DNA of 35,159 bases from Bordetella parapertussis (GCA_945893125.1 CAMDDY010000003.1:1-35159), one strand, 5' to 3'. Shown: positions 1 through 35,159, counted from the first letter of the stretch. A program made the numbers and translations. The notes: generated from the letters alone by a model not told the origin.

Positions 1-178
1 AGCGCAGCGTATTCCGGGATTATTGCCACTCTCAAAACGCTCGCCCTTGCAGGGAAACCACTCGCCCCCTGAAAGCATACAGAGTTTGATGTTTGGACGC
101 ACCTTCATAAACGGTGGTAAGTACACTTGTCACGTACGTTTGTTTTCCCGGAATGCGCTGCGCTCCTTCCGGGCTACG
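1..178. repeat. GTAG-type REP inverted doublet (REPIN-like); left copy truncated by window edge
   Basis: 146-178 reverse-complements to CGTAGCCCGGAAGGAGCGCAGCGCATTCCGGGA (GTAG tag plus CCCGGAA..TTCCGGG palindrome). 1-19 AGCGCAGCGTATTCCGGGA is the inverted partner. Lies just past the sua5 stop. Confidence 0.8.
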
Positions 179-181
179 CAC

Positions 182-1171
182 TCAGTCGGCTTCTTCTGCC
201 CCCGCGCCCGCCGCCGCGCGCCCCAACCGATCCCGCACCGCGACCCATTCGATAGCCAGCGGCGGCTCTTCCACCAGCATCACATCACAGCCGGCGGCGT
301 CGAGTTGGCGCAGGTTGGCGTATAGGTCATGCGCGTAGCGCGCCAACGCATCGGGCGCGGCGATCCACACGAGTTTGTCGATCAGCGGCTGGCGTGCGTT
401 GCGCGCGAGTACTGCCACGCGTTTGCCTTGCCGCACGAAGCTGCGCGCGAGTTCGTCTATGAGATCGGCTTCGACCAGCATCACCGGCGTGCGCGGCGCG
501 TAGTGTTTTTCGAGGGTGCCGGGGGCGCGTGGCGAGGTCACGCCTGGCGCTGCCAGCGGTGCGTTGAGCGCGGTTTCGATCTGTGCTGCGGTGATGATGC
601 CGGGCCGCAACAGCGCGGGTTTGTCACCCGACAGATCAACGATGGTGGATTCAATGCCCACGTCGCACGCGCCGCCGTCGAGTATGCAATCCAGCGTTTC
701 ACCAAACTCCTGCCGCACGTGTTCGGCGGTGGTGGCGGATACGTGGCCGAAGCGATTGGCGGAGGGGCCGACCACGCCGCCACCGAAGGTTTGCAGCAGC
801 GCTTGCGCCGCCGGGTGCGCGGGCACGCGCAGCGCCACGGTGTCTTGCCCGCCGGTGATGAGATCGCTCACGTGTGCTGCGCGCTTGAGGATCAGCGTCA
901 GCGGGCCAGGCCAGAATGTTTGGGCCAATGTGTGCGCGGCGGGCGGGATGTCACGCGCCCAGTCGTTGAGTTGCGCCGCGCCGGCGATGTGGACGATCAG
1001 TGGGTGGTCGTGCGGGCGGCCCTTGGCGGCGAAGACTTTTTTGATCGCTTCGGGGTTGGACGCGTCGGCGCCGAGACCGTAGACGGTTTCGGTGGGGAAG
1101 GCGACGAGGTTGCCCGCGCGCAGGGTGGCTGCGGCTTGGGTGATGTCGGTGGTGGTGACGTCATGCACCAT
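182..1171 (-). CDS. sua5: Threonylcarbamoyl-AMP synthase, Sua5/TsaC (YrdC plus SUA5 C-terminal domain)
   Basis: VAFPTETVYGLGADA, KGRP..PLIVH, FWPGPLT, PSANRFG, GIESTIVD, APG.L..HYAP motifs. Confidence 0.95.
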   Translation of the reverse strand: MVHDVTTTDITQAAATLRAGNLVAFPTETVYGLGADASNPEAIKKVFAAKGRPHDHPLIVHIAGAAQLNDWARDIPPAAHTLAQTFWPGPLTLILKRAAHVSDLITGGQDTVALRVPAHPAAQALLQTFGGGVVGPSANRFGHVSATTAEHVRQEFGETLDCILDGGACDVGIESTIVDLSGDKPALLRPGIITAAQIETALNAPLAAPGVTSPRAPGTLEKHYAPRTPVMLVEADLIDELARSFVRQGKRVAVLARNARQPLIDKLVWIAAPDALARYAHDLYANLRQLDAAGCDVMLVEEPPLAIEWVAVRDRLGRAAAGAGAEEAD

Positions 1172-1174
1172 AAC

Positions 1175-1287
1175 CCGTCATTCTGGCGAACGCCAGAATC
1201 CAGTGCGTACTTTTATGCGAAGCATCTTGAATATAGATCCTTCGGATCGGGCTACGATCTGGATACCGGCTTTCGCCGGTATGACGG
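1175..1287. repeat. CGTC-type REP inverted doublet
   Basis: CCGTCATTCTGGCGAACGCCAGAATCCAG (1175-1203) and CTGGATACCGGCTTTCGCCGGTATGACGG (1259-1287). Each arm is self-palindromic; same family as the elements at 9006 and 19782. Confidence 0.85.
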
Positions 1288-1308
1288 TGACTGGGGTGGG
1301 CAAGCTGT

Positions 1309-2454
1309 TCACACAGCCACCGGTGGCTTGAACTGCTTGGAGAGCTTTAACCCCTGCGCCTGATAATTCGAGCCGATGTTGACTCCGTACAGCCGCTGCG
1401 GTTTGTCGAGCAGGCGTTCGTAGATCAAGCGCCCGACGCCCTGCCCGTGTTCGATCAAAAACGGCACTTCGTGTGAACGCACTTCGAGCACCGCGCGGGC
1501 GCCGTTGACGTCGTTGTTGCCGTAGCCGAAACCGGGATCGAAAAACCCGGCGTAGTGGATACGAAACTCGCCCACCGACGGATCGTACGGCACCATCGAG
1601 GCGGCGAACTCTGGTGGGATGCGAATGCGCTCGCGCGACATCAGAATATAAAAATCGCCGGGGTTCAGCACCAGACTGCGATGCGCCTCGCTTTTCAACG
1701 GCTCCCAGAATTCCATCGGGTCGTAATAGTTGATGCGGGTCAGATCGATCAGCGGCGCATGTTGCTTGGCGCGATAGCCTACGATGCCGCCCCCGCCGTT
1801 GCCTGCATCCGCCTCCAGATCAACGCTGATCCACAGCCCATCGCTGATCATCGCGGCCATCGGCGCATCGTTGCCGGTGTAGACCATCGAGTCGGCGGAT
1901 GGCAGTTGATCGAGCTTTTGATTGGACGGCGGTGTGCCGCGCACGAAGCGCATTTGATTCAGCCGCGCGCCCTGTTGCGCCAGCACGCTGTAGGTGCGCG
2001 GCACGATTTCAATGTAGAGCTTGCCTTGATAGCCCTCGGGCACGCTTTCAAACTCGACGCCGCCGTCGGCGATGAGCCGTGTAAAAATATCCAGCCGTCC
2101 GGTGGAGCTTTTCGGATTGGACTTGCCGGAAATATCCGCCGGCAGCCGCAGCGTTTCCATCAGCTCGGCGATGTAGACGCAGCCTTTTTCAAACACCGTG
2201 GGCTGCGTGAGATCGATTTTGTGCATCATCATGCGCTCGATCTTGGCACTGACGGGGGTATCTTTCCCCGGCAAAAAACTCGCGCGCACGCGCCACGCGG
2301 TCGCGCCGAGACGCAGGTCCAGGCTCGCGGGCTGTATCTGCGCGTCGTCCACCTTGGCCGCGGCGCTGATCTGCCCGCTGCTCACCAGCCGCGCGATATC
2401 CTGATACGGCAGGATGCCGGCGGTGATGGGCGAGTTGCTGGTGTCGAGCTTCAT
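1309..2454 (-). CDS. dcd: dCTP deaminase, long (~380 aa) two-domain type
   Basis: QIQPASLDLRLG, NPKSSTGRLDIFTR, GEFRIHYAGFFDPGFG, AVLEVRSHEVPF, YQAQGLKLSK. Confidence 0.9.
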   Translation of the reverse strand: MKLDTSNSPITAGILPYQDIARLVSSGQISAAAKVDDAQIQPASLDLRLGATAWRVRASFLPGKDTPVSAKIERMMMHKIDLTQPTVFEKGCVYIAELMETLRLPADISGKSNPKSSTGRLDIFTRLIADGGVEFESVPEGYQGKLYIEIVPRTYSVLAQQGARLNQMRFVRGTPPSNQKLDQLPSADSMVYTGNDAPMAAMISDGLWISVDLEADAGNGGGGIVGYRAKQHAPLIDLTRINYYDPMEFWEPLKSEAHRSLVLNPGDFYILMSRERIRIPPEFAASMVPYDPSVGEFRIHYAGFFDPGFGYGNNDVNGARAVLEVRSHEVPFLIEHGQGVGRLIYERLLDKPQRLYGVNIGSNYQAQGLKLSKQFKPPVAV

Positions 2455-2484
2455 GATGGTTTTTTGTTTTCCGGTGGCCGTATT

Positions 2485-2784
2485 TTAAAACTTCTCGCCG
2501 CGCAGCACGTCCACGTCGGACATATACAGCACCAGCGCGTAATGTTCAAAATAGGTTTTGTGCAGATGTTCGGCGATGTTTTCCGCCACTGCGGCTTCGC
2601 AGATCACCTCCATGCGGATGTTGCCGGAGGGGCTCCACGCGGCATCGCGTTCGCCGCCGGCGCCGCGGCCGCGCGCCTCGGTGACGGTGTAGCCGTGCGC
2701 GCCGAAGGCCATCACCTCATCGCCGAGTTTTTTTTCGAGATCGCTCTCGCACACAATGGTCAGCAGTTTGCGCCGTGTGGTCAT
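2485..2784 (-). CDS. sbtB: PII-like regulator SbtB (99 aa)
   Basis: True start MTTRRKLLTIVCE at 2784 with GGAGG RBS. GAHGYTV.EARGRG, NIRMEVIC and C-terminal DVDVLRGEKF; directly after sbtA. Confidence 0.85.
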   Translation of the reverse strand: MTTRRKLLTIVCESDLEKKLGDEVMAFGAHGYTVTEARGRGAGGERDAAWSPSGNIRMEVICEAAVAENIAEHLHKTYFEHYALVLYMSDVDVLRGEKF

Positions 2785-2785
2785 A

Positions 2786-3712
2786 TCAGCCTCCGTTGAC
2801 CCAGATGGCCGCCCGATAATAAAGCGGTATTCCGACGATAAGGTTAAAGGGAAAGGTGATGCCCAGTGACGCGCCCAGCGACAGCGCCGGGTTGGCGTCC
2901 GGCACCGCAATGCGCATCGCGGCGGGCGCGGCAATATACGACGCGCTGGCCGCGAGTGTAGCCAGCAGGGTGAGGCCGCCGGTCGACAGCCCCAGCAGAT
3001 ATCCGGCGGCCAGCCCCAGCGCCGCCGACAGCAGCGGCATCACGATCGCAAACACCAGCAGAAAGGGGCCGAATCGCCGCAGCGCGGCGCTTTGCCGTGC
3101 CGCCACCAAACCCATTTCCAGCAGGAACAGCGCGAGCACGCCCTTGAAAAGATCAATAAACAAGGGGCCCAGCGGCGCAATGCCTTCCGGCCCGATGACC
3201 CAGCCAACCACCAGGCCGCCGAGCAGCAGAAACACGCTTTTGCCCAACACCACTTCGCGCACCAGGGGGCCAAACGATGTTCCGGTGCCGCGCGCCAGCA
3301 TCACGCCGATCAGTATGGCGGGCGCTTCCAGCAGCACCAGAAACACCGTGAGCAGTCCTTCGTGCGAGACGTTTTGCCGCACCAGAAACGCGCTCGCCAC
3401 CGCGAAGGTAACCACGCTCACCGAGCCGTAGTGCGCGGCGATGGATGCTGCATCCGCGCGCTTCAATCCGCCGACGTAACGCAGTATCGGATAAGCGGCG
3501 ACCGGGATCACCACGCCCAGCGCCAGCACCACCAGCGACGGCACAATCACGCTCGCCAGCGGATGACGCGCGAGCTCCACGCCGCCTTTCAAGCCGATGG
3601 CCAGCAGCAGGTAGATCGAAATCGCCTCGTAGAACGAGGGCGGGAATTTCAGATCGCTGCGCAGCAGGCCGCCGGCCACCCCCAGCAAAAAGAAAACGAC
3701 TACCGGCTCCAT
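2786..3712 (-). CDS. sbtA: Sodium-dependent bicarbonate transporter family permease (SbtA-like)
   Basis: ~10 hydrophobic segments; YLLLAIGLKGG, AAHYGSVSVVTF, LFLLEMG, ASASYIAAPAAMR, LGITFPFN motifs. Confidence 0.9.
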   Translation of the reverse strand: MEPVVVFFLLGVAGGLLRSDLKFPPSFYEAISIYLLLAIGLKGGVELARHPLASVIVPSLVVLALGVVIPVAAYPILRYVGGLKRADAASIAAHYGSVSVVTFAVASAFLVRQNVSHEGLLTVFLVLLEAPAILIGVMLARGTGTSFGPLVREVVLGKSVFLLLGGLVVGWVIGPEGIAPLGPLFIDLFKGVLALFLLEMGLVAARQSAALRRFGPFLLVFAIVMPLLSAALGLAAGYLLGLSTGGLTLLATLAASASYIAAPAAMRIAVPDANPALSLGASLGITFPFNLIVGIPLYYRAAIWVNGG

Positions 3713-3745
3713 GGCCGACTGGGCCGGTGCCCCGTGCTCACGGAA

Positions 3746-4642
3746 CTAACCATTGCCATTCACCAGCAACCGCATCACTTCATGATATTTGGCGGAAGTC
3801 TTGACGAGCACATCGGGCGGCGGCATGGGCGCGGGCGGTTTTTTGTTCCACGTCGTCGTTTCCAGCCAGTCGCGGATGATCTGTTTGTCGAAGCTCGACG
3901 GGCTGATGCCGGTGCGGTACTCGGCGGCGGGCCAGAAGCGCGACGAATCCGGCGTGAGGATTTCGTCGATCAGCACCAGGTTATTTTGCGCATCGACGCC
4001 GAACTCGAATTTGGTGTCGGCGATGATCACGCCGCACGTGGCGGCATAATCGGCGGCCTCGGAGTACAAGCGGATCGACACCTCGCGCACCCGTGCCGCG
4101 AGTGCCGCACCCACGATTTTTTCCACCTCGGCGTAGGTGATGTTTTCGTCGTGCTGCCCGGCGGGCGCCTTGGAGGCGGGCGTGAATATCACCTGCGGCA
4201 GTTTTTGCGCCTGCTGCAAACCGGCGGGCAACGCAATGCCGCATACGGCGCCGGTTTTTTGATAATCGCTCCAGCCCGATCCGATGAGATAGCCGCGCAC
4301 CACGGCCTCGACCATCAGCGGTTTTAATTTTTTGACCACCATCGAGCGCCCGGCTACCTGCGCGCGTTCGGCTTCCGACACCACCGATTCTGGCGCGATG
4401 CCGGTCAAATGATTCGGGATCACGTGACGCAGTTTATTAAACCAGAAATTCGACAGCTCGGTCAGCACGCCGCCCTTGCCGGGGATCGGGGTGGGAAGTA
4501 TCACGTCGAACGCCGACAGGCGATCCGTCTGCACCACCAGCAGTTTGTCGTCGCCCACGGCGTAAAGATCGCGCACCTTGCCGCGATGCAAAAACGGCAG
4601 GCTTTTGAGATCGCTCTGGAGCATGGGAATGGGTGTGGTCAT
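3746..4642 (-). CDS. purC: SAICAR synthetase
   Basis: [58 protein letters not shown]. Confidence 0.97.
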
Positions 4643-4654
4643 GGTTTGCTGTGA

Positions 4655-5791
4655 TTAGTGTGAAAGGTGCGAGCAGAGCACGGCGCGCAGCGCCAGCGCC
4701 TCGCCGAGCGTGGCGTCAATGTTGTCGCCGCACACGGTGTAGTGGCCCATTTTTCGGCCGGGGCGCGCTTCGTGTTTGCCGTAGAGATGCAGCTTCGCGC
4801 GCGGATTGGCAAAGAGTTTATCCCACGCGGGCTCGCCATTGCGCCACGATTCGCCGAGCAGGTTCACCATCACCAGCGGGGTGAGCAACCGCGTGTCGCC
4901 GAGCGGCAGGCCGCACAGCGCGCGCACCTGTTGTTCGAACTGCGAGGTGGCGCAGGCATCGATGGTGTAGTGCCCGCTGTTGTGCGGGCGCGGCGCGATT
5001 TCGTTGACCAGCAGCCGGCCATCGGGCGTGACAAAAAACTCCACCGCCAGTACGCCGAGGTAATTCAGATGCCCGGCAATATCCGCAGCGGCGCGCTCGG
5101 CCTGCCGCGCCAGATCAGGCGCGACACGCGCCGGCACGATGCACACATCCAGTATCGAGTGCGTGTGCTGATTTTCCGCCACCGGAAAACATTGCGTTGC
5201 GCCACCCGCACCGCGCGCGACCACCACCGATACTTCACATGCCAGTGTGACCAACTCTTCCAGCACGCAGGATTCCGCGCCCATCGCCACGAACGCCGCG
5301 CGTGCTTGTGCCGCGTTGGCGACGCGCGCCTGCCCCTTGCCGTCGTAGCCGAAACGCGCGCGCTTCAGAATGCCGGGGTAAAGCGCCGCATCGCAGCGCG
5401 TGAGATCGGCTTCGGTTTCGATCAGTGCAAATGCGGCGGTGCCAAAGCCGTTATCGCGCAAAAACTTTTTTTCGCGGCTGCGATCCTGCGCGATCGCCAC
5501 GCTGTCACCCGCCGGGCGCACGGTGCAGTGCGCGGCCAGCCAGCGCAGGCTGTCGGCGGGCACGTTCTCGAATTCGGTGGTGACGGCGGCGCAGGTATCG
5601 GCGAGTTGTTGCAGGGCTTCTTTGTCCTGATACGCGGCTTTCAGATGCACGTCCGCCATCGCGCCGGCGGGGCTCAAGGGATCGGGGTCGAGCACGGTGA
5701 CGCGATACCCCATGCTGTGCGCGGCCAGCGTGAACATGCGTCCGAGCTGACCGCCGCCCAGCATGCCGAGCATGGCATCGGGAAATATCAT
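4655..5791 (-). CDS. purK: N5-carboxyaminoimidazole ribonucleotide synthase
   Basis: [48 protein letters not shown]; ATGA overlap with purE. Confidence 0.97.
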
Positions 5792-6294
5792 TTTTTGATC
5801 GGTGGCAGTTTCATCGCGCGCACCGCGCGCACCTGCGCGCGGCGAAACGCGTCCAGCCGTTTAGCCAACGCGGGGGTCTCGCGCGCGAGCATCGCCGCCG
5901 CGAAGAGCCCCGCGTTAGCCGCGCCCGCTTCACCGACGGCAAAGGTGGCGACCGGCACGCCCTTGGGCATTTGCACGATGGAGAGCAGCGAATCCAGCCC
6001 GCGCAGTTGCCGCGTGGGCACCGGCACGCCCAGCACCGGCACGATAGTCTTGGCCGCCAGCATGCCCGGCAGATGCGCCGAACCGCCCGCGCCCGCGATG
6101 ATGCATTTCAACCCGCGCGCCGCCGCTGTTTCGGCGTATTGATACAGCAGATCGGGCGTGCGATGCGCCGACACCACGCGCGCCTCGTGCGCAATACCCA
6201 GCGCCTCGAGTTGCGCCACCGCGTGCTGCATCACGCCCCAATCGCTCTGGCTGCCCATGACCACGCCGACCAATGGTGCCCGTGCTTTGCGCAT
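5788..6294 (-). CDS. purE: N5-CAIR mutase
   Basis: [45 protein letters not shown]. Confidence 0.97.
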
Positions 6295-6399
6295 GCTTGC
6301 TGCTCCGTGTCTGACAAGGGCGATATTTTAGCTGATGCAGGTGGCGTGCCCGCTAATTTTTACGGAGAGCAAACCTACGCCGTGGTTAAGGGCCGCGCG

Positions 6400-6408
6400 T
6401 GCTAGAAT
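6400..6408 (+). promoter_or_regulatory. Putative extended -10 promoter (TGcTAGAAT) for the first Bug gene
   Basis: TGn plus TAGAAT ~60 nt upstream of ATG 6469. A divergent TAAAAT (6325-6330, minus strand) could serve purE. Confidence 0.4.
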
Positions 6409-6468
6409 TTTTTGCATTCGGGTTTTTCATCGCGTTTCCCCTTTGTTTTTCAATTCAAAGGCCCTTCC

Positions 6469-7482
6469 ATGAGCAGTGCATCAGAGACGTGGCGTCATGA
6501 GCTGACCGCGTTGCTCTTGGGCGGTTGTTGCATGGGCTGCGCGCCGTTCGCCGGCGCCCAGTCCACGCAAGCCACGCCGGGGGCAACCTACCCCGCCAAA
6601 GCGGTGCGCATTCTCGTGGGCTTTCCGCCGGGCGCGGGCTCCGACATTGTGACGCGTCTGATCACGCCCGAACTCACCAAGGTGTTCGGCCAACCGTTCG
6701 TGGTGGATAACCGTCCCGGCGCCGCGGGCAATATCGCGATGGAACTGGCCGCGCGCACCGTGCCCGATGGCTACACGCTGGTCAACGTGCCAGCGTCGAT
6801 CACCATCAGCCATAACCTGCAAAAAAAGCCGACGTTTGATTTGCTGAAGGATTTTGATGCGATCGCGCCGAAAGCCTCGGTGCCGTTTACGCTGGTGATT
6901 CATCCGTCGCTGCCGGTGAAGTCGGTGCAGGAGTTGATTGCCTTCACCAAGGCGCGACCGGGGCAATTGACGTACGCCTCCACCGGGACCGGCGGCTCGC
7001 CGCATCTCACCACGGAGCTCTTCAAGCTGCAGACCGGGCTGGATATTCTGCATGTGCCCTACAAAGGCACGCCGCAGGGCAACACGGATGTGATCGCGGG
7101 GCAGGTGACGATGATGTTTTCCAATATGCTGTCGGTGATCCCGCATGTGCAAAGCGGGCGGCTGCGCGCGCTCGCCATCACCAGTCTGAAGCGCAGCAGC
7201 GCGGCGCCCACGGTGCCGTCGATGGCCGAAGCGGGCATCGCGGGGTTCGAAGCGGGCACGTGGTATACGCTGGGTGCGCCTGCGGGCGTGCCGCGCGAGA
7301 TCATCAACCGGCTCAACACTGAATTTAATCGCATCGTGCAGCTGCCGGAGATACGCGCGAAACTGGCGGCACTGGGCGCGGAACCCATGAGCGGATCACC
7401 GGAACAGATCGCCGCGTTCCTGCGCAGCGAAATTGCCAAGTGGGCGCGTGTCATCAAGGCGTCGGGCACGCGAGCGGAGTAG
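6469..7482 (+). CDS. Bug/TctC tripartite tricarboxylate transporter substrate-binding protein
   Basis: YP.K.VRILVGFPPGAGSD, DNRPGAAG, YASTGTGG.PHL, HVPYKG, LRALAIT; signal-like N-terminus. Start uncertain. Confidence 0.9.
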   Translation: MSSASETWRHELTALLLGGCCMGCAPFAGAQSTQATPGATYPAKAVRILVGFPPGAGSDIVTRLITPELTKVFGQPFVVDNRPGAAGNIAMELAARTVPDGYTLVNVPASITISHNLQKKPTFDLLKDFDAIAPKASVPFTLVIHPSLPVKSVQELIAFTKARPGQLTYASTGTGGSPHLTTELFKLQTGLDILHVPYKGTPQGNTDVIAGQVTMMFSNMLSVIPHVQSGRLRALAITSLKRSSAAPTVPSMAEAGIAGFEAGTWYTLGAPAGVPREIINRLNTEFNRIVQLPEIRAKLAALGAEPMSGSPEQIAAFLRSEIAKWARVIKASGTRAE

Positions 7483-7525
7483 CATGGTAAGTATTTGTTT
7501 ATAAACTATTTTTTTGGAGCTCCTA

Positions 7526-8920
7526 ATGACTAAGAAATCCCCGCCCGATATCTCGCCCGTGATGAAAACGCTGGCAACCTACATTGCACAAGCGACAAAA
7601 AAACCGCTGCCGAAAAATGTCGTCGAGCGCACCAAGCATCACTTGCTCGACACCCTGGCGGCGATGGTGTCTGGCTCGCGTCTGCCGCCGGGGGTTGCTG
7701 CGATTTCGTATATCAAAACCTTGGGCGGCACGAAACAATCGGTGGTGATCGGTAGCCGGTTTGTCACCACCGCCGAACATGCGGCACTGGCCAACGGCAT
7801 GCTCGCGCACGCCGATGAAACCGACGATTCCCACGCGCCCTCGCTCACGCATCCCGGTTGCGGCGTGGTGCCCGCCGCACTCGCCATGGGCGAGCGCGAG
7901 CGCAGTAACGGCACGCAACTGCTGCGCGCGGTGGCACTGGGGTACGACGTCGGTTGCCGCTTGTCGCTGTCGCTGCATGCACACGATTTTCGCGAGGCGG
8001 GGCATTCCACGCACACCTTCGGCCCGATGTTCGGCGCGGCGGCGGCGGCGGGTTCACTCGCGAAATTGAATGTCGATCAATGCCGTTGGTTGTTGTCGTA
8101 CACCGTGCAGCAGGCGTCCGGCGTGTCGTGCTGGATGCGCGACGAGGAGCATATTGAAAAAGCCTTCGACTTCGGCGGCATGCCCGCGCGCAACGGCACG
8201 GCGGCGGCGGCGATGGTGTCACACGGCTTTACCGGCGTGGAAGACGCGCTCTCCGGCGAGCGCAATTTTTATCACGCCTACAACGAAGAGCGCCGCATCG
8301 GCAAACCGCCGATACCCGAACGCCTGATCGAAGAACTCGGAAGTCGTTACGAAGTGATGCGCACCAACATCAAGCGTTGGTCGGTGGGCTCGCCGATACA
8401 AGCGCCGCTCGACGGGCTGCTCGAATTGATTCGCGCGAACAACGTCACCGCCGATCAGGTGGAAAGCCTCACCGTGCGCGTTGCGCATCAGGGGGCGAAC
8501 ACCACCGACAACCGCCACATGCCCGACATCTGCATGCAGCACATGTGCGCGGTGATGTTGCTCGACGGCATCGTCACCTTTGAGTCGGCGCACGACGAAA
8601 AGCGCATGAAAAACCCGAAAGTGCTGGCGGTGCGCCGCAAAGTCACGCTGCTGGGCGACGACGAAATGGCCGCCGCCATGCCCTCGCGCCAATGCCGGTT
8701 GTCGCTAAAACTCAAGGATGGCCACGAACTCACTATCCACGTCACAGCCGTGCTCGGCACCGCGCAAAACCCGATGACGCGGGCACAGGTGGATGAGAAA
8801 TGTTTTCACCTGATGGCGCCGATCACCGGCAAAACACGCGCGCGCAAGCTGTGCGATGCGGTGTGGGGCATCGAGAAGATCAAGGACGTGCGGCAATTGC
8901 GGCCTTTGCTAGTGGCGTAA
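7526..8920 (+). CDS. MmgE/PrpD family dehydratase/isomerase
   Basis: AALANGMLAHADETDDSH..HPG, GMPARNG, GFTG. GGAG RBS before ATG 7526. Confidence 0.88.
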   Translation: MTKKSPPDISPVMKTLATYIAQATKKPLPKNVVERTKHHLLDTLAAMVSGSRLPPGVAAISYIKTLGGTKQSVVIGSRFVTTAEHAALANGMLAHADETDDSHAPSLTHPGCGVVPAALAMGERERSNGTQLLRAVALGYDVGCRLSLSLHAHDFREAGHSTHTFGPMFGAAAAAGSLAKLNVDQCRWLLSYTVQQASGVSCWMRDEEHIEKAFDFGGMPARNGTAAAAMVSHGFTGVEDALSGERNFYHAYNEERRIGKPPIPERLIEELGSRYEVMRTNIKRWSVGSPIQAPLDGLLELIRANNVTADQVESLTVRVAHQGANTTDNRHMPDICMQHMCAVMLLDGIVTFESAHDEKRMKNPKVLAVRRKVTLLGDDEMAAAMPSRQCRLSLKLKDGHELTIHVTAVLGTAQNPMTRAQVDEKCFHLMAPITGKTRARKLCDAVWGIEKIKDVRQLRPLLVA

Positions 8921-8935
8921 CAGTTCGCGGTTTTA

Positions 8936-8963
8936 GGGAGGGGAGGGCGTCTCCTCTTTCTTT
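8936..8963 (+). terminator. Possible hairpin/terminator after the MmgE/PrpD gene
   Basis: Purine run AGGGAGGGGA can pair (with G-U) to TCTCCTCTTT, followed by CTTT; weak. Confidence 0.3.
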
Positions 8964-9005
8964 GACGCAACCCTCTGTTCCTTCATAGAGCGCAAATTTC
9001 TCCCT

Positions 9006-9084
9006 GTCATTCCCGCGAAAGCGGGAATCCATACGTGGTCTCAAGTGGCACTGCGTTATGGATTCCCGCTTTCGCGGGAATGAC
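9006..9084. repeat. CGTC-type REP doublet with perfect 28-bp inverted arms
   Basis: GTCATTCCCGCGAAAGCGGGAATCCATA (9006-9033), 23-nt spacer, TATGGATTCCCGCTTTCGCGGGAATGAC (9057-9084). Confidence 0.92.
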
Positions 9085-9175
9085 GGGGGGTGGTTTTTAG
9101 TGGCCCCACGCCATCCTCGACCGCGCAAGGGATAACGCGTATAAGCTTTCCCTCTCGATCATTCAGGGGACGACC

Positions 9176-10375
9176 TTGTCCACACCACCCGCCACACTCG
9201 AAGCGCAGGATGAAAACGGCGCGCTGATCGCGCACCCTTTCTCGGCATTGCGCACGATCGACGGCCTTGCCGCCGTGGGCTGGCGCTCGGAGGCCGGTTT
9301 GCCGCCGCCGAAGCGCGTGGTGCTGATCGACGACACCATGACAGCCGACACGGCCTACCGCCTGGCGTGCGAAGGCACGGCCATGCTGTGGCGCGGCGAC
9401 TTTCAGAACGCGAAGCTTTTTTTGCAGGCGCTGGCGCGGCGCGTGGATCACGAGAAGCGCCGGCCACGCAAACCCAAAGTCGTGGCCGAACCGTCAAAAT
9501 CCGACGGCTTTAACCGCTATCGCCTCGCCCGCTCACAACGCGCCCGCACGCTGGGCATGCTGTTGATTCCGTTCGATGCCGGTCACGGCATACCACTGCG
9601 GCGCGCGCCGGATGTGGCCGAGGCCTGTGAAGCGGCTTACGGCGCGGCAACCGAACCGTACGTGGCGTCGCTGCGCGAACTGCTGGGCATGATCGGCGCG
9701 TTTGAGTGGCAGAAAAAAGGCGTTGAAGTGTCCGTGCTCGGCGCGCGCATTTACCCGCACTACGGCGTGTTCGCGCCGGTGCGCAGCGAGTATGTGCAAC
9801 TGGTGGCCGGGGCGCTTTTCGCCACGCGCGAACCGCCGCCACTGGCCTTCGACATCGGCACTGGCACGGGGGTGCTGGCCGCGTTACTCGCAAAGCGCGG
9901 TGTGGCGCGTGTGATCGCCACCGAGAATGATCCGCGCGCCCTGGCCTGTGCGCGCGATAATGTGCGGCGCTTGGCGCTTACGGATCGTATCGAGGTAGTA
10001 GAGGCTGATTTATTTCCGGAGGGACGTGCCCCGCTGATCGTGTGCAATCCGCCGTGGATCCCCGCGCGGCCCGCCACGCCGCTGGAACACGCGGTGTACG
10101 ACGCGGATAGCCGCATGCTGCGCGGTTTTCTCGCTGGCCTCGCGGCGCATCTTGCGCCCGGCGGCGAGGGCTGGCTGATTTTGTCAGACATCGCCGAGCA
10201 TCTGGGCCTGCGCACGCGTGACGAACTGCTGGCGTGGATCGACAAGGCGGGATTGAAAGTGCTGGGCAAAACCGATATCAAACCAAAACACCCGCGCGCG
10301 TCGGACGCGAGCGACGCGTTGCACAACGCGCGCGCGGCAGAGGTGACTTCATTATGGCGATTGGCGAGTGTGTGA
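9176..10375 (+). CDS. Class I SAM-dependent methyltransferase (MTS/HemK-like C-terminal domain)
   Basis: PHYGVF, FDIGTGTG (motif I), CNPPW (motif IV). TTG start with AGGGGA RBS. Confidence 0.88.
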   Translation: MSTPPATLEAQDENGALIAHPFSALRTIDGLAAVGWRSEAGLPPPKRVVLIDDTMTADTAYRLACEGTAMLWRGDFQNAKLFLQALARRVDHEKRRPRKPKVVAEPSKSDGFNRYRLARSQRARTLGMLLIPFDAGHGIPLRRAPDVAEACEAAYGAATEPYVASLRELLGMIGAFEWQKKGVEVSVLGARIYPHYGVFAPVRSEYVQLVAGALFATREPPPLAFDIGTGTGVLAALLAKRGVARVIATENDPRALACARDNVRRLALTDRIEVVEADLFPEGRAPLIVCNPPWIPARPATPLEHAVYDADSRMLRGFLAGLAAHLAPGGEGWLILSDIAEHLGLRTRDELLAWIDKAGLKVLGKTDIKPKHPRASDASDALHNARAAEVTSLWRLASV

Positions 10376-11409
10376 TTAAACAGGCGTTGCGTGGGCGCCT
10401 GCCGAATGGCGGGCGCGCGGTAGCCATGCTCGCCGCACTGGGACTGTTTTCGCATGCGCAGGCCCAGATGCCATCGACGCCTTCGACCCCTTCCGCCAAC
10501 GCGGCGCAATCCTACCCCGCCAAACCGATCCGCTTCATCATCCCCTTCCCCGCCGCCGGCCCGCGCGACATTCAGGCGCGGCTGATCGCGCCCAAGATCA
10601 CCGAGACGTGGGGACAAGCGGTGGTGATCGACAACCGCGCGGGTGCGAACGGCATCATCGGCACTGAGCTCGCCGCCAAGGCGCCGGCGGACGGCCATAC
10701 GCTGGTGCTGATTTCGGCGGGCTTTGCCTCCGCTCCCGCGCTGTATGCGAAATTGCCTTACGACACCGTGCGCGACTTTGTGCCGGTGGCGCCGCTGACG
10801 TCCGGCCCCGGCATCCTGGTGGTCAATAATTCGCTGCCGGTGAAATCGGTGAAGGAATTCATCGCCTATGCGCGCACACGGCCCGGCCAGTTGCACTACG
10901 GCTCGGCGGGCAACGGCGCCGCCAGTCATCTGTCGGTGGAGCTGTTCAGCGTGATGACGGAAACGCGCTTCGGCCATGTGCCGTACAAAGGTATGGCGCC
11001 GGCGTTAAACGATGTGATCGGCGGGCAAATTCAAGTCAGCCTGCCGACCATCCCCGGCGGCCTGCCGCACGCACAGGCGGGACGCGTGCGCGCGCTGGGC
11101 GTCAGCGGCGCCAAGCGCTCGCCCGCCGCGCCCGAGATCCCGACGGTGGCGGAGGCCGGCGTGCCTGGTTTTGAAGCCACCAACTGGTACGGCATGGCAG
11201 CACCAACGGGCACGCCGCGCGCGATTGTGCTCAAGCTGAATCAGGAATTCACCCGCATCCTCGGCCTGCCGGATGTGCGCGGCAAATTGCTGAGCATGGG
11301 CATGGAGCCGGAAGCCAGCAGCGCCGACGCGTTCGCGGACTATCTCAAGCTGGAGATCAGCAAGTGGGCGCGGGTGGTCAAAGCGTCGGGCTTACGGCTT
11401 GAGATGTAA
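10372..11409 (+). CDS. Bug/TctC substrate-binding protein
   Basis: YPAKPIRFIIPF, DNRAGANG, YGSAGNG..SHL, HVPYKG. GTG start overlaps the upstream TGA; start uncertain. Confidence 0.9.
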   Translation: MIKQALRGRLPNGGRAVAMLAALGLFSHAQAQMPSTPSTPSANAAQSYPAKPIRFIIPFPAAGPRDIQARLIAPKITETWGQAVVIDNRAGANGIIGTELAAKAPADGHTLVLISAGFASAPALYAKLPYDTVRDFVPVAPLTSGPGILVVNNSLPVKSVKEFIAYARTRPGQLHYGSAGNGAASHLSVELFSVMTETRFGHVPYKGMAPALNDVIGGQIQVSLPTIPGGLPHAQAGRVRALGVSGAKRSPAAPEIPTVAEAGVPGFEATNWYGMAAPTGTPRAIVLKLNQEFTRILGLPDVRGKLLSMGMEPEASSADAFADYLKLEISKWARVVKASGLRLEM

Positions 11410-11479
11410 ATTATGTAAATATTTGTTTATAAACAAATAATTAAGCATTCGCAGTGAGTTAGCCCGCGCTCACTCTCAC

Positions 11480-12388
11480 TTACTTTGTGGCGGCAATCGC
11501 ATCCCACACCGGCAAATCACGCGCCTCGAACGGCCGATCCCAAGCCGCGCAATTGGCGCGATCCACAATCTCCACCGGCAACAAAATCTCACGCGGCACA
11601 CGTTCGCCGCGCAGGTGACGCAGCGCCGCTTCGGCGGCCAGGCACGCCATTTTCATGGCGTCAAAACTGGCGGTGGCGAGCATCGTGCCGGCCTTGATGG
11701 CATCAATCGCGGCGGGCACGGCGTTCACGCCGACAATCGGGCACAGCGGCAGTTTCGCGGCGGACATCGCCTCGATTACGCCCAGCGCCATCGCGTCGTT
11801 GGCGGCCAGCACCGCGTCGAACGCAACGCCACGCTTGAGAAACTGCGCCATCTCGCGCGCCGCGGCATTCTGCAAAAACTCGCCGTGCAGATCCGCCACG
11901 CGCGTGATATTCGGTGCGGCGGCAAAGGCTTCGGCAAAACCTTTTAGCCGGTCGCGCCCCGAAATCGATCCGTGCGTGCCCGCCAGCACCAGCACCCGGC
12001 CCCGCTGTTCTAAATGCGCGAACAAATGGTTGGCGACGCGCACCGCCAGCGCGCGATCATCCGAGCCGGCGAAGCTCACCCACTCGCCGCCCTGCAAACG
12101 ATTCACAAACGCAAACACCGGTATGCCCGCCGCGTTGAGTTTTTTTACCGAGGGAATCATCGCCTCGGCATCGGTGGCCACGAACAGGCAGGCATCGGGG
12201 CGCGCAACGATGGCCTGCTCGACCAAGGCCTGCTGCTGCCCGGCGTGATCCGGGATGTCGGGTATGTAATGCACGGTGCGCGCACCCATGCGTGCGGCCA
12301 CGCGATCGGTGCCCAGGCGCGCGGCAGCATAGGCGGGATTGAGATGGTTCTTGGTAAATACTGCGAGAGTGGGGGTGGGGGTGGTCAT
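11480..12388 (-). CDS. RbsB-like (type I periplasmic-binding fold) sugar-binding protein with no signal peptide
   Basis: NPAY, AAGIPVF, G.DD, R.KGF, AANDAMALG, GVNA motifs. ATGA-coupled to the upstream methyltransferase. Confidence 0.8.
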   Translation of the reverse strand: MTTPTPTLAVFTKNHLNPAYAAARLGTDRVAARMGARTVHYIPDIPDHAGQQQALVEQAIVARPDACLFVATDAEAMIPSVKKLNAAGIPVFAFVNRLQGGEWVSFAGSDDRALAVRVANHLFAHLEQRGRVLVLAGTHGSISGRDRLKGFAEAFAAAPNITRVADLHGEFLQNAAAREMAQFLKRGVAFDAVLAANDAMALGVIEAMSAAKLPLCPIVGVNAVPAAIDAIKAGTMLATASFDAMKMACLAAEAALRHLRGERVPREILLPVEIVDRANCAAWDRPFEARDLPVWDAIAATK

Positions 12389-13260
12389 GAGGCGGCAAAC
12401 CTTTCCTGAAGTTCCATCAGACCCAGTTGTTCGAGCAAATCATGCAGCCGTTGCGCCGGACGCGGGCGCGGCAAATCCTTGTAGCTCGCGATAATCAGTT
12501 CATTCTTCAGCGAGTGTTCCCAGCCCACCAGCTCGGTGACATTGACCTGATAGCCGTGCGCCTCGAGTTGCAGGCAACGCAACACGTTGGTGATGTGACT
12601 GCCGAATTCGCGCGTGTGCAGCGGATGCCGCCACGCTTCGGTCAGCGCGCCGGTGTGTGAATCGGCGAGCGCGGCGCCTTTGTTTTTACGCAGCGCCGCC
12701 GCGACTTCTGCCTGACAGCACGGCGCCAGCACGATGAAGCGCGCGCGTTTTTGCAACGCGAAACGAATCGCGTCGTCGGTGGCGGTGTCGCAGGCGTGCA
12801 GCGCGGTGACGAGATCGAATTTTTCGGACAAATCTACCGATGGCGCCGATGCAATGGCGCCGGCCACCGGCAGGTCGATAAACGTCATGCGCGTGAAGCC
12901 CAGCGTCTGTGCCAGCGCGGCTGATTTTTGCACCAGTTCGCCGCGCGCTTCAATGCCGACAATGTGCGAAGCATCGTCACGCGATTTGAAAAATAAATCG
13001 TAGAGTATGAAGCCCAGGTACGATTTTCCCGCGCCGATATCCGCCACCTGCACGCTGCCGTGTTCTTGTGTGATCTGGTTAAGCAGCGGTTCGATAAACT
13101 GCGCCAGGTGATACACCTGTTTCAATTTGCGGCGGCTGTCCTGATTCATGCGCCCGTCGCGCGTGAGGATATGCAGTTCCTTCAGCAGCTCGATGGATTG
13201 GCCGGGGCGGATTTCGGGCGCCGACGGCGGCGTTGTGGTTTTGCTGCTGTGACGGGGCAT
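12385..13260 (-). CDS. SAM-dependent methyltransferase (Methyltransf_32-like)
   Basis: LHILTRDG, RRKLKQV, DIGAGKSYLGF, ALHACDTATD, PCCQ. Start at MPRHS (13260) preferred. Confidence 0.88.
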   Translation of the reverse strand: MPRHSSKTTTPPSAPEIRPGQSIELLKELHILTRDGRMNQDSRRKLKQVYHLAQFIEPLLNQITQEHGSVQVADIGAGKSYLGFILYDLFFKSRDDASHIVGIEARGELVQKSAALAQTLGFTRMTFIDLPVAGAIASAPSVDLSEKFDLVTALHACDTATDDAIRFALQKRARFIVLAPCCQAEVAAALRKNKGAALADSHTGALTEAWRHPLHTREFGSHITNVLRCLQLEAHGYQVNVTELVGWEHSLKNELIIASYKDLPRPRPAQRLHDLLEQLGLMELQERFAAS

Positions 13261-13629
13261 CAGGCGAAAAACGCAAATGAAATGGGAAATGGTATTCGTG
13301 GGATGAGAATATGGCTTCGGCGCAGTGTAGCTGAACTCGCGGATAGGGGTATGATCGTGCATACGATCGTTTTCACTCCGGGAGTTCTCACCATGAAATC
13401 CACGCGTTCCAACAGCGCCAGCGCGTCTTTCGATGTGATGGGGCAGTCAAACTCCGGCCCTTGCTCGATAGGCGCGGCGCCGACGGATCAATACCCGTGA
13501 CTAGGCCCAAGCAGCCGGACGAGAGCTGACCGCCCCGCGTCTATCGCGCCAATTGTGTTCACCGGTAAATCAAGGATTTTCGCAACAGCGGGATCACCGC
13601 GTTAGACGGCATCGCAAACGCTTTCATTG

Positions 13630-14136
13630 ATGAAATCGGCCATTCGCCCCATCACCGAATCCGACGCGGCGGCCACCTGCGCGATCTACAACGCTTACGT
13701 GCTCGAAACGGTTATCACCTTTGAACAAACGCCCGTTATCGAAACGGACATGGCACAGCGCATCCGCGACACCACGGCGTTGTATCCGTGGCTGGTGGCC
13801 GAAATCAATGAAAAGATAGTCGCCTACGCGTATGCCACGCGCTGGCGCACGCGCGCGGCATACGATCACACGCTCGAAAGCACGATCTACGTCGACCTGC
13901 ATTACACTGGACGCGGCATCGCAAAACCGCTTTATCTGGAACTGCTGCGCGAGCTCAAAGCGCGCGGCGTACATGTGGTGGTAGGCTGCATCGCGTTGCC
14001 CAACGATGCGAGTATTGCGCTTCACGAGAAGTGCGGCTTCGTCAAAGTCGCGCACTTCCCGCGGGTGGGGCGCAAGTTCGAGCGCTGGGTGGATGTGGGG
14101 TTCTGGCAGGCCACTCTCACTGAAACGATGATATAA
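13630..14136 (+). CDS. GNAT N-acetyltransferase (phosphinothricin acetyltransferase/ArsN-like)
   Basis: IYNAYV..TVITFE, YAYA.RWR.R.AY, GRGIA, LPNDASIALHEK.GF, VGRKF.RW.DV. Confidence 0.9.
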   Translation: MKSAIRPITESDAAATCAIYNAYVLETVITFEQTPVIETDMAQRIRDTTALYPWLVAEINEKIVAYAYATRWRTRAAYDHTLESTIYVDLHYTGRGIAKPLYLELLRELKARGVHVVVGCIALPNDASIALHEKCGFVKVAHFPRVGRKFERWVDVGFWQATLTETMI

Positions 14137-14172
14137 CTATTTATTTTTACACCTATTTTTTAAGGGGCGCGT

Positions 14173-14589
14173 ATGCCAACTTCACTGCTCGCCGGAAGTT
14201 GCCTTTGTGGCGGCGTTAAATTCGATGTGACGCCGCCGTTCACGGCGTTTCGCTATTGCCATTGCACGCGCTGTCAAAAAGCGTCGGGCAGCGCGCACGC
14301 GGCGAATGCGTTCGTGGCGGCGGCGCAATTCCAATGGCGCGCGGGCGAGTCGTTGATCACACGCTACGACCACGCGCCCGCGCAACGTTTCGCGGTGTGG
14401 TTTTGCGGCACGTGCGGTTCACGCGTGCCGCACCCGGTGCGCGGGCGCGACGACATGCTGATCCCGGCGGGCCTGCTCGATCAGCCGCCGGCGGACATGG
14501 CGCGCCCGCAAAACAGCATATTCTGGGGCTCGCGCGCGGCGTGGTATGTTGAGCCGCACGACATGCCTTGTTTGAATGAATACAAGTAA
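14173..14589 (+). CDS. GFA/CENP-V family Zn-binding protein
   Basis: GSCLCGGV, CHCTRCQK, FCGTCGS. Confidence 0.9.
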   Translation: MPTSLLAGSCLCGGVKFDVTPPFTAFRYCHCTRCQKASGSAHAANAFVAAAQFQWRAGESLITRYDHAPAQRFAVWFCGTCGSRVPHPVRGRDDMLIPAGLLDQPPADMARPQNSIFWGSRAAWYVEPHDMPCLNEYK

Positions 14590-14605
14590 CCAACGAGGAT
14601 TTACC

Positions 14606-15583
14606 ATGCAACGAATACTGAATGTCGCCGCAGCTACTCTGCTGGCGCTTACCGCCGGCGCGTCATACGCACAAACCGCATCGGTTGCGTATCCCGACCG
14701 CCCGATCCGGCTGGTGGTGCCGTTCCAGTCGGGCGGCTCGTACGACCCCGTGGCGCGTGTGGTGGCGCACTACATCGGTGAGTCGATGAAGCAGCAGATC
14801 GTCACCGACAATCGCGGCGGCGCCAGCGGGCAATTGGGCGGCGAGATCATCGCGCGCGGCAATCCCGACGGCTACACCGTGGGCATACTCGGCAACAATC
14901 ACACTATCACCGCCGCGTTGAAAACCAACATGCCGTTCGACGTGCTGAAGGATTTTGTGCCGCTGATGCGCGTGGGCGTGGTGGATAACGCGGTAGTGGT
15001 GCATCCGTCGGTACCGGCGAAGTCGCTGAAAGAATTTATCGTGCTGGTGAAGGCCAATCCCGGCAAATACAACTATGGCTCCGGGGGTGCGGCGGGCACC
15101 ACGCATTTCGCGGGTGAATTGTTCAATTCGCTGGCGGGCAGCAAGGTGACGCATGTGCCGTATAAAAGCGGCGGGCCTGCGGTGGTGGCGCTGGTGGGGA
15201 ACGAAACGCAGATGATGGTGCTCAATATGATTAACGCCGATCCGCATATCAAGTCCGGCCGTCTGCGCGGGCTGGCGATGGCCTCCAAGGTGCGCCACCC
15301 GCTGCAACCCGAGTTGCCGACCTCCGCCGAAGCCGGATTGCCGGGATTGGAAATGACGCAGTGGTACGGGCTGGTCACGCCGCTGGGCGTGCCCAAGCCG
15401 ATAGTTGCGCGCTGGCTCAGCGAATTAAAACGCATGGTCGATACGCCCGAAGTCAGCAAACGGCTGGCTTCGCAGGGCGTGACGGCGTATTCCGAAACGC
15501 CGCAACAATTTCTCGATTTCATGAAGGCCGATATCGAGGTGAATCGCAAGATCGCCAAGATAGCGAACATCAAAGCCGACTGA
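14606..15583 (+). CDS. Bug/TctC substrate-binding protein
   Basis: GAGGA RBS, signal peptide ending ASYA-Q, YPDRPIRLVVPF, HVPYKSGG. Confidence 0.92.
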   Translation: MQRILNVAAATLLALTAGASYAQTASVAYPDRPIRLVVPFQSGGSYDPVARVVAHYIGESMKQQIVTDNRGGASGQLGGEIIARGNPDGYTVGILGNNHTITAALKTNMPFDVLKDFVPLMRVGVVDNAVVVHPSVPAKSLKEFIVLVKANPGKYNYGSGGAAGTTHFAGELFNSLAGSKVTHVPYKSGGPAVVALVGNETQMMVLNMINADPHIKSGRLRGLAMASKVRHPLQPELPTSAEAGLPGLEMTQWYGLVTPLGVPKPIVARWLSELKRMVDTPEVSKRLASQGVTAYSETPQQFLDFMKADIEVNRKIAKIANIKAD

Positions 15584-15590
15584 GCCGCCG

Positions 15591-15956
15591 ATGATCGCCG
15601 TGATTTTTGAAGTGCTGCCCGCCGAGGGCAAAGCGGACGAATATTTTGCCATCGCGGCATCGCTGCGGCCCGCGCTGGCAACAATCGACGGCTTTATTTC
15701 CATCGAGCGTTTCGAGAGTGTCACCACGCGCGGAAAGTTTGTGTCGATATCGTTCTGGCGCGATGAAGCCGCCGTGGCCGCGTGGCGTAATGTCGAGGGC
15801 CATCGCGTGGCACAAGCGAAAGGGCGCGACAGTATTTTTGCCGATTACCGGATTCGCGTGGCGTCGGTGATGCGCGATTACAGCATGACCGCGCGCGATG
15901 AAGCGCCCACCGATAGCCGCCAGGCGCACGGCAAATCCGGGGAACGTCATTCATGA
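15591..15956 (+). CDS. Antibiotic biosynthesis monooxygenase (ABM) family protein
   Basis: MIAVIFEV, DGFISIERFES, SFWRDE.AV.AWRN..HR.AQ.KGR..IF.DY. Confidence 0.9.
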   Translation: MIAVIFEVLPAEGKADEYFAIAASLRPALATIDGFISIERFESVTTRGKFVSISFWRDEAAVAAWRNVEGHRVAQAKGRDSIFADYRIRVASVMRDYSMTARDEAPTDSRQAHGKSGERHS

Positions 15957-16450
15957 TTCGTATCGCCTATGTCGTGTTGGCCTTGCTGCCGGCATTGGCC
16001 CAGGCACAATGGATTAACGAGATTGTTGCGGCCACGGAACCGAATTGTGCCGTCGAAAGCCCCCCTGCCGCGGCGGGCATCGCGGCCACGCCGGGTGGTT
16101 TTGTGATGGTGTATCCGCGCAATGACGCGCTGCCGAAGCAGTACACCGGTTGCAAAGCGATGTGGGTGGTGGATGGCGAGCGATTCCGGCGCATGGCGAC
16201 GCTGTATTTCAAGGACGGCAATCTGGTGACGGGGGCGGCGCACAACACGCGTGATGTCTCGGGCAAGCTCGACGGCGCCTGCGCGTTTCCGGAAGGCAAA
16301 TCCTTGCTGCCGAATGCCGGCCGCCAAATCAAGGATACCGGCTGCGGCGGTTTCGCCCGGGATCCGTTCTACGACCTGCACTTGCCGACGTGGCCGCGCA
16401 GTTGTCTGACCGATCCCAACGCAGCAATTTGTCAGCAGGCTCCGCGCTAG
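15953..16450 (+). CDS. Hypothetical secreted protein with six Cys
   Basis: Sec signal ending AQA-Q; ATGA overlap with the ABM gene; no family recognised. Confidence 0.7.
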   Translation: MIRIAYVVLALLPALAQAQWINEIVAATEPNCAVESPPAAAGIAATPGGFVMVYPRNDALPKQYTGCKAMWVVDGERFRRMATLYFKDGNLVTGAAHNTRDVSGKLDGACAFPEGKSLLPNAGRQIKDTGCGGFARDPFYDLHLPTWPRSCLTDPNAAICQQAPR

Positions 16451-16473
16451 CGCGTCGCTTTCCACGGCGCGGT

Positions 16474-16502
16474 TTGACCAAGGTGTCATAGCGCCCTAAC
16501 AT
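16474..16502 (+). promoter_or_regulatory. Putative sigma70 promoter TTGACC-17-TAACAT
   Basis: Near-consensus hexamers with 17-bp spacing, ~210 nt upstream of the hydrolase ATG. Confidence 0.5.
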
Positions 16503-16601
16503 GCGCCCTCCTTGCCTGCGATAAGGCAGCAAAAGGTGGCAACATGAATCGGGGGAACGGTTTCGTGCGATGGCCGGCATCCGCGTCACGCAAGCGTTTT
16601 A

Positions 16602-16670
16602 CAAAGACGCGAAGAACACCACGCAAAGAAATTCAACACCGGTTTTCTTTGCGTTTCCTTTGCGTCTTTG
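16602..16670. repeat. Inverted repeat built from CGCAAAG-type units
   Basis: CAAAGACGCGAAG..ACGCAAAGAAA paired with TTTCTTTGCGT..CTTTGCGTCTTTG. Confidence 0.75.
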
Positions 16671-16713
16671 CGGTAAAGACGTTGACCTTATATTTATCTT
16701 ATAGAGAGCCGCC

Positions 16714-17520
16714 ATGCCCACACTACAAGTCACTCCCGATTGCAATATGTATTACGAAGTCACCGACTTCGCCGAGCCGTGGCGCAGCCACGAAACCATT
16801 TTGCTGCTGCACGGCAATGCCGAAAGCGGCGAGGCGTATTACGGCTGGATGCCGGAACTCGCGCGCGACAATCGCGTGGTGCGCCCCGACATGCGCGGCT
16901 TTGGCCGTTCGACGCCGATGCCGCGCGATCACGCGTGGTCGCTCGATCGCATCGTTGATGATTTCATCGCGGTGATGGATCACCTGAAGATCGATAAATT
17001 TTATCTCGTCGGCGCGAAAGTCGGCGGCACCATGGCGATGCATCTGGCGGCGCGCCATCCGTCGCGCGTAAAAACCGTGTCGGCGTTGTCTTCACCCACG
17101 CGCGGCGAGGACGCAGGCGAGCGCTACCGCGCCTGGGTGCGGCTCATCGAAAAAAGTGGTGTCGGCGGTTGGGCGCGGGAAACCATGGGCAAGCGCCTTG
17201 GCAGCAACTTTCCCTCCGCAGGTGTCGAGTGGTGGATTAACCTCATGGGCAAGACGGCGTCTTCAACGCAATTGGGGTTCATCGGCTCCGTGCCCAAGGT
17301 CGATGTCACGCAGGATCTGCCGAATATTCGTTGCCCCGCACAGGTGATCACCACGCAAAACAATCCCATGTATTCGGTGGAAGTGATCCGCGCGTGGCAG
17401 CAGAAAATCCCCAACTCGGAATTGCTGGTGCTGCCGGCGGATGGCTATCACGTGGCGGCAACCGCGCCGGTGGCGTGTGCCAAGGCGGTGCTGGATTTTA
17501 TTGCGCGGCATAAATCATAA
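16714..17520 (+). CDS. Alpha/beta-hydrolase-fold protein with non-canonical nucleophile elbow
   Basis: LLLHG, PDMRGFGRS, LVGAKVGG where GxSxG is expected, IPNSEL..GYH. Confidence 0.88.
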   Translation: MPTLQVTPDCNMYYEVTDFAEPWRSHETILLLHGNAESGEAYYGWMPELARDNRVVRPDMRGFGRSTPMPRDHAWSLDRIVDDFIAVMDHLKIDKFYLVGAKVGGTMAMHLAARHPSRVKTVSALSSPTRGEDAGERYRAWVRLIEKSGVGGWARETMGKRLGSNFPSAGVEWWINLMGKTASSTQLGFIGSVPKVDVTQDLPNIRCPAQVITTQNNPMYSVEVIRAWQQKIPNSELLVLPADGYHVAATAPVACAKAVLDFIARHKS

Positions 17521-17529
17521 ACCCCTTCG

Positions 17530-17591
17530 ACACAGATTTACGCGGATGAACGCAGATTTTTCCGCAGTTAATCTGCGTAAATCTGCATCTG
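17530..17591. repeat. Inverted repeat built from 10-bp ACGCAGAT-type tandem units
   Basis: ACACAGATTT-ACGCGGATGA-ACGCAGATTT followed by AATCTGCGTA-AATCTGCATCTG. Confidence 0.75.
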
Positions 17592-17612
17592 ACGTTTTTG
17601 ACTTTACAGCCA

Positions 17613-19748
17613 ATGACACAACCACAAACCCCAACCTGGGCCAACGGCCCGCATCGTGTGCTGCTGCTCAACCTGCGCGAAGGCGACGAACCCAAGGTTG
17701 ACGCTGAAGCGCTGGTTGCCGGCGCCAAGGAATATCGCGCCACGGCGTTTTGTCTGAGCGGTGGCGGCATCGTGGCGTTTTACCAAACACGCATTGCGGG
17801 TCACCGCATTTCGAATGGCTTGGGCGCGCGCGATCTGTTGGCGGAAGTGATACCGGTCGCGCATCGCGAAGGCATGCGCGTGCTGGCGCGCATCGATCCG
17901 AGCTGCGCGCCGAAAGCGCTCGCACTCGAACACCCCGAATGGTTCACGCGTGACATCAACGGCAACTTCTGCGAAGTCAGCGAGCATTACGTCACCTGCC
18001 CCAACGCGGGTTACTACCGTGAGCGCATGGTTGAAGTGGTGCGCGAAATTCTGCAACGCTACGACGCCGACGGCATCTGGAACAATCAAGGCAAATTCGC
18101 CGCGTGGGAAACGGGCCTGTGTTACTGCAACACCTGCCAGTCGATGTTCAAGGCCGAATCGGGCCACGCCATTCCGCAAACTGAAAACTGGGACGATCCC
18201 GTCTGGCGGCAATACAACGAATGGCGCTACCGGCGCATTGCCGACTGGGTGGCGCTGATGCATCGCGAGATACACGCGGTGAAACAAGACGCGGTATTTA
18301 TCTCCGCCGTGCAGTTGATGGAGTCGCTCGAAACCATACGCCCCGGCGGCTGGGACATCGACTACTGGCTGGAGCATCAGGACATCCCCACCTTTGAATG
18401 CCAGCGCCGCCACGCAGCACCCTTCTGGCCGGGCATCCAGGCGAAATATCTCGCCACGCTTGCACCGGACAAGCCGCGCTGGATGACCGCGAGTTATTTT
18501 TATCCGTGGTGGCGGCTGTATGCGGCGCCTGAAGCGGAGAACCGGCCGTGGATCGCGCAGCAAGTCGCCAACGGCGTGAGCCCCTGGTTGCATATCAACG
18601 GCGGCTACTCCGATTTATTTGACCGGCGCAGCCTCGCGCCGATGAAAGCCGTGTTTCAGCGGCTTGAACGGTGGGAGAAATATCTTGACGGCGCGCAGTC
18701 GCAGGCGCGCGTGGTGCTGGTGTTGTCGCGCTACACGCAGGACAACTACGGCCGCGACAAACCGCAAGCGCGTTATCTCGACTTCATTCGCGGCTGGTAC
18801 TTGGCGTTGCAGGAAGCGCACATTGCGTTTGACGTTATCTCGGACAAATTGATTTCACCCGAGCGGCTTGCGCGCTACGGCGTGGTGGTGGTTTCCAATC
18901 TGGCGTGCGTGTCGGATGCCGCGGTTACATCGCTCGCGCAATACACCCAAGCGGGCGGCGGCCTGATCGCAAGCTACGAGGCCGGTCTCGCCGATGCCGA
19001 CGGCAAGCCGCGCGCCACGCCCGCGTTTGATGCGGTGCTGGGCATTTCCCGCAGCGGCAAACGCGAAGGGCTTAAATCGTCGTACGCCAAACTGGAATCG
19101 CGCGACGATCCGTTGCTCGATGGCATCGGCGATACCGACTTGATTCCGAACGAAGGCGCACTGATTGAAGTCACCACGGCAGCGGGGCACGCCGTGCCGC
19201 TGACGCTGATCCCGCCGGTGATCGCGCATGACGGCGCCACCATCAGCATTCCCGAATACAGCGCGATACGAGAGACCACTACTATCCCCGTAGTGACACG
19301 TGGCGCAAGTGGTGGTGGCAAGGGCCGCGTGGTGTATTTCGCCAACACCATGGAAGGTTTGTACTACCACTACGGTTTCCCCGATCTCGGCCGTGTGCTG
19401 GCGAACAGCGTGCGCTGGGCCTTGGGTGAGCCGATGGCGCTGGAAGTCGAAGCGCCCGATTACGTCGATGTCACGCACATGGGCCAGCCGGGGCGTGCGC
19501 TGGTGCATCTGGTGAATTTGCCGCTGGACAAGCCGCTGAACACCGGCTGGCGTCATCCGGGACGCAACCTGGTTGAAGTGCGTGATATCGTGGTGCGGCT
19601 GCGCCCGCCCATCGGCCAGCGTGTCCGTTCGGCGCGACTGGCGACGCACGAAACGGTGTTACCGCTGACATTTCAGCACGATACCTGCGAAGTCACTGTT
19701 CCCATGCTAGCCGATCATGAAATCGTTATTTTTGAACTGATCGAGTAA
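17613..19748 (+). CDS. GHL6-like putative glycoside hydrolase with beta-galactosidase trimerisation-like domain
   Basis: GGIVAFY, RDLLAE...H.EGMRVLARID, HPEWF, CPN..Y, DGIW.N, CYCNTC, G.YLAL.E.HI.FD, GG.LIASY, GRVVYF, VHLVN; no signal peptide. Confidence 0.8.
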   Translation: MTQPQTPTWANGPHRVLLLNLREGDEPKVDAEALVAGAKEYRATAFCLSGGGIVAFYQTRIAGHRISNGLGARDLLAEVIPVAHREGMRVLARIDPSCAPKALALEHPEWFTRDINGNFCEVSEHYVTCPNAGYYRERMVEVVREILQRYDADGIWNNQGKFAAWETGLCYCNTCQSMFKAESGHAIPQTENWDDPVWRQYNEWRYRRIADWVALMHREIHAVKQDAVFISAVQLMESLETIRPGGWDIDYWLEHQDIPTFECQRRHAAPFWPGIQAKYLATLAPDKPRWMTASYFYPWWRLYAAPEAENRPWIAQQVANGVSPWLHINGGYSDLFDRRSLAPMKAVFQRLERWEKYLDGAQSQARVVLVLSRYTQDNYGRDKPQARYLDFIRGWYLALQEAHIAFDVISDKLISPERLARYGVVVVSNLACVSDAAVTSLAQYTQAGGGLIASYEAGLADADGKPRATPAFDAVLGISRSGKREGLKSSYAKLESRDDPLLDGIGDTDLIPNEGALIEVTTAAGHAVPLTLIPPVIAHDGATISIPEYSAIRETTTIPVVTRGASGGGKGRVVYFANTMEGLYYHYGFPDLGRVLANSVRWALGEPMALEVEAPDYVDVTHMGQPGRALVHLVNLPLDKPLNTGWRHPGRNLVEVRDIVVRLRPPIGQRVRSARLATHETVLPLTFQHDTCEVTVPMLADHEIVIFELIE

Positions 19749-19781
19749 CCCGGAAGAAAACCTTTAACTGCTAAATTTTCC

Positions 19782-19864
19782 TCGTCGTTCCGGCGCAGAC
19801 GGGAACCCATAGGGTGTCGCAAGTGGCACTGTGTTATGGGTTCCCGCCTGCGCGGGAACGACGA
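19782..19864. repeat. CGTC-type REP doublet
   Basis: TCGTCGTTCCGGCGCAGACGGGAACCCATA, 23-nt spacer, TATGGGTTCCCGCCTGCGCGGGAACGACGA; spacer homologous to the one at 9034-9056. Confidence 0.88.
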
Positions 19865-19900
19865 AGGGAAAGATCGTTTGTCCTTAATGAGATTCTGCCC

Positions 19901-20860
19901 ATGATCCGTATCGCATTCGCCGTTCTACTGACTACCGCCACGCTTGCTGACGCGCAGCAGGTGCAATACCCCGCCAAAACCGTGCGCCTCGTGGTGCCGC
20001 TGGTCGCCGGCGGCCCCACCGACATCCTCGCGCGGCTGATCGCGCAGCCGCTCGGTGAAAAACTCGCCCATCAGGTCGTGGTGGACAATCGTCCCGGCGC
20101 GGGCGGCAACATCGGCGCGGAAATGGTGGCGAAGTCGCCGCCGGACGGCCACACTTTGTTCATGGGCACCTCGGGCCCGATGTCGATCAACATCAGCCTC
20201 TATCCGAAATTAGGCTATGACCCGTTGCGTGATTTCGCGCCGATTATCCTGGCGGCCTCCGCGCCATTTGCCGTGGTGGTGCATCCCGCGTTGCCCGCCG
20301 GCAACATCAAACAGTTGATTGCGCTGGTGAAAGCCAAACCGAATCAACTGAACTACGGCGCGGTGCCCGGCAACGCCGCGCATCTAGCGACGGAGTTATT
20401 CAAGAGCATGGCGGGCCTCGACATGGTGTTCGTGCCGTACAAAGGCGCCGCGCCCGCCAATACCGATCTGGTGGCGGGGCAGATCCAGTTGTCGTTTGCC
20501 TCAACGCCGGGCGCAATGCCGCTGGTGAAAGGCGGACGCCTGAAAGCGCTGGCCATTTCGAGCGCCAAGCGTATCGCCAAGCTGCCCGATCTGCCGACCA
20601 TCGCCGAATCCGGCGTGGCGGGCTACGAAGCCAGCGTGTGGTACGGCATCGTTGCGCCGGCGAAAACCGCGCCGGAAATCATCGCGCGGCTGTACAAGGA
20701 AAGTGCCGCGATACTGCAAGACCGCGTGAGCCGCGAAAAATTCGACGCCAATGATTTCGAAGCGACGGTGCTGAATCCGGAGCAGTTCGGCGCACATATA
20801 CGCAGTGAAATCGCCAAGTGGGGCAAGGTGGTTAAGGCCACCGGCGCGCGCGCGGAGTAA
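19901..20860 (+). CDS. Bug/TctC substrate-binding protein
   Basis: Signal peptide ending ADA-Q, YPAKTVRLVVP, DNRPGAGG, VPYKG. The upstream ORF extension is REP-derived. Confidence 0.92.
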   Translation: MIRIAFAVLLTTATLADAQQVQYPAKTVRLVVPLVAGGPTDILARLIAQPLGEKLAHQVVVDNRPGAGGNIGAEMVAKSPPDGHTLFMGTSGPMSINISLYPKLGYDPLRDFAPIILAASAPFAVVVHPALPAGNIKQLIALVKAKPNQLNYGAVPGNAAHLATELFKSMAGLDMVFVPYKGAAPANTDLVAGQIQLSFASTPGAMPLVKGGRLKALAISSAKRIAKLPDLPTIAESGVAGYEASVWYGIVAPAKTAPEIIARLYKESAAILQDRVSREKFDANDFEATVLNPEQFGAHIRSEIAKWGKVVKATGARAE

Positions 20861-20903
20861 GGGAAAAGCGCCGGCAGACCCGCTGACTATCGAGTGCCAC
20901 TCG

Positions 20904-22076
20904 TCACATGGTGTACGGAACGTGCGGCGTCGGGACGCGTTCGAGGCAATCGCGGTTCAACTCCGAAATACGGTTGCAGCCCAGATAGGCAATCGTGCGG
21001 CTGATTTCTTCGCGGTAAAAATTGATCGCGCGCGCAGCACCTGCTTCTCCGCCGACCGTCGTGCCCCACAGTGTTGCGCGTCCGACCATCACCAGCTTGG
21101 CCCCGATGGCGAGCGCCTTCACCACGTCGCTGCCGCGGCGAAATCCACTGTCGACGATGACGGTCGTCTTGTTGCCCACCGCATCCACGATCGGCGCCAG
21201 CGCTTCGATGGGCGCCATCGAACTGTCGAAGTTGCGACCGCCATGATTGGATACGATGACGCCATCGGCGCCGCGCGCAATGGCACGTTCGGCATCCTGT
21301 GGCGTGAGTATGCCCTTCACCAGCAGTTTGCCCGGCCACATATCACGCAGCACGCCAAGGTCGTCCCACGACAGCGCATCGTTCTTGGTCTTGCGCTCGG
21401 CATTGGAGACGTGCGTAAATTTCTCCGTCATGCCCTCGGGGTAGTTCGCGCGGGTGGGCATGCCGCCGGACATCCAGTAACGCATGATGACGTTGAGCAG
21501 CCAGCCCGGCCTCGCCAGCACCGCCGCCGTGTTCTTGCGGGTGTAACGGAACGGCACGGTGTAACCGTTGCGAATGTTGTATTCGCGGTTGGTGCCTACG
21601 GGGCCGTCCACGGTAACCACCAGCGCCTCGAATCCGGCGTTCTTCGCGCGCTCGACCAGAATATGCGACATGCGCACATCCGACCACATGTAGAGCTGAA
21701 ACCACAGCGTGCCGCCGACCAGTCGGGCGACATCCTCCATGCTGGTCTGCGAACCGGTGGCGAGGGTGAAAGGAATGTTTGCGGCCTTCGCCGCGCGCGC
21801 GAGTTCCAGTTCGCCCTGATACCACAGCATGCCCGCCGGACCGGTCGGCGCGATGCCCAGCGGCATGCCGTGTTGCTTGCCGAACAGCGTGGTCTCCTGG
21901 CTGCGCTGGGTGACGTTGACCAGCACCTGCGTCTTCAACTTGATGCGTTCGAACGCCGCGCGGTTGTTGCGCAAGGCCACCTCGTCCTCGGTGCCGCGAT
22001 CAACGAACTCAAACAGCCATTGCGGCAGGCGCCGCTTGGCCATAAGGCGCAAATCATGAACGTTAAGCGCTTCCAT
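20904..22076 (-). CDS. FMN-dependent alpha-hydroxy-acid dehydrogenase (L-lactate/mandelate dehydrogenase family)
   Basis: IAPTG, WFQLY, VTVD, VKGI, SNHGGR, DSGFRRGSDVVKALA.GA, GRA. Start 22076 or 22094. Confidence 0.92.
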   Translation of the reverse strand: MEALNVHDLRLMAKRRLPQWLFEFVDRGTEDEVALRNNRAAFERIKLKTQVLVNVTQRSQETTLFGKQHGMPLGIAPTGPAGMLWYQGELELARAAKAANIPFTLATGSQTSMEDVARLVGGTLWFQLYMWSDVRMSHILVERAKNAGFEALVVTVDGPVGTNREYNIRNGYTVPFRYTRKNTAAVLARPGWLLNVIMRYWMSGGMPTRANYPEGMTEKFTHVSNAERKTKNDALSWDDLGVLRDMWPGKLLVKGILTPQDAERAIARGADGVIVSNHGGRNFDSSMAPIEALAPIVDAVGNKTTVIVDSGFRRGSDVVKALAIGAKLVMVGRATLWGTTVGGEAGAARAINFYREEISRTIAYLGCNRISELNRDCLERVPTPHVPYTM

Positions 22077-22151
22077 CTCATTACCATTAAACACGGGCTT
22101 TCCCTATATTTCGCGCGCACTTTCGGCGTACTGCGCAGCAAGCAAGCGGAA

Positions 22152-22718
22152 TTACTTGAACGCCGCGCCGTAATTGTCGCGATAGGTAAACTCGGCTATC
22201 GCCTTGCGCGTGCGCGGTTTCAAATCCTTGGCGCGCACTTCTTCGATCAAATCTTCCACGCGACCGCGATAACCCGCCGCCATCACCGCCACCGGCTTGG
22301 CATTGGCGGGAATATTAAAACCCTTGCAGATTTTGTCGTAATCAAACCCCGCCATGGCGTGAATGGTGAGGCCCATGGCGTAACCTTGCACCATCATGTT
22401 TTCCATGGCGAAGCCGACATCAAGCATGAAATTCTGCAAGCCGTTGCGTTCGGGTTGCTCTTCGGGCACGCCGATAATCACCATCTTCAGCGCGCCGGGC
22501 GGCGCCCATTGTTTGTTGCCCGCGGATAAGGCGTCGTCGAAGATGCGCTGGGCTTCCGCGCTCGACGCGATCAGCACGCGCCACGGTTGCCGGTTGTTGG
22601 ACGACGGCGCCCAGCGGAAGGCATCGAGCAGCGTTTCTATGGTTTCGGCTTCCAGCGGTTTGTTGGCGAAATGGCGGTCGCTGCGGCGGTCGCGGATGAC
22701 ATCGAGTAGTTTGGACAT
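22152..22718 (-). CDS. Nitroreductase family protein
   Basis: RRSDRHF, RWAPSSNNRQPWR, D.GFA.ENM, H.MAGFD, PRTRK. Confidence 0.92.
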   Translation of the reverse strand: MSKLLDVIRDRRSDRHFANKPLEAETIETLLDAFRWAPSSNNRQPWRVLIASSAEAQRIFDDALSAGNKQWAPPGALKMVIIGVPEEQPERNGLQNFMLDVGFAMENMMVQGYAMGLTIHAMAGFDYDKICKGFNIPANAKPVAVMAAGYRGRVEDLIEEVRAKDLKPRTRKAIAEFTYRDNYGAAFK

Positions 22719-22778
22719 GAATTTTCCGTGGTTACAGTGAATAAATGACGCGCGGGTCTGGTTTGCGCGAAAACCGGC

Positions 22779-22806
22779 ATTTTGGGCAATTTCCGGGGCT
22801 TGTCAA
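22779..22806 (-). promoter_or_regulatory. Putative sigma70 promoter for the nitroreductase (TTGACA-16-CAAAAT)
   Basis: Perfect -35 on the minus strand at 22801-22806. Confidence 0.45.
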
Positions 22807-22859
22807 TAAAATCACCGGCGTGTGTGACCGGTACTTGGGGTGGCCTATTTTAGAGGCTT

Positions 22860-22902
22860 TGTGACTTTTTTCACAGACAGCACGGGCGCGCGGGCGGATA
22901 CT
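22860..22902 (+). promoter_or_regulatory. CRP-family box (TGTGA-N6-TCACA) plus -10 (GATACT): class II-type activated promoter
   Basis: TGTGACTTTTTTCACA at 22860-22875 (centre 22867.5); GATACT at 22897-22902. A start at ~22909 places the box at -41.5. Confidence 0.7.
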
Positions 22903-22908
22903 TTGTTC

Positions 22909-22981
22909 TCGCAATCACTCCTCAACTCCTCCTTTGTTGATTGCCTTCACCGCGACGGGCTTCCCGCCGCGGTTTTTCTTT
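22909..22981 (+). ncRNA. Candidate trans-acting sRNA with anti-Shine-Dalgarno (CUCCUCCU) loop
   Basis: Stem GCAATCA/TGATTGC encloses CTCCTCAACTCCTCCTTTGT, followed by a terminator; own promoter; no ORF. Confidence 0.7.
22949..22981 (+). terminator. Rho-independent terminator
   Basis: ACCGCG-A-CGGG-CTT-CCCG-C-CGCGGT followed by TTTTCTTT; no CDS ends upstream of it on the + strand. Confidence 0.85.
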
Positions 22982-23028
22982 GTGGGTCGGCATGATATGC
23001 GGACTGCCGAAAACCGGCGGCGTGAAAT

Positions 23029-23037
23029 TGCTATGAT
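23029..23037 (+). promoter_or_regulatory. Putative extended -10 (TGcTATGAT) for the carboxyltransferase gene
   Basis: Downstream of the terminator, ~40 nt before ATG 23076 (AGGAG RBS). Confidence 0.5.
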
Positions 23038-23075
23038 GGCGGGCGATCCCTAGACCCCGCCAGCAGGAGCAGCCG

Positions 23076-24611
23076 ATGCCGTTTGAAGCCTTGATCCGCG
23101 ACTACGAAGAACGCACGCAACGTGCGCTGGCGATGGGCGGAGCGGAAAAACTCGCCGCGCGCAAAGCCGCCGGCGTGCTGAACGCGCGTGAACGGGTCGA
23201 TCATTTGCTGGATGCCGGCAGTTTTATCGAATCCGGTCGCTACGCCACTTCGGCGCGTGCAGAGGTGCGTCATAAAACGCCGGGTGACGGCAAGGTGGTG
23301 GGCTTTGGCCGCATCGACGGGCGCGAAGTGGGCGTGATTTCCAATGATTTCACCGTGCTCGGCGCATCCAGCGCGGTAATCAATCAGAAAAAAGTAAAAC
23401 ACGTTAAAAACGTCGCCACCAAACGCGGCTTTCCGATGGTGTTTCTGGGTGAAACCAGCGGCGCGCGCATGCCCGATCGCATGGGCGCGACGGGCCGCTC
23501 GATCGTCGGGCAGGACGGCGCGGAATATCAACGGCTGCGCAAATCGCCGTGGGCGTCGGCGCTGCTCGGCAGTTGTTTCGGCCACTCGGCGTGGTACGCG
23601 AGCCTGTCTGACTTTACCGTGATGCGCAAAGGCGCGGTGATGGCGGTGGCCAGCCATCGCGTGGCGGAAAAAGCCATCGGCCGGCCGATCACACCCGAGG
23701 AACTCGGCGGCTGGCGCATGCATACGCGCACCTCGGGGCTGGTGGATGTTGCGGTGGATACGGATGCGCAGGCGCTGGACGCCATCAAGAAATTTTTGTC
23801 GTATCTGCCGAGTCACTGTAACGAAGCGCCGCCGGTGTTGCCGGTTCCCGTGGGTTCGGACGACGCGATCCGGCAGGTGCTCGACATCCTGCCGGAAGCA
23901 CGCTCGCAGGTGTACGACGTGCGCAAAATCATCGACGCAATCGCCGATAAAGGCTCGCGCTTTGATCTGAAACCGGATTTCGGCAAATCGGTGGTCACCG
24001 CGTTGACACGCATCGACGGCCACACCACCGGCATCATCGCCAACAATCCGCTCTTTAAGGGCGGCGCGCTGGATGTCGATGCCTGCGCCAAGGTGACGAG
24101 TTTTCTGGTGTTGTGCGATTCGTTCAATATTCCCATCGTGTTTCTGGTGGATGTGCCGGGCTTTCTGATCGGGCTTGAAGGCGAACAGCGCGGCGCGCCG
24201 GGACGCATCATCAACTGGGTCAACGCGTTGTCGCTGGTCACCGTGCCGAAGATATCCATCATCCTGCGCAAGAGTTACGGCAAAGCGTATCTCAACATGG
24301 GCGGCGGCAAAAATTCCGATGAAGTCGCGTGCTGGCCCACGGCGGATCTGGGCTTTGTCGATCCATCTGTCGGTGTGAACATTTTGCATGGCCTCAAACA
24401 GGAAGATGATCCGGAACGTTTCAAACAACTCGCCGCCGAAATCGAGCAGGATAACTCGGTGTGGGGCCTCGCTGCCTTATACGAAACGCAATCAGTGATC
24501 GATCCGCGCGACACACGCGATTATCTGATCCGCACGCTGCAAGTGCATCGCATGCGGATGACGGGCGGCGTCGGCGAACATCTGATCAGCAACTGGCCGA
24601 CGACGTTTTAA
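23076..24611 (+). CDS. Acyl-CoA carboxyltransferase beta-type subunit (PccB/MmdA-like), divergent
   Basis: G.LNARERVD.LLD.GSF.E, PGDG.V.G.G.IDGR, DFTVLG, SGARM, EELGG, LCDSFNIP.VFLVDVPGF, IDPRDTR. Confidence 0.9.
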   Translation: MPFEALIRDYEERTQRALAMGGAEKLAARKAAGVLNARERVDHLLDAGSFIESGRYATSARAEVRHKTPGDGKVVGFGRIDGREVGVISNDFTVLGASSAVINQKKVKHVKNVATKRGFPMVFLGETSGARMPDRMGATGRSIVGQDGAEYQRLRKSPWASALLGSCFGHSAWYASLSDFTVMRKGAVMAVASHRVAEKAIGRPITPEELGGWRMHTRTSGLVDVAVDTDAQALDAIKKFLSYLPSHCNEAPPVLPVPVGSDDAIRQVLDILPEARSQVYDVRKIIDAIADKGSRFDLKPDFGKSVVTALTRIDGHTTGIIANNPLFKGGALDVDACAKVTSFLVLCDSFNIPIVFLVDVPGFLIGLEGEQRGAPGRIINWVNALSLVTVPKISIILRKSYGKAYLNMGGGKNSDEVACWPTADLGFVDPSVGVNILHGLKQEDDPERFKQLAAEIEQDNSVWGLAALYETQSVIDPRDTRDYLIRTLQVHRMRMTGGVGEHLISNWPTTF

Positions 24612-24654
24612 TATAACTAATTGTTTTTATTGATTATTTTGTCCATGCGATCCA

Positions 24655-24683
24655 TTGAATTCACGCACATGACGCGCTACGAT
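24655..24683 (+). promoter_or_regulatory. Putative sigma70 promoter TTGAAT-17-TACGAT
   Basis: 17-bp spacing, ~40 nt before ATG 24725; preceded by an AT-rich IHF-like tract. Confidence 0.5.
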
Positions 24684-24724
24684 GAACCGGACAAACTGAC
24701 AATCTCCATCAACCCGAGGCAGCC

Positions 24725-25615
24725 ATGGACAAGGTAACGAGCCGATTAAGAAAACTGATCAACGGCAGCGAGTTGGTAATCCAGCCGGGCATTTTCGACG
24801 GCTACAGTGCGCGCCTGGTGCAGCAGGCTGGTTTTCCATCCGGCTTTATCTCCGGCGCGGGTATTGCCGAAGCGCTGCTCGGCCAACCCGATATCGGCCT
24901 CATGGGTTTCGAACTCAATCTGAATGCGGTGCGTATGCTGGCGGCGTGCGTGGATATTCCGCTGCTGGCCGACGCGGACACCGGCTACGGCAATGCAATC
25001 AACGTGTTTCATCTGGTGCGCGCGTTCGAGCAGGCCGGGCTTGCCGGCGTGATGATCGAGGATCAGTCGTGGCCCAAGCGCTGCGGGCACATGGCGGGCA
25101 AAGCGGTGATCTCCGCCGGGGAAATGGTGGAAAAAATTCACGGCGCCGTGGCGGCGCGGCGCGATGCGGATTTTGTCATCAAGTCGCGCACCGATTCACT
25201 CGCCACGCACGGCATCGCTGAAGTGGTGCGGCGGCTGAATCTGTATGCCGAGGCCGGCGCGGATTTGCTGTTCGCCGACGCGCTGCTCTCCGAGCAGGAC
25301 ATCACCACCGTGATCCAAAACGTGTCGAAACCACTGTGTATCAACATGGGCTTCGGCATACGCCGCCGTGCCACCACGCCGCTGATTTCTCCGATGCGAT
25401 TGGCCGAACTGGGCGTGCGCGTGGTGATCTATCCGCGATTGCTCACCTCTTGCGCCATCAAGGGCATGCAAAACGGGCTGGACGCGTTACAGCAAGCCAT
25501 GCGCAGCAAACAACCCCTTGAGCGGCCGGAGCTGTTGCTGTCGTTTGAGGAACTCAATACGCTGGTGGGCTTCGATGAATTTCAGGCGCTGGAGCGCAAG
25601 CTGGTGAGCCGATAG
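24725..25615 (+). CDS. Isocitrate lyase/PEP mutase family lyase (PrpB/2,3-dimethylmalate lyase-like)
   Basis: FDGYSARL, G.PD.G, ADADTGYG, IEDQ.WPKRCGH, RTD, Y.EAGAD. Confidence 0.9.
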   Translation: MDKVTSRLRKLINGSELVIQPGIFDGYSARLVQQAGFPSGFISGAGIAEALLGQPDIGLMGFELNLNAVRMLAACVDIPLLADADTGYGNAINVFHLVRAFEQAGLAGVMIEDQSWPKRCGHMAGKAVISAGEMVEKIHGAVAARRDADFVIKSRTDSLATHGIAEVVRRLNLYAEAGADLLFADALLSEQDITTVIQNVSKPLCINMGFGIRRRATTPLISPMRLAELGVRVVIYPRLLTSCAIKGMQNGLDALQQAMRSKQPLERPELLLSFEELNTLVGFDEFQALERKLVSR

Positions 25616-25659
25616 TACGCCGCGTAACATCTGCTCGAAAGATCACGGAGGAACGTTCG

Positions 25660-26625
25660 ATGCGTATCGCATTAACACTGAGCGGCATTTTGATGCTCGC
25701 ACCCGCGCCGGCGCGCTCACAAACGGAGCCCGCGTATCCGGCAAAACCAGTGCGCATCATCGTGCCCGTTGCGCCCGGCGGCAGCACGGACATACTGTCC
25801 CGGCTGGTCGCGCAACGATTGACCGAGGTGTGGCGTACACAGGTCGTGGTCGAGAACCGGCCCGGTGGCGCCGGCGGCATTGTCGGCGTCGATTATGTGG
25901 CCAAGAGCGCACCCGACGGCTACACCCTGATCATGGGATACATCGGCACCTTCTCGTTTCTGCCGTCGGTATTTCCCAAGATGCCCTACGATCCGGTGCG
26001 GGATTTCGCGCCGCTGTCGCTGGTCGCGATGGTGCCCAACATGATGGCCATACACCCCTCGGTGCCGGCGAAAACCGTGAAGGAACTGGTGGCGCTGGCC
26101 CGCAGCCGCCCCGGCCAACTCAACTACGGCTCATCCGGCAACGGCAGCAACTCGCATGTGTCGGTGGAGTATTTCAAGCAATTGACCGGAACGGACATCC
26201 AGCAGATTCCCTACAAAGGCGCCGGTTTGACGATGATTGATCTGTTGGGCGGACACATCACGCTTACCGTGACCGGGGTGCCGCCGATCATCCCGCATGT
26301 GCGCAGCAACCGGCTGCGCGCGCTGGGTGTCGCCACCGACAAGCGGCTCGACATACTGCCCAATGTACCGACGATCGCGGAAGCCGGCGTGCCGGGTTAT
26401 GAAATTACCCAATGGTACGGCCTGCTCGCGCCGGTGGGCACACCGCGTGACATCGTGCGAAAGCTGAATAGCGAAATCGTGCGCTATCTGCAATTGCCGG
26501 ACACTGCGGCCAGGATGTCCAGCGGAGGCGCCATTCCGACCGGCAACACGCCGGAGCAATTTCACGAGCTGATCAAAGCAGAAATCCCGCGTTGGGCCAA
26601 GGTGCTTAAGCAGGCTGGGTTGTAG
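25660..26625 (+). CDS. Bug/TctC substrate-binding protein
   Basis: GGAGGA RBS, signal peptide, YPAKPVRIIVP.APGGSTD, YGSSGNGS, IPYKG. Confidence 0.92.
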   Translation: MRIALTLSGILMLAPAPARSQTEPAYPAKPVRIIVPVAPGGSTDILSRLVAQRLTEVWRTQVVVENRPGGAGGIVGVDYVAKSAPDGYTLIMGYIGTFSFLPSVFPKMPYDPVRDFAPLSLVAMVPNMMAIHPSVPAKTVKELVALARSRPGQLNYGSSGNGSNSHVSVEYFKQLTGTDIQQIPYKGAGLTMIDLLGGHITLTVTGVPPIIPHVRSNRLRALGVATDKRLDILPNVPTIAEAGVPGYEITQWYGLLAPVGTPRDIVRKLNSEIVRYLQLPDTAARMSSGGAIPTGNTPEQFHELIKAEIPRWAKVLKQAGL

Positions 26626-26670
26626 TTAGCGTGATGAAACTTTCCGCCGTTTGATAAGCCCGTCCACGCA

Positions 26671-27915
26671 TTGAAAAATCAAAGCGCAAGCCATCCCGGC
26701 GACGTGACGGACGAATCAGCACGCTATCCATACTGGCGCCGCAATCTGCAAACCCTGCCGGTGGCGACGCTGATGACTTCCATGGGGTTTGCGATTTCGT
26801 TTCCGCTTCTGCCGCTGATGGTGCGCAACCTCGGCGTGCATGAAAATCTGGAAACCTGGATCGGCAACATGATGCTGGTTTTTTACATCATCAGTTTTTT
26901 GTGCGGGCCGATCTGGGGCAGCATCGCCGATTATTTCGGCCGCAAGATCATGGTGCTGCGCGCCATGCTCGGCATGGGCTTTTTCATGGCGCTGATTCCC
27001 TTTGCGTCCACGCCGCTGTGGTTCGCCTGCCTGTTTTCCCTAGTGGGGTTTTTCAACGGCGGCACCATGTCCGCGCAGGCATTGATCGTGGCCAACACAC
27101 CGCCCCACCGGATCGGCAGCGCGCTGTCGCGTCTGCAAGCAGCGAACCTGATGGGCCAAACAACCGGGCCTGCGGTGGGCACGATGCTGGTGGCGATGGT
27201 CGACAAGCCGCATTGGCTGTTCTGGTTCAGCGGCGGGGTGCTGATCAGCGCCGGCATGCTGGTGATCGCCATGGTGCGCGAGACCAAGCAGCTCGCGCCG
27301 GGACGCTGGCGCCCGCAGTGGATCGGCAATCTGCGCGAGCTGCTTGCCGTGCCGCGTATCGGGCTGCTGTTTTTTCTGGGCTTTGTGTTCGCGATGCTCG
27401 CACCCGGCAACATCACCATACTCAGCGTGTTCGTGATGGACCTGAATGGCGGCGCATCGACGGACGCCGGATCACACGCCTTCTGGGCCGGCGCGGTGGC
27501 CATCGGTTATGCGCTTTCCAGCGCCATCGCTTTGACCGTGTGGGGGCGTGTGCTGGATCGCTTTGATCCGCGGCGGGTGTTGTTGTTCTCCGCCGCCGCT
27601 GCGGGGCTGACGCAGCTTCCCATGCTGTTCCTGCAAACGCCGCTGCAACTTACGCTGACGCGTATCGCATTCGGTCTGGCGGCGTCGCTGATGTTACCCG
27701 CCATCGTGCGCCTGTTGCGCAGCCACGCACCGCAGGGCATGGACGCGCGCGCGATTTCCTATGCCGCGTCGTTTCAGTTTATCGCCATGGGCATCGCGCC
27801 CTTCACCGCCGGCCTGATCGGGCCGCTGCTGGGGCTGCGCGCCTATTTCGCGCTGACTGCGGCACTGACGTTTATTGCGTTTGGGCTGTGGTTGCGCAGC
27901 GAGCGGCGCGCATGA
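26671..27915 (+). CDS. MFS transporter (MdtG/DHA1-like)
   Basis: WRRNL, P.LPL, PIWGSIADYFGRKIMVLRA (motif A), ~12 TM segments; TTG start. Confidence 0.88.
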   Translation: MKNQSASHPGDVTDESARYPYWRRNLQTLPVATLMTSMGFAISFPLLPLMVRNLGVHENLETWIGNMMLVFYIISFLCGPIWGSIADYFGRKIMVLRAMLGMGFFMALIPFASTPLWFACLFSLVGFFNGGTMSAQALIVANTPPHRIGSALSRLQAANLMGQTTGPAVGTMLVAMVDKPHWLFWFSGGVLISAGMLVIAMVRETKQLAPGRWRPQWIGNLRELLAVPRIGLLFFLGFVFAMLAPGNITILSVFVMDLNGGASTDAGSHAFWAGAVAIGYALSSAIALTVWGRVLDRFDPRRVLLFSAAAAGLTQLPMLFLQTPLQLTLTRIAFGLAASLMLPAIVRLLRSHAPQGMDARAISYAASFQFIAMGIAPFTAGLIGPLLGLRAYFALTAALTFIAFGLWLRSERRA

Positions 27916-27976
27916 TTACAAACCACGCGAGTCACCACGGTTTGTACCTCTTACCCTGACGGCGCATGACCCCGCA

Positions 27977-28954
27977 TCAGTCTACCGTTGCGCCGGACTC
28001 GCGCACCACCTTCGCCCAACGCTGAACTTCCTGCTTCACAAATGTCTCCAGTTCCTGCGGCGTGCTGCTGGCCGCTTCCACGCCGACGGCGGTGAAACGT
28101 TCGATCACTTCGGGATCATTCATCAGCCGCACGATTTCCGCATTCAGCCGGGTTGTGATCGCGGTGGGGGTTTTTGCAGGTACAAACAAGGCGTTCCAGG
28201 TGGTCACGACGACATCCTTAAAGCCCTGTTCCACCAGGGTGGGCAATTCGGCAGCCGCCTTCGTTCGCTGCGCGCTGGTAATGCCCAGGGCCTTGAGCCG
28301 TTTGGTATTCACGAGTTGCAATGCCGAGCTGACACTGGCGAAGCCGATCTGCACGCGGCCACCCACCAGATCGGTCAACGCCTCGGACGCGCCTTTGTAG
28401 GGCACGTGAACCATCTTGATCCCCGCAGACATTTTGAAGACCTCCGCCGTCAGGTGCGGGCTGGAACCGTTACCCGACGAGGAATGCATCAGCTCGCCCG
28501 GATTTTTCTTCGCCAGAGCAACCAGTTGCTTCACATCGGCAATCGGCAGCGAGGGATGCACCACCAGCACATACGGAAACGAACTCAGCATGCCGACCGC
28601 GCCGAATTCTCTCGGAAAATCATATTGCAGCTTTTTGTACAGGCTGACATTCACCGCGTGCGTGTTGGTCGCGATCATCAGCGTGTGGCCATCGGGTGCG
28701 GCGCGCGCCACCAATGCCGCGCCCAGATTGCCCGCCGATCCCGCGCGGTTGTCGACGATCACCTGCTCCTGCAACGCGCGCGCCAACCGCTGGCTGAGGA
28801 TTCTGCCGACGATGTCGGCGCCGCCGCCGGGGCCATACGGTACGACCAGTGTCACCGGACGTACCGGGTAATTCTGCGCACTCGCAGTGCCACCCGCCAG
28901 TAAAACGCAGGCTGCGAGAGACACCCCGCAACGAAGCATCAACCATTCAAACAT
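27977..28954 (-). CDS. Bug/TctC substrate-binding protein
   Basis: ASA-Q signal, YP.RPVTLVVPYGPGGGAD, SSGNGSSPHL, HVPYKG. Confidence 0.92.
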   Translation of the reverse strand: MFEWLMLRCGVSLAACVLLAGGTASAQNYPVRPVTLVVPYGPGGGADIVGRILSQRLARALQEQVIVDNRAGSAGNLGAALVARAAPDGHTLMIATNTHAVNVSLYKKLQYDFPREFGAVGMLSSFPYVLVVHPSLPIADVKQLVALAKKNPGELMHSSSGNGSSPHLTAEVFKMSAGIKMVHVPYKGASEALTDLVGGRVQIGFASVSSALQLVNTKRLKALGITSAQRTKAAAELPTLVEQGFKDVVVTTWNALFVPAKTPTAITTRLNAEIVRLMNDPEVIERFTAVGVEAASSTPQELETFVKQEVQRWAKVVRESGATVD

Positions 28955-29131
28955 CGTACGCCACCCGTATCACGTGATTACCCCTATTACAAATGGGCAC
29001 GGTATCGCGAGCCCGATGAACCGTCAACCGCGCGAAACTTCATGCAGATTATCCGTCGCCTCTGGTGCTTTGGATATAATTTGTTCGGCGCGGCCTCACT
29101 CGCCTTCAGATAAATACTCACCGGGAAACCC

Positions 29132-30376
29132 ATGACTGACCACTCTTCAGGCGCCACGGCCATAGGTTCCGCCGCGTTGCCTCAACTCAAGATTGATGGC
29201 GTGGAGATTATCGGGTTGGACATCGTCCCCTCGCACCGGCGCCGCATGTCCACCGGTGCCTATGTCTACGGCGCCAAGGGCGGCTGGGCGGGCCGCCCGG
29301 TGATGGTGGGCATACGCGCGGGCGGCATCACCGGATGGGGTGAGGCGCGTCCGATCAATCCGTTCGTGGGCGAGACTGCGGCGGGCATGTTTAGCAATCT
29401 TCGCGATTACTACGCCCCCTTGCTGATAGGACGCAATGCCCTGCAAATCGAGGCCGCGATTCGCGCCTGCGAAAGCACGCTGCCCAACAACCCGGCGACG
29501 CTGGCGACTATCGATATGGCCTTGCACGATCTCGTCGGCCGCGCGCTGGGCGTGCCGGTGCATACCCTGCTGGGCGGCGCCTGCCGAGATGAAATTCCAC
29601 TCGAATGGTCGGTCAGCCTCGACGACGAAAAAGTGATGGTGGCCGAGGCGGTGTCTGCCGTGGAAAAATTTTCAGTCAAATACGTGTGCATCAAAATCGG
29701 TCCGCTGGATCGCAGAGATATCGATATCCGTGTCGCCAAGGCCATACAAAAAGAACTCGGTGCGGCGGTGCCGTTGGGTGTTGACGCCAACACCTGCTAC
29801 GACGTGCCCAGCGCGATTAGATTTGCCAATCAATTCAATGACTTGGGATTGGCTTACTTCGAACAACCCGTGCCCGCTGGTTCACTCACGGACATGCGGC
29901 GCATTCGCGACCGCGTGACGGTGCCCATCATGGCCGACGAATCCGTATACACGCTCGATGACGCCATGCGCGTGATCGAGCATGAGGCCGCCGACGTGCT
30001 CGCGGTCAAATGGTACAAATGCGGCGGCTTGCGCCGTTGCCGCGAAATCGCGGTGGTGGCGGAGGCAGGCGGGTTAAAGGCGAATTGCGCTGGCACGGCG
30101 AACGGCAGTTACATCGAGGCCATCGCCGCAGCGCATTTGTGTTCGACCATACCGAACCATGCCTTCGGTGCGGAATTTATACTGGGGCTGCCGTCGGTGA
30201 ACGAAAGCGAGACCATCCTCAATCGTCCCATCGATGTGCGCAACGGCTTTTGCAATTTGCCGCCCGGCCCGGGATTCGGCTTTGACATCAATCGCAAGGG
30301 CATCGCAAAACATGCGCTCGCGCACATGATGATTGACGCGACAGGGCAGCACGCCGTCGCCAATGGCGGCCTGTGA
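29132..30376 (+). CDS. Enolase-superfamily, muconate cycloisomerase (MLE)-like enzyme
   Basis: GWGEA, IDMALHDL, LLGG; metal ligands VDAN/FEQP/ADES; strand-6 Lys (AVKWYKCGG); PGFG. TATAAT at 29075-29080. Confidence 0.9.
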   Translation: MTDHSSGATAIGSAALPQLKIDGVEIIGLDIVPSHRRRMSTGAYVYGAKGGWAGRPVMVGIRAGGITGWGEARPINPFVGETAAGMFSNLRDYYAPLLIGRNALQIEAAIRACESTLPNNPATLATIDMALHDLVGRALGVPVHTLLGGACRDEIPLEWSVSLDDEKVMVAEAVSAVEKFSVKYVCIKIGPLDRRDIDIRVAKAIQKELGAAVPLGVDANTCYDVPSAIRFANQFNDLGLAYFEQPVPAGSLTDMRRIRDRVTVPIMADESVYTLDDAMRVIEHEAADVLAVKWYKCGGLRRCREIAVVAEAGGLKANCAGTANGSYIEAIAAAHLCSTIPNHAFGAEFILGLPSVNESETILNRPIDVRNGFCNLPPGPGFGFDINRKGIAKHALAHMMIDATGQHAVANGGL

Positions 30377-31374
30377 TGCGGCTGGAAGTAGTGCATCGGC
30401 GAAACCTCTTGGCGATACGCACAACCTTGGCGTTGCTGACGAGCTTCGCGGTCTGTACCGCGCAGGCACAGGAATATCCGGCAAAACCCATACGCATGAT
30501 CGTGCCCTTTGCGCCTGGCGGGCCCAATGACGTGCTGGGCCGCATCGTCGCGCAAAAATTGAGCGAACAAATGGGGCAACAAGTCATCATCGACAACCGC
30601 AGCGGCGCGGGCGGTGGCACTGGTACGGTGGCGGTCAGTGTCGCGCCGCCGGATGGATATACCTTGCTGTTCTCTGGCACGTCATCGTTGGCGATCAATC
30701 CGAGCCTCTACAAGGTGCCCTATGATCCGATCAAGGATTTTGCGCCTATCGGCTTGGCCGGCACGGCGCCGAGCCTGCTCGCGACGCATCCTTCGGTGCC
30801 CGCCAAATCCATTAATGATTTGATCGTTCTCGCCAAGGCCAAATCGTCGGGGCTGAACTACGCGTCAGGCGGCATTGGCGGTACGCCGCATCTGGCTGCC
30901 GAGTTATTCAAGACCATCTCGCGGATTCAAATGGAGCACGTGCCGTTCCGGGGCGCCGGGCCCGCATTGACAGCGCTCGCCTCCGGCGAAGTGGATGTCT
31001 ACATTGGCGGCATAACCTCGGTGCTGCAACTGGCCAACGCCGGCAGAATTCGGGCCATCGCCGTCACCAGTGCGCACCGCACACCCCTGATGCCGCAGAT
31101 GCCGACGTTTATGGAATCCGGCGTGCCCGGATACGAAATCGTCAATTGGTATGCCATGGTCGCGCCGGTGGCGACCCCGGCTTCCATCGTGAAGCGGCTC
31201 AATGCCGAATTGGTCAAAGCGCTCGCGACACCCGATGTCACCAAGCGATTTGCGGACCTGGGTACGGACGCCATCAGCGGCACGCCGGAACAGCTAGCCG
31301 CCTACCATCGCCAGGAACTGGCGAAATGGGCGAAGCTGATCAAGGTCTCCGGGATCAACGTCAGCGGAACCTAA
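30376..31374 (+). CDS. Bug/TctC substrate-binding protein
   Basis: TGATG overlap; AQA-Q signal, YPAKPIRMIVPFAPGGPND, HVPFRG. Confidence 0.92.
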   Translation: MRLEVVHRRNLLAIRTTLALLTSFAVCTAQAQEYPAKPIRMIVPFAPGGPNDVLGRIVAQKLSEQMGQQVIIDNRSGAGGGTGTVAVSVAPPDGYTLLFSGTSSLAINPSLYKVPYDPIKDFAPIGLAGTAPSLLATHPSVPAKSINDLIVLAKAKSSGLNYASGGIGGTPHLAAELFKTISRIQMEHVPFRGAGPALTALASGEVDVYIGGITSVLQLANAGRIRAIAVTSAHRTPLMPQMPTFMESGVPGYEIVNWYAMVAPVATPASIVKRLNAELVKALATPDVTKRFADLGTDAISGTPEQLAAYHRQELAKWAKLIKVSGINVSGT

Positions 31375-31414
31375 CGTCGCGCGATTTGCGCACGACGCTT
31401 CCCGCGAATCCGTC

Positions 31415-32845
31415 CTATCCCTTGTTGGCCAGCACCGCCAAAAACTCACGCGCCGACAACGATTCGACGCCGAGGATGGCGTCGCGCACTTGCTCGACGC
31501 GCCGTGCCGGCAACACCATCGCGGCATTGTCGCGATACTTGGCGGAGATTTCGTCGCCAGTGAGCGCGCGTTCGCCCGTGCCGCGATTGATCGGCTCATG
31601 ATGCCGAAGGGTCTTGCCATTGCGCAATTTGATGACCACGCCGCCGGAGAAATATTTCGGATAGGTGGTGTCCGGATCGGCGGCGTAACTCACGCGCGAC
31701 GCCAGATCGAGAATCGTGGTGTTGCTTAAGGTGTCTTGCTCCAGTTCCGCCAGGCCGAAGCGGCCCAGCACCAGGCACGCCGCCGTGACGAACTGCACGC
31801 TGAATTTGGCGTCGTAGTCGTTGGCGGGTTTCACCTTGTTCGCTTCGGGCTGCGCGATGATGTGGATGGTCGGTTCGGGAATCAGCGCCTGCACAAACTC
31901 GATGTCTTCGGGCTTCAAGTTGTGCTTCTCGCGCAGCACCAGCGCGGCGTCGGCGCAGGCGTGGATCAGGTGGCAGATCGGATACGGCTTGATCGCCACT
32001 TCGCTGGTCTCCCAGCGTTCGCCCAAGCCGGCGGTGACGTCGGCGTAATCCACGTCGTCCTTCAAGCTTTGCAAATGACTTTGATACAAACCGAAGCGGC
32101 CTTCGTAGGTTTTGCTCGGCCCCACATAACCGTTGCGCGCGAGGTGCGCGGCGGTGATGCCCGCAACCCCCGCCCAGCCCGGATGCAGGCGCTTGTTCCA
32201 GGCGCCTTCTTCGAGAAACTCCTGACTGGCGGCGGCGGTGCTGCCGACGAAACCCTGTGCCATGGTCAACTGCCGGGCGTTGAGCCCATACAGCCAGCCG
32301 GCTTGCAGCGCACACGAAAAGTGCGCAGTGATGCCTGTCGGATGAAAACCAAAATGATGAAACCCGCCCTTGGCCGCGCCGCACACGCGCACCACGGTTT
32401 CGACGCCGAGGATGTACGCCGCGAGCAAATCACGCCCGCTGGCGTCGATGGATTCCGCCACACCCATGGCGCACGGCAACGCGCTGGCGGTCGGATGCAC
32501 GATCGCGCCGACGTGGGTGTCGTCGTAATCGAGGCCATGCACCAGCGCGCCATTCATCAGCACCGCGTCACGCAGCGGCAGTTTATCCGACAGGCCGATC
32601 AGGCTGCTGCCGCCGCTGCCCGCGATGCTGCGGATGCCCGACAGAATGTGATGCGCAAAGGCGTAGTGCGTGGAGGCGTAGGCAATGCCGATGGCGTCGA
32701 GCATCAGATACTTGGCGCGTTCGCGCACCGCCGGCGGAATCGCGTCGTAACTGAAACCGGCGACGTAATCGCTGAGTTTTTGCGAGACGGTGGGTTGTTT
32801 GGCCGATTGCGCGGCGACGGGGGTGTGTTTCTCAGGTGCGTTCAT
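31415..32845 (-). CDS. MmgE/PrpD family protein
   Basis: NGALVHGLDYDDTH, HPT, GFHPTG, KRLHPGWA, KPYP.CH, AKFS; AAGGAG RBS. Confidence 0.92.
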   Translation of the reverse strand: MNAPEKHTPVAAQSAKQPTVSQKLSDYVAGFSYDAIPPAVRERAKYLMLDAIGIAYASTHYAFAHHILSGIRSIAGSGGSSLIGLSDKLPLRDAVLMNGALVHGLDYDDTHVGAIVHPTASALPCAMGVAESIDASGRDLLAAYILGVETVVRVCGAAKGGFHHFGFHPTGITAHFSCALQAGWLYGLNARQLTMAQGFVGSTAAASQEFLEEGAWNKRLHPGWAGVAGITAAHLARNGYVGPSKTYEGRFGLYQSHLQSLKDDVDYADVTAGLGERWETSEVAIKPYPICHLIHACADAALVLREKHNLKPEDIEFVQALIPEPTIHIIAQPEANKVKPANDYDAKFSVQFVTAACLVLGRFGLAELEQDTLSNTTILDLASRVSYAADPDTTYPKYFSGGVVIKLRNGKTLRHHEPINRGTGERALTGDEISAKYRDNAAMVLPARRVEQVRDAILGVESLSAREFLAVLANKG

Positions 32846-32858
32846 GACGGCTCCTTGG

Positions 32859-33812
32859 TTAATTGCTGCGTATACCCGCTTCCTGAATCAGCTTGCGCCA
32901 GCGCGCGATTTCCTCGGACAAAAACTTGCCTAAATCCTGCGGCGTACCGCCGCCGGGGATCAAGCCGTGCCCCGACAGCCGCTCGCGGGTTTCCGGCGCT
33001 TTCAGCGTCTTGACGATTTCGCCGTTGATTTTTTGAATCACGGCAGCCGGCGTGCCCGCCGGCGCAAACAAACCAAACCAGCCGATCACCTGAAAACCCG
33101 GCAACCCCGATTCTGCCACTGTTGGGTATTCCGGGATTTCCGCCACGCGCGTGGTGCTGGTCACCGCCAGCGCGCGCAACTTGCCCGCCTTGACCTGCTG
33201 CAGCGCCGCCGGAATCGTCGAAAAATAAATCTGCACATTGCCCGCGATCAAATCGATCACCGCCGGCCCGCCGCCTTTGTACGCGATGCTGACGATATCC
33301 ACACCGGCTGTGCGTTTGAACAACTCGCCCGCGAGATGCGCGGTGGTGCCGCTGCCGGAATTGGCGTAATTGAGTTGGCCCGCGCGCGCCTTAGCGAGCG
33401 TAATCAACTCGCCGACGGATTTTGCCGGCACCGACGGGTTCACCACCAGCAGCAACGGCGCCGAGGCCACCAGCGCAATCGGCGCGAAATCTTTTTCCGT
33501 GTTGAACGGCAGTTTGGAATAGAGACTCGGATTCACCGGGAACGAGGTGATCGGCATCACCAGCGTGTGGCCATCCGGCACGGCGCGCGCCGCCAGCTCA
33601 ACACCGATGTTGCCCGATGCGCCGCTGCGGTTGTCGATGACCACGGTTTGCCCCCACGCCTCGGCGAGTTTCGCGCCGATCAGCCGCGCGGAAAAATCCG
33701 TGCCGCCGCCAGGTGCGGTGGGCACGATGAGGCGTATGGGTTTGGTCGGATAACCTTGTGCGGCGGCGGGCAGCAGCAGTGCGAGAATCATCAAACTGGC
33801 GAGACGTTTCAA
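32859..33812 (-). CDS. Bug/TctC substrate-binding protein
   Basis: Probable TTG start at 33812, signal ending AAA-Q, YPTKPIRLIVP.APGGGTD, YKGGGPA. Confidence 0.9.
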   Translation of the reverse strand: MKRLASLMILALLLPAAAQGYPTKPIRLIVPTAPGGGTDFSARLIGAKLAEAWGQTVVIDNRSGASGNIGVELAARAVPDGHTLVMPITSFPVNPSLYSKLPFNTEKDFAPIALVASAPLLLVVNPSVPAKSVGELITLAKARAGQLNYANSGSGTTAHLAGELFKRTAGVDIVSIAYKGGGPAVIDLIAGNVQIYFSTIPAALQQVKAGKLRALAVTSTTRVAEIPEYPTVAESGLPGFQVIGWFGLFAPAGTPAAVIQKINGEIVKTLKAPETRERLSGHGLIPGGGTPQDLGKFLSEEIARWRKLIQEAGIRSN

Positions 33813-33945
33813 TGGGTTGCCCTTTTTCGGAATGCGCAGTTTGCCACATCCTGCGGCCACACGGGCGCAAGCAAAAAGTTCAATAAAAACATATGCTTAT
33901 AATACATCGTCTGAAGAGACAGGCCGCCGCGGCACGAATTCGCGT

Positions 33946-34719
33946 TTACCGCCCCTTGAACACCGGCTTGCGCTTCTCGGCAAACGCCTGCTGCGCTTCG
34001 CGGGCATCCTCGGTGTGCGATAGCTGTTCGGTGATGTTCTGCTCGTAGCGGTAACCGTCGCGTTGCGGCATGTTCTCGACCACGTTGTAAGCCTCCTTGG
34101 CCAGCCGGATCGCGAGCGGACTTTTACCGGCGATGTTACGCGCGATTTTCATCGCCTCATCCATCAACTGCTCGCGCGGGCCACACCACTCGATCACGCC
34201 CAAGCGATACAACTCCGCCGCGCTAAAACGCTCGCCAGTAAACACGATGCGCCGCCCGCGCGATTTGCTGAACAGCCGCGAGATAAACGCACAGCCGCCG
34301 GCGAGGCCCACGTCGATTTCCGGCATGCCGAACACCGCGTTGTCCGACGCCAGCATGATGTCGCAAGCGGACATCATGCCGAAGCCCGCGCCGAGCGCCG
34401 CGCCATTCACCGCCGCGATCACCGGTTTTTTGCATTCGCGGATCGCGTTGGCGTACTCGCGCGCGCCGCGATTGTGCCGCCAGTAGTCGCCCGGCTGCTT
34501 GGCCAAGCCGATGCGCTCTTTGATATCCGCACCCGCGCAGAACACCTTGCCCGCGCCGGTGAGCACAGCCACACGCACGTCGTCACGGTCGCTGAAGCTG
34601 TCGAAGGCATCAATGATTTCTTCGCGGAACTGCGCGTTTTGCGCGTTCACCGGCGGGCGATCCATGGTGACCACGGCGATATAGTCGCTGACTTCGACCT
34701 TGATGCATTGGTACGGCAT
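33946..34719 (-). CDS. Enoyl-CoA hydratase/isomerase (crotonase) family protein
   Basis: RPPVNA, FCAGADI, KPVIAAVNGAALGAG, FGMPE..VG, EKRKPVF.G; start at MPYQ (34719). Confidence 0.92.
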   Translation of the reverse strand: MPYQCIKVEVSDYIAVVTMDRPPVNAQNAQFREEIIDAFDSFSDRDDVRVAVLTGAGKVFCAGADIKERIGLAKQPGDYWRHNRGAREYANAIRECKKPVIAAVNGAALGAGFGMMSACDIMLASDNAVFGMPEIDVGLAGGCAFISRLFSKSRGRRIVFTGERFSAAELYRLGVIEWCGPREQLMDEAMKIARNIAGKSPLAIRLAKEAYNVVENMPQRDGYRYEQNITEQLSHTEDAREAQQAFAEKRKPVFKGR

Positions 34720-34786
34720 GGCGGGATTCCTGACGAGTTGAATGGAATCATTATGCCGGACAACGCTTCGCTGCCGCCACTGCGGA

Positions 34787-35013
34787 GTGCGATTCAAACT
34801 GATGCATGAGCATATTCATCGGCGCTTCTCTGCTACACGGCTCCTTCCCCTTCAGGGGGAAGGCGGGGATGGGGGTGGGGTGGAACAACGAGCAACGCGG
34901 ACTTGCTGTGCTGACGTCCAACCCCACCCCCATCCTAACCTTTCCCCTGAAGGGGAAGGGACTGTCTTTTGGGTTATGAAATCCATGTGCTTAGACATCA
35001 GTTTGAATCGCAC
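34787..35013. mobile_element. MITE-like element, 227 bp, 18-bp perfect terminal inverted repeats
   Basis: GTGCGATTCAAACTGATG (34787-34804) and CATCAGTTTGAATCGCAC (34996-35013), extending imperfectly to ~29 bp; non-coding interior. Confidence 0.75.
34843..34960. repeat. CCTTCCCC..GGGGAAGG-type palindromic doublet nested in the MITE
   Basis: CCTTCCCCTTCAGGGGGAAGGCGGGGATGGGGGTGGGGTGGA paired with TCCAACCCCACCCCCATCCTAACCTTTCCCCTGAAGGGGAAGGG. Confidence 0.85.
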
Positions 35014-35159
35014 GGCGGATTCAAGTCTGAAGTGCAACCGCGTTATGATGCGAGTGTAGCTTCTTCCAGAAGACTTCGTGGGGTGTTTTGAAGCCGAGGC
35101 ATTTTCTGGGGCGATGGTTGAGGTAGTGCATGGCGGCAGAGATGTCTTTTTTGGTGATT
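35014..35159 (-). mobile_element. IS30-family insertion sequence, downstream end (rest lies outside the window)
   Basis: Terminal IR-like GGCGGATTCAAGTCTGAAGTGCAAC (35014-35038) overlaps the transposase stop. Confidence 0.85.
35021..35158 (-). CDS. IS30-family transposase, C-terminal 45 aa (partial; absent from the ORF track)
   Basis: Manual translation ITKKDISAAMHYLNHRPRKCLGFKTPHEVFWKKLHSHHNAVALQT*. LNxRPRKxLGFxTPxE and terminal VAL are IS30 hallmarks. Confidence 0.88.
   Translation of the reverse strand: MTKKDISAAMHYLNHRPRKCLGFKTPHEVFWKKLHSHHNAVALQT

Follow-up and report, generated by a model that had tools for sequence, protein, structure and literature searches.

A candidate small RNA gene with a CRP/Vfr-type promoter box and a CU-rich anti-Shine-Dalgarno loop, conserved in uncultured Betaproteobacteria

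The interval 22860-22981 of the window (the whole stretch of DNA analysed here, 35,159 nucleotides) is, judged from sequence comparison, very probably a real, conserved, and unannotated small RNA (sRNA) gene of an uncultured lake-water betaproteobacterium. Its most likely activator would be a Vfr/CRP-like regulator acting through a class-II promoter, and its product would, by analogy with RNAs studied elsewhere, probably act by Shine-Dalgarno (SD) occlusion; the three propositions taken jointly retain a somewhat better than even chance. The anatomy of the locus, its conservation, the covariation of its stems, the fixed spacing of its promoter elements, its independence from the downstream gene, and the presence of a fitting regulator in congeners are established here.

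In the mechanism that we propose, the interval would be a self-contained gene for a trans-acting sRNA of ~73 nt. Its weak sigma-70 promoter (CAGACA, 17 bp, GATACT) would need a dimeric Vfr/CRP-like cyclic-nucleotide receptor, which would bind TGTGA-N6-TCACA near -41.5 and bring about class-II activation, not repression. In the resulting transcript a 7-bp hairpin would display CUCCUC and CUCCUCCUUU in a 20-nt loop, with a terminator and its U tail following. The loop would mimic the 3' end of 16S rRNA and pair, probably with Hfq, with the GGAG-rich SD regions of a set of mRNAs, so that a high cyclic-nucleotide signal would block translation initiation. Such an sRNA would be a diverged relative or an analogue of the double-hairpin CU-rich sRNAs (RF02278/NcS27, Bordetella S17S, Neisseria NmsR), with a transcriptional input like that of enterobacterial CyaR.

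CU-rich anti-SD sRNAs such as NcS27, S17S, and NmsR are increasingly recognized as regulators that act on metabolism globally in Betaproteobacteria. The inputs given for them are growth arrest and starvation, Bvg, and RelA, and no transcription-factor site is named in the accessible portions of the papers describing them (PMC5688073, PMC11722255, PMC5362039). The locus described here would provide a clean, conserved link between a CRP/Vfr-type regulator and an RNA of this kind, in a lineage that has no cultured member among the matches and carries a very large Bug/TctC family.

The unit begins with a perfect palindromic box of the CRP/Vfr type, TGTGA-N6-TCACA (TGTGACTTTTTTCACA, 22860-22875, assigned to neither strand), centred at 22867.5. 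A weak -35-like hexamer, CAGACA (22874-22879, + strand), overlaps the box and lies 17 bp before the -10 hexamer GATACT (22897-22902, + strand), which in turn follows TCACA by exactly 21 nt; CAGACA may function as the -35 element. With transcription starting near 22909 (predicted to within ~2 nt), the centre of the box falls at -41.5, so that both the 16-bp core and the 21-nt gap of a class-II promoter are present. The transcript of ~73 nt (22909-22981, + strand), both ends of which are predictions, opens with hairpin 1 (22911-22944, + strand), present in the minimum-free-energy (MFE) structure and in the RNAalifold consensus and marked by covariation. Its 7-bp stem pairs GCAATCA (22911-22917) with TGATTGC (22938-22944), and its 20-nt loop (22918-22937), reading CTCCTCAACTCCTCCTTTGT, holds two CU-rich anti-SD motifs, CTCCTC (22918-22923) and CTCCTCCTTT (22926-22935), all on the + strand. 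The intrinsic terminator on the same strand consists of a GC-rich hairpin (22949-22973) and the U tract TTTTTCTTT, which extends to 22981.

The predicted 73-nt RNA folds with -23.4 kcal/mol (z = -4.68), a value equalled by none of 200 shuffled sequences, and in the MFE fold both hairpins form and the loop is unpaired. Thus the box, GATACT, the 7-bp stem, the CU loop, and the terminator, which an earlier note on this DNA had described, are each found by sequence and fold where it had placed them, and its perfect box 41.5 bp before the start is confirmed for the predicted start at ~22909. A scanner for consensus promoters and terminators listed neither the GATACT promoter nor the terminator at 22949-22981, which we attribute to the weak -35 element (CAGACA) and to an A/C mismatch within the terminator stem.

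On its own, the box is not exceptional. It is the only match in the window at no more than one mismatch, and 39 of 100 shuffled windows contain at least one such match; the 5.02-Mb assembly from which the window derives holds two perfect boxes against ~2.6 expected from base composition by our own arithmetic, and is thus not enriched in them genome-wide. Because the box alone lies within chance, the case rests on comparative evidence, and it is the conservation of box and spacing in relatives that carries the box beyond chance.

The window is one contig (C3) of a 614-contig assembly (G000) that is 84% complete, and the nearest named records to it are metagenome-assembled genomes (MAGs) of uncultured Betaproteobacteria or Burkholderiales. 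BLASTN located the unit in 11 of 20 genomes of the same genus. A covariance model built from 12 copies (R1) gave a single strong match, of 61.6-96.8 bits, in 13 of 16 sampled same-genus genomes; three genomes (G008, G010, and G015) had no match to it. The 13 matches, together with two copies found by BLASTN (in G018 and G006), make up 15 congener copies, on which R1 scores 61.6-97.1 bits (11 of the 15 being its own training rows), compared with 87 bits at the window locus. All 15 copies retrieved keep the box, its spacing, and the loop, and show compensatory changes in the stem. Counting the window copy, 15 of the 16 copies in the genus have an exact GTGA-N6-TCAC and the sixteenth departs from it by one mismatch, and the gap of 21 nt from TCACA to an xAxxxT hexamer (GATACT, CATACT, GAAACT, or GACACT) is present in 16 of 16. 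The motif TCACAGAC is kept at the -35-like region of the genus alignment, alignment A1 shows no change in the T tract, and the most conserved part of the loop, the core CUCCUCCUU, is kept across the 16 copies along with the stem and the terminator. The flanks diverge, with identity ending just 5' of the box and just 3' of the T tract.

Weaker R1 matches occur in other genera of the family, and four copies from other genera (G024, G070, G082, and G060) have the same box, the 21-nt gap, the CU-loop hairpin, and the terminator, with CATGAT, GATAAT, or TATATT as the -10 hexamer. Conservation of box and loop, the lack of which the earlier note had named as grounds for abandoning its proposal, is therefore found both in the genus and beyond it, and the -41.5 class-II geometry that it had pointed out is likewise maintained in the genus copies and in these four.

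The two helices show the changes expected of a folded RNA. Among 22 distinct sequences (alignment A2), 97.0% of the cells are paired and 8 of 17 pairs have changed on both sides, in an alignment that was fitted to the model structure and consequently favours it. In hairpin 1, 5 of the 7 stem pairs have changed on both sides, with 98.6% of the cells paired, and 3 of the 10 terminator pairs carry compensatory changes in the same set. Five measures of structure were used, and in 500 shuffles not one of them was equalled; slid controls were 31-46% paired. An independent MAFFT/RNAalifold analysis of 12 sequences recovered the same two helices with three compensatory pairs.

A scan of 185,579 species genomes for the box combined with CUCCUCC produced 56 matches, compared with ~30 expected by chance according to our own arithmetic. 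R1 confirmed 12 of them, all in betaproteobacterial MAGs, at E <= 0.00022; a further match in a gammaproteobacterial MAG (L189) is marginal (R1 E = 0.0053), and the remaining 43 have no R1 match at E <= 0.01. The copies confirmed in this stringent scan are thus confined to uncultured betaproteobacterial MAGs. BLASTN revealed no second copy in the window's own genome, making the unit a single-copy gene. The only other R1 match in that genome (C386:26-107, E = 0.25) has neither the CU loop nor promoter signals in its flanks and was set aside.

Half-sites reading GTGA/TCAC are of the CRP/Vfr/Clp type, and FNR-type sites read TTGAT-N4-ATCAA. By its sequence, the box is of the CRP/Vfr type and not of the FNR type. 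All five complete congener genomes encode a Vfr/CRP-like protein of 229-260 amino acids with the helix ASREMVSRV, a recognition helix of the CRP type (R-E-x-x-x-R), as well as FNR-like paralogues with ETVSR. The best solved relatives of the former are Pseudomonas Vfr (E = 1.6e-35; aligned helix SREMVGRV) and E. coli CRP; it retains the GE...RSA motif of the nucleotide pocket, and the NCBIfam CRP model gives it 162 bits, below the equivalog cut-off of 266. Of the alternatives left open by the earlier designation "CRP/FNR", therefore, the CRP/Vfr one describes the box, given the GTGA/TCAC half-sites and the CRP-type helix in congeners, and the FNR one does not. The suggested redox responsiveness is likewise unsupported, as the congener regulator has the CRP-type helix SREMVSRV and its best matches are Vfr and CRP.

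Matches to this regulator at E <= 1e-30 are present in 93 of 100 genomes of the family (a tally that includes one unpublished genome, G043), the best of them mostly 62-96% identical, and in 15 of the 16 further genomes of the genus that were sampled. Searches of the window's own genome and of G015 did not find it. G015 has neither regulator nor RNA, and G008 and G010 have the regulator with no match to the RNA model. In the own assembly, PF13545 gave no match over its cut-off, no Crp-type helix-turn-helix (HTH) exceeded the Pfam cut-offs, and tblastn with the congener regulators detected no orthologue. Since that assembly is 84% complete, a gap in it is the simplest reading and probably accounts for the absence. 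The only cNMP/HTH protein found there has 202 residues and a differing helix, SPETLSR. This cNMP-binding protein (L140:6117-6725, + strand, on contig C273) has a short C-terminal HTH below the Crp HTH cut-offs, and all five congeners examined contain ORFs of similar length (207-237 amino acids) whose HTH match is equally weak and partial. Five genes for class-III nucleotide cyclases are present in the own genome. No CRP-type box was seen 5' of the congener CRP-like genes; one such site lies just downstream of the gene in G001.

The distance between box and -10 hexamer recurs elsewhere in the own genome. Among 156 non-repeat GTGA-N6-TCAC sites, 29 are intergenic according to crude gene calls, giving 58 orientations; a strong -10-like hexamer follows at a gap of 21 in five of these, whereas each of the remaining gaps between 12 and 31 accounts for zero to two. 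Sites within coding sequence show no peak at 21. Although the peak rests on five sites, a small sample, its recurrence is the pattern expected of class-II promoters. Besides that of the sRNA, the four gap-21 sites (L143:284-297, - strand; L140:3447-3460, - strand; L141:4212-4225, + strand; L139:4291-4304, - strand) precede a PP2C-FHA-CHASE2 operon, a FecR/SPOR gene, and two unassigned ORFs; in a sixth case (L142:2660-2673, + strand) the gap is 20 and the site lies after a class-III cyclase gene. Together, these sites may form a small CRP-like regulon.

The same genome contains a REP-like repeat with GGTGAAACCCATCACA or its complement, at ~50 intergenic sites, which mimics a CRP box with one mismatch. 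Its copies often form inverted pairs ~40 bp apart (for example, C14:2162 and 2260, C34:17372 and 17414, and C303:3641 and 3682). The repeat swamped the list of one-mismatch boxes and was excluded from the gap analysis.

The RNA gene might be real and the box not its activator site. The box could be a repressor site, the site of another dimeric regulator, or an element serving the divergent nitroreductase-family gene on the left (22152-22718, - strand, 188 amino acids), with the RNA transcribed constitutively or arising from another promoter as a longer precursor that is processed in the way that Bordetella S17L yields S17S. That gene divergently adjoins the RNA in all 13 genus loci tested, its start codon is ~150 bp from the centre of the box, and searches of the 84%-complete own assembly did not reveal the cognate regulator. 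The consensus scan also lists another promoter-like site on the + strand (22783-22812, 9 of 12 matches) that could yield a longer precursor, and both S17S and NcS27 are described as being processed from longer forms (accessible text of PMC11722255 and PMC5688073). Nevertheless, the 21-nt spacing is invariant in the 16 genus copies and the four from other genera, and at three of the latter loci (L035-L037) no nitroreductase neighbour was found, which indicates that the box travels with the RNA and not with the nitroreductase gene. Moreover, the nitroreductase gene has a promoter of its own, TTGACA-16-CAAAAT (10 of 12 matches), further away, and the lack of conservation 5' of the box within the genus speaks against a longer precursor being a conserved feature. 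Weighing both sides, we consider a role of the box other than activation of the RNA rather unlikely, and the class-II reading remains the preferred one.

In its relation to known RNAs, the unit resembles several families without belonging to any of them. The whole window has no match at the gathering thresholds of Rfam 15, which thus leave this RNA family uncaptured, and a scan of the 401 nt at 22700-23100 at E <= 10 gave four matches. The best-scoring, NmsRb (RF02877), reaches 24.1 bits against a gathering score of 52; RF02278, the Betaproteobacteria toxic sRNA, 21.8 bits against 50 (E = 0.036 on the 401 nt and 0.11 versus the whole genome); and ncS54 (RF02871), 21.3 bits against 43. All three scores are below half of the gathering scores, and the three alignments span the full models. 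Each of the three families consists of CU-rich regulators from Betaproteobacteria (PMC5688073, PMC5362039, PMC11722255, accessible portions). A search against Rfam had been suggested as a way to place the RNA; it bears out the resemblance to CU-rich betaproteobacterial sRNAs and speaks against membership in RF02278.

RF02278 itself is widespread, scoring over its cut-off in 44 of 121 genomes of the order. Its members in Burkholderia cenocepacia include ncS03, ncS05, NcS27 (bdhR1 in PMC11722255), and ncS62, and the name "toxic" derives from growth inhibition upon overexpression (PMC5688073). Like the window RNA, they come from the same bacterial class, have ~60-90 nt and two hairpins, the second being an intrinsic terminator, and carry two CU-rich unpaired stretches complementary to ribosome-binding sites (PMC5688073, as far as available), stretches that are seen here in the fold and in the covariation. 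The arrangement differs, however. In the window RNA a single large loop, which the conserved stem GCAAYC/GRUUGC closes, holds both CU motifs, whereas the 30 best canonical RF02278 loci read UGUCUCCUCCA-hairpin-terminator, and in 30 of 30 the first CU motif is located 5' of the hairpin, within UGUCUCCUCCA. In none of these 30 loci is GTGA-N6-TCAC present within 110 nt upstream. The "common upstream motif" of the Burkholderia homologues mentioned in PMC5688073, so far as its available text goes, may bear on whether a shared promoter element has already been described.

S17S of Bordetella pertussis (S17/S17S, ~67 nt), which is related to RF02278, likewise uses single-stranded C/U-rich stretches to pair at or close to ribosome-binding sites; it depends on Hfq, and many of its proposed targets are transporters (PMC11722255, accessible text). 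At the window locus the promoter immediately precedes the short RNA. S17S, in contrast, is released by RNase E from a 190-nt transcript that begins at a plain sigma-A promoter, and it becomes more abundant in the Bvg+ mode; CRP is not mentioned in the main text of that paper (PMC11722255). Neisseria NmsRA/NmsRB (RF02877; NgncR_162/163) share the two anti-SD motifs in unpaired regions and repress mRNAs of central metabolism, but they have three hairpins, form a tandem pair, are transcribed from sigma-70 promoters, and are linked with RelA and the stringent response (PMC5362039, accessible text). The window RNA, unlike NmsR, is encoded by a single-copy gene with a CRP-type box.

The promoter of enterobacterial CyaR is of class II, and CyaR pairs via a C-rich loop. 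In regulatory logic CyaR is the nearest parallel to what we propose, being a CRP-cAMP-activated, Hfq-binding sRNA that represses metabolism-linked mRNAs (PMC4098024, accessible text), but it belongs to another bacterial class and has no sequence or structure relation to the window RNA, and CyaR was not among the Rfam matches of 22700-23100 at E <= 10. In the main texts of freely accessible papers, we found no description of a CRP-linked CU-rich or double-hairpin sRNA in Burkholderiales. The sub-threshold matches spanning full Rfam models, the canonical loci without a box, and the different placement of the CU motifs all suggest that the window RNA is either a structurally rearranged relative or a convergent analogue of the CU-rich sRNAs, and that it differs from them in transcriptional input.

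The own genome contains another candidate CU-rich sRNA, which has the canonical RF02278 shape (C50:4998-5064, - strand; L144:1999-2065), with CUCCUCC at the 5' side, a hairpin with the loop CCUCCUCCUUU, and a terminator. It scores 30.4 bits against the gathering score of 50 and is preceded by a plain sigma-70-like -35/-10 promoter with no CRP-type box.

Turning to possible targets, hfq is present in the own genome (contig C255, 104 bits), and this gene and the Rho-independent terminator with its U tail are the sequence-level features expected of an Hfq-dependent sRNA. Start regions were taken from 4294 ORFs of a crude GC3-based caller (81% coding), among which phmmer with two window proteins (E <= 1e-10) assigned 776 to the Bug/TctC set. 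The expansion of these solute receptors is extreme; examples in the window lie at 19814-20860, 25660-26625, and 32859-33860, and a Pfam PF03401 search of the genome gave 898 first-look candidates, with all 150 of the scored ones above 234 bits.

Complementarity of at least 9 nt to the loop was present at the start regions of 31 of the 4294 ORFs, with no functional class evident (5 of 776 Bug genes and 26 of 3518 others). At a minimum of 8 nt, the counts were 17 of 776 (2.2%) and 75 of 3518 (2.1%; p = 0.89), and a mild enrichment appeared only at a minimum of 7 nt (98 of 776, or 12.6%, against 327 of 3518, or 9.3%; p = 0.006), where it is due to the more frequent GAGGAG-type SDs of Bug genes. 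These figures are rough, as both gene calls and start codons come from the crude caller. GGAGGAG is itself commoner before Bug genes (2.2% against 0.4%), and the C50 candidate fits the Bug genes equally well. The coordinated control of the Bug repertoire that had been proposed is consequently unsupported, there being no enrichment at 8 nt or more and an equal fit of the C50 candidate. The SD candidates proposed within the window are indeed present, as ordinary SDs of 5-6 nt. Ranking the 4294 start regions against the loop with RNAduplex was uninformative, as G-rich GTGAGGCGTGAGG-type repeats, together with long looped duplexes, took up most of the top ranks. Such G-rich tandem repeats are found directly 5' of the putative starts of many ORFs in this genome (for example, C33:12906, C564:2063, and C18:10579).

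We can speculate, while considering it unlikely, that one CRP/Vfr-like-driven anti-SD sRNA might serve as a global translational brake on the Bug/TctC repertoire (~776 of ~4300 ORFs in a 5-Mb genome). If true, hundreds of orphan receptor genes in an uncultured freshwater lineage of Betaproteobacteria would gain the layer of regulation that they lack, and the RNA would be the first member under CRP control in the betaproteobacterial class of CU-rich sRNAs.

The generic character of the loop is compatible with an RNA that has no specific mRNA targets and titrates a protein or the ribosome, through Hfq, ribosomal protein S1, or another binder of C/U-rich RNA: the loop is a generic anti-SD sequence, its most conserved core is just CUCCUCCUU, and at a minimum of 8 nt no class of targets stands out. 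However, experimentally studied relatives with the same motifs pair at ribosome-binding sites, as indicated by compensatory mutations for the pair S17S-BP2158 (PMC11722255) and by anti-SD mutants for NmsRA (PMC5362039), in the accessible text of both. By this analogy, titration appears quite improbable, and SD occlusion remains the reading that we favour.

The gene on the right, for a carboxyl transferase (23076-24611), is followed by a gene of the PEP-mutase/isocitrate-lyase family. It is preceded by its own extended -10 (TGCTATGAT, 23029-23037), as the earlier note had observed. A carboxyl-transferase gene lies 3' of the RNA in only 1 of 16 loci tested (G020), and in the record L051. Because the downstream gene differs between relatives, and the unit keeps its own promoter and terminator, the contention that it is not the leader of the gene at 23076 stands. 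That the interval holds no RNA gene at all, being instead a DNA regulatory region of the nitroreductase gene with a stray terminator, a 51-codon ORF, or a leader that attenuates the gene at 23076, is highly improbable: although an overlapping 51-codon ORF with a GTG start occupies 22840-22995 and transcription of the unit is only predicted, the stem pairs covary as in RNA, loop indels of 1, 2, and 6 nt among congeners leave no conserved reading frame for the ORF, the divergent upstream gene leaves nothing for the terminator to terminate, and the downstream gene is not conserved and has a promoter element of its own.

Further to the left, beyond the nitroreductase gene, are genes for an FMN-dependent dehydrogenase and a TctC/Bug receptor. 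The 188-residue nitroreductase-family protein fits no NCBIfam equivalog, its best being malonic semialdehyde reductase with 59.6 bits against a cut-off of 152, and it is 80-95% identical across congeners.
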